Assembly (NCBI GenBank): GCA_030324005.1
Contig: JARDVH010000157.1
Location: 11,953,525-12,014,407 of the forward strand
Length of the DNA: 60,883 nucleotides
Reading direction: 5' to 3'
Source: Negaprion brevirostris
Lineage: Eukaryota
Shown here piece by piece: positions 1-60,883 of this stretch. The translations under genes were made by a program, and so were the position numbers. Positions within the stretch are counted from its first letter, which is position 1. The number at the start of each line of letters is the position of its first letter. The notes under the pieces were generated by a model. That model was not told where the DNA came from, made no database searches, and saw only the letters and a list, made by a program, of their open reading frames with translations.

Positions 1-55
1 TCCAGCATTTTCTGTTTTTGTTTCAGATTTCAGCATACCCAGTATTTTACTTTTA
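1..55 (+). mobile_element. 3' tail of Penelope-like-derived repeat (cut by window edge)
   Basis: CAGCATTTTCTGTTTTTGTTTCAGATTTCAGCAT...CAGTATTTT matches the tail of copies at 855-990 and 14025-14287. Confidence 0.6.
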
Positions 56-199
56 GGCAATAACAAGATCTGGAGCTGAGTATTCCTGGCAGACTCCCAA
101 ACTGAGCTTAGATGAGTAGGTGCCATTTGATTGCATTGTCACCACTTTGCTGATCATTAAGAGAAACTGATGGGGTGACACTGTGCAATTTTCCACTTT

Positions 200-480
200 G
201 CACAGTGAGGTCCCACAAACAGTAATGAATGAATAACTGGAACACCATTACTTGGTGGTGTTTCATGAGGGACTGATGTTGGTTAAGACTTGGGAGAGCT
301 CCCTATTCTCTGAGTTGAACCATGTGATCATTCATATCAACCTCAAGAGACAAATGGAGTTTTGGTTTAACATTTTGTGTGAAAGAGGGTGCCACTGATA
401 ATGCAGTACTCCCTCAATACTATACTGAATCATCAACTGAAGTTTTATGTTTAAGTTCCACATCCATTTGATTCGGAGAC
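200..480 (-). mobile_element. DeuSINE (SacSINE1-like) remnant
   Basis: GGTTTAAC...GAAAGA...TGCAGTACTCCCTCAATACT resembles the reverse complement of the SacSINE1 body as recalled. Confidence 0.6.
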
Positions 481-711
481 TATCTAAATTAATAAAAGAA
501 GCATTCTAAAGCCCTTTTCCCATCAAAGATTGTTCCCAGTTGTTACAGTTCACATTTACAGGATGATGCCAAATTTAACTTGCCATGGAATTATGGATGG
601 AGACCAAACAGCACTTCTCCTTAATCAAACGTTGTTGTTCAAATTAAACATAACCTAACCTTGGACTGAGACTCCCTGGATATACTCAAGTATCAAAGAG
701 GCAGATATCAG

Positions 712-845
712 AATCATAGAATCCCTACAGTGCAGAAGGAGGCCATTTGGCCCATCAAGTCCACACCAAGTTTCCGACAGAGCATTGTATCCAAGTCCAT
801 CCCCCTCCCTATCCCCTTAACCCCAGACATTTACCCTGTTAATCC
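712..845 (-). mobile_element. HE1 SINE 3' end
   Basis: AGAATCATAGAATCCCTACAGTGCAGAAGGAGGCCATTTGGCCCATC is the reverse complement of the HE1/HER1 tail. Confidence 0.85.
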
Positions 846-854
846 GTATTACTC

Positions 855-990
855 CTCTGAAGAAGAATCAAATGACTTGAAATGTGAACTCTGTTTCTCC
901 CTCTACAGATGCTGCTCAACCTGCTGAGTTTTTCAAGCATTTTCTGTTTTATTTCAGATTTCCAGCATCCGTAGTATTTTGCTTTTATTA
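855..990 (+). mobile_element. Penelope-like-derived repeat with minimal hammerhead-like motif
   Basis: CTGAAGA-AGAATCAAATGACTT-GAAA followed by CAGATGCTGCTCAACCTGCTGAG tail. Confidence 0.6.
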
Positions 991-1224
991 AAGTTGTGCA
1001 TAGTTTTTCTTCTTCTTAAGCTAAAATGGGTTTTCTTTTAAATGCACAAATGTCAAGGTGGGATTTAAATAGGCATTGTGTCTTTCAGAGACTCCAGGAC
1101 ATATTGAATAAGTATAAGGTGATGATGTACAGGGGTAATTTTTACTAGGCAGCCAGAAGTGAAAACTGAGAGTGAACTTTGGTTGGTTAATCATCTCAAC
1201 TTCATGTTGTGTAACGTGCTGGAA

Positions 1225-1340
1225 TTTTAACAACCTGCTCGCCATAGAATTGGAGTGGGTTAAGGGCGGACAATGGAAAGGTCTATTGACCTCTGGTTGG
1301 AATGTCCATTTCACTCAAGCGAGGCCGTAAATTCCCACCT
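1225..1340. mobile_element. ~120-bp MITE-like element
   Basis: Same family as 51693-51817 and 58559-58685; ends GGCCGTAAATTCCCACC. Confidence 0.55.
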
Positions 1341-2992
1341 ATTGCCTTTCAATAGCATTTTCTATATAACATAGAAAGTGAGCTTTGTTTACTGTTTGCA
1401 AGAATGCCAATTGTTGAGGGGGGAGTGTTGCGGGGAGAGAAAAAGCTTCCTAAGAGGAGGAAGCCTGGATAACTCTTGCCAACTGGTTGGGAAACCTCAG
1501 ACTAGCAATATCTGTTCATGCTTTTGTCACAAGTAAAGTAAGAGGTAGGCAAACAAGGGTGGTGGAGAAAATAATTCTGTTGTGCTGTTTGTTCTGATGC
1601 AAAGAAATTATTGGACTGAATTTTTTACAAAGGATTGAATAGTCTGAAGAGGCATCTTCTTGACATCAAAGATGATGAGCAAGTGGATGGCCTGCTAACA
1701 AATCTAATTTGACTCCTGGATAACTGTAAATCGTAAAATTCATATTCCTTTCTCTGAATTGTTTAAAACATGTATACTAAGTGATGTTTTATTGTTTGCA
1801 ATTTTCTCCATTTTTAAATTAAAAAGGTGCAGTTTTTCCCAATCATGTGAGGGCAGGTAAACTGAACTCCAGGTTCCTAGGACTTGCATCCTAAATGCAA
1901 GAAACTATTTTTGATAGCATGTTTCAAATTTTGCAGGTGACATGATAAATCCAAAACTTCAAGCAGAATGGCACATCAGTCACTGTGATGGGAGTCTTTC
2001 ACTAGGGCTGGCGTAACATTTAATGATTTTATTCCCTCCCCATCTACTAATAGACAAATGGGCTGACTGGCATTTGCAGGGTTAAACTGCTCCAGCCTGA
2101 GAGTAGAGGCAGCCTGTGACTTTCCAGGCAGCTTTGATCCCTTCAGGTATTCCTCTATTGTCTAGAGATATAACGGCCGCCTGTCAGCCCACTGTCAGGG
2201 GCCTAATCTTTTTTCTGTGTGCCATGAATGGTCCCAGTGCCATGTCAGGGCAACACGCCGACTGCCTATTCTTGCTCCCAACAGAATGCAATCATTCGAC
2301 AACCTGATGATAATTCACTCTCTGACCAGCTTTTACAAAAGGTGCTCGCTCAATGCTGTTAGCACAGCAAGATAAATCATGTACTTCAAATTAACTTCTA
2401 TTGAAGAAAATAAAAGCAGTGGTCAGGCAAGGAGTTAGAAGAAAGATGACTAGGGTTGATAAATGTCAATGCATATAATTTGGCTGTGATTAAGATCTTA
2501 TCTTAGTAGGAACTAAATGGAAAGGATTTAATAAAATTCCAGCAAGGGGACTCTGCGTACAGCAATGTCAGTGTGTCTCTGAAGCTGTTTTTTGTTTAAC
2601 AGAAAAAAGACCTGAACAGCAAAAGCCAGGAAGGAAGAAACTGATATTCAGGGTGTCAAGCAAAGGGATTAGTGACCCCAGGTGAAGCCAGTGCACTCTT
2701 TTCTTCCTTTTCAGACAAGTAAATCTTTCACAAAAGCATCTATGCTGGGGAGAAAGAGAGCAAAAAAACGTGAGAAAAAGGAATGATGGTTGATTGCAGT
2801 TGGCCAGCAGAGAAGGCCTATCTTGGTTTCTGAGATCTATGTGTCATTCCAAGGCCTAAATATGGGGTATGCCATCATGCTCGGATAATGATTGACTGAG
2901 ACAAGATGCCTATTCCTCAGAAGCCTGCTCTCATGCCCAATGTCTGTCCTTGGCCGACTGCAGTGTTTTAATGAAGCCCAACACAAACTGTG

Positions 2993-3810
2993 GGAACATA
3001 GAAACATAGAAAATAGGAGCAGAAGTAGATTACTCGGCCCTTCAAGCCTGTTCAGCCCATGCCATTCAATATGATGGCTGATCCTTTATCTCAACACCAT
3101 ACTTCAGCACTCTCCCCATATCTCCTGAAACTTAAGTCCAGAAATCGATCTATTTCCTTCTTAAATATATTCAGTGATTAGACCTCCACAACCTTCTGTG
3201 GTAGAGAATTCCACAGGTTCTGAATGAAGGAATTTCTCCTAACCTCAGCTCTAAATGTCCTACCCCACAACTTGAGACTATAACCCTTTGTTCTGGACCC
3301 CCTCCCCACCAACCCCCAGTCAGAGGGAACAGCAACCCTGCATCCAGTCTGTGCGGTCATTTCAGAATTTTATATGTTTCAATTAGATCTCTCATTCGTC
3401 TCAATTCCAGTGAATACGTGGCCACTTGACCCAAGCTCTCCTTATATGACAATCCTGCTTCCCAGGAATGAGTCTGGTGAACCTTTGTTGCACTCCCTCT
3501 ATTACAAGTATATCCTATCCTAGATAAAGAGGCCAAAACTGCTCACAATACACCAAGTGTGGTCTCACTGCTACATTAAGATATCCTTGCTCTAGTACTT
3601 GGGTCCTCTTACAATGAAGGCCAACACCTATTTGCCTTCCTATCTGCTTGCTGTACCTGCATGCTTGCTTTCAGTAACTGATGTATGAGGACATTCAGGT
3701 CCCTTTGTAGATCAACATTTCCCGATCTATCACTATTTAAATAATACTCTGCCTTTCTGTTTCTCCATCTGAATTCGGTAACTTCACATTTATCCATGTT
3801 ATACTACACC
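2993..3810 (-). mobile_element. CR1-clade (HER1-like) LINE, 3' part
   Basis: Minus-strand peptides DKCEVTEFRWRNRKAEYYLN and FRAEVRRNSF..NLWNSLPQKVVE; GAACATA-type repeat tail. Confidence 0.9.
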
Positions 3811-5289
3811 TGGGCAAGATCTGCTACCTGTCACTGCTTAGAGCTACTTAATTCAATGGGCCTTTCAAAATAAGGTGAGGTTGGACTCCCACGGGCTATC
3901 CAGCTGATAGGCGAGACTCCCATTATTCACATTAAATGTCACTTCGAGTCTCTTGCATCAAGATACACTATTCCAGTAACAAGACTCACGAGCATCCCCC
4001 ACTGGTGGCTTTCAAGCATCATGATATTCTCATGGCCTGGGGAACATTTCCAGTCTCAGGTGCAATCTTTTAGATCATTGAGGTATTTTAGGTGCATACA
4101 TTTTTTTTAAAAATCTCAGGATATTCAACAGTTTTGGATGAGTTTCTATTCTGTTAACCTTAGTTTTTTCAAGATTAATTTGTTCNNNNNNNNNNNNNNN
4201 NNNNNNNNNNNNNNNNNNNNNNNNNNNNNNNNNNNNNNNNNNNNNNNNNNNNNNNNNNNNNNNNNNNNNNNNNNNNNNNNNNNNNAGGTAAGAGTCCAAA
4301 CATCTTTTAGAGTGCTGAAACAGCTACACCACAGGGAAAACATTGTTTGATTGACAGCTGTGGCTCACTATTCTAGTCTATCAATTTCACAATGTTTATT
4401 TACAGAAGATAAAAAAATTTCAAATGCTTGTACCTTCTGTGATTAATACTTAAAAGAACCTGGTTGATTGACACTTGGATACCATTAAAAACATTTCTTA
4501 TGATCTAATGACCATTTTTAATGTTTTTTAAAAAGACATGGTTCAATGTCAAGTGTATAGTGAGTGAATGGTCATGGGAGTGCCATAGCATGGCATGGAA
4601 AGTATGAGGGCCATGTGGATGGATGGGGCATAGCTTAGTATGGGGAGGCATGGGAAAGATCTCTTGAATTTACTTTCCAAAAGGTTCCCTCATCCAGACT
4701 ATGGTTTGCAAAACGTTTGAGGTGCTATGAACTACAGGTCCTTTAAACGTTGGCCTGACTCCATGCAAATTGTAGAGGGCTAAGTCATGCCTATCTCCAC
4801 AATGGACCCAGCCAAGTTGGGAGTGCAGGATGTGAGCAAAAGATCAAACAACCCTGCACCCTTAAGCAGCACTAAAGAAAATCAGAAACCCTGGGAATGG
4901 GACCACAAATTCTGTTTTGCTGCCTTTTTCGTACTCCACGGAGTCTCCCTGACTGTATGAAAACCAGCCCATTGGGTATAAATGGGAAAGGAAAATTCTT
5001 CCACAGGATTGATAATTTTACTGCTTTAAGGATGAGGATAAGGAGACATTGACTTGCCTGTAAGCATATTCTGGTCACTTCCATCTCTGTTCCTTCTTTC
5101 CCTCATGTCTCACATCCTCTTTTTTTTCACCATTCCTCATTCCTGCTTTACTTCAACCATGCACTGTTTCATCTCCAAATCTTTCATCTTCCCTGTCTTT
5201 CTTTCTCTTGCCCACTATATTTCAAGATATTGCCTTCTTATTAATGCGTGGGTTAATAAGCATCACACAATCTTCTAGCTTTCAACCAA

Positions 5290-5490
5290 GTGTCAGTGTG
5301 GATAGCACTACAGTTAAGCCCCTTACCATCCATATAACTGCAGTACAAGGAGTCTCTGTGTAATGATTGAAAGCAGTAACCCTCATTGATTTAACACCAC
5401 CCCCAGGAGTGCTGAGGCCAACTGTACTGCTCTTACTGATATTGCAGCTGAGATCAGCTACTTTGGCATAGGTCCAAGAATGGGACAAGA
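5290..5490 (-). mobile_element. Ancient tRNA-derived SINE (AmnSINE2-like) remnant
   Basis: GCTGAGGCCAACTGTA...GCTGAGATCAGCTA resembles the reverse complement of AmnSINE2 as recalled; related copy at 30300-30491. Confidence 0.5.
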
Positions 5491-6254
5491 TATTTTCAGC
5501 CATTTATTGGATGAAGTCACTGAGACATCAAGACAACTCATTTTGTTTAAATTTAAATTGAGCCTGCATGTTGCATTTCTGCTGGCCTGTTGAATCAGTC
5601 CAGCTACTGAAGCTTATTTGTACACATGTTAATAACCTTTCAAATCTCTGTGCAGCTTCCTTGTGGCATCATAAGGAGACTTTAGTCAGTAAATGTTGCT
5701 CTATTTCTCTTTTCATTGAATCTTAGTTTAAATATGGGATTTCAAAATGAATATTGCATTCTCTATTGTCAACTGTAGGTCAGACAAAAGGCGCAAGAGG
5801 GAATTATGATTGAGTTGATTCTTTCACATCCTTAAGTCTGGGATTAGGAGATTTATTACTTGATTAGTACATTTTATGTACGCCATTTCCCCCCTCCCCT
5901 GTGCATGTGATTGTTAGCTGCGCAATTGATGAAGTCCATTAGAAATTTGGATCAAATTCTGGTGAGACACGATTAGTGTTCAAGTGAGCAAGCCTGGTCC
6001 AGTGGTTAGGCGTTACACTTTTCTATCAAATGCTTTCTAATTTAAACATTCTTATAATTTAAATGCGACTGGATGATTATTCCCTTGGAGCAAGGGACTC
6101 AAGTTAATTCAGCTCAATTCTTCCCAGATTCTAAATAGGTATCAGCAAAGATTGGAAGACAGTCGTCCTATGTGAAATCATGGATCCCTATCCACTTTAA
6201 GTGCAAATCCTTAGCCATGGACCTTTGAATTAATTGTACTTCTCATTTATAAAT

Positions 6255-6325
6255 AAGAACATAAGAACATAAGAAATAGGAGCAGGAGTAGGCCATCTAG
6301 CCCTTCGAGCCTGCCCTGCCATTCA
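6255..6325 (-). mobile_element. Young CR1/HER1 3' end running into a gap
   Basis: (AAGAACAT)n AAGAAATAGGAGCAGGAGTAGGCCATCTAGCCCTTCGAGCC. Confidence 0.85.
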
Positions 6326-7305
6326 NNNNNNNNNNNNNNNNNNNNNNNNNNNNNNNNNNNNNNNNNNNNNNNNNNNNNNNNNNNNNNNNNNNNNNNNNNN
6401 NNNNNNNNNNNNNNNNNNNNNNNNNCCATGGAAGTATCAGGGCTTTCCCACCTCACAATCATCACTAGTATTCCCATTCCCCTCTCAGTGCCAACCATAT
6501 ACAAATTCCCCCACTCCCATGTGGATCCCACTAAGGCCTGCCCATGGCAGTGTTGGCACTGTCAGTTTGCTGCTAGGGCACTGCTTGGCCATGTCCCACT
6601 CCCTCAGAGCTATACTTAGCTTTGTGACCCCTGACAGGTTTGCATTTTAAAAACCCTTTGAGACTCTCACTGATGTGGTATGAATATTCAGTGAAGGAGG
6701 ATAGTTTAGCAAGGGAACCAGCAAATTATATGCAAATTTATTGAAATGTAGTAAATCATCAAAAAGGACCAATAAAAATCAGAAAGCATGGTCATGCTGG
6801 AGCAGACTTCACTTTTTGAATCTCATGGGATTTTGGCCCCACTTAGCTATATTTGTATTCACAAAGTGAACACTGATGTTTAATGCAGATGCTTGAACAT
6901 ACAATTGAGATGCAGCATGGAGCTGTGCACTGTTACAGCTCAAAAATGTGGATTGGAACAAAACTTAAATTCAATCCAAAACCTCAGATGTTGAGTAGGT
7001 GATTGCAATACCTTCTGGTGTCAGACTACAGGAGGAATTTGGCAGAAGTTCTGGGAGCTGGCAGTATGCTTGTCCCTTCAGCAGTAGAAGCATAAAGAAT
7101 AAATACATCAACCAACAGGGAATGATTTAAAATAATAAATCTTTTTTTTAAAAGGTCAGATTTTCTAAATTTGGTCATGTATCTTTGGTCAAAGTATATT
7201 TAATTGAATCAAAGGTGTTTGTGTAATATTTCCCCTGATAATTATTACAAAAACAATCAGTGTGGACTTCACCAGGAGGCGCATATTTTACACAAATAGG
7301 TTTTT

Positions 7306-7446
7306 AAGAAATAGGAGCAGGAGTAGGCCATCTAGCCCTTCGAGCCTGCCCTGCCATTCAACAAGATCATGGCTGATCTGTCGTGGCTCAGTTCCATAGT
7401 CCCGCCCTCTCCCCATAACCCTTAATCCCCTCGCTTATCAAAAACT
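7306..7446 (-). mobile_element. Young 5'-truncated CR1/HER1 3' end
   Basis: Near-identical to tails at 6255, 29602 and 32242; CpGs retained. Confidence 0.85.
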
Positions 7447-9945
7447 AAATAAGGACTAACTATGGGGAAATACAACTCCTTTTAAACATGTTTAAAGGAC
7501 CTTGTGGATTCAGTTCAGACAACCTTTAAAGAAATTAAATTGGACTGTCTGAGTAGAATAAAATTAGACTTGTATAGAGCTTGTGACACTAGGTGTGCCT
7601 AACACACAATACAGTACTATCTCTCTTCACTGGGGAAAAGCATTGGGATGTGAATGTAAGTAGTGCTTGTGCCATTGAGTTGGATTAGGTTGAGGAGCAA
7701 GACTATTCTGGCATGTGATTGCCAGTGTTCTGTGGCACAGCTTGGAAATATGTCCTTTGATACTTCATAAGAATCACTGACTGAGAGGACAAATTATGTC
7801 CTTCAGAGGGAAGATAAAATGGAGAGTGCTCAGCAATGGATTGAGAGTAACATTGGATCTGCCAAGTCACTGAGTATGGCCACTTTATGGAGAGAAAAAT
7901 ACATTTTTTAAGTTTATTTTTCATTGATTTGGGAAATATTGTCAAGATTTTTAATTTCAAATCAAATAAAAGGGACACTGAGACTAGGAAATGAGACTTA
8001 GAAAGAATTTAAACTACTGTTAAGTGAACTTCAGTGGGAAGAAGATCTTATGTGGTGAAAAGTCAACTGCTGATTCAAATCAGGTCCATTTTGTACTGTT
8101 GACATAGTCAAGTTTCAGCCCTTATGCGTCCAATAATTTCTACAGTGAATGTGACTAAAGTGTTATGGCTATAATTTAACTCTCTCCCTTTACTCATAGA
8201 ATTCTGCACTTTATATTATCTAAATACTTACTAAGATGATGTAGCATGCAATATTATTGGATTTTTCATTAATTGAATTCAAGTTGGCTAGGAGCTGGAA
8301 TATTAATGGTCAAATGACTATTGATGTGACAAAATTCTGAGTGGACCTCCCATGTGCTAGAACCAAAACTATATTAGCATTAAGAAAGATGTGCCAAGTG
8401 CAACAATGTGCTAAAAATGGCAAGCACTAACCAACATCTTATGAGTGACCTAAGAAAGAATTAATGTCATCTGTATTTTTCAGGCATACAACGGGCCTTT
8501 AACATTCAATATGTTGCTCTCCAGACATACATTATTGGATTGGTTTTAGGACAGATCTGAAATTGTTTGGCCTTAGGGCACACTTGCATCTGATTAACAT
8601 TGGTTTATCATGATGAGCTATGTGGAGAATTATGCTCCACAGTATCACAAGGAACTGGCGAGTTTATGTGACCCATACCTTATCCTGTTGCGTATGGTAA
8701 ATTTCTTGTCATGTACGGAAGTTAAGATTGCCAATCCTCCACAAGAGTAGAGTCTCGGGAAGTAAGGATTAATCTCCTGGGTACTGCTGTAAGCAGCCCT
8801 TGAGTGAAATCATAGAGATGTCAAAATTATTATTTTTATTTATTTTTTGAACATTTGTGTTTATTATTTATTGATGGTGGAAAAAAGCCATTTGACTGGA
8901 TGGGGTGATTGGACGCCTGAGGTCATGCAATGAAACCTCCAGGAAAACATCCAGCTAAAAGTGGTATGACTAACTGGGGCTAAAAGGTGGCCAAGGTTTA
9001 AAGCAGAATGGGTATTGAATCTGCTATGAGGAAACTAGCACTATTAGCCCCTCTTCCAGTTCAATGTTGCATGTCAGCCTCAGGAAGGTATAAATTTTAT
9101 AAAACAGAACTTGCAGATTACTGATGGTTGATTTTGGAAGTCCTGCCTCTTCTGATAGTGGGACAGGATGGACAGGGTGTGAGCACAAGAACCAACCATA
9201 TCACAACCCAATCAAAATTTGTCAGTAGAGAGGATGGGTGGAATCTATGTGGAACCAAGGGCTAAATAATATGTTTGCATATTGGGTGCTTTTTCTGTTT
9301 TGTGGAGCGTAGTTTGGAGTGTGATGACGATGGGCATCATTTATGATGTCATCATGCCGGTTTATGATTATATGGTATCTGGGTGGATCAAAAAGTCAGA
9401 AATTTGCCTGCATTATTCAGGTTGCAATTGAGAAGGCAATTAAAGTCATTAATGACCCAACTCTCAGCTATAATTCATTCAGAAGGCAATAATACATCTT
9501 CAGAATGAGAATCACAACAGGTGGGGAATCTGTTTTTTAATGGATAAGCTTGTTTGGGGGGAATTTAAAAGTGCAGCTGAGACCAGAGTCTTATTTTTAC
9601 AATTAACACTTCTTTGACTGCAGGACTTCTCATATGAACGAGGACAGGAACCTTTTGAATATTGTTTAATCCAGAGGACTCTCCTCTGATTTGAAGAACG
9701 TTTTTGATTGATTATATTCCTGTCCATTACCGGGGCGTAAAGTTTCTGAGACAGATGGGCATTGTTTTCTCAGTTGGAGACACAAGCTCCAGTGAAGAGA
9801 GGGATGGTGCTGAAACATATCCATTTAAGCTGTCAAGGAATTGAATAAAGTCTGAGGAAAACAAGAGAAGTGTTCCACTGGAAAAATGTGAACAATAAAA
9901 TCAAAGGCCACATCAGCCAGTGCAATGCTTGTAGTGAGTGCCACG

Positions 9946-10622
9946 TGTGACATTAGTGTCCGTTAAAGAAAGGTTTCTTTTAAAATCATGCTCACAGCCT
10001 TAGGTGGTATCATTNNNNNNNNNNGAGAAAAAAACTGTGTGCCGGTCAGGTGAAAAGAGTTGCTTTTAGTTTTGTTTGGTTACTGTGTTAGAAGCATAGG
10101 CAAAAGAAGTCTCTCTCCCTCTCTTTTTATTTTGAAAGTTTTACTAGTTAGCTGAAAGCACAACTTATTGCCATCCTGCAGTAAAAAATCTGTGTTTTTG
10201 GTGTTTTGGGGAGCTGATGACTACAAGCTGCTCTGAGTTTTCAAGATCATTTGAAATCAGCATTCAACCCAGGGAACAGGATTCCAGTATTATGTGAGTT
10301 TTAGCCTGTCCAGTGATAAATCAGTTTGTTTATTGATTTTCATTTTAATTGAACTGCATTTGAGATATTCATCAAGTTATACATTATAGTGGTTTTGTCT
10401 CTTGTTTATAATTGATAAAAGTTGTTGCTAATTTTCTTAATATACATGTTAACTATATATATTCTTAAATAAACTTTTGTTTTAAGCTCCCTAGTGGGTC
10501 ACTTGAATTATACATACGATGAGAAACATCTCATGCTTATCCTGACCAAATTCAAGATGCAAAACTTGTGGTTCAAGCAGGTTTCATAAAACACTTTGGA
10601 GTTTCTAACCTGAGCCATAGCA
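9946..10622 (+). mobile_element. Probable solo LTR
   Basis: TG...CA termini, AATAAA near 10468, LTR-like 3' end GAGCCATAGCA; no TSD seen. Confidence 0.45.
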
Positions 10623-10753
10623 TAAGCTCAACAAGCTAGAGAGCCTATAATTANNNNNNNNNNNNNNNNNNNNNNNNNNNNNNNNNNNNNNNNNNNNNNN
10701 NNNNNNNNNNNNNNNNNNNNNNNNNNNNNNNNNNNNNNNNNNNNNNNNNNNNN

Positions 10754-11545
10754 CCCACACACCTGTCCCGCTGGCTCGCGCGCTGGCTCGCTCTGCCCGG
10801 GCTCAGCAGCAGCGAGTGTCCGCCAGGCTCACCATCCTCCTCCTCCTCCTCACCATCACCGTGCCACACTCAAGACAATCCGCGCAACAGGAACAGGACT
10901 CGCCAAGCAGAGAAGGAGGGGATGGGGGGGTGGGCTCTGCAAACTCTTTTTTTGTTGTGTTACCATCCACACCAGACCGTGCACACGACAGGCTTCCCGA
11001 CCATTTCACTTCTCAGGAGATTGGCAGCGGCAGCCCGCCTTTATCTTGGATGCTAACTGGCTGGCGATGCTCGTTAGCTGAATTATTTCCCAGCTCACGG
11101 CTTTGCTGACGCCGCCGCTCGGAGCTGGGTGGGGGCTGGGGGGAAGGTGGGNNNNNNNNNNGGAGGGGGAACTACTGATGCGAAATGATGAACAAACCCG
11201 GATCATGATCTCCAAGCCAGTCGGTCTCGCTCTTTTGTATCTGTCCGGTGCGAGCGCTATAATGGAGCTTGATTTGTTATCAATGACATTTTTTTTTTAA
11301 ATTTGCTACTGCTGCTCACTGCCGGGATGTAACAGGGCGCGAATCTGCTCGCTGTCCATTGATGGATTGACCGCTCTAACAACTTGTTCTTCGAGATCCA
11401 GTCTCCCCTTTCTCTATTCTCACCAGGAGATCGCAGAGACGGGAGACACTGTGCAGTAGCTGCCCAGATGCCATCTGAGGCTACAGATTGGCAAATATGT
11501 CACCCGCTTGTTGGGAAATCAGACTTGCTATTGTAGTTCGAGTAA
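10754..11545 (-). promoter_or_regulatory. CpG-rich promoter / probable first exon of an unidentified gene
   Basis: Only long CpG-dense non-repeat segment; minus-strand donor candidates GATG|GTGAGC (exon end 10833) and CAG|GTGTGT (exon end 10763); ATTGG at 11487; strand inferred. Confidence 0.55.
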
Positions 11546-12164
11546 TAAAACAAGCACTCAGTGGTTATTATTGTCCCATCGCCTCTGTTTCGATGATCAC
11601 TTTAACAAACTGTGAATTTGATATATGTTTAACCTGAAAAAACACAATAATATGAATACCATCCCACAATTACAATGAACAATGGAATACCCATGCCATT
11701 AGATATTTATCAGATGAGAAATTTATCCTCCATTTCGTATGGTTGGAACAGATACGGATCGTTATCACCATATTTTAAGCATTATTCAGTTACGCCATTT
11801 CTTTATGTAACATTTTCTATGTTAATAACCGAGGGACGGTTGTGCCATAGACAATTAAATCAATGAAACTACCGGAAAAAAAATGATGCCCTAGCTGAAA
11901 AGTTTGTTGTTTTGATCACACCAAAATTGCTATTGAACCAAAAGCTTTTAAAGTGTAAAAGTGTGGTTTTGATTGATCTTATTTTAGACAAAAAAGAGAA
12001 AGCCAATTCTGATGAAATTGCACTGCATTATTTCCCGAATTCAAGAGGCCGAGAAAAAATAATCTGAAATGAACTGTAACGTGGGGCTTCCCCTCAGTGG
12101 CCGGCTGACAGAGTCCAACAATTTGTGCTTTTATTAGCTGCGTGGTAATAAAGTCAGCACAAAA

Positions 12165-12875
12165 AGACCTTTGGTCAATTGTCTGTCTGTCTGCCCCGCC
12201 CATCAAACACCTATGTATTCTAATCCTATTTTTCAGCACTTGGTCCGTAGCCTTCTATGCCATAGCATTTCAAGTGCTAATCTAAATGCTTCTTAAATGT
12301 TGTGAGGGTTCCCACCTCTCCTACTCTTACAGGCAATGACTTCCAGATTTCCACCGCCCTGCGGGTGAAAACGTTTTTCCTGAAATCCTCTCTAAATCCC
12401 TGCCCCTTGTCTGAAATCTATGTCCCCTGGTTATTCACCCCTCTACTAAGGGGAAAAGTCAATTTCTACCTATGTCCCTCATAATTTTGTACACTTCAAT
12501 CAAGGTTCCCCCTCCCCCACCCCTCAGTCTTTTCTGCTCTGAAGAAAACAACCCCAGCCAAACCAACCTATCATCAAAGCTGAAATGCTCCAGCTCAGGC
12601 AACATCCTGGTGAATTATCACCACACCTTGTCTAATGCAATTAAATCTTTTCTATAGTATGGCAGCCAGAACTACACTCTAACGAGCATTTCATACAGCT
12701 CCAACATAACCTCCCTCTTTTTATATTCCATACTTTGGCTAATAAAGGCAAGTATCCCATATGCTTTCTCCTCCACCCTAACTACATGTCCTGCTATCGT
12801 CAAAAATCTATATGCAATACACCCCAAGATTCCTCTGTACTTCCTAATGTCCTAATTGTCATTGAATAATCCCTG
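12165..12875 (-). mobile_element. CR1-clade LINE, decayed 3' part
   Basis: GGGTGAAAACGTTTTTCC..AAATCC, GAAGAAAACAACCCCAGCC, GGCAACATCCTGGTGAAT, typical of reversed CR1 3' ORF2. Confidence 0.8.
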
Positions 12876-13081
12876 AATGAAAGTCTCTGCTTCGCACCGT
12901 GTTGCCATTATTTTCAATATAGAATTTTTACAAATTTCTGTTGCACATAAATACATTTCTTAAGTCATATTCAGCTCAAGGATATTAATTATTTTTTTTG
13001 TTTTTTTTTTTAATTTTCGTTGTTTTCTTTTAATTATAAAATTTCTTATTTGTTCACCGAGCAAACATCTAAAATTCAGTT

Positions 13082-13120
13082 CCCCCCCCCCCCCCGCCCC
13101 GCGCGCGCGCGCGCACACAC
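13082..13120. repeat. poly-C followed by (CG)n(CA)n tract
   Basis: Read directly: C run then GCCCCGCGCGCGCGCGCGCACACAC. Confidence 0.9.
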
Positions 13121-14024
13121 GGCTAAGTCAAATTGTAGGCCACGTAAAATTGTGGGTTAAAGGTTGAAATGAAGTAACCTATTGGCCTCAGCAGTGTTTA
13201 GGGACGCCCGGATCAAAGATGACCGCCTGCAATGATGCCAGAGCGCGACATTAGTGTTGCATCTGATTAGAAAGATTTCTGTTTAGACATCAGGCTCTTC
13301 CCAATTTACACGTGGTCTTTTTGTAGTCCTGATGCAGTATAGTAACTTGCAACTAGTGTCCGTCAGTTAAAATATACTTTTCACGCCTTTACGGTAAGTG
13401 TATTCCTCTAGGAATGATAATGATTATCGACATCAGTTTGTCCAGGGTGAAACTGCCTGGAAGAGGCCGCAGGCAGTTTCTGGATACTAAAAAAGCGACC
13501 TCTTCTGGCGACTAGAATCAGGAAATATTGGGAATGGTATTGATAAAATTGGACCACATTCCAACAGTTGCTTAGCCCTGTGAATGATTCGTTAGTTTAA
13601 CTAACATTTAGTCAAAAATTGTGATTGCTGAATTAGGGCCGTCGGGGTACTAACTGTTCAGTCATGCGTAATTGTGATAATCGGATCCTGTTCTTATGTC
13701 TGTGCATTTCATGGTAAGTAAAATGTCACTACTGATAAGATCAATCAAGCCTAAATCTGAACATGATTTTAAATTGTAGTGACTATTTGATAATCAGCTG
13801 TCGCTAAAATAACAGTCTAGCATTAACATTACAACATGGGACAGATATAAATAAAACAAATGGTTTTGTAAAAAAAAACTTTTTCTGTGAGTTGTTTCAG
13901 GGTTGGTATTGAATAAAAATACATTTCTGTTTTAAGAGGATTGAGACAGGACATATTTGATTTATTTTAAAAGATAGCTGTGGCAATTTATTAAAGTTAT
14001 TAGTACAGATTGTGTGTGTCTTAC

Positions 14025-14287
14025 TAAAACCAAAAGAGAAAATGCTAGAAAATCTCAGCAGATCTGGCAGCATATGTAAGGAGAGAAAAGAGCTGACATT
14101 TCAAGTCCAGGTGACCCTTTGTCAAAGCTGGAATCCAGATGACCTTTTTCAGCTTTGACAAAGGGTCATCTGGACTCAAAGCATCAGTTCTTTTTTCTCC
14201 TTACAGATGCTGCCAGACATGCTGAGATTTTCCAGCATTTTCTCTTGTGGTTTCAGATTCCGGCATCTGTAGTAATTTGCTTTTATC
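14025..14287. mobile_element. Palindromic Penelope-like-derived element
   Basis: Left arm GAAAATGCTAGAAAATCTCAGCAGATCTGGCAGCAT...GACCCTTTGTCAAAGCT is the inverse of right arm AGCTTTGACAAAGGGTC...ATGCTGCCAGACATGCTGAGATTTTCCAGCATTTTC. Confidence 0.75.
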
Positions 14288-14289
14288 CA

Positions 14290-15111
14290 AGTATGAGGCA
14301 ATCCTCGAGTAGTGAAACACACCAACTGAAGGAATTAAAGTAGTCTAGTCCAAAGAATAATGTCACATAGCACCAAACTATTCTTCCAACAGCAAAAAAG
14401 CTACTGAATCAGACAAGAGTAAAAAAAATCAAGGTGAAATGATAGAAGGCTAAAACTCATTTTGACAAGACTGCAAAACCAGAGTTGAGAATTAGACAGC
14501 CAGTCAGGGTACAAACCTTCCATAATTTCAAATGAAGCCAGTTCACATGCAACTTGGGACTTACATTGAGCAGTTGTCACCTTGCTCATACACAATCAGG
14601 AAGGTGGAACCTCATCAATTGTACAGAACAACCATTTGTCCCAGAGGTCGACCGGTCACCCAAAACAGAAATGGAACAACAATAGTTACCATGGCAACAA
14701 TGCCACAAGAATGTTGACCCAGCCCAGACAGGGAACATAACCAAACAAACAGCCAATAACAACATGCACACGTTATTAAAAGACCTGCACAATTTAGCAA
14801 TTATGTGTGCAATACATGTGCAGCAACTGGTGAGAGTAACAGATAGTCCATTAATATTTTAGAATAATTGGAGTATAGTAGGTGACTTGGGTCACTTACA
14901 GTTACACATATTCGTGCATGCAAACTTGTCTTTTGTTAATTATGAAAAGGGGAATGTTCACTTTTTTAAACTGCAATCATTACTACGTGTCCTATCTCGT
15001 TTAAGAAGTTATGTGACCTCTGCCATGAGTAACTCCCAGAAGGTAGCCATCTTGCATCCAGTTCAATAAACACATCACACTGGAAAGACTGTAGTCTTTG
15101 AGCTTGTAACA
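14290..15111 (+). mobile_element. Gypsy 3' fragment with PPT and 3' LTR (14955-15111)
   Basis: Colinear with 44575-45361; PPT GAAAAGGGGAA then TGTT...AATAAA...TAACA. Confidence 0.75.
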
Positions 15112-15682
15112 TCTGTCCTGTGTTTTAAAGTGCCTTTAAAGTGCTGGCTCTGATCTTGTTCTGGGGCACAGCCTGCAACTTCAGAAAATGGACATTAGAC
15201 CTTCCAGCAGATTAACGTCTGTAACCTGCCCTTGCTGCTAGTTGGTGGGAATTAACATATTATTAGGTGCATTCTGATGTCAGGCCCTGACATTGGAATA
15301 CCACCGACTTCTATGCACACAACCGTATTATTCAGCCCAAGTTTTAAACAAAATTCTGTCCCTTCTGCATACACTCTGATAATATCATGTGAGATCCATA
15401 AGTTTTAAGTTGAGCATCCACAAGGAGGAAATATGCACTGGATAGTCAGATTGCGATGGTTATGTTCACTGGGATGAGTGGTAAGAGCTCTCTGAAAATG
15501 TTACTTTTGATAATGGGTTCATGATTTCTGCTGTTCTTTACGTTTGATTGAAAAGTGCATTCCCATTCAGAAAATACAAACAGCAACCTTCATTCAACTC
15601 CCTGTAATGGATGAAACAACAGCAATGGAATATTCGCTGACCTTTACGATCTAGATTTATCCTTGAAGCATAGCTGTCCTAC

Positions 15683-15880
15683 CCATGAGATATTTTAAAC
15701 ATGTAGCAGCTGACAGGCGTTCTACTTTCTCTGGAGTGTAATACACCATCATCCACGCATTGTTCTTTTGAAAGGAAATCGAAGTAAAGCAGGAAGCCTT
15801 TGAGGGAATCTAGTGAGAGTTGTACGAGGCGTGAAGGCAGTGGTCGTGTTTGATCCAATGTGACATCATTCTGGTATTTC
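15683..15880 (-). other. Candidate 198-nt exon, open in one frame, product unknown
   Basis: Acceptor TGTATCTTTTCATTCCAG, donor GG|GTAGGA, phase 2-2; peptide KYQNDVTLDQTRPLPSRL...CYMFKISHG not recognised. Confidence 0.25.
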
Positions 15881-16194
15881 CTGGAATGAAAAGATACAAT
15901 GATGGTTACTGAGGAACTCATGCCACTCACATTCCACTCATCTACATAGAAAAAACACATGTTGAGCAAGAGCAAATTTCATTGTTTTGCTGAGGTTCCA
16001 CCAATTTATCTCATGAGAGAAAGAAGGTCGTGACCTATGACATAAAGTGGAATGGGAGGGCCAATTTTTTTTATTTCAAATTCCAAATTTATTTGTCATA
16101 TTTACATGAATTATGGTAATGAATTTCCAATAAACAAAAACCTCCATTCCTGCTTATGAGCTTTGAACTCTCTGGTCTTTTCCGCCCTTTTACA

Positions 16195-16493
16195 TTGCAA
16201 AAGCAGGCCATTCGGCCCATCATGTCTGCATCAACTACAATCCTACCAAGGCCCTATTCCCATAACCCCACATATTTACTCTGCTAATCCCCCTGACACT
16301 AAGGGTCAATTTAGCATGGCCAGTCCACCTAATCTGCACATCTGCACTGTGGGAGAAAACCGGAGCACCCGGAAGAAACCCACACAGGGAGCATGTGCAA
16401 ACTCCACACAGACAGTGACCCAAGCTAGGAATCAAACCTGGGTTCCTGGAGCTGTGAGACAGCAGTGCTAACCACTGTGCCACCGTGCCGTCC
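16195..16493 (-). mobile_element. HE1 V-SINE, near full length
   Basis: tRNA-like head GGCACGGTGGCACAGTGGTTAGCACTG, V-domain, HER1-type tail. Confidence 0.9.
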
Positions 16494-17914
16494 AAACATT
16501 TTCTTTACAATGTAGCTGCTACATTTAAAAGAATGGTAAGTGTGATTTATTTTTTCTACTTCACCAGCTAATTTTCATAGATTTACTAAGTACAAGGAAG
16601 AAGCCTTCAGACCATCATAGCAGTAGCCAGGTTTTGAATGCATTTCCGTTTCCCTTTAGCCCACCCCATAGCATTATTGCAAATTTCCCAATACTTGGAG
16701 GCACAGGTAACCAATGTTCTTTCATTCCTTATCTAAGTGACAATTATATAGTTGTCAGCCGAAACTGTGAATACTGCTAGATCAGTTAGACTGGGGCAGT
16801 CTAATACAGTCCAACAAAAATCACTGGTGATCCAGTGCCGAAGTTCTGGCCTCACTAATATGGAGGCACAGAGGCCACTGGAGCACCCATAGCATCATGC
16901 AGTCTACAAGTAAAAGAGGATGGGTGCTGTGTTTGAGTGGAACAATTTTGTATCCACTTGATCTGAGTGGCTAACTATCACCCTGGACATAAACACAGTG
17001 CCTTATAGCTTCTTAACAAAATCAGAGATACCTCAAAGTGTCTCTAATCAGGCAGTCTCAGGTAGTTAGATAGATACGATGGTAAAACAATTGCCCAATA
17101 TGCATACATTGCATTCTTCACACATCAAGGCAATGTGATGAATGGGTTGCTGATATGAATGTAGTCCTGTAAGTAAGACTTGGTAGAGACGTGGGCAGAG
17201 AAAATGAACAATTAATACACCATATATTTGAATGTGGTCGCCCTGGTTGGATGAAAGCATGAAAGTTGAATGCTTTATTCCCAATCTGTGATGAGTTAGC
17301 TGGTGTCCACTGGAGCTGCAGAGCAAGCACTTCACATTCTCAAGATACTGGGTTGGAGAAACCAGGCTCAGGTTTGCTGTTTTTCATCTTAAACCAGTGA
17401 ATACACGTCCCACACCTCAAAATCTTCAAAAGTGTATCTGACTAAACATCCAGTGATAATGTTCAGACTGTTATGCTTTTCTTCAGCCTCTCCTCGAATG
17501 AGCAAACAGGCCGGTGAAACTATCAAGTTGTGAACAAGTGGAGCAATTGTTGGCACACTGGAAGGCATTTGTAGATTTGTATCAGGAGTGAGTCAATGCC
17601 TTCAAGGGAAGTGAGGATGGGAGAAGACTGGTGGAGGAAAAAAATCAAACCATCCACTGATTAATTTTCTGGTTGGTAAAGTGTGATTTACCATGGCAAA
17701 TATAGGATACAACTTCAATTTATTTTACTTCATTCAAAAGGAAATTGAAAACATGTTTCCTAAACACAGAATGCAGTGTTAGAATTCCTGCCAAAACAAT
17801 ATTTCATCACATGCAACATCACATTCACCTCCACTCACTATTATTTGATCACTCAGCTCCTGATCTCATTACAATCTTGATCCAAACATAGACAAAAGAT
17901 CTGAACTCAAGATA

Positions 17915-18750
17915 CAAAGATGTGTAGAGGGACAGGTAGTATTGAGGAAGCAGATGGAATACAATGTAGAAAAGTGTGAGGTAATGCATTTTGGAAGGAG
18001 GAATCGAGGCATTGACTATTTTCTAAATGGGAAAATGCTTAAGAAATCAAAAATGCAAAGGGACTTGGGAGTCATTTTTCAAGATTCACTTAAGGTAAAC
18101 ATGCAGGTTCAGTTAGCAGATAAGAAGGCAAATGCAATGTTCGCATTCATGTTGAGAGGGCTAGAATACAAGAGCAGGGATGTACTTCTGATGCTGTATA
18201 AGGCTCTGGTCAGACCCCATTTGGAGTATTGTGAGCAGTTTTGGCCCCATATCTAAGAAAGGATGCGCTGGCCTTGGAAAGGGTCCAGGGGATGTTGACA
18301 AGACTGACCCCTGGAATGAAGAGCTTGCCATATAAGGTACGGTTGAGAACTCTGGGTCTGTACTCATTGGAGTTTAGTAAGATGAGGAGGGGATCTTATT
18401 GAAACTTATAGGACACTACGAGGCCTGGGCAATTTGGAGAGGATGTTTCCACTAAGTAGAAAAAACTAGAACCAGAGGACACAATCTCAGACTAAAGGGA
18501 CGATCTTTTAAAACAGATATGAGGAGNNNNNNNNNNNNNNNNNNGTGGAACTCTGCCGCAGAAGGCTGTGGAGGCCAGGTCATTGAGTGCCTTTAAGACA
18601 GAGGTAGATAGGTTCTTGATTGATAAGGGAATCACGGAAATGAGAAAATGGCAGGAGAATGGGAAGGAGAAAAAAATCAGCCATGATTGAATGGCGGAGC
18701 AGACTCAATGGTCCGAGTGGCCTAATTCTGCTCCTATGTCTTATGGCCTT
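17915..18750 (+). mobile_element. HER1/CR1 LINE 3' part nested in family-B LINE
   Basis: ORF 17942-18256 QMEYNVEKCEVMHFGRRN...LYKALVRPHLEYCEQFW. Confidence 0.9.
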
Positions 18751-19499
18751 ACACTCTGAGAGTTGAGGTGACAGTGATTGCCTTTGACCTCAATGTGGCA
18801 TTTCACTACATATGACATCAAACAGCCCAAGCATAATTGGTGCCAACTGGAATTGGGTGGAAAACTTTCCACTGGTTGGACTCCTACCTGGGAAGATGAC
18901 TAAGGTTTGTTTCGTCTCAGCCCAGAATATTGCTTCAGAAGTTCCTCAGGTAATAGCCTAGGCTCAGTTATCTTTAGCTACTTAATTAACCATCCCTCCA
19001 TCATAAGTGGTGACGTTTGTTGATAATTGCACAATATTCAGTACCATTTGCGACTTTTCAAATACTGAAACAGTTCTTATTTATATGAACAATATTCAGG
19101 CTCAGGATGACACACGGTAAGTAACAATTGTGCCACACAAATGCCTGGTAACAATCATTTCTATCAAGAGACTCCAACCATATCTGTTTGACAGTCAATG
19201 ACATTACCATCACAAAATCATTCACCATCAAATCCTGGTAGCTTTCATTGATCAGAAACCGGACTGGACCAGCCATATAAATGCTGTGGTTAAAAGAGCA
19301 GGGAATTCTGCAGAAATAACTCACCTTCTGTGTCCCAAAGCCTGTCCGCCATCTACAAAGCACAAGTCAGGAGTGTAATGGAATACTTTCCACTTGCCAA
19401 GGTGGATGTGGCTCTAATAACATTTCAGAAGTCAACATAATCCAAGACAAAGCATGCTGCTTGATCAGCACCCCATCCAGCCCCTTAAACATTCACTTT

Positions 19500-19748
19500 C
19501 CCTGGGTTTGATTTCCCCACTTGGTTTACCGTCCGTGCGGACTCTGCACGCTCTTCCCATGCCTGCGTGGGTTTCCTCCAGGTGTTCCAATTTTCTCCCA
19601 CAATCCAAAAGACATGTTGGCTAGGTGCTTGGCCATGCTAAATTCTCCCTCAGTGAACAGGTGCCAGAAGGTGATGACTTGAGGATTTTCACAGTAACTT
19701 AATTGTAGTGTTAATGTAAGCCTACTTGTGACATTATTAAATAAACTT
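19500..19748 (+). mobile_element. V-SINE variant with non-HER1 tail
   Basis: HE1-like body; tail TTTTCACAGTAAC...GTAAGCCTACTTGTGACATTATTAAATAAAC. Confidence 0.8.
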
Positions 19749-22179
19749 ATCGATGCACAGTGGCAGCAATGTATACCATATACAAGGTGTACTGCAGCAA
19801 CTCGCCAAGCCACCTTCAGCAGCCCCTTCCAAATCTGCAACTTGAACAACCTAGAAGACAAGGGCAGAAAGCCATCATCTCCAAGTTTCCATGCAAGCCA
19901 TACATCATTATGACTTGGAACTATATCACCATTCCTTCACTATTACTGGGTCAAAATTCTGGAACCCTCTTCCAACAGCATTGTGGATGTACCCAGGTCA
20001 GATGGACTGCAGCCATTCAAAAAGTTGGCTTATCATCTTCTTCTCGAGGGCAGTTAAGTGGGCAACAAAGTCTGGCCTTACCAGTGAAGCTCAGATCCCA
20101 CAAAAGAATAACAAAACCAGGATTTGCCATGTTAGTTGGCTTGGTTCTAAACTTGCATCAACAAAAATGGCATATTGGAGCTATCTCAGTCCTAAAGAAA
20201 TTCCAGACATGTATTCTGTCCATTGCAATCACTATTTGGGTACTTCTGAAGGACATGGAAATCAGTGTTGCCATTGGAGAAAATATGTTTTAGTATGAAG
20301 ATAGCAGTATAATAAAAATAAATGCTAAAATCTTTAGATATTATTGATTCCTAGAGTACTAGCACCATTATTTAAAAACTGTACCAGAGGGTATGATGGA
20401 AGCACTCATTATTATAGTCATGCCTCCCAACTCTCCCAACATCCCCATTCTGATTAGATGAATATTCTTCTCAAGGCAATTAATAACGGCCAATCAGAAC
20501 CAGCCTCTGCACCATCACATCCCAAAAATAATTTTATTTTCACAAAGACGGCTTGAATGACAATTGGTAGTTGCTCCATATTGTCACTACCTGTGGGGCT
20601 TGGTCCAAACCTTATTCTCCTTACAGGTTAGCAAAATCTTATTGTGTAAATAAATTCCATGGCAATGATTAGTGTCATCAGCCGTTTATGTTGACATTTA
20701 GTTAAAGCCACCAACTATATTTGGACAGTTGTGTTAAATTCCTTGGTGCTCACAGTTCCTTAGCAAAGTTAAAGTTAAATCTAATGGAAGGATGACAATG
20801 CATGTTTGGAGTGACAGATGGACAGAGGGTGGTAAGTGAGGGACATAATGGTGAAGTGGGCATTGAAGTGCCCAGTTGGTAGCAATTCGGTGACATTGGA
20901 TCATCCCAATGTTGAATAGGCCCCTGCTAAGGTCAATTTACAGTGGATCAGCGAGCTCACCATCTCATTCTATCTCCATGCCCAAAAAATGGCAGGCCAT
21001 ACATGCATATTTTTACACTTTGATAATTCTTAAATGGCATCTCCATTTTGAGGCATCCTCACATTCTCCAACCTGTGTCAGCAGTGCCCTACCTTGCCTA
21101 CTGGCATTGCTGGCTGGACATTGTTGCAGGCACTCTGGACCTGCTTGCCTTGGTCTGCTTGCCATCCTTCATTGGATAGGGCTCCAGGAGGTGACTTGTT
21201 TATTGGCAACCTCTGGGAAGATTGTAACCAGGGTCCTGCCATGACCACTTGTGTGTTCCCAGGCCTAAATTGAACCAAACATCAGGATCTGAACAATCTC
21301 AGCAGAATCCAGCCTGACATCTCTCTTTGGGTTCGAAATCATAGCATCATAGAAAGCCTACCCTGAGAGGCCCCAGCTTCAGATTGGCCATTGGCACCCG
21401 GGAAGCAGTGATACCAGATGAGTAAAGTATTTAAGCTTACACTAGCCTAAAAAAAAACAACAGGTAGAATGTTGAGATTATGGCTCACAAAGTTAAATAT
21501 TAAAACTATAAGGAGAAAAATTGAAGGGACAGGAGTTGGAGAACTGCAGAAGAGAGAATTAGTAAAGATAAATATTTACTGATATAGTATGTAGGTTCAT
21601 GGTAGTAAAAATTTCTTTTGACATCTCACCAGATGTGCTACTGTGACCGGAAAGTTCCCTTCAGCATTACAATGAGAAAACTAAACATTTTATAAGAGTG
21701 GCCAGTCCAGGAAAATTGAGTTTGCTGGCAGCCTAAGGTATTTATAGTACGTTTTTAATTACAACATGAAGTTAATTAGCTGCACTTCTTAATACAAAAC
21801 CTGACAATATTATCGTCTGCTGGAACTTATTGCACCAATACACCCAGACACAGCCCACTTCACCACCCAGATAGATGACTGAGCATTAGAGACAGGACAT
21901 TTATACAACGCACTACTGTACAATACATTGTATGCAATTACAAGAAATAAATTAAAGAATTCCTCATTCACAAGCTGAGAAGTGTGTAGAATAACATAGC
22001 AAGTAGGGTCATAGGGACAAACATATTAGCAATATTGTAAAGCAGCTGGATGTGCAGTGGAGAGTTGGGGACCATGGCAATGGTTTTTGATGAGTCACAC
22101 GGTCTCCTCTTGCCTTTGTTTGTTGTTAGCATATAGTTCCTTATAATTTAATGGTTACAATGGGTAACTGTGTCTTGTA

Positions 22180-22765
22180 AATGAATATTTCTCATTGCTG
22201 TTTACTGTTGAGAAAGGGATGGATATCAGGGAACTTGGGGAAATAACTAGTGATGTCTTGAGAAGTGTCAATATTACAGAGAAGGAGGTACTGGAAGTCT
22301 TCAAGCACATCAAGGTACATAAGTCCCCGGGACCTGATGAAGTGTATCCCAGGATGCTGTGGANNNNNNNNNNNNNNNNNNNNNNNNNNNNNNNNNNNNN
22401 NNNNNNNNNNNNNNNNNNNNNNNNNNNNNNNNNNNNNNNNNNNNNNNNNNNNNNNNNNNNNNNCAAGGTACATAAGTCCCCGGGACCTGATGAAGTGTAT
22501 CCCAGGAGGCTGTGGAAGGCTCAGGAGGAACTTGCAAGTCCCCTAGCAGAGGTATCTGAATCACCGACAGCCACAGGTGAAGTGACTGAAGATTAGAGGA
22601 TAGCAAATGTTGTGCCTTTGTTTATGAAAGGCTGCAGGGAAAAGCCTGGAAACTACAGGCCAGTGAGCCTAATGTCTGTAGTAGGTAAGTTGTTCGAAGG
22701 TATTCTGGGAGACAGAATCTACAGGCACTTAGAAAGGTAAGGACTGATTAGGGACAGTCAGCGTG
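22180..22765 (+). mobile_element. HER1/CR1 ORF2 internal fragment
   Basis: KVHKSPGPDEVYPR..., then NVVPLF..GNYRPVSL motifs. Confidence 0.9.
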
Positions 22766-25176
22766 GCTTGTTCAGTGGCTGGTACATACGAACTTCAATC
22801 GGGACACACTTGTTCATCACCTGAAAGACTTCAGTTCTGTCACATTCCTCAGCTCTGGCAGTCCTACATTAACTTTCACCTTATCTTCAAGGGGATGCAA
22901 TCCTTTGCATCCACTTTCAACCTGAGGTATGCAATCTCTTCATCTTGGAAAACACATTTCTCCTGTTTCAATTGTAAACTGGCTTCCTTAACTCTCTTCA
23001 CAACCTCTTCCAGGTTAGCCTCATGTTCTTCAGGAGATGCGCCTGTAATCCCCACTTTGGGGATTCCCTGTAACAGGCTGTCCATAGTGCATTGAGAAAT
23101 GGTGCAAGCTGACGGGACACTGAATGGCAGTCTGGTGTACTGATCTAACCCCTTGTGGGTCCTCTTCCAATTCCAACTCAAGTAAATTTTAGCTTTAACC
23201 CGCTTTCATTCAATCAAGTTCTCTTTTGAACACCTCCTGACATTTACGCAGGAGTTCCTGGAATCCTCCATCCTGGATTTTGAATATTTCAGCTAGTCCA
23301 GTTTTATTTGTTCAATCACTATAATGGGCAGCTGAATAGGCTGGCTACTGTACGATACCAACACAGAGGTTGGCTCCAATATTCTTAATGTTTCTCCTGC
23401 ATAGGTCCTCAAGTTAGCTTCTGAACGGCTAAGGCTTACGAGCTCTTGTCTCTTCTGGAGGTGCTTGAATGTCTTTTCCCCGATGATGGTCACAACCCCA
23501 CCAGTGTCAACGTCCACATTTGGGGGCACCATTAGGTCAATCTGTATAGGTGGTACCTTGCTGAGTTGAATTTGATTGAGTGTGTAAGCCTCGGATCTTT
23601 CCTTTAGTTTCTCTAAAAGCTTTTTTACAGGGGTTGTACTAATTGTTCCTTTCTCGGGGGGTATTTTATGCAGCCTGCCTAACTGTATGCCTAGCTTGCA
23701 GATAACCCTTCTTTTTACATAAAAACAGACATAATTGCTGGAACTTTACCGCCAAGGGGTGGGTGCTGTTTACAGAACAGAATTCCCTGTTGACCGTGGA
23801 GGGGATTTTATGAGCCTCACCCAAGCGAGGTCACAAAATACTGGCCAATTTCTGTTTTGGCATGTCTCTTGGGGGTGGGGTCTTCCCCGACACCTAAAGC
23901 ACANNNNNNNNNNNNNNNNNNNNNNNNNNNNNNNNNNNNNNNNNNNNNNNNNNNNNNNNNNNNNNNNNNNNNNNNNNNNNNNNNNNNNNNNNNNNNNNNN
24001 NNNCTCAGACCCTGATGCTGAATAACTCTTTTTCAGGCTCTGCTGCAGTTCCTTGCAGTAATCGTTTCCCAACACAACGTGTTCATCTCATTCTGCACGC
24101 CTGGCAGCTCATATATGCCTTGCTCAGCACACTCAATTACTTGGACTATCTCCACTGCATTCTCCAGATTTTTTTTCCAGCCAGCAGCTTCTTTTGGGTA
24201 AAGTCAAAATATTGCAGATGGTGAATCTGAAACAAAAACAGAAAATGCTGTAAAATCTCAGCAGGTCTGACAGCATCTGTGGAGAGAGAATAGAGGTAAA
24301 ATTTTCAGTCAGGATGACCCTTTAGCTCTATTCTTCCCCACAGATGCTGTCAGATCTGCTGAGATTTTCCAGCATTTTCAGTTTTTTTTGACTGTTGGGT
24401 TTGTTGATCCTACATGCTAAACAATCCGTCAACATGTCTCCCAACGAAGGCCCAAACTCACAGTGCTCTGCCCGCTGTCAAAATCTAGCGATGAAGCCAG
24501 AGGCTGATTCTTCTGGCTCTCTGACTGCAGAATGAGATTTGTATCTGCATAATTACAGAAGGCTGGGGGTTGTAATGCTCCTTAACCAAATTTACTAGCT
24601 GTTTGAAAGTTTTTGTGTCTGGAGCTTCAGGTGAGGTTAAGTTCCTCACTAGGTTGTAAGTCTGTGGGCTATCGACTGTAAGCAATTTCACCTTTTGTTT
24701 CTCCTCAACTGCTATTTTGTTTGCCATGAAGAAATGCTGCAGCTTTTCAATATATTGCCCTAACCAACAATTTCAGGGTCAAATGGTTCTATCTTCCCAA
24801 ATAATGGCATCTGGGATGAAAGCTTTCTCTTTTTTGCTCTTTGACTTAGACTTTCCTCCCCCTCCAATTCTGCACTGTGGGCTCTTAACAATTGACCCAG
24901 TCCCATCACCAGTGTAATAATCCAAGGCAACCTGAAGTGGCAAACAATTAACTACAAGGTTTATTAATAATAAGAATTATATACATGAAGAGTTCAATAG
25001 CAGACTCAAACAGTTCTACTCCTAACAGCATCTTAACTCTAGCTGAAGCTCTTCAGTCACAGGACTGCTCACCCTCCTTCCCAGTTGGCTCAGTTTCACA
25101 CGCTTGGTCAGGTTGGCTCCTGTATGGTCATGTAGGCCCGTGAAGGATTGCCCCTTAAAGGAGCCATGCTACCACA
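22765..25176 (-). mobile_element. Ty3/Gypsy retrotransposon remnant: 5' LTR (24913-25176), PBS, gag, protease, deleted RT
   Basis: LTR TG...CA then TGGTGATGGG PBS; gag MANKIAVEEKQKVKLL...KEHYNPQP; Zn knuckle CFRCRGRPHPQETC; protease DVDTGG; RT YTRLPFSVPSA. Confidence 0.9.
24203..24390. mobile_element. Palindromic Penelope-like-derived element inserted in gag
   Basis: Inverted arms AAATCTCAGCAGGTCTGACAGCATCTGTGG / CCACAGATGCTGTCAGATCTGCTGAGATTT. Confidence 0.75.
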
Positions 25177-27714
25177 GAGAAGTGATATAATATACTTTAT
25201 CTGTAAAGCTCATACAACCCAATGGCTACCTCAGCCAAAGTGCCCAGGAACATTAACCTCTGTATCCACATTCAGAATAAGCACTCCTGGCAGACCTGGC
25301 AGACCAACTAAGAATGAGTTGACCCTGTAGCCTTTCTCACAAAAAATAATATCATTTTCACTCCAAGGAACATTTATTATATTTGCAGTATATTGAATCA
25401 ATCCATAATACATAATGAAAAACATATAAATGTTTATTATGTGTGTATGCTTACCTAACTATGTCTTCACAATTAGTTTACATGTTCTATTAATTCAGAA
25501 TTCTTCACTAAGCATTTCAAGGAATTGAGGGAATGCACAGAAGATAGTTATTTCCTATTGGAATGCAATGTGACTGAGTCTCTGTGTGGCTTTTCAGAAA
25601 TAATCAACATGCATGAGTTAGCACTGGTCCCTCAGGATGGTGTTATATTATAATTACTGTCAGATCCCAGAATGAATCTTCACAACATACTTACTGCAGA
25701 CTAACAATTCGACAACACTTATTTTGTCTTCCAATAACAACAATCCATTAAGGATGACAGAAAACAATGTTCAATTCGGAATGCATAATTAATTGAAGAT
25801 CACCCCATAGTTGTTCAAAGATAAGAAAGTGGTTGAGGGAGGTAGCAGAGGTTGTTAGCATGAACACGCCTGTGGAATGAAAGCATCAGCCATGTATCCA
25901 GAGCATTGATTCTAAGAAATCAACTTAGTTAAAAGTGCCAAGCTTCACATATTAGTCACCATCAAAATACCATTAATGTGTTGTTTTTGCCTCATTCACT
26001 TTACCTCTCTTCTTTCCTTGTTCCAGTAATTCTTTTTTCACAGCCAACTTGTCTGTGAAATTTATAAGTTTGCTTTTCTCTCCCTGACCTCCCTGGCAAA
26101 CAAAAAATTGTGATGGATGAGGAGGTATTTAATACTTAAGTCAGTGCTTAAAAATCCTTGACTGTTAATAATTGAGACCTTAACCAAACCTAAAGCAATT
26201 TTAATAATTGACTTTTTGTATTGCTCTGAATGCTGATAGCCCAGTATCCAAAATATTCTTTACCTTTCTGTCCATTGAAAGAAATAGTGAAAAATATTTG
26301 GGAACTTGCAGGCTAGTCAGACTTCTGTTCAAACACCAGAACAACAAATCTTAGCCTTTTTAAGCTCATTCACGGTTGTGGTTGTAACTGGGTAGGCCAG
26401 CATTTAATGCCCACCTCTACTTGCCCTTGAAAAGATGGTTGTCTTTTTGAACTGCTGCAGTTCATGTGGTATAGGTATACACACAGTGTGGTTAAGGAGG
26501 GTGTTCCAGGATTTTGGAACAATGAATATATTTCCAAGTCAGAATGGCATGTGGTCTAGAGAAGAACTTCCAAATGGTGGTATTCCCATGTGTCACTGCT
26601 TTTATCCTTCTACATGGTAGCTCTTGCAGATCTGGAAGGTGCTGTGTAAGGAATATTGGTGAGTTCCCACAGTGCATCTTGTAGATGATGTATGCTGCTG
26701 CCACTCTGCATCAGTGGTGGAGGAAGTGAATGTTTGTAGATGGGACGCTAATCAAGTGGGCTGCTTTGCCCTGGATAGTGTCGAGCTTCTTAAGTATTAT
26801 TATAGTTGCACTCACTCAGGCAAATGGAGAATATTCCATCACACATCTGACCTTATAGATTGTGGACAGACTTTGGAGAGTTAAGCAGTGAGTTACTTGC
26901 CACATGATTCCTATCCTCTGGCATGTTCTTGTAGCCAAAGTATTTATATGTCGAGTGCAGTTCAGTTTCTGGCCAATGGTAATCCTCAGAATGGCGAGAC
27001 TGGGGGGATTAGTGATGGTAATGCCATTAAATGTCAAGGGGCAATGGTCAGGTTCTCTCTTGTGTCATGCGAATATTACTTGCTGGACATTGTGCAATTA
27101 TCAGCATCCCCACTTCTGACTTTATGTTGGAGATAGGATCATTGATGAAGCAACTGGAGATGGTTATGCCTGGGATGCTATCCTGAGGAGCTCCTGCAGT
27201 GATGTCCTGGTGCTGAGACTCCAAAAACCACAACCATCTTCCTTTGTGCTAGTATGATTCCAGCCAGTAGAGAGTTTTCACCTTCCTTCTCATTGGTCCC
27301 AGTTTTGCTAGAACTACTTGATGCCTGGTCAATTTTCCACATTGCCGGGTAGATGCCCAGCTGCACTGGAACAGCCTGGCTGGGGGTGTGACAAGTTCTG
27401 GAGCACACATCTTCAGTACTATTACTGGAATATTGTCAGGGTCTGTAGCCTTTGCAGTATCCAATGCCTTCAGCTGTTTCTTGGTATCACGTAGAGTGAA
27501 TCAAATTGGATGAACACTTGCATCAGTGATACTGGGGACCTCCAGAGGAGGCCTAGTTAGATCATCCACTTGGCACCTCTGGCTGAAGATTGTTGCAAAT
27601 GCTTCAGCCTTGTCATTTACACTGTGGTGCTGGATTGCCCTATCATTAAGGATGAGCATATTTATGGAACCTCCTCCTCCAGTGAATTATTTAACTGTCC
27701 ACTACCATTCATTG

Positions 27715-27885
27715 AATGGTTTCAAGGTGATAGATATATTTCTAATAAAATAAAGGGATAAAGGGATATGGGGAACAGGTGGGAGAGGTTTTGAGACAAG
27801 AGAGAAATCAGCCATGATCTGACTGAATGGCAGAGCAGTTTCAAAGGGCTGAATTTGTCTACTTCTGCTCCTAATTCCTACGTTC
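27715..27885 (+). mobile_element. CR1/HER1 3' fragment nested in family-B LINE
   Basis: GATAGATATATT...ATCAGCCATGATCTGACTGAATGGCAGAGCAG tail. Confidence 0.75.
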
Positions 27886-28477
27886 CTCTTCACAACGGGA
27901 TGTGGCAGGACTGCAAAACTTAGATCTGATCCGTTGGTTGTGGAACCACTTAGCTCTGCCTATCACTTGCTGTTTCTGTTCTTTGGTATGCAAATGTTGT
28001 AGCTTCATTAAGCTGTCCCCTCATTTTAGGCATCTTGGTATTGTTCCTGGCATGCCCTCCTGCACTCTTCATTGAACCAGGGTTGATCCCCGGCTTGGTA
28101 TTAATATTAGAGTGAGGAAAATGTCAGGCTATGAGATTACATTTCATGGTTGAATACAATTTTGCTGCTGCTGCCTTATGGTTGCCCAGTCTTGAGTTGC
28201 TAGATCTGTTCAAAGTCTATCCCTCTTAGGTCAGTGTAGTGCTACACAACACAATGGAGGGTATCCTCATTGTGAAGATGATACTTTGTCTCCGCAAGGA
28301 CTGTATAGTGGTCACTCCCATCAATACTGTGAGGTACAGATGCATCCTTGACAGACACATTGGTGAGGATGAAGTCAAGTACATTCTGTTCTCTTGTTGG
28401 TTTCCTTACCACATGCAGCAGACTCAATCTAGTAGCTATGGCCCTTATGCTACCAGGCACTCTTGATGATGAACACT

Positions 28478-28655
28478 GAAGTCCAAAGATGTGCAGGTTA
28501 GGTGAATTAGCCATTCTAAATGGCCCCTTAGTGTTCCAAGATGTGTAGGTTGGATGGATTAGCCATGGTAAATGGGTTAGAGGGATAGGTGAGGGAGAGG
28601 ACTTGGGTAAGATACCTTGTCAAAGAGTCAGTGCACCGTATGGATACTATAATTC
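28478..28655 (+). mobile_element. HE1 SINE 3' half nested in family-B LINE
   Basis: GTCCAAAGATGTGCAGGTTAGGTGAATTAGCCAT V-domain. Confidence 0.75.
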
Positions 28656-29601
28656 TAAATTCCCCACCCAGAGTACATTCTGTGCCCTTGTTACCCTTAG
28701 TCTTCCTCCAGGTGGAGGTCTGAAATCAATGTTGAGGACTCCCAAAGCAACTCCCTCCTGACTGTATACCACTATGCCACCACTTCTTCTGAGTCTGTCC
28801 TGCTGGTGGTGATGGTGATGTCTGGGACATTACCTCTAAAACGTGATTTGGTAAGTATGACTACGTCAGGCTGCTGCTTGACTAGTCCGTGAGACAACTC
28901 TCCCAATTTTGGTATAAGCCCTCAGACGTTAGCACAGAGTTGATGAAGCTGAGCCAGCCATTGTCATTTCCAGTGCCTAGGTTGATGGTGGGTGGTCTGT
29001 CCAGTTTTGTTATTCATTGAATTGTTCTTGACACAAGTGAGTGGCTTGCTAGGCCATTTCAGAGGGCTTTTAAGAGTCAACCACTTTGCCTTGAGCCTGG
29101 AGTCACATGTGGGCCAAACCAAGTGAGGACAGCAGATTTCCTTCTTGAAGAACATTAATGAACCAGATAGATTTTTACGACAATCAACAATGGTTTCATG
29201 GTCATCGTACTTTCAATTACAGATATTTATTGAATTCAAGTTCTCCCATCTGCCTTGGTGGATTCAAACCTGACTCTCTAGAGAATTAGCCTGGGCCTCT
29301 GGATCAATAGTCCAGTGACAATACTGCTATCCCACTGACCCCCCACAGTTGTGAATGGGTGTGCAAGGAGATGGGGTGGGAAAGGATAAAGAATGCATCA
29401 GGTTCATCTGTGATGCATTTCTCCACCATTGTTTGCTGGAGCAGACGAGTGAAGGAGCAGAGAGACAGATAAGAAATTACCTGTTAAAAACCTGTTTAAA
29501 TNNNNNNNNNNNNNNNNNNNNNNNNNNNNNNNNNNNNNNNNNNNNNNNNNNNNNNNNNNNNNNNNNNNNNNNNNNNNNNNNNNNNNNNNNNNNNNNNNNN
29601 N

Positions 29602-29674
29602 CTTATTGAATGGCGGGGCAGGCTCGAAGGGCTAGATGGCCTACTCCTGCTCCTATTTCTTATGTTCTTATGTT
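29602..29674 (+). mobile_element. Young CR1/HER1 3' end next to a gap
   Basis: GAATGGCGGGGCAGGCTCGAAGGGCTAGATGGCCTACTCCTGCTCC(TTCTTATG)n. Confidence 0.85.
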
Positions 29675-30299
29675 CAGACTCAAATTTCTCATATTCCATA
29701 TTTATCATTATGCAAGGAAAATGACCAACTGGATGAAGTACGCAAACGCCAAATGACCATGAATCCCAGAAAAAGCTGGTATCTGGTGAAGGTTGGGGGT
29801 GGAAATTTCAGCATTTTTATAAATCTCACAAAAGTATCATCCAGAAACCTTGGGCATTTTTGAGCCGAGTAAACTATGTAAGGGCCACATTGATAGCAGA
29901 GTTCTGGCTCTTCTGACTGATGCTTAACAGCCTGTTAAAAATTATTCTGTAAATGTATTCCCTTTCACAAAGAATTTATGATTTTGTAACTTCAGCCAAG
30001 AATCACATGAAATGGGATGTTGTGTTTGTCTTATGAATATCCTCTTAAATCCTTAAAAGATCTCGTAAAAAATAAACTCTGACCCATTAAATGAAAAGCT
30101 CTTCCTTGTGTTTTAGGGATCATTTTTGATGATTGTGATTAGATTACCAACATTGCTGGGTTTCATTTTGCCTGAAAATTGATATTATGCATTTACTTCC
30201 TACTTTTTCTGCATATGTTGGCCAGGGTATGGTTCCAGACATGTATGCATCATCCAGCACTTTGGTCAAATAACTATGCTTTATGAGTGAGCATGGAAA

Positions 30300-30491
30300 G
30301 TTTTGAATCAGGCTATTTAACTTAGTGAGGAGTCACTATAGTCAAGCACTGTCTTGTCCTCAGTCGATTTGTGTCAGCGCGTGTAACATGCATACACAGA
30401 CACTCACTCAACAGAAACATTCGTTAGCAACCAGGAGCGGGAGCTCAGGGTGATTTTCCCCCTCCCTCATTCAGAGTACTGGAGCTAATTG
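30300..30491 (-). mobile_element. Ancient AmnSINE2-like SINE remnant
   Basis: CAGGAGCGGGAGCTCAGGGTGATTTTCCCCCTCCCT resembles reversed AmnSINE2 as recalled. Confidence 0.5.
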
Positions 30492-30714
30492 NNNNNNNNN
30501 NNNNNNNNNNNNNNNNNNNNNNNNNNNNNNNNNNNNNNNNNNNNNNNNNNNNNNNNNNNNNNNNNNNNNNNNNNNNNNNNNNNNNNNNNNNTAATGCTAT
30601 AATTTATAAAAATAAAAGTTGAAAGGGGACGCAAACTCTATACACTGACTAGGAAATTGTACAGTATTTGTCTGAACATTGGGATGGTTGTGTATTCACT
30701 AATTAAAAGTATCC

Positions 30715-31130
30715 TGAATGGACTACACCTTGATATGTGGTCAGTTTGGGTCACCAAGAAATAAAGCAAAGCATAGAGGTAAGTTACAAAGCTGATCCTG
30801 ATCATGAAGTAATTGGGTTACATGAAGAAACTGGGCTGTTTAGCTTTGAAAAGAGGACACCCTAAGATGTAAACAAAACCTTAGACTTTACAAATATTAT
30901 ATTAAAGTATGTGCACTCAAGAAGAAAAATATATCAGCTAAAACTGATGAAAGAACAATTTACGTTTGAAGTCAGGAAGAACTTGCGAAGTATTCAATAC
31001 CTGAAAAAGTCTTCTTGGTAGAGTGATGGGAATGAAACAGATTTATTTAAGCAATCTAGATGACGTAATGGAAGGGGAAGGTGTGGTAAATGTAAGCTTT
31101 TTAAATTCTTGTTCAAATTAAATTGACTTC
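30715..31130 (+). mobile_element. Old CR1 3' remnant
   Basis: Decayed PHL-Y-VQFWSP and LGLFSFEKR motifs. Confidence 0.55.
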
Positions 31131-31544
31131 ATGGATTCCTTTCAACTCTATCTATCTTGCAATTTTAATCTCAATTGATTGCTCCTTGACTCAGATATCA
31201 AGTCATCAGCTATCAACATATGAACTGGTCTATGTTCAGCAGCAAAGCTGGCAAGCTGAAACCACAATGAATAAGAACATGGGAACATTGATATGACCAT
31301 TTACCAATCCTACCCATCCTTTCAGCAGATAACTGATTGAATGTGGGTTCTACTTTTAATTTCTAGAAAAGAAACATTTTATCCCTGTCAAAATAACAAA
31401 CTGTTAAGTATTATCCAATCTTAGATCCTGCATTATTGTCTCCAATTAACTATCTCCCTTGAGAGCTTAGGGATCCATATGTCCCACAAACCATTTGACC
31501 AGCTATACATATACTTACTTCCATATGTTGAAAATTGTGCATGT

Positions 31545-33190
31545 CATTCCATTATTTGGCAATTGTGAGAATACAAAACCAGAGAATTATAAATCAGTTC
31601 GCCTAATAACGTCAGGGAATTGCTCAAGTCTACAATGAAGGATAGAATGACTGAATATCTTGAAAATTTTGAGCTGATCAGAAAGAGCCAGCATAGATTT
31701 GTAAAGGTTGGATTGTATCCGACAAACATAATCAAAGTTTTTGAAGAAGTGCCTAGAGTCTTGGACAGGAGATGTCTATAATTGTTATTTATATGAACTT
31801 ACAAGCACTTAATATTGTCCCATGTGACCTGCACTGGGGCCTTTACTTTCACCACATTTATTAAATATTTAGATGATGGGAGAGAAAGGCACATATCCAA
31901 ATCTGCTGATGACAAAGATATGTGGCATTGTAAGCAATGTAAATGGTAACATAAAATTATAAAGAACTATTTATAAATTAATTGAATGGACAAAAGTTTG
32001 CCAAATTAATTTCAATGTTGATAAATGTGAAGTTATAGAATTTGGACAGAAAAAGTATATAACGTTTTCCAAACGTCGCTGGATTCCGGGGAAGTGCCGG
32101 AAGATTGGAAAACGGCTAATGTTACACCGTTGTTTAAGAAGNNNNNNNNNNNNNNNNNNNNNNNNNNNNNNNNNNNNNNNNNNNNNNNNNNNNNNNNNNN
32201 NNNNNNNNNNNNNNNNNNNNNNNNNNNNNNNNNNNNNNNNNGACAGATCAGCCATGATCTTATTGAATGGCGGGGCAGGCTCGAGGGGCTAGATGGCCTA
32301 CTCCTGCTCCTATTTCTTCTGTTCTTATGTTCTTATGTTCTTCTAACAGACTTTTTTTAAAAGATGAAAAACTAGAAACAGAGGATATCCAGAGGCCTGG
32401 GGTTGATGTACATAGATCATTAAAATGTTGTGATCAGGTGCAGAAAACAATCAAAAAGATTAATGGAATCATGACCTTTATATTCAGAGGTCTGGAATAC
32501 AAGGGGATAATGTTAAGTTACAGCTATAGAAACTATTAGTCAGACCCCACCTGGAGTTCTGTGAGAAGTTCTGGGCGCCGCACCTTAACTTAGTTAGATT
32601 CATTGGCTATGTTAAATTCTCCCTCAGTGCACACAAACAGGTGCTGGGGTGTGGTGACTAGGTGATTTTCTCAGTAACTTCATTGCAATGTTAATGTAGG
32701 CCGAATTGTGACACTAACAAATAAACTTTAAAATTTTTGTAAGGATACGTTTGCCTTGGAGGGAGTGCAACGTAAAATTACCAGAATGATGCCTAAAATA
32801 CAAAGATTAAAACAGAGGAGAGTTATACAAAGTAGGGTTGCATTCCCTGGAATTTAGAATTGATTTAATCAGAGTTTTTAAGTTAATAAGGGAAATTGAT
32901 AAGGTGGATAAAGAGAAACTAGTTCTCCTGGTATGAACATGGAGCATAGTTTAAAGGACTGAAATTAGGAAATAGTTCTACACACAAAGAACGATTGATG
33001 CTTGTAACTCTCTTCCACAAATGGCAGTTAATGCTAGATCAATTGTTAATTTTAAAGCTGAGGTTAATGGATTTTTTGTTAAACAAAGGCACTAAGGATA
33101 TGGAGCAAAGGCGGGTATATGGAGGAAGGTCACAGATCGGCCATGATTACATTGAAAGGCAGGCTTGAGGTGCTAAATAGTTCCTATGTT
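31545..33190 (+). mobile_element. CR1 LINE RT to 3' end with a young CR1 (32062-32342) and a V-SINE tail (32595-32730) nested
   Basis: ISKSADD, INFNVDKCEV, LVRPHLEFCEKFWAP; young insert PEDWKTANVTPLFKK + gap + tail. Confidence 0.85.
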
Positions 33191-33469
33191 GTATTAACTG
33201 CTGCTTTAAGAAAACAAATACGAGAAGAAATGACCCATCAATGTTTGCTCATCAAAGGGCAAAAGTTAATCATTATTGTTGTTCTAAGGATAGAAATACT
33301 GGTCTGAAAATGTTCAGCGGTTCTCCACTTTAACATTTTTAACAAAATCAGTGCAGATGTCATGAGCAGAATTGTACAGTGTTTGAATCCAGCCACACCT
33401 TGGAAACACAGTTCAAGTTGGTTATCAACACAGAATGAATCATTTGAATTATGGAGCCCTGAAGAGATG

Positions 33470-33860
33470 CAAAAGGCTGACCCCACATTGCAGTAGATCG
33501 AGTTAATAGAAAATATTGGAAAAACTGGGCCTTTCTAACTGAACAGTGATAACTGAGGGGAAATTACAGAAGTATACAAGATATTAAATTGCATAAAACA
33601 GGTAAACCTTGAATACTATTTTAAGGTAAGCCAATAAGGGAGACACAAGTTAAAACTGGTGAAAAGACAATTTAGGATGATGTCAGAAAGATTATCTTTT
33701 TGCAAAGAGTGACCAACAATTGGAGGTGTATACTACTTACAGAAGTATAGGTGAAAACAGATTCATTCAATACACAAATTAGATGATATAATGTAGGAAT
33801 TCTAGGTAACTTTTTCCTAGATGGATGAGCTAAGCTTGGCTGAATGGCTTTCTTTGTTTA
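33470..33860 (+). mobile_element. Old CR1 3' remnant
   Basis: Decayed LEKLGLS, EVYKILN motifs and tail GGATGAGCTAAGCTTGGCTGAATGGC. Confidence 0.55.
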
Positions 33861-34669
33861 TCTTGTATCCATTCTTTTGATACTTCCTGCTATTTCCTCA
33901 TTCTAATCCATTCTTCCCAAGATTACAGAGCTCCTCTTTTATATTGAATAGAGTAACTGAACATTCTGAGACTGGCACAAGCAAAGTTGAGTTATCATTC
34001 ACAGTAAAGACGAGCAAGCTCAAACTTTTCTGACATGTGACTGAATAGTTACCACTAATTGCTTTTGTATGAAGCAAACAATTCAGACTTAGTTTTTATT
34101 TTCCCCCCTCCTCCAAGCTCCTGCTTGGTTCTTGGTAAAAAATTATAAACAGGATACAATTAATACACCAAGTTGACAGGGTTTGACAGTAAAACAATGA
34201 AAACTTCAGATTCCGGGGTACGAACAATCTAAATTTTAGTTATGTTATAAGTGTTCTCGAAGTTCAATACTTAGGATATTCCCTTTTGAAGAAGTGCTAT
34301 AGGCAGGGATTAATCTATCAATATGTAGCAAGTAGTACGAAACTAGTTCCACTTCCTCAGATAATGCCAACTATAGAACATCCACTGTGTTCTCAACTTC
34401 TCAGAAGAAACTACATATGGGTTGCTTGGATGAAGTTCATTTTTGGAATAAAATATGCTTGAACTGGAAAATACACTTAAGTGTTCATTCTGGCCTGTAG
34501 TGTGAAGTGTCTTCACATTCTTTTTTCATTTGAGGCATTATGCAGATATGTTTGTTGTTGTAATTGTGGTGTTAGATTTTTCTGGTTACTAGTAGGGAGA
34601 CCACTGTCTGGTTTTCAAGTGATCAAGGATCAACAGATCAGTAACCTTTGGCCATTGAAATGTGAATAG

Positions 34670-34810
34670 CATAGCTCCAGTTTCTGATCACATTGCTGGG
34701 GAGAGAGCTATAACTTGAATCTCACACTACATCTATCCAAAGAACAGAAAAACAGACTGCAGAAATTTTGAAAGCCCTGAAGACACATTTTGAACCCCAA
34801 GGGAATGTGT
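34670..34810 (+). mobile_element. Gypsy gag fragment
   Basis: ATCTATCCAAAGAACAGAAAAACAGACTGCAGAAATTTTGAAAGC...GACACATTTTGAA matches 40465-40535. Confidence 0.7.
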
Positions 34811-35074
34811 GTAGATTGATTAGTGTGAGCTGTCCTGTCTCAATATGGACAAGTCTGTTTCATTAATGCATGTAATAGTTTACTTTTTAAATACCATCCC
34901 ACTGTCCTGATCTTGAACTCAAAGCCAATTGTGTAGTCTGAGCAATATGTAGGTCCAACCCTGTTTGATTATAGTGGGTCTGCAATGGAATATCATTGTC
35001 AAATTTATACCTCACATTGGAATTGCCAACTTGGTTTTGCAATGCAAGCTGTGACTTTGGGGATTGCTAGTAAA

Positions 35075-35310
35075 TCATAGAACATAGAACACTACAGCAC
35101 AAACAGGCCCTTCGGCCCACAAGTTGCACGTATCATATCCATANNNNNNNNNNNNNNNNNNNNNNNNNNNNNNNNNNNNNNNNNNNNNNNNNNNNNNNNN
35201 NNNNNNNNNNNNNNNNNNNNNNNNNNNNNNNNNNNNNNNNNNNGATTGAATGGTGGGGTGGACTGGATGGGCTGAGTGTCCTAATTCTTCTCCTTTGTCT
35301 TACGGTCTTA
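35075..35310. mobile_element. Two CR1 3' ends (minus, then plus) flanking a gap
   Basis: CATAGAACATAGAACACTACAGCAC..GGCCCTTCGGCCC and GATTGAATGGTGG..GGGCTGAGTG..CTAATTCT. Confidence 0.7.
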
Positions 35311-35446
35311 TCTGAAAGATGGATTCCTCAGCAGTACAGCACTCCACAGATGTGCCAGCATAGATTGTGTTCCCACGTGTCCAGAATAAGGCTTCAACAT
35401 ACATCCTGCTGCCTCAGGTGGAAATCACTGAGCCTCAACTGACACC
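35311..35446 (-). mobile_element. SacSINE1-like SINE 5' remnant
   Basis: CTGAAAGATGG..CAGTACAGCACTCC...CACTGAGCC.CA.CTGACAC. Confidence 0.5.
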
Positions 35447-35688
35447 TTAACTTGTTGAAAAGCTTTGTTTAGGAAAGTTAAAAGGAGGAGATGGAGAATA
35501 ACAAACAAGCAGAAGAGGAGGGGCAGGGACACCAAAGCATTGACAATCCATGATTGTGCTGTGCCACAATAACAGTAACAGAGCAGGCTTTCCTCTTTGT
35601 TACATCTCCAATTGCCTGTAGTAACCAGGTCCCGGCAATTTGAATGTAGTGCACGAGAACCTTAACAGACTAAGTGCAGCTGTGGTAC

Positions 35689-35703
35689 CCACTAGATGGC
35701 GGC
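35689..35703 (+). promoter_or_regulatory. CTCF-like motif
   Basis: CCACTAGATGGCGGC fits the CTCF core consensus, in locally CpG-retaining unique DNA. Confidence 0.5.
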
Positions 35704-36529
35704 ATTGTTAGGCAGACACAAGTCCAGTGGCAGTCCGTCCACCCGACAAATAATGGAGCTGTTAGCCAGAAGAACAGTCCTTCTCAACGTAGCTAATTGT
35801 TTTGTGACCAGCTATTATAAAGAAGCCAGCTTTTCTGTACATGATAAATCCCGTTTGTATGATTCAAATGCATCACACTCAAGAACAGCCAACCTTCATC
35901 CTTCCAAGAAACATTGGCGGAGGGAAAATGGGAAAATGACCTGGTATAAGCAGTCGTGCAATAAATTCTGACTCTGCTAGACTCAACCGCCCTTGATAAT
36001 GATTCTACAACGGCTTAAGAAAGCATTTGGGACCTGAGTGTATCCTTAAATCGTTGTCTGAAAAGAAATGCTCATTTTAATAATGTTGCGTCAATATTGC
36101 AGCAATAAATTTTTTTTTCATTTTTGTTAGGATTCACAAGAAGTGAACATTGAAAAGTTTAAAAATGTCCAGTTCACAGAGATTGATGTTTTGCTGAATC
36201 TGTTGATAGTCTAAGGCTAACATTGTTTTATATCAGTTGGTTAAAATATCCTGTAGGTCATTTTGCTGTTTGGAGATTAGACATTCGGTCTCCCCTCTCT
36301 CAGTATATTGATGGTCATTTTTTTTTCAGGAAGCCTACTTGCCCCAAACACGCTTGGAAACAAATTGTTGCATTTCAAGGCTGTGTCAAATTGGGATCAA
36401 ATCTGAAGATTTCTTATCACTGTGCACAGATTGATGAATTTACGTTTGTGGTTCTGCAGATTAACTCTGTAAGAAAAGCTATAAGATTGAAAAGTTGTAA
36501 TGGTGAAGATGTTCTGACAATCTATAGAT

Positions 36530-38090
36530 ACTTAGAGGTCAATGATCAGATCCTGACATGGTTAACAATGTAGTCAATGCTTGGTGATCAGCATGGAGAA
36601 TGAGCTTCCTGCCATTGAGATTTATGCCAATGTTCTGAAGCATAGATGCAGACAACTGCTTCTAGCTCACCAGTAGAATATTCACATTCAGTTTCCTACA
36701 TGATGCACTTCCTTCAATGTACTGTGAGAGAACAACTCCAATTACATTTCCTGACACATCTGTTGTGACATATGTTTCTCCATGTGGTTTGAAATGTGTA
36801 AGGGCTGGCAAAGGTGCTATCTTCACCTTCAACATTTTAAACAGTTTCCTGCGTGATTGGCCAGTGCTATTGTGTTTCTTTGCACAGTAGGTTCCAAAGA
36901 GGCTCTGTGTTCTTAAGAGTGAATTTGTGATAAAAGGCATTAGTACCAAGGAATGATAGTGTCAGACGTGCATGAATGGCTTTGACTTTGCCATGTACAG
37001 GCTTTACTCTAACTGCTCTGAATCCTATCAAACATATCAGATTCAACTGCCAAATTTATGGCTTTTTTTCCCCCAAGGTTGAATTATGATCACCCATGAG
37101 AAGGTGTTCCCCACTTCAAAGAATTGCAATCCTTTTAATAAGTTTGTCAAAAATTAGATTATTGGTTATTGTGCTAAATTTACATTTCAGATTCCAGTTA
37201 CCAGAACGCTGTTTAATGGACATACCATTTCCCTTGCATCTCTGACAGAATGCATATTGTTTAAGCACCTCTTTTTTTTGGCTTGTAGTATTTTAGAAAG
37301 TACTCACTGTGCTTTCTAACATGTCTCTGTGAACTTCTCAAATATTCATTGGCCTCTGCTCCAATACACTAAATGAGTATTTCCTTCTCATGAATCACTG
37401 CTACATCCAGACTGTCCATCCCTTCAAGTAGGTCTTGAATCATGAAATCCTTCACTTCCTTGTCGGGGGTGGGGGTGGGGGAGGGGTCATAAGTTAACCT
37501 TGAAAACAAAAAGTCACAAACTTGGCAGTTGAATCCAAAGTTTATTTATTAGTCACAAGTAAGGCTTACATTAACACTGCAATGAAGTTACTGTGAAATT
37601 CCCCTAGTTGCCACACTCTGGCATCTGTTCAGGTCAACGCATCTAACCAGCACACTTTTCAGAATATGGGAGGAAACCAGAGCACACGAAGGAAACCCAC
37701 ACAGGCATGGGGAGAATGTGCAAAATCCACACAGACAGTGACCCAAGCCAGGAACTGAACCTGGGTCCCTGGTGCTGTGAAGCAACTGTACTAACCACTG
37801 TGCTACCATGCCATCCGATATGTTTGACGCAAAGAGATTACACCCTGAGACACACACCCAGACTCAAGATCATAGGTACAGCTTCCACAACCAGCAAAAT
37901 TGCAAGGCTTCTGAACAAAGAGTCCTTAACAGTCTCATTAATACATGTCCCATCATTGTCAGATACTTTAAAAACTGCCCAAATTGCAGAGGTCAATGTT
38001 TTACTTGCCATTGTCCAGCTTGAGGGAAAAAGTGTAATTGTGTTCAATATGGAATAATTTTCCATTTCATATACTGCCAAAGAAAGAAAT
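36530..38090 (-). mobile_element. Heavily decayed Gypsy pol remnant
   Basis: RNase H-like ALTHFKPHGETYVTTDVSGNVIGVVLSQ (36662-36949); outer limits uncertain. Confidence 0.6.
37538..37815 (-). mobile_element. V-SINE variant with non-HER1 tail, full length
   Basis: Head GGCATGGTAGCACAGTGGTTAG; tail GTAAGCCTTACTTGTGACTAATAAATAAAC. Confidence 0.85.
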
Positions 38091-38487
38091 GGTGTTGGAG
38101 ATGGTAAATTTAAACTTTCCCCCCCATCACCCCTTTTGCCATTGTGTTATATAATTTATACCTCAGAGCTATGCAGAGGTGATACACTACCTTATAATAT
38201 GTATTCACATTGCTTTAAAATGTCTGCTCCATGCTTACCACATTGTTTCGTGCTGCTTCTACAGTTTGCTTACTTTTCCCTGAGTTCACACCCAGGCTTA
38301 ACTAATCAAGTATGATAAGCAACAGACTCACATAATCAAACACAGAACAATTAAACACATCAACAAAGCAAGTAATTGTGAACTATTTCAATTATCTTAA
38401 ACCATGCTACAATTCAGAATAATAACAATGCACAGAACATTATGTAATATTGCACACTTGAGCAGGCCCCAATCTGCATTACTAGGA

Positions 38488-39390
38488 TGTTGCATGTGAA
38501 ATATTCAATACATACACTTGGACCAGTTTATTACACATTTACTTAAATGTTTTTGCTTAAGACAAAGGACTGTGGTTCAAACTTAGCTTTATTAAAAACA
38601 CTCACAAGTTAAAGAAACAATTTTTAACAATAGATTAAGCTAACTTTCCCAAAAGTCGGCTAATTGCCTGAGAAATAGATATTACCCAGTCTGATGAAAT
38701 AGATTGGGCTGTTGGATTCAATTCACTGAGATCATGGTGACAGATAAATTCAGGGTCCTTTTAGGATGAAAGTGGATCTTGCTTGTCTCTTGCGTCATCT
38801 CAAGTCACAGGAGAATTGATGGAGTCTTCACCAGAATATGTCTTGAAAATGGCAGTTTTTATACTTCCCCTTCCTTCTTCGAATGTTCCCTAGCTTTCAG
38901 CCAATGGGGTGACAAGGCGGGGATCACAAAACCCATTGAGGCTAGGCAGGTCATCCTAGTTGTACATATCTCTTTCCAGAATATGGTTAATAGCAGGGAG
39001 TCTGGCTGAAACTAGGGACTATGCAATCATAATGTTTTCTGGGTAAGTAACTCCTGATGGGTTTCAGGCTATAATGACTCTTCCATTGCAAAGTTTGAGC
39101 CTCCCTATTCAACATGTAAAAGGTCTGGGTTCTGGTTTCAGGTCACAAGGGCTTCCCTATTGTTAAGGTGAAGTACCCTTGTTCAATATGGGAGACAGTT
39201 CTGCTATGTATCCCTGTTGGCTTTTGATCTGTGGTAACCTCATAGAAGCAGTTTTTTGTTGTATTAATTTAAAATGTCCAGTCTTACGTTGGGCTCAATT
39301 TCTCAGGCCTTGTCCATTTGACCAGAAGGCTGAAGTGAATACATTAAGAAAACATTAAATGTATATATAGATATATATAGGGATACAACA
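38488..39390. mobile_element. Possible solo LTR
   Basis: TGTTG...CAACA termini, minus-strand AATAAA near 38590; no TSD. Confidence 0.35.
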
Positions 39391-39744
39391 CAGTGACCTA
39401 ACCTTGAATCCTAGATTAACAGTAACCCAGAGGTGTTATCTAGAGACTGAGTTTTGAAAAGCTGTAAGAGAAGCCACTTCTGCTGGAAGAGGAACATGGA
39501 AATGTCCCAACCTGCAAAAAGCTGCTAAGAAAACACAGACAAGGAAAAGCTAGTATAAATGGAAGGCTGCAAGTAAAAGTGACAAAATGACTGTAAATTT
39601 TCCACCCCCAGCTCCTGTCTAAATAAAAGAAGATATGCAGAAGAACTGGCAATTTTTTCACTTGCAATGGTAAAATGATGAGGTTGCAACAGATTTAATT
39701 AACAAGGCAGAACCAATAAAACTAGCAACACTTGGAAAACTAAA

Positions 39745-40410
39745 GTAAAATTAAAATACGATGGATGTTGGAAATCTGAGAAAAAAATAGAAAATGCTGG
39801 AAAAACTCATCAGGGGTGGCGCGGTAGCACAGTGGTTGGCACTGTTGCTTCACAGCTCCAGGAACTTGGGTTTGATTCCTGTTTTGGGTCACTGTCTGTG
39901 TGGAGTTTGCACATTCTTCCTATGTCTGCGTGGGTTTCCTTCGGGTACTCCAGTTTCCTCCCACAGTCCACAGATGTGTAGGTTAGGTTAATTGGCCATG
40001 CTACACTGCCTCATAGTGTCCCGGGATGTGTAGATTAGCGGGTAAATGTGTGGGGATATGGGGATAGGGCCTAGGTGGGATTGTGGTTGATGCAGACTCG
40101 ATGGGCCGAATGGCCTCCTTCTGCAGTGTAGAGTTTCTATGATTCTAGGTCTGGCAGCATCTGTGGAGAAGGAAAAAGAGTTAACATTTTGAATATATCT
40201 CTGTTTCAGAATTAAAGTGAGGGAGGAATGAGATAGATTATGCACTGAATAAGAGTGGGTGGAACAAGTGGAGCAAAATAGAATGTCAGTGATAGGTGGG
40301 AGCTAGTGATTGCAACAAAGGTGTGTAAAGCACAAGACAGAGGAAGTGATAATGGCAGTGTGATGGATTATGGAAGGTGCTGATAGTGACATTAAGGTAA
40401 GATAGCTGAA
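39745..40410 (-). mobile_element. Penelope-like-derived fragment split by an HE1 SINE
   Basis: GAAAATGCTGGAAAAACTCATCAGG | TCTGGCAGCATCTGTGGAG rejoin across the SINE. Confidence 0.65.
39814..40146 (+). mobile_element. HE1 V-SINE, full length
   Basis: tRNA-like head, V-domain, HER1 tail GATGGGCCGAATGGCCTCCTTCTGCA...CTATGATTCT. Confidence 0.92.
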
Positions 40411-41107
40411 TGTGTTACTTTTAACACTGCTGGATAGAGACCGCTACACATTGCATTCTACTCTAAATCTATCCAAAGAACAAAAAAAGACTGCAGAAAT
40501 CTTGAAAGCTTTGGAGACACATTTTGAATCCCAAGTGAACATAACTTATGGACGATGTGTGTTCAATATTAGGAATCTAGGTGAAAAAGAGTCCATTGAC
40601 CATTATGTGACTGTGGTGACATAATCAGAATCATGTGAATTTGGGCTATTAAACAGAAATCTCATTAAAGATAGAATTGTCATAAGTATAAGAGATCCAA
40701 CAGTGAGAATATGTCTACTGAAAGAGGAGAAACTTATTCGCAAGAAAGTATTAGACATATGCAGAAGTTCAGAGATCATAAAGCATCAGTTAGAACACAT
40801 ACATGGCAGAAAGACAGCAGAGGAGTACAAATTTATGTTGACAGAGTTTGGATTCTTACCTGGAGAATATCATCTCAAAGTAGATGAGAGTGTAGGACTA
40901 ATTCAGCAACTACCAAGAAATGGGCCAGCTGCCCTCAAATCAAGCCTAAAAAGCAAAATAGAAGAGCTGGAAAAAAAGAGAATAATCAAGAAAGTGACAA
41001 CTCCTACAGACTGGATTAGCATGGTAGCAATGAAACAGCCTGGAAAGCTGAGAGTATGCTTAAACCCAGAGGATCTAAATCACTGAAGAAATCTCACTAT
41101 CCCATTC

Positions 41108-43158
41108 CATTTGATTTGATTTATTATTGTCACATGTATAGGTATATAGGGAAAAGTGTTGTTTGTGCACACTATAAAGACAAAGCATACCATTCATAGA
41201 GAAGGAAAGGAGAGGGTGCAAAATATAATGTTACAGTCATAGCTAGGGTGTAGAGAAAGATCAACATAGGGTGAGGTAGATCCCTTCAAAAGTCTGATTG
41301 CAGCAGGAAGTAACCTGTTCTTGAGTCAGTTGGTACATGACCTCAGACTTCTGTAACTTTTTCCTGATGGAAGAACGTGGAAGAGAGTATGTCCAGGCTA
41401 TGTGGGGTCCTTGATTATGCTGATTGCTTTACCAATGAAGTGGGAAGTGTAGTCAGATCAATGGATGGGAATCTGATTTGTGTGATGGACTGGGCTTTGT
41501 TCATGATGCTTTTTAGTTTCTTGTGGTCTTGGTCAGAGCATGAACTATACTAAGCTGTGATACATCCAGAAAGAATGCTTTCTATGTTGCATCTGTAAAA
41601 GTTAGTGAGAATCGCTGTGGGCATGCTGAATTTCCTTAGCATTCTGAGAAAGTAGGGGGGGTGAGTTGACTTTCTTAATTATAGAATCGGTGTGGAAAGA
41701 CCAGAACAGGTTGTTGGTGACCTGGCCACCTAGAAACTTGAAGGTATCAACCATTTCCACTTCATCCCCATTTATGTAACTGGGGCACGTTCTCCACTAT
41801 TGTTTTACTGACACTGAAGGAGAAATTATTGTCACCACCCCGATTCACCAGTTTCTCCATCTCTTTCCTGTACTCCACCTCATCATTATTTGAGATCCGA
41901 CCCACTACAGTGTGTCATCAGCAAACTTGAAAATCGAACTGGAGGGGAATTTGGCCACATACTCATAGGTATGTAAGAAAGAGAGTAAGGGGCTGAGCAC
42001 CCAGCCTTGTGGGGCAACAGTGTTGAGGATAATCGTGGAAAAGGTATTGTTGCCTATCCTTACTGATTGTAGTCTGTGGTTAAGAAGTCCAGGATCCAGC
42101 CACAGAGGGAGAAGCTGAGCTCCAGGACATGGAGTTTGGAGATGAGTTTTATAGGAATAATGGTGTTGAAGGCAGAGGTGTAGTCACTAAATAGGAGTAT
42201 GACGTAAGTGTCTTTGTTATCCAGGTGTTCCAGGGTTGAGTGTAGGGCCAGGGAGATGGCATCTACTGTGGACCTGTTGTGGTGATAGGCAACTGTAGTG
42301 GATTCAGGCAATCCGGGAGGTCAGAGTTGATCCATGCCATGACTGACCTTTTGAAGCACTTCATAATGATGGATGTCAGAGCCACTGGGCGATAGCCATT
42401 AAGGCATGCTGCTTGGCTTTTCTTTGGTACAAGGATGATACTCATCATCTTGAAGCAGGCTGGGACCTCAAATCATTGTAAGGAGAGGTTAAAGATGTCT
42501 GCAAAAATCCTATCAGCTGTCCAATGCTGGATCTAAGTGCTCCTTAAGTACCCATCTGGGCCAGTCACTTTCCGTGGGTTAACTTTCAAGGAGGTTGATC
42601 TGATGTCTGCAATGGTGACTTCAGACACTGGTTCGGCCAAGGCTTCTGGGGCGGAAGGAGTACTCTCACTGACCTCTTGCTCAAAATGGGCAAAGAATGC
42701 ATTGAACTAATTGGGGAGGGCTGCATTGGTGCTGGTAATTCTACATGTCTTCATCTTGTAGCCTGTTATGTCTTGCAGACTTTGTTATAATCGGTGGGAG
42801 TCTGTGTGGCTAGTGGGACTCCAGCTTGGTTCAGTACCGTCTCTTGGCATTTTTGATGGTTCTCCATAGATCGTATCTGGATTTCTTGTATAGGTAAGAG
42901 TCATCTGACTTGAATACCTCGGACCTAGACTTCAGCAAGCAGTGGATATCCCTGTTCATCTATGGTTTCACTTGGGAAACACATGGATTTACTTCTTTGG
43001 CACAGTCTTCCACGCACCTACTAATAAAATCTGTTACTGTAGTGACGTATTCATTCAGATTGGTCATTGAATTCTTGATCATCCACTGACTCTAAGCAGT
43101 CCCGTAGGAGATCATCCTATCCCTCAGACTAGCATTGCATGACTTTCTTCATCGGATT
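41108..43158 (-). mobile_element. Rex1/Babar-type LINE, 5'-truncated
   Basis: [46 protein letters not shown]; tail TGTGACAATAATA(AATCA)n. Confidence 0.9.
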
Positions 43159-43256
43159 GCCAACCATTGAAGGAATTTTGTCACAGCTTTCCAAAGCAAA
43201 GATCTTCACTATTCTAGATGTATAGGATGATTACTATGAAGTAAACATCCTTTAAG

Positions 43257-43617
43257 TCGGTGGCATGGTGGCTCTGTGGTTAACACTGTTGCCTCACAAA
43301 TCCAGGGAATCATTTCCAATTCTGGTCTTGGGTGATTGTGTGGAGTTTACACATTCTCCCCATGTCTGCGAGGGTTTTCTCCAAGTGCTCCGGTTTTCTC
43401 CCATGATCCAAAGGTGCGCAGGTTAGGTGAATTGGCCATGGTAAATTGACCTTTAGTGTCCCAAGATGTAGGTTGGATAGATCAGCCATGGGAGATGTGA
43501 TGGGTTATGGGGATAGGGCAAGGGCTGGGTCTGTATAAGATACTCTGTCAGAGAGTCGGTACAGACTCGATGAGCCAAATATCCTCTTCTGCACTGTTGG
43601 GATTCTATGATTCTATG
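43257..43617 (+). mobile_element. HE1 V-SINE inside Gypsy RT
   Basis: Head GGTGGCATGGTGGCTCTGTGGTTAAC, tail (ATTCTATG)n. Confidence 0.88.
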
Positions 43618-43659
43618 AGATAAAGCTGGATGAAAACTGAAGCTTTTTAATCACTAAGA

Positions 43660-43853
43660 GAAAAGCAAATTACTATGGATGCTGGAGTCTGAAGCAAAAG
43701 TAGAAAATACTGCAAAATGTCAGCAGGTTTGATAGCATCTATGGAAAGAGATTAGAGGAAGTTTCAAGTCTGGATGACTCTTAGTCAGAACCCCATTCTC
43801 TCTCTACAGATGCTGTCAGTCTGCTAAGATTTTCCAGCATTTTCTGTCGTTGT
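43660..43853. mobile_element. Palindromic Penelope-like-derived element inside Gypsy RT
   Basis: Inverted arms; minus-strand CTGACTAAGAGTCATCCAGACTTGAAAC. Confidence 0.7.
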
Positions 43854-46602
43854 AGCATCCTAACTACATTCTGGATGCCATTTAGGATATATGGATGGTT
43901 ATGCATGCTTTTCGACATTTCCATGGCTCCTGAAGAGTATCAACACAGATATGGAATAATCAGTGATCTTCCCAGAGTGGAAGCCACTGTGGGTGTCCTT
44001 CTAGTCTATGGATGTGGAGACACAATGGATCAAGTCATAGTGATCAAAGTTTAATATAACTGTTAAGGAAAGGTTGTTAGATGAACCAGCAGCTGAACAA
44101 GAAAAAATAGCAATTGAAGAATCCTGAAGTCAAGAACATGGGTCATATACTGACAGCACAAGATCTTCATCCACATCCTAACAAGGTAACAGTTCTAGCA
44201 ATAAAGTAGCAACCAACAATGTGAAAGTACAAGGGATGTTTGGATTTGTGAACTATTTAACATATTTTGCCTAATTTGTCATTGGAATGTGAATCATTAC
44301 ACAAGCTCACTGCTAAGGATGTGACGTTGTATTGGGACACAGAAAAATAAATAAAATTCAGTAAAATCAAACATGACAACACCGCTGCTGAGCTACTATG
44401 ACATCGATGACATTGATGCCAACCAGACAGGTCTTTGAGAAGCCCCGAATGTAGCAAAGACAGCCAGATGCATGTGCACCTAGGGCATTAATGCAAACTA
44501 AACGACACTGTGTTCAGATCGAGAAAGAGTGTCTGGCTATAGTTTTTGCTTGTGAGCATTTTTACCAATACCTGGAAGGCAATCCTTGAGAAAAGAAACA
44601 CACACCTGAAGGAATGGCAAATAGTCCAGTCCAAACACCAATGTCACACAGCAACGAAACTACTCTTCTAATAGTAAAAAAGCTACTGAAGCTGGGCATA
44701 GTAACAGACATGAGTAAAAAATCAAGGTGAAATGGCAGAGAGCCAAATTTCATTTTAACAGGATTGTCAGGCTATTACCAGAGTTGAGTATTGGAGAGAC
44801 AGTCAGGGCACAAATCTTCAAAAGTCAGCCCACATGGCAACTTGCGTAGAGCAGTTGTCATCTTAATCATATGTAGTGGAAGTTAACGGCCAAAGATACC
44901 AGTGCAACTGCAGGCACATACAAACAACTAGAGAAACTGTTCCTTCACTGCAGATGGCTGATCAGGAAATAGGGATCACAACAGCAGCACAGAATACAGA
45001 ACAGCCATTAGTCCGAGGTCTACCAATCCTCAGTAACAGAAATGGGACAACAAGAACAGTTACCATGGCAACAGTAAGTGCCATGGAAATTACAGTCCCA
45101 GGAGATGGAACATCATCCAGATGAACAGCCAATGACAACATGCAAGTGTACCGTTAACAATTTGACAACTATATATGCAATGCATGAGCAGTGATTGGCA
45201 AGAATAATAAAGAGTTTGTTAATGCATGAGAATAGTTGGGGTGACTTGGGTAACTCACAGTTACACATGGTAGTGCACACAAATTTGTATTTTGTTCATG
45301 AGGAAAAGGGGAATGTTTGGGTTTTGAAATGCAATCTGTGATGAGCGACTCCCTCGTAACAGGCTACATAAAACTGACATTGATTCTCTTTGAAACATTG
45401 GCTGAGATTTTACCAGCAGTGAGGTAAGCCTTAATGTTGGGATCAAACTGAGCAGCGACAGTAATCTTTCTAGTGGTAGCATCTTAATTTGCTACCATTG
45501 GGCCCACCATTTAATTTGGAACGATGGGTTGGCTTTCCTCACAGCTGTCCCAATCAGAGGACCAACAGCTTGGCAACATCGGCAGTGCCAGCAGGAGAGA
45601 TGGCTGCTGCTGGACCTCAAGAGAAATAGGAAGACACCCTTGCAGGTGAGTTGGAATTTTCCTTTCTGTTGTGGGACAGGCATGTAGACCCCAGTGATTG
45701 CAGGGACAATGTCTCCAACAGCAGCAAGAGGGCCATAGGGTGGCCTTTGCTACTAGGGGCTCTTTCCTTGGATCTTGGAGCCTACGAATATGATAATCTT
45801 CCCCCTAGGAAGCCACAGGGAGGACGCATCCATGCAGCTGGTGATCTCACTGTACTTTTCTGCATAAGTGCAAACATTCTCTGTACCTTCAAGCTGTTTT
45901 GAAGGCTGTATTTTTAGAGGAGGCTGTTCCAAGACCTCTCCAATGATTCCTTTTTCACTCATCTTTAAAAACAAGAGCTGTTAACTGATCAACTAGGTCT
46001 GAGAAATTTGTTGAACAGTATAATCTGGCTGTCTTTAACAGGCCTGCTCCCAAACAGCTCCTTGACTTATAAGCCATTATTGTTAAAAAGACTGAGGCCC
46101 ACTAATATACCAGCATTTTAACTTTTCCTTTCCTTGTTCAAGTTCTTCTATCCACACATAGCACTTCCCACAGACCTCCCTCAAATTATGTCTTTCATCT
46201 GATGAGGTAGACTAATGCATCTTCAATGCTATTTGGACACCAATGGAGGAAGAGAATGGGGGAGTATCTTTGGCAGCCTTCCTCTTTTGAGATGGTGGTT
46301 TGCATCTTACTGGTCAACCCTGTGTTAAACATTGTCTGATGTGGCTCAGGAGCCCTACTTTGGTAAGTCTCTGGCACTTTTTCTGCAAATACAAACAGTG
46401 AGTTGAGAAAGTTCAGGATTTGCTGGCTCTTTTTTTATCTTGACCCTCTTCCCAGCTGGTTGAGCTTTCTGTTTCTCTTTTGGGGAGTCTACTGACTTAC
46501 TATTCCATTGACTAAGTAAACAGTATCTGGAGTGATTCTTTAATGTCCCACGAAGTTGCAATTTTCCACTTCACTTATTCCACAAGATCCTAAACTCAGA
46601 CA

Positions 46603-46676
46603 AAGAACAAAGAACAAAACCAGCCCGGGAAACAGGCCCTTCGGCCCAACGAGCCCGCGCCGCCATCTCAACACCA
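46603..46676 (-). mobile_element. Young CR1 3' end running into a gap
   Basis: (AAAGAAC)n ... CAGGCCCTTCGGCCCAACGAG. Confidence 0.75.
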
Positions 46677-47218
46677 NNNNNNNNNNNNNNNNNNNNNNNN
46701 NNNNNNNNNNNNNNNNNNNNNNNNNNNNNNNNNNNNNNNNNNNNNNNNNNNNNNNNNNNNNNNNNNNNNNNNNNNNNNNNNNNNNNNNNNNNNNNNNNNN
46801 NNNNNNNNNNNNNNNNNNNNNNNNNNNNNNNNNNNNNNNNNNNNNNNNNNNNNNNNNNNNNNNNNNNNNNNNNNNNNNNNNNNNNNNNNNNNNNNNNNNN
46901 NNNNNNNNNNNNNNNNNNNNNNNNNNNNNNNNNNNNNNNNNNNNNNNNNNNNNNNNNNNNNNNNNNNNNNNNNNNNNNNNNNNNNNNNNNNNNNNNNNNN
47001 NNNNNNNNNNNNNNNNNNNNNNNNNNNNNNNNNNNNNNNNNNNNNNNNNNNNNNNNNNNNNNNNNNNNNNNNNNNNNNNNNNNNNNNNNNNNNNNNNNNN
47101 NNNNNNNNNNNNNNNNNNNNNNNNNNNNNNNNNNNNNNNNNNNNNNNNNNNNNNNNNNNNNNNNNNNNNNNNNNNNNNNNNNNNNNNNNNNNNNNNNNNN
47201 NNNNNNNNNNNNNNNNNN

Positions 47219-47600
47219 CATGCCTGATACCTGATTTTGAAAGCAACTGCTCTACTTGGGACTTAGTCATGACAGGAGATTCCCAGAAGAACAGCAGAAA
47301 TGCTTTTAGAATGTCCTTCAAATATCTCTGTAGAAGTAAAAAGCACCAGCCAACACATGAAAAACCCTGATTTGTGACTGGCCAAAATGGAGAAGGCTCA
47401 GTTGGGAAGGCGTCAAACGTATTGTAAGACATCATCAGGAATGTGCAGAAGTGAAGTCAGGGTGTCAGAGGGAGCACATAAACTTTCAAACTCAACCCAT
47501 CTTTCAAGCACCACCTGCCCTGCACGTGGTGCAGTCACCAGATCCTGCATGGAGTGGAAGTAAGTCGTCTTCAATCCCAAGGGACTGCCTAAGAGAAGAG
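47219..47600 (+). mobile_element. RTE-clade LINE 3' end
   Basis: Decayed MPD..LKQLLY..L...R...QQKCF.NVL..SL and WPKWRRL.WEG C-terminal motifs; GGGACTGCCTAAGAGAAGAG end. Confidence 0.7.
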
Positions 47601-48157
47601 ACTAGTCACTATTGATAATGACAGTTGTAATATTATGTCATCATAGAGTTAAAAAACCTTTCTAGTTGTGTCTGTAGCTCTGTGTTTAGTGAGTCATATT
47701 TTCAGTTAAATAAGACTTCTCTTATATTAATAATAGTTTTCTGTTATGGGACCATCATTAATTGACTATGAACTATTGTAGTACCACATGGCAATGTAGG
47801 TGTAAAGTTTCTTTATTCTGTCAATCTCAAACCACAGACTGTAGTTCAATTTACCACTGATTCAGCATTCTATCTGACCCTGAAGAGAGCTTCTGTCCCC
47901 ATATCCTTTCCATCACCATTGCTTCACCTCCTTGTCTCCATTTCTGCCTCAGTTCAACTGTTGGTGTAATCCCCATCAATGCTCTTATTATCTCAATACC
48001 TAATAATTTCAATGCTCCTAGCCAGCATTCAACTTCCATCAGTAGTTTCTGAAGATTCTGTCTGAAACTTGATAGTAAACAGCATGTCCAAAGCCAGAAA
48101 GGGACTACAACTAATGGGCCACCTCCCAATACCTCAGACAGGTAATGGCAGGTTAGT

Positions 48158-48328
48158 AGAAACAGAATGTGATGGAAAATCTCGGCTGGTCTGGCAGCAT
48201 CCACAAATATTGAGCTTGAAACATCTCTTTTTCTCTCCCCATAGTTGCTGCCAGACCAGCTGAGTTTCTTGAGCACTTTCTGTTCTTAACTTCGATCTCC
48301 CAGCATTCGCATTATATCGCTTTTATTA
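48158..48328. mobile_element. Palindromic Penelope-like-derived element
   Basis: CTCGGCTGGTCTGGCAGCA / TGCTGCCAGACCAGCTGAG inverted arms. Confidence 0.65.
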
Positions 48329-49489
48329 TACGCAGGTTCATAGGATCCTGGATATCCCCCTGATTCAAACTTCAAAGGATCATCAAATTATCTAACTTCC
48401 ACCTAATCCCCCCCCCTACAATTTTGTTATTTTGTTTGTGTGCATAACTATGCCAATAATCCTGAATGTTTGAATATTCACCCAAATCAACCCTGGAGCA
48501 AATTTGCAAAAGCAATTTATAATATTTTTGTTTGTACCCTGCTTGTTGAAGATAATTTAAAACACTTTGATGGAAAATTTAAGGTTGTATCATTCACACT
48601 TGGATTGGCATCTGTGGTAGAAATTTTAAACAGCAGTTAATTTACAATAATGCCTTACCTTTCCACAGGAGTTGACTTCACTGATTGGAATTTTTAGATG
48701 TTCATGCGCGTGCGTGGATGGGTGTGTGTGTTTAGGTACATGTTTGTATTTGGGTTCATGTTCGATAAGAGTATGGAATACTGTGGAGTTTTGTGTAAGG
48801 CACAAAAGCTGTGTTGGTTGAATTTGGAGGTGCATGTTCTCTGTGAATAAAAGTGTATAAATCTGTTAAAACTGAGCTCTATTTCTATCCTTCACTGCTT
48901 GGTTTTCCTNNNTGTAACACTAACAGGGCATAAGCAATCACCCAAACGCTTTTGAGCAGCTGAAGTTGGTGACGGAGATGAGGGGTAATCCAATGCAGCA
49001 GAGGCGAAAGAAGCTGCTCGCCTGCAACGTTCTTTTTGAGAGCACCATCTGCTACATGTTTAAACAGCATGATCCCAAGAGAGAAGCTGCAATCTGAAGA
49101 TCTGGCTGTTCAAACATTTCACAAATAGAGGAAAGTGGATGGTTTGCTTACACCCCTGATAGTATGATAATGCTTGGTTCATTTAATATTTTGGAAAGGG
49201 GGCAAGACAAATAGGCAGTCAAATATTGCACCACTTGCATTTAAAAACGACGTGCTCTTGTATGTACTCTTTCACGCTGCAGTGTGTCATAAAGAAATTA
49301 AGGCTGGATGAAATAGGGATAAAAATACAAGGATCTGTTTGACCTGTACCTCTTCCAGGCAGCTCCTGTTCCTACAATGTGAGGTTAAGAGTAAAGTAGG
49401 AGTGAGTTAACATGCACGTGAGACTGCACATCCCCTCCTCTCTGCCAGTACAAGAAGAGCAGTACCTGTATGTCTTTGCCAACCAATGT

Positions 49490-49920
49490 TAACCATGCCT
49501 TTAGTTGTCTAGGCCCTAAGCTTTGGAATTCTTCCCTAAACTTCAAACCCTTTACCCGTTCTGCTTGTTTGAATTTCTCTACCGCACCATCATTATTTAC
49601 ATTTAAGGCTTTGATAGACAGATCCAAGTTTCTCAGGGAATCAAGGGATATAGTGAGCAGGTGAGAAAGTGGAATTGAAGCCCAAAATTAACTTTGATCA
49701 TGTTAATTGGTGGAGCAAGCTTGAAGGGTCAATATGGTCTACGCTTGCTACTGTTTCTTTTGTTCTTACGTCCAAAGCATTTGTTTTTCATCAATTGCTT
49801 GGTCACCTCTCCTAATAACTTCTTACGTGGCTTAGAATCAAATTTTGTCTGATAATGCTCTTGTGAAGCACTTTGGAACATTTTACTATGTGAAAGGTGC
49901 TACATGCATGCAAATGTTTG
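49490..49920 (+). mobile_element. L2-like LINE 3' end with nested CR1 tail (49595-49770)
   Basis: HAFSCLGPKLWNSSL; tail TGTGAAGCACTTTGGAACATTTTACTATGTGAAAGGTGCTA. Confidence 0.7.
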
Positions 49921-50488
49921 TAGCTGTGTTACCCATAGTGCTGTTCTGTCACTAATATCCTAAGAAGTATTTTTGTCTTATTTCTTAACCAGAAAAAATG
50001 TTTTAATGAATTTGGTCAAACTATTTGATTTTCCGAGGTAAATTCCTACCCTAACCCCTCAATCTTAATTCCCCAATTTCAGTCTCCACCCCCCTCCCTC
50101 TACCCCCACCCTTCCATTTTCCACTTAGAAACCTTCACTTTAGAAGCTACATCAAGATTCTGTCAAGGAACAGTGAATTGTGCCTGGTATCAAGTTTTTC
50201 TGCTCCAAAATGTTTCAACATTTGAATAAATGGATTAAAGTCTTCAGAGAGAGAAGAGAAGTAAATCAGGGACAAAGGATAAACAGTGAAAAATGAACAC
50301 TGTTACAGTGCAGAGAAACAACTGTGGAGCTGCACTGAATGAAAGAAGGAAGACCATTATATGAAGACAGAGTCGAATGCAATATAGATGAATGAAAATT
50401 GCTGAGATATGCTGCTTGTATCATCATTTCTAATGCACAGTCCACTTACTTATAGAGCAGAGAACATAAACACATCTCACATGCTTAC

Positions 50489-50668
50489 AGAAATCGAGGA
50501 TGATTATGAATTGGAAACCGAGGGGAAAATCAAGCACTCAGGTCAATGATGTATCATCGGCCATTTGCATGGGCAAACTGGCAGTGAAATATCACAGCTT
50601 ATAGTGTTAACATCTTCTGAATAAAGCTGTTAGTTTTGTTGAACCTCCATGGCCTTCTAAAGTCAATC
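50489..50668 (-). other. Candidate 180-nt non-coding exon
   Basis: Acceptor GTGTTTGCAG, donor CT|GTAAGC; stops in all three frames. Confidence 0.2.
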
Positions 50669-51692
50669 CTGCAAACACCACACAAAAGTGGCCATGAGGA
50701 CATCGAACAGCCACTGGGGAAAATAAATTGTTGAAAAATTCAAAGAAAATAACTTTGAAGAGATCTCGCCTTGTGCTGCGCCTGAAACTCATGATAACCA
50801 TGAGTAGCAGGTTCCCCGCAACAAAAATTTAGAGTTGGGAACGTATTAAAACACAAAGAAAACAAGCTGATCTTGGGTTGTGTCTTCATGTAGGAGAAAA
50901 AAAGTATTGTAATGCTAAATGTTTGTGACACATTGTGCACAAGCAAATCCTTCCATAATGAAAATGGCAGAAATTTGTGGTGTCGGGAGACCGTTTGATG
51001 AGAATATGGAGCAATGGAATTCACATACAGAACAGTTTGACCGTTTTGTTNNNNNNNNNNNNNNNNNNNNNNNNNNNNNNNNNNNNNNNNNNNNNNNNNN
51101 NNNNNNNNNNNNNNNNNNNNNNNNNNNNNNNNNNNNNNNNNNNNNNNNNNTGACCGTTTTGTTCAAGCTAACAAGATAGCAGTAGATATAAAAGTTCCCA
51201 CATTCCTCAGCATAATGGGTGTTGGGGGAACATTTAGTCTCCTCAGGAGTCTGGTGTAGCCAGCAAAACCGAGCGTATAGACATACAAAGAAATAATGGA
51301 AATTTTGCTGGCTACTTTTCACCAAAACCCGCCATCGCAGGTTTAGATTTCATAAATGCAATCAAAAAGAGGGGGAATTGATTGCACAATTTGTAGCTAC
51401 CCTGGAAAAACTGGTTGAAAACAGCAAATTCGGGGATGTGTTAAATGATACCATCAGAGGTGGATTAGTTTGCGGAATAAGGAGTGAGGCTATTTAAAAG
51501 CGATTGTTAACCAAAATCAAGCTGGCCTTAAGGAAAGCTTTGGAGTTGCTGTATCCAGCCAGAGAACCTCAACAGTTCAATTCAAGAATTCACAAGATGT
51601 CAGCCAAAACCCAAATGCAAACACAGACTCACATTTGCCATGATTGTGCAAACACCAGACACCCAGCAGCAGATTGTTGGTGCAAAGACATA

Positions 51693-51817
51693 CACCGGAA
51701 TTCTACTGTCCCGCCTGCCACGGAATTGGAGCAGGCAAGGAGCAGACATTGGAAGTGTCCATTAACCTCAGATGGGAATTGCCAATCTCACTCGAGCAAG
51801 ACAGTAAAATCCCACCT
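51693..51817. mobile_element. ~120-bp MITE between the two gag zinc knuckles
   Basis: CCGGAATTCTACTG...CAGTAAAATCCCACC imperfect TIRs; same family as 58559-58685. Confidence 0.65.
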
Positions 51818-51988
51818 ATCATGTGTAGAAACTGTGGAAGAGAGGGCCACATTGAATGTGCATGTTGGAAAAAAAGGCGTACTTCAGGCAAAAAGGTTGC
51901 AGAAAGCAAGAGCCAAATAAAACAAATGGCATGCTGAATAAAAGAAACAGTGTTCATGTATTATATAGAAAAATTGAAGGCGACGCAT

Positions 51989-52228
51989 TGTTGTGGCTTC
52001 AACAATGAATGATTATTATTAATACATATATACATACAAGATAAGGATCTGACAGAATTAATACACAAGTCTCTTTTGTCCCTCCTGGCCAACTGAGGTT
52101 CCTCCCTGTCCCAGGATGTTCACCCTTGCTCCTGATTGATTCAGCTTCTCACACAGCTCCTCCACAAGGTCTGGCCCAATAACATGACCCTCAATGGGTT
52201 GTCCCTTTAAAGGGGTCACATTATCACC
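51989..52228 (-). mobile_element. Solo LTR inserted in Gypsy
   Basis: End GTCCCTTTAAAGGGGTCACATTATCAC resembles the LTR end at 25150-25176. Confidence 0.6.
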
Positions 52229-53179
52229 TAGTGAAAAAAGGAGAAGGAACTCGATTCAGTCCAAAGATAAATTGTCATTAAATGTACAGGCAATTGCTGG
52301 TACAACAAATGGATATTAGATCACTCCCTTACTGGACAGACAGCCAGTGAACATAGAGGTGGACACTTGGGAACAAATCTTGCTCATGCCAGAGACTGTG
52401 TACAAAGAAAAGCTTTGAAATCCTCAAAAATAGTGTTTAAAACCTACACAATTCCAATTAGTTTGATTTTGCCCTCATCTGAGAACTATCTGAGTAACTT
52501 CTAGCAGGAATCAAATAATTGTAAATAGGGCTGGAATCCCACTCGGTGTTTCATATTCCCCAGCCTAGTGTAACTAAAGCTGGTTATAGTACCCTTGACC
52601 ATGGAAGGTATCTGTGTTATGAGCCCCACTGATCTTCAAAGTGAGGGTACCCCAAATCCCAGGAAGAAAACTTAGAATATCGGTTCTTAACTATTTAATT
52701 TTGCAGTTTGGAAAAAAATGTGAAAATAGAAATGAAACCTGTTGAGGAAAGGGCCCAGTCTTGTTCTAAGTTATTCAAATAGCAAAATGTTTATTAAACT
52801 TTAAAAACGTACAAGAAAGTCAATAGTAAAGAACAACATTTACAGTTAAATACAGCGATGGTTATCCAGGCAGTATATGTAAACTACCCCCAATCCAAAT
52901 CTATCTATTTTTCTAAACTCCTAGACTACACCTCTCCCAAAAAAAATTCTACAGAGTTTAGCACCATGAGTCAAATCCAGCAAATAATTACTACACAGGA
53001 CATATGGCTTTCTTTTTTGAACTTCTTTGGTTTCGGGTAGAAATAATGGGATCTTACACAGAGTTCTGCTGCTTTCTCTTCTGCACAGCAGCTTGATTCT
53101 GTGAGAGAGCTCTGCTTTGCAACTGGCATAGATATGGTCTAGGTCCCAAGATGGCTAGTCTCCTCTTTGCTTAACATGG

Positions 53180-54160
53180 TGTGCGCGATCTTCCAAAAAA
53201 TATTCTAAGTCCAAACCAGTGAGAAAATGGAAGAATGGCGCNNNNNNNNNNNNNNNNNNNNNNNNNNNNNNNNNNNNNNNNNNNNNNNNNNNNNNNNNNN
53301 NNNNNNNNNNNNNNNNNNNNNNNNNNNNNNNNNNNNNNNNNNNNNNNNNNNNNNNNNNNNNNNNNNNNNNNNNNNNNNNNNNNNNNNNNNNNNNNNNNNN
53401 NNNNNNNNNNNNNNNNNNNNNNNNNNNNNNNNNNNNNNNNNNNNNNNNNNNNNNNNNNNNNNNNNNNNNNNNNNNNNNNNNNNNNNNNNNNNNNNNNNNN
53501 NNNNNNNNNNNNNNNNNNNNNNNNNNNNNNAAATCACCACTCCTGCAGAGCACCTCCCCACTGATCACTACCCCTCCAGAGCTTTCACCTCCACCCATCA
53601 CCAACCTGTCTGCAGAGATTCCCCCCAGTTGATCACCATCCCCACAGAGTTCCCTGCTTGCTTCCCATTATAATTGCCCCACCTCCACTCAGGTCCCACA
53701 GGTCCAACCCTTTTGCACTGCCCTTGGCACCATTATGGTGCCCAATGAGCAGCATCAAGGTGCTTAATGGGCAGTGCCAATGGTGGACTCAGTGAGTCGG
53801 GAATTTAACTTGAGGCTTTTGCGCTTGGGTGCATGCCCCTAGTGGGCACTCCCAGGGTGCCCTGTAGGCACTGCCAGGTGGCATTGCCCATAGATAATGC
53901 CTGGCCGTGCAGCTCACCACAGCGGGGGATCGGGACTTCAATGGCCTCTGATTCCCCCACACCCCCTCCCCCAACCCTCCGCGAGGCTACCATGTCTGGT
54001 CCCCACTGGTGAGAACCATGAGTGATTCTCTTTGGCGAGACCTCTCGCAAAGCTTGTCATTAATATTTAAATCAGCTTCCCACCCATTTTGATGAGACCC
54101 TGGTGCCTCAGCAAGATTGCATCCAATTCCTCACTTTGGAGCAGCGGGAGTCTGCCCATT
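53180..54160. mobile_element. Non-autonomous TIR-type element (GC-rich shark family)
   Basis: Similar to 57144-58103 (ATTCTAAG..CCAA..AGTG.GAAAATGG; GGCA/TGCC-rich core). Confidence 0.55.
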
Positions 54161-54699
54161 TTATTGTGTATATTTGTGTTTGGCCAGTCACGGTTTAAAT
54201 AAAAAGCATAATACTCTATATGAATTATGTAAGCATAAATAACCTGAAATTGTATTGTTAAGCCAGAGTAATACAAGTTGGAGGATGTCAGCATAAAATG
54301 TACAATATTTAGGTAACACAGATTCAAGCTGACCAAGTACAGATTTGGTACTAATGGCAGAAAGTTCCTCATGCAAGAGATGACCAACAATTTGATTCTT
54401 GAGCAGGAATTTCAGGCAATAACCTTGGCATTCTCTAAAAGATGTTTGGATGCTGAGAAGGAGAGGTTATGACTTTTTCGGTATTAAGTAGCTTAATTAA
54501 TCATAAAGGGCTTCCTCATCCACTTTTATCTTATCATCTGCAGTGGACATTGTCAGCAATATGGTATTTTTGATCAAACAGAAAATCTCAGACAAGAAGA
54601 GGAATGGGAAAAATAGGTTCCTGGGAACTCTTTTTCTGCTCATCTGAAGGCACATTTTTCCTTTCAATTGCCAGTTCTATATTTAGCCCCAGAACAGAA

Positions 54700-54950
54700 G
54701 ATTAGGTCGTGGTGCAGATTCACACATTTGCATTTCTGAGAGCTGGATTTGAATCCAGCTCAGGAGGCTGAAATAAAGATCTACCCTGTCTGTCTCCTGT
54801 AAACATTCTATATGAGGCGAATTTGAGTAATCTCATTCCTGTTCTTGAAGGGATTAAGCCAATAACACTGAACTATTTCTAATTTAGTACCAGAATGCCA
54901 ACCTCACGCAAAAGACTGGTTTGGGAAATGAAAAATGGTACAATGGTTTA
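54700..54950 (+). mobile_element. LF-SINE-like ancient SINE remnant
   Basis: GGATTTGAATCCAGCTCAGG B-box and CTATATGA...TCTCATTCCTGTTC resemble LF-SINE as recalled. Confidence 0.4.
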
Positions 54951-55889
54951 GATGAGGCAGTCTTCTAATACAGTTTACTGTTCTGCTATACCTAATGTTC
55001 CTGATATGAGAATGTATCGCATTTCTCAGGGCTTACATTCCTTCTTTCTAATAACACAAAATGAATGATTGCTCACAGTCCCCACAAGTCCCAGCCCTTC
55101 AAATTCCCAAGAATCAAGTTGTGCCAAAATTGGAAATTGCTAACAAGTCTTTCATAAGACCAGGTTTCTTCAACCCTTATTGAAGTAGTTGCCCCTTGAC
55201 CTTGAGCAGAAAATTATTACTGAATTCTTTAAAGCTATTTAAAGAGAGAAGAAATCTTGTGATGAGGCCAAAGTGTTAACAAATTATTTCTGAAGGCCCC
55301 CCCTTTCTTGGTTGATGTGATTGGAGAGAATGAACCATGATGTTTTCTTCCCATCATCCATCATTAGCTTCTAATACTGACAGAGGGTTAAGTAGCATGC
55401 TTGTGTGTCTGTCGTCCAGACATACAGACAGGGTGTCTCACTCAGCATGTCCATGTTAGCATTTATTTTTGAGAGGCAAAAGAAGCTGAGCAAGGAAGCC
55501 AAAAGGGCTCGCATTGGAGCTGCATGTTTGTTTTTTTGTGTGGAAGCATTAGGGAAAATGCAAACAGCATAGAGGTGCTAAAAGTATTGAGATCAACTGA
55601 GATCAACATTAAACTGTCTGCCACGTTCACCTTTAATGACAGTTGAATCTGAGCCTCATCTGTATTAAACTAATAAACTGTTTTTGTTACATGTTTCCAA
55701 ATCTGTAACAAGAAAGCTCACTTGGCAGAAATTCATGCTGAAATATTTGGATATGCCAATTGTTGTGGCCTCAGCCGTCTTCAGACATATTTATAGATCT
55801 ATTTTATACTGCAGACATAGAGGAAAGAATTGCACTTTGAAGAAGGGAATTGGACAGAAGAAAGGAGGAGAACATTGGGCTAATCATTG

Positions 55890-56288
55890 AGATTTCCAGT
55901 ACAGCTACAACATTGACATCAATAAACCAGAGTGGAAAATTGCCCAGGTATGTCCTGTACATAAAAAGCAGGACAAATCCACCAGGCCAATTACTGCCCC
56001 ATCGTCTACTCCCGATCATCAACAAAGTGATGGGAAGTGTCATTGACAGTGCCATCAAATGGTTCTGACTCAGCAATAATTTGTCCACTGATGCTCAGTT
56101 TGGATTCTGCCAAGGTCACTCAGCTCCTTACCTCATTACAGACTTGGCCCAGACATGGATAAAAGAGCTGAACTCCAGAGGTGAGATGAGGGTGACTGCT
56201 CTTGACGTCAAGGCAAAATCTGAGCAAATACGGCATCAAGGAGCCCTAGATAAACTGAAGTTAATGGGAATCAGAGAAAAAAATTCTC
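55890..56288 (+). mobile_element. Family-B LINE RT, left half (continues at 60335)
   Basis: WKIAQVCPVHKKQDKS; QFGFCQGHSAPYLITDLAQTWIKELNSRGEMRVTALDVK. Confidence 0.88.
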
Positions 56289-56550
56289 TGTAATGATGCA
56301 CACTTATAGACTTCGTCAGGAACACAAAAACTATATATTAAAAATGAAAAACTGTACAGATGCCTGCACCCCCCTCCCCCACAGCTGCACTGGAGCAGCC
56401 CACCAACTAGCCCCTGCATGTCTTCAAACTGTCTTCTGCCTAAGAAAGGACTCCACTCCCTGGGTGATTGCCCACTTTCAACCTCAATTGATCCCTCAAG
56501 TCAGATGACCGTCTTCTGCTTTGTTGATCTTAAAAGAGACAATCACTACA
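56289..56550 (-). repeat. 3' LTR
   Basis: TGTAATGATG...CACTACA; colinear with 60082-60329; PPT adjacent. Confidence 0.88.
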
Positions 56551-57143
56551 TCCCTCCCCCATGAATTCCTTGATACAATTTTCAATAACCAAGTTACGCA
56601 AGCTCAAATTCTAAATAAACAAGTTGTAATTATAAATCGAGTCTTTGAGGAGTTCTTTTGTATTTTGTAGAGCGGTGTAATTCTGTAGCCTGAGATGCTT
56701 CCAAAGGATCAACATTAACAGGAATGGCAAATTACAGATATTTCTGCTGGCAGAGGCAGTTCGTTAATACTTTGTTCCATGAAGAGATCAGTTATGTGTA
56801 TAACAGATATATCTGGTACTTCAGTGCTTACGGGTTCAAAAACGTTTATTGATAGCAATATTGATTGCTAGAGCATCTCTCTACTCCCCCAGTGATCTAC
56901 ATGCTGAGGAATGATCCATCACTCCATGACTACTGGGTACGACAGGAGCCCAGTCACATTGATACTAATTCTAGGGATCTAAGTGATCCCCTACTGAAAT
57001 TTCATATCACAACACCATATCATATTGTGTATACAATATGGATTTTTAAAAATTTTTACAATGGTGATAGCTCATTGGTATCATTTTGAGGCTTGTGTGT
57101 TCAAACATAAACACTTAATGGTAGGCTTTAACTACGTACTATG

Positions 57144-58103
57144 AGGCAGAATTTTATGAGATTGATTCTAAGAGTCCAATTAGTGTGAAAATGGGAGAGC
57201 TCCTGATCTGTTTTTTGGGCGAGTTTTTACATCCAATCTTATGCACTTAGTCACTGAAAAAAAGTTCTAAACCGTTTCTAGCTGCTGCAAGCAGTGGGCT
57301 GGATTTAGTTCACCAGCCAGCAAGTAGAGGGAGAAACTGCACATATGTAGACCTTTGATCCTGCACATGATCAATAGCAACTGAAGGAGTCTGACAGACA
57401 GAACAAGTTGTCAGACCCCTGCTACAGCAGACAGCTACAACCAGTTCCCCCTACAACTGCCACAATTATGGGGGGCCCGTGGTCAATTACGAGCCCCTCA
57501 ATACATGGGTATTTAGCCCCCACCGCTCAGACCAATTGGGCTCCCCCTCTCCTGATCCAACTGTGACTGCAGAGTGGCAGTGGCTCTCTTTCCCCTCCTG
57601 ACCCAATCTTATGGCAGAGTGCCCAGCAGGGCCCGTCTCCCGATTGGGCTCTCCCTTCAAGCCAAACCTCCATAGGCCCTGCACCAAAGGCCCTACCCCG
57701 TAGGCCTTTCTCCCTATGCCCTGCCCCCAGGCTAGTGCCAATGTGCCTGCTGGGCAATGCCCAGGTGCCAAGGCCAGGCTGGTACTGCCCACGAGGCACC
57801 CCACCCTTTGCCCTCGGCTGTCCCAGGCGGCCTCAATGGCCTCCAGTTCCACCGGTGAGACAAATAGACTGTTCCCCGTTCATGGGGAGCAGGTGTTTTC
57901 CTCACCAGAGACAACGTCTCCTAGCGAGGCCATAAAAGCAAGTGAGCCCAGATGATTGAGTTCACTAACCATGTGGAAATCCAAATTCAAATAATTTATT
58001 TAGCCTCTCACTCATTTCCGGTGAGAGGCTGACCTCGTGATCCTGCTTTCTTGGCTCTTGCCCTGCCCATTGATGGGCAGGGTGAGCCAGTAAAATTCCA
58101 CCC
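57144..58103. mobile_element. Non-autonomous TIR element inside the LTR element
   Basis: TIRs AGGCAGAATTTTAT / GTAAAATTCCACCC. Confidence 0.65.
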
Positions 58104-58105
58104 AC

Positions 58106-58545
58106 AGCCTTACATGGAACTCTTCCAAACAGGCTTGCTGCTTTTCTATTCCCATGACCAATTCAGTAATCTTGTGCTGGCATATAATCTCAGTTTCTTT
58201 CTCTGTCTGAATTGCTGATTCTGCTGTCAATTTAAATTTTTATACCTCTTCAGATAATTTCTCATTGCCAAGCTTCCTTTTTCAAGTTCTTATTTTCCTG
58301 ATTCAATTCTTCACTGGACTTTTCTTACCTTCAGGTTACTTTAATGGAGTTCAGTTTATTCTCCATTGTCTCACGAAGTTCTCCTGAGCTTCATTTTGTC
58401 AATTTTTGCAACTTTTTAAATAAGTTGTCTATCAGTTGCTACACCTTGTTGTGTTAATGTCTCCTCTAGAGCTTTAAATCTTTTTGCTGATTCTTCTTTA
58501 TGTTCAATTGTTCCAAGCTTATTCTGAAGTCTTTAATTTTTTCCA
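58106..58545 (-). pseudogene. SYCP1: Intronless, decayed SYCP1-like coiled-coil fragment
   Basis: Translates as KALEETLTQ..., TMENKLNSIK...EKSSEELNQENKNLKK, (frameshift) KLGNEKLSEEV*KFKLTAESAIQTEKETEIICQHKITELVMGIEK; colinear with recalled human SYCP1 ENLQETETQ / EELQQENKALKK / EENLLEEVEKAKVIADEAVKLQKEIDKRCQHKIAEMVALMEK. Confidence 0.75.
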
Positions 58546-58558
58546 AGGTGAATCCATC

Positions 58559-58685
58559 AGGTGGGATTTTATGGCCTCGCTTATCCCGGAACAGTAAAAT
58601 CCCACCCAAGGTCAACGGACTGTCCTATTGTCCATCCCTTGCCTGCTCCGGTTCCCATGGTGGGTGGGGCAATAAAATTTTGGCC
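58559..58685. mobile_element. ~125-bp MITE
   Basis: AGGTGGGATTTTAT...ATAAAATTTTGGCC, ATC on both sides. Confidence 0.7.
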
Positions 58686-59443
58686 ATCATGTTCTTACTG
58701 GACATATACTTTTCACAAATGGAATCTTCACTTCTACTTGTCTTAACTTCAGCATTTTTGGCTTCATTGTGGGTTGGGTCTGTCTCTGATGAATGTTGAC
58801 TTGTTTCATTCTGCAATTCTCTCATTGTCCTTCATTTAGTCATTTAATGTTTTTCATTGCCTTCCTTCCGGGGTCTTTCATTATCATCCTCCTTTTGGAG
58901 TCTTTCACTGCCCTCCTGTAGTCTTTCATCATTGTTCATTCTTGGGGTCTTTCATGGTCTCCTAAGGTTTTCCATTGGTCTTCCCTGGGGTCTCATTGCC
59001 TCCTTTGATGTGTTTGAGGTCATTGTTGCTTATTGACATTTTTTGAGAATTACCCTTTAACTGAGGTCTTCTCCAAGTTTTCTGTCTATTGCTCTCTGTT
59101 CTTCTTGTGGTTGTTGCTTTAAATACATTGCAACATTAAATGTATTATCTTTTTAAATGCATTACTGCTTTAAGACTGTCAACTTTTTTTAAAACTGTCA
59201 GCAGCTGCCAGTTTTCTCTATGTGCTTTCCTGTGCTTTTGAAGTTTTGGCACGAGCCGGGCAGGTTCTCTTATTAACCTTTTTTTAAACTTTTAAAACTT
59301 CTTGTGTTTACAGACAGAAAGCTTCCTCAGCGAAATCTGTAGCATTTTTCCTCTCAGACCATTTGGATGCACTGGCTTCTCCTGTTAATTTCACTGCAAA
59401 ATCCAGCACTCTCAAGGCCCATGGGGCTGTTTTTGAAACTTCA

Positions 59444-59581
59444 TGGCTGGAATCTTATGGCCATTCACGCCAGTGGGATTTTCTGGTCCTGCTGCAGTGA
59501 ACAGTAGTTTGGCTGGGTGCCAAATTCTCTATCCCCGCTGCAGCAGCAGCAGAACATGAATGACCAGTAAGATCACAGCCT
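59444..59581. mobile_element. MITE
   Basis: GGCTGGAATCTTATGGCCATTCA / TGAATGACCAGTAAGATCACAGCC imperfect TIRs; flanks TCA/TTA. Confidence 0.7.
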
Positions 59582-60081
59582 TTAACTTATCTTCTACACA
59601 GATGAAGACTTTTTTAAAATCTGGAACTTGCTCACTGTAGTCTCTCAGTGCAGAGACCACTACCGTCCCACTCACCACCCGTAGACTCTGCTTGGATCGT
59701 GAGCCCAACAATCTCAGCCTCTTCACTTTCCTGCGCTCTGAAAACCAAGCTACAGCTCCTTGGGGCATTTTCTTTGTTTTAATTTGTCACTCAAAATACT
59801 ACTGTGTTCTCTTTGCTTTCTTATTAAGAAAAACAACTTGCAGCATCTCCTTGGCCTTTTTTAAAATTTATGTTCCACTTTTCCTTTGACACAAAATCTC
59901 GCTTCTAAGGGGTATTTTCCCTTCATTTTCTTTCTATATATTTCTAAACTTCTGACTGTACTGGCCAATTCAGTTTGCTCTGCATATTTTCCTCAGAGTC
60001 TGGTAATATCTTAACATCTCACACTCACACATCTCAAGCCTCAGGCAGTATCCTCATAATCCATTTTTTCCTTGCTGCCAA

Positions 60082-60329
60082 TATAATGATTCACATTTAT
60101 AGACTTTGTCAGGAACACAAAAATTATTTATTAACAAGAATAATTGTACAGAGGCCAGAAGCCCCCCGGCTGCCCCTGTCCGTACATGTCTTCCACATGT
60201 CTTCAGACTGTCTTCTGTCTAAGAGAAGACTCCACTCCCTGGGGTGATTACCCACTTTCAGTCCCAATTGGTCCCTCAAGCCAGCCAATCCTTTTCTGCT
60301 TTGTTGTCCTTAAAGGGACAATCACCACA
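60082..60329 (-). repeat. 5' LTR
   Basis: TATAATGATT...CACCACA; PBS adjacent on the minus strand. Confidence 0.88.
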
Positions 60330-60334
60330 ATCTC

Positions 60335-60883
60335 TATTAGTTGGAATTATATCTGGCATAAAGGAAGATGGTTGTGGCTCTTGGAGGTCAATCATCTCAG
60401 TCCCAGGACATCACTGCAATAGTTCCTCTGCAATAGGCCCTACCATCCTCAGCTGCTTCATTAATGACCTTTCTTCCATCGGAAGACCAGAAGTGGAGAT
60501 GTTTGCAGATGACTATCCATTGTTCAGCACCATTCATAACCCCTATGACCTTAAAGCAGTCCATCTTCCTATGCAACAAGACCTGGAAAATATTTGGGCT
60601 TGGGCTGATAAGTGGTAAGCAATATTCATACCACATAAGTGCTAGGCATTGACAATCTCCAAACGATAATCCAACCATCACCCCTTGACATTCAACGATA
60701 AAAGCAAATTACCACAGATGTTGGAATCTGAAACCAAAAGAGAAAATGCTGGAAAATCTCAGCGCCATATATAAGGAGAGGAAAGAGCTGATGTTTCGAA
60801 TCCAGAAGACTCTTTGTGAAATTCAATGATGTTACCTTTGCTGGATCCTTTTATCAATATCCTGGGGGTAATCATTGACCAGA
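60335..60883 (+). mobile_element. Family-B LINE RT, right half
   Basis: GPTILSCFINDLSSIGRPEVEMFADD...MQQDLENIWAWADKW. Confidence 0.9.
60700..60820 (-). mobile_element. Penelope-like-derived insertion with 10-bp TSD
   Basis: Flanked by ATTCAACGAT (60690-60699) and ATTCAATGAT (60821-60830); minus-strand GAGTC-TTCTG-GATTC-GAAAC. Confidence 0.75.

Follow-up and report, generated by a model that had tools for sequence, protein, structure and literature searches.

The window, by which we mean the whole stretch of 60,883 nucleotides that was analyzed, contains a non-autonomous LTR element of a family termed here B on the minus strand at 56289–60329. Both LTRs reported in an earlier note on this DNA are present, with the end of the left one corrected to 56550; the 3′ LTR occupies 56289–56550 (262 nt) and the 5′ LTR 60082–60329 (248 nt), and the two differ by 19% (K2P 0.22). 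The 5′ LTR terminates in TA, where most other copies have CA, and the element was counted among those with paired direct LTRs of the TG...CA form. A PBS that starts with TGG (60068–60081) adjoins the 5′ LTR, and a polypurine tract (56551–56560) precedes the 3′ LTR, as purine tracts do in other B copies. The element is bounded by a 5-bp TSD (56284–56288 and 60330–60334) with one mismatch, so the complete LTR architecture described earlier is confirmed. The element lies inside a LINE on the plus strand, as had also been proposed: the flanks at 55760–56283 and 60335–60700 match successive segments of the RVT_1 profile (11–99, E 0.006; 124–193, E 0.003; both under the curated cut-off), and another LINE copy bridges both.

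Between its LTRs, the element is a mosaic, all of it on the minus strand apart from three later inserts. From the PBS inwards, a B-specific 5′ interior (59221–60067), which contains insert C (59443–59581), is followed by sequence common to A and B copies, where A denotes a second LTR family. This common part contains 21–26-nt tandem repeats and has no Pfam match (58686–59220), is interrupted by insert B (58559–58685), and ends in a short piece beside the cargo start (58546–58558). The cargo (58134–58545) comes next, and then a short stretch (58104–58133) read as LTR-A, which a subfamily-shared deletion would have fused to the cargo, judging from L107, L117, and L118, where exon E8 passes directly into LTR-A. 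Insert A, with degenerate terminal inverted repeats (57144–58103), separates this stretch from the 3′ part of an internal LTR of the unrelated family A (57020–57143, left limit approximate), which matches both LTRs of the A-type copy L097 and reaches the LTR-A end. A B-specific 3′ interior without a Pfam match (56561–57019) completes the element. All three later inserts are missing in another copy, insert A in L107, and a joint found in three runs skips insert A. The reported lack of gag, protease, reverse transcriptase, and integrase was likewise upheld by Pfam in 12 minus-strand interior frames with the three inserts left out. Contigs from three runs match the element piecewise at approximately 95–99% identity, and none spans it whole. 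One contig of run X1 matches 56289–56834 at 98% from the LTR start, and no alignment with the flank is shown for the 338 letters with which it begins. Elsewhere in the window, ORFs at 40625–41086 (+), 23293–23745 (−), and 17864–18256 (+) resemble, by eye, pol or protease fragments of LTR elements and a LINE fragment.

The cargo is a copy of processed, that is, spliced, SYCP1 RNA. It matches Pfam SCP-1 with E 1.8e-7 and 30.1 bits (cut-off 23), its top PDB matches are the SYCP1 entries 4YTO and 6F63, and it is 64% identical to catshark SYCP1 over 45 amino acids (E 1e-10) in a match that crosses the E1/E2 boundary. It consists of the end of E1, the 5′ part of E2, E3, E4, E5, a few nucleotides of E6, the 3′ part of E7, and E8. 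Each of E2–E8 scores above all of its 200 shuffles, which E1 taken by itself fails to do, and E9–E11 are missing. An unrelated coiled coil was rejected as the identity of the cargo on the Pfam, PDB, catshark, and shuffle results. The three SYCP1 peptide blocks first noticed by eye are real, each in a different reading frame, and the segment is frameshifted and contains stops. The earlier claim that the SYCP1 gene had been captured therefore stands for processed SYCP1 sequence, of which approximately 410 nt from the middle of the gene are present, and not for the gene itself.

The host SYCP1 gene lies on the minus strand of C143, where 11 consecutive exons (E1–E11, 37,242,884 to 37,105,777) match the cargo of the family. 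These exons are spread over 137 kb, and the element copies fuse them without introns. Together they measure 919 nt, which with approximately 6 masked nucleotides at the end of E8 gives a unit of 925 nt. A search with E1 found a single E1 in the host gene, and the sequenced part of the 41-kb intron that separates E11 from E12 yielded no second one; about a quarter of this intron consists of N. In catshark SYCP1, E11 continues directly into E12, and no duplicated exon was found in the catshark and ray proteins. The present-day 5-kb intron flanks of E1 and E11 contain no inverted repeats that could pair (score 0). Some further observations concern the gene and its models. One of the SCP-1 matches is an N-terminal exon of host SYCP1, 96% identical to skate and catshark SYCP1, and this exon (L003:~1505) may use a GC splice donor. 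A catshark model has an internal repeat of approximately 35 amino acids, and one ray model is without the E11 stretch (P0007, P0011). The database ray model P0009 ends just past the exon equivalent to E2 and continues as a PF23055 domain; the predicted gene probably extends into an element located in an intron.

The cargo of other copies is more complete than that of the window, and its exons are in a permuted order. In long copies, it begins at approximately position 80 of E1, runs through E2 to E11, and then returns to E1 from position 1 to approximately 85. BLAST places E1 after E11 in 12 of 14 long copies. Among the 14 long loci, the E11–E1 join is an exact exon end and exon start in eight and is overlapped by a short deletion in five, and E1 is missing in one. 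This tally is biased, as 11 of the 14 long copies came from queries that spanned the junction or consisted of E1. Less biased support comes from profile-picked B-type loci, 8 of 26 of which retain E1 from position 46 (to 75–101) after E9. Among 54 copies, the 26 start pieces match E1 closely from position 80 onward and patchily from approximately 67, so that the start may lie as early as that; the 19 end pieces match E1 closely up to 84–91, after which identity drops. Start and stop are therefore at most approximately 25 nt apart, and the cargo amounts to one 925-nt turn plus at most that excess. No poly(A) tail is present, each cargo end being joined to element sequence, and 56 of the 57 SCP-1 matches fall within profile positions 525–769, the remaining one being the host gene. 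The copy in the window, a B member with further deletions, has lost the non-colinear junction, in which a donor is joined to an upstream acceptor, and has retained the cargo start in the middle of E1. Since the cargo makes one turn around a 925-nt back-spliced circle, the template is likely to have been a circular RNA and not a linear mRNA. The junction is rich in A and G, and hence it may include a microhomology of 2–3 nt.

A search of the 2.69-Gb genome with the SCP-1 profile gave 57 scored matches out of 349 candidates. At the DNA level, the cargo yielded 600 candidates, the 3′ interior 595, and the LTR 782; 40 from each search were scored, at 70–82% identity. The family probably comprises hundreds of decayed copies, an estimate that is based on these mostly unscored candidate counts. 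Twenty of the 57 profile matches were fetched with flanks, and 16 of them have a B-type LTR or 3′ interior and 4 have A-type parts only. The proposal that a cargo-bearing family had moved with SYCP1 is thus supported at all 20 loci. A separate, later processed-pseudogene insertion was rejected because element parts are present at every one of these loci, which were picked by the profile only. Secondary rounds of retrotransposition are recorded by nested shared deletions among the 57 distinct cargo-bearing places studied, and these give the order of deletions in the family. Locus L098 has the full cargo. Of 20 copies, A and B types together, in which it could be measured, 17 have an in-frame deletion of 45 nt. 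A deletion of 130 nt is absent from all 12 long copies and present in 20 of the 27 short ones that could be measured, and one of 229 nt occurs in 5 of 7; neither is a multiple of three. The deletion from E8 into LTR-A is common to the window, L107, L117, and L118.

Long copies are bounded by LTR-A, which is about 300 nt long, has TG...CA ends, and has its own PBS and PPT. LTR-A and LTR-B are no more similar than expected by chance (40 of 300 shuffles score equally high), and A and B are two separate LTR families. A 5-bp TSD with at most one mismatch is present in the window and in 3 of 10 other B copies, and TSDs were found at 2 of 15 lone LTR-A loci. The PBS forms look Gypsy-like; with no pol found in the frames scanned, the Gypsy-type label of the earlier note is no more than a candidate assignment. 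The interior common to A and B extends from approximately 59220 (window coordinates) to the cargo, and on the other side the B copies enclose LTR-A internally, through its end and beyond its AATAAA. Because the internal LTR-A extends past this signal, the RNA that A normally makes and polyadenylates was not what was copied in the step from A to B. A may have entered B by nesting of one element in the other with a later deletion, through a read-through transcript, or by recombination among intermediates of reverse transcription. Past the end of the internal LTR-A (window approximately 57005–57030; L041, L038, and L037) come TGG and a short piece of the LTR end in inverted orientation. This arrangement is similar to the beginning of A's PBS joined to a snap-back, and it may be a record of A's entry into B. 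Locally expanded tandem repeats of 0.6–1.1 kb lie within the A-type elements L036 and L098, and at L114 (C132:25.994–26.001 Mb), two host-gene exons that match bZIP_1 have the 5′ remnant of a B-type element close by.

The machinery and the parents of these elements were also sought. In 30 frames from nine other loci, Pfam returned no gag or pol match, only host bZIP and a repeat-driven Cornifin. No autonomous partner was present among 14 of the 40 scored matches to the B leader or 30 of 40 to LTR-A; a search by PBS pattern gave two matches, both decayed, and a search with the A leader gave 47 candidates. A cargo-free parent of A or B was not found among the loci fetched.

The cargo has decayed neutrally. 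Copies are 14–15% different from the host exons, and the private mismatch is 0.10–0.115 at every one of the three codon positions. Differences common to the long copies affect 41 of 743 sites, distributed over the codon positions as 11/12/18, with a slight third-position lean. Stops interrupt the aligned codons of 46 of 57 copies, one stop is common to 11 of 34 copies, and no intact retro-ORF is annotated among six shorter homologues. The check for an intact ORF under selection, which the earlier note had suggested, thus turned out against such an ORF: the cargo is a decayed neutral passenger and not a working gene. K2P values for LTR pairs are 0.17–0.43 in 10 further B copies, some of which were cut imperfectly, and 0.22–0.33 in four A copies. 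At six of the seven amino-acid sites that are derived in the host, most copies have the catshark state, and at three of the four that are derived in catshark, they have the host state; as these states are mixed, although the numbers are small, capture is placed near the host–catshark split. The database protein P0030 shares 84% identity with one B locus in particular, including its locus-specific tail, and is probably the same insertion in another organism. Sharks have slow substitution rates, and given such rates, the family is likely to be older than 100 million years.

We consider it probable, at approximately 0.75, that a circular RNA of 11 SYCP1 exons and 925 nt was captured by family A, passed to family B, and amplified as a passenger. 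The earlier suggestion that SYCP1 mRNA was captured by the element flanking it is then right about the processed SYCP1 sequence, but the template looks circular, and the first captor was an LTR family other than that of the window. SYCP1 is expressed in meiosis, and its RNA would for this reason have had access to the germ line. There, the back-spliced RNA would have been co-packaged with a family A element; the reverse transcriptase would have jumped onto the circle, copied one turn, and jumped back in a double template switch, as in the model of PMC5131818 but here with a circular template. It probably stopped after one turn because RNase H had degraded the template already copied or because a single nick had opened the circle. 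The A/SYCP1 chimera may have spread modestly as a non-autonomous A element before its 3′ part (interior, cargo, PPT, and whole 3′ LTR) entered an unrelated B element. This cargo-bearing B element would have lost two internal stretches, and its copies would have been amplified, probably to hundreds, by B-type machinery acting in trans. We infer the circular template, co-packaging, template switching, RNase H limit, germ-cell timing, and trans mobilization from the structure of the copies. The fuller picture of a complete germline circRNA fossil, one turn of which was copied in an LTR particle near the catshark split by template-switch capture and later relayed between families, has somewhat better than even odds.

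A linear template would also account for the junction if an ancestral tandem duplication of E1–E11, trans-splicing, or exon repetition had produced a linear E11–E1 RNA. A non-colinear junction is by itself no proof of a circle (PMC4897178), N gaps lie in the host intron past E11, and an internal repeat is present in another part of the protein in one catshark SYCP1 model. This explanation is nevertheless unlikely: a linear copy would start and end within approximately 25 nt on a 925-nt unit with a chance that we estimate at approximately 3–5%, and the duplicate exon is absent from the host sequence searched and from the catshark and ray proteins. It is more doubtful still that back-splicing played no part and that the exon order of a linear SYCP1 mRNA was shuffled when the reverse transcriptase switched templates within it. 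Switches at short microsimilarity are usual in LTR-mediated retroposition (PMC5131818), and the E11–E1 junction is A/G-rich, but such a switch must hit both an exon end and an exon start and also yield the one-turn length. Even taken together, the two linear-template explanations are improbable.

The cargo might instead have been kept for a product, either a coiled-coil fragment of central SYCP1 or an RNA decoy, that aided the element in meiotic cells. The cargo region does correspond to the SYCP1 fragment of PDB 4YTO and 6F63/6F64, copies that bear it are many, and the shared 45-nt deletion keeps the frame. A selected protein is, however, disfavored because frameshifting deletions and stops are shared and decay is even over the codon positions; the 130-nt deletion belongs to the very B family that expanded, and the six shorter homologues include no annotated intact frame. 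Selection for a product is accordingly a slight possibility, a shade below that of scrambling, and a meiotic benefit gained from the SYCP1 piece by an early A element has a slimmer chance yet.

Capture of an SYCP1 circle has several consequences. If the circRNA-fossil reading is true, the copies are direct structural evidence that LTR reverse transcriptases take up circRNAs by template switching, limited to one turn, and that cargo of this kind can pass from one LTR family to an unrelated one, and the SYCP1 E11–E1 circle should persist in shark testis. The element would also place a meiotic circRNA, with its exon makeup, at an early point in shark evolution. The intact element hallmarks and the one-turn length predict an LTR template-switch route that laboratory yeast Ty elements could be used to test. 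SYCP1-like repeats numbering in the hundreds can, moreover, confound the annotation, primer design, and RNA mapping of shark SYCP1. Neither SYCP1 capture nor a shark case was found in the literature searched, whose scope lay outside Repbase, Dfam, most subscription papers, and supplements; Repbase or Dfam may hold a named family for this element.

Host-RNA capture by LTR elements (PMC5131818, PMC4299795) and LTR-associated circRNA pseudogenes (PMC4897178) are already published. In LTR-mediated retroposition (PMC5131818), a partial host RNA likewise replaces the interior, and the chimera retrotransposes non-autonomously; the cases described there are young and of few copies, unlike the shark family, and a word search of the main text found neither “circ” nor “shark”. 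Crocodilian ERV4 elements (PMC4299795) provide another ancient LTR capture in a non-mammalian vertebrate followed by spread, with KIT-ligand and nectin3 mRNA as cargo. Their cargo has intact ORFs under purifying selection, and pol is present, whereas the shark cargo is permuted and frameshifted and pol is lacking; by the intact ORF and purifying selection that mark a functional captured gene of the CrocERV29 type, the shark cargo is not one. The Lokiretrovirus smc gene (PMC7947760) is also an acquired coiled-coil gene resembling that of a chromosome protein, but Lokiretrovirus is autonomous, with gag, pol, and env; that paper does not mention SYCP, SCP-1, or sharks, and a link to the shark cargo found no support. 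The closest precedent is the mouse circRFWD2 pseudogenes, of which there are 33–42 copies and whose mechanism was called mysterious (PMC4897178). They share with the shark cargo multiple copies, a back-splice junction, the lack of poly(A), and an adjoining LTR sequence, which in mouse is MMERVK10C-int. Unlike them, the shark circle lies inside complete LTR elements with PBS, PPT, and TSD, and its cargo comprises one full turn, passed through two LTR families, and comes from a cartilaginous fish. The route by which circRNAs are reverse transcribed into genomes, which the pseudogene paper left open, is where the shark family bears on that work. It differs from the published cases in carrying a whole one-turn circle in complete elements, in its relay between two families, in its large copy number, and in its great age.
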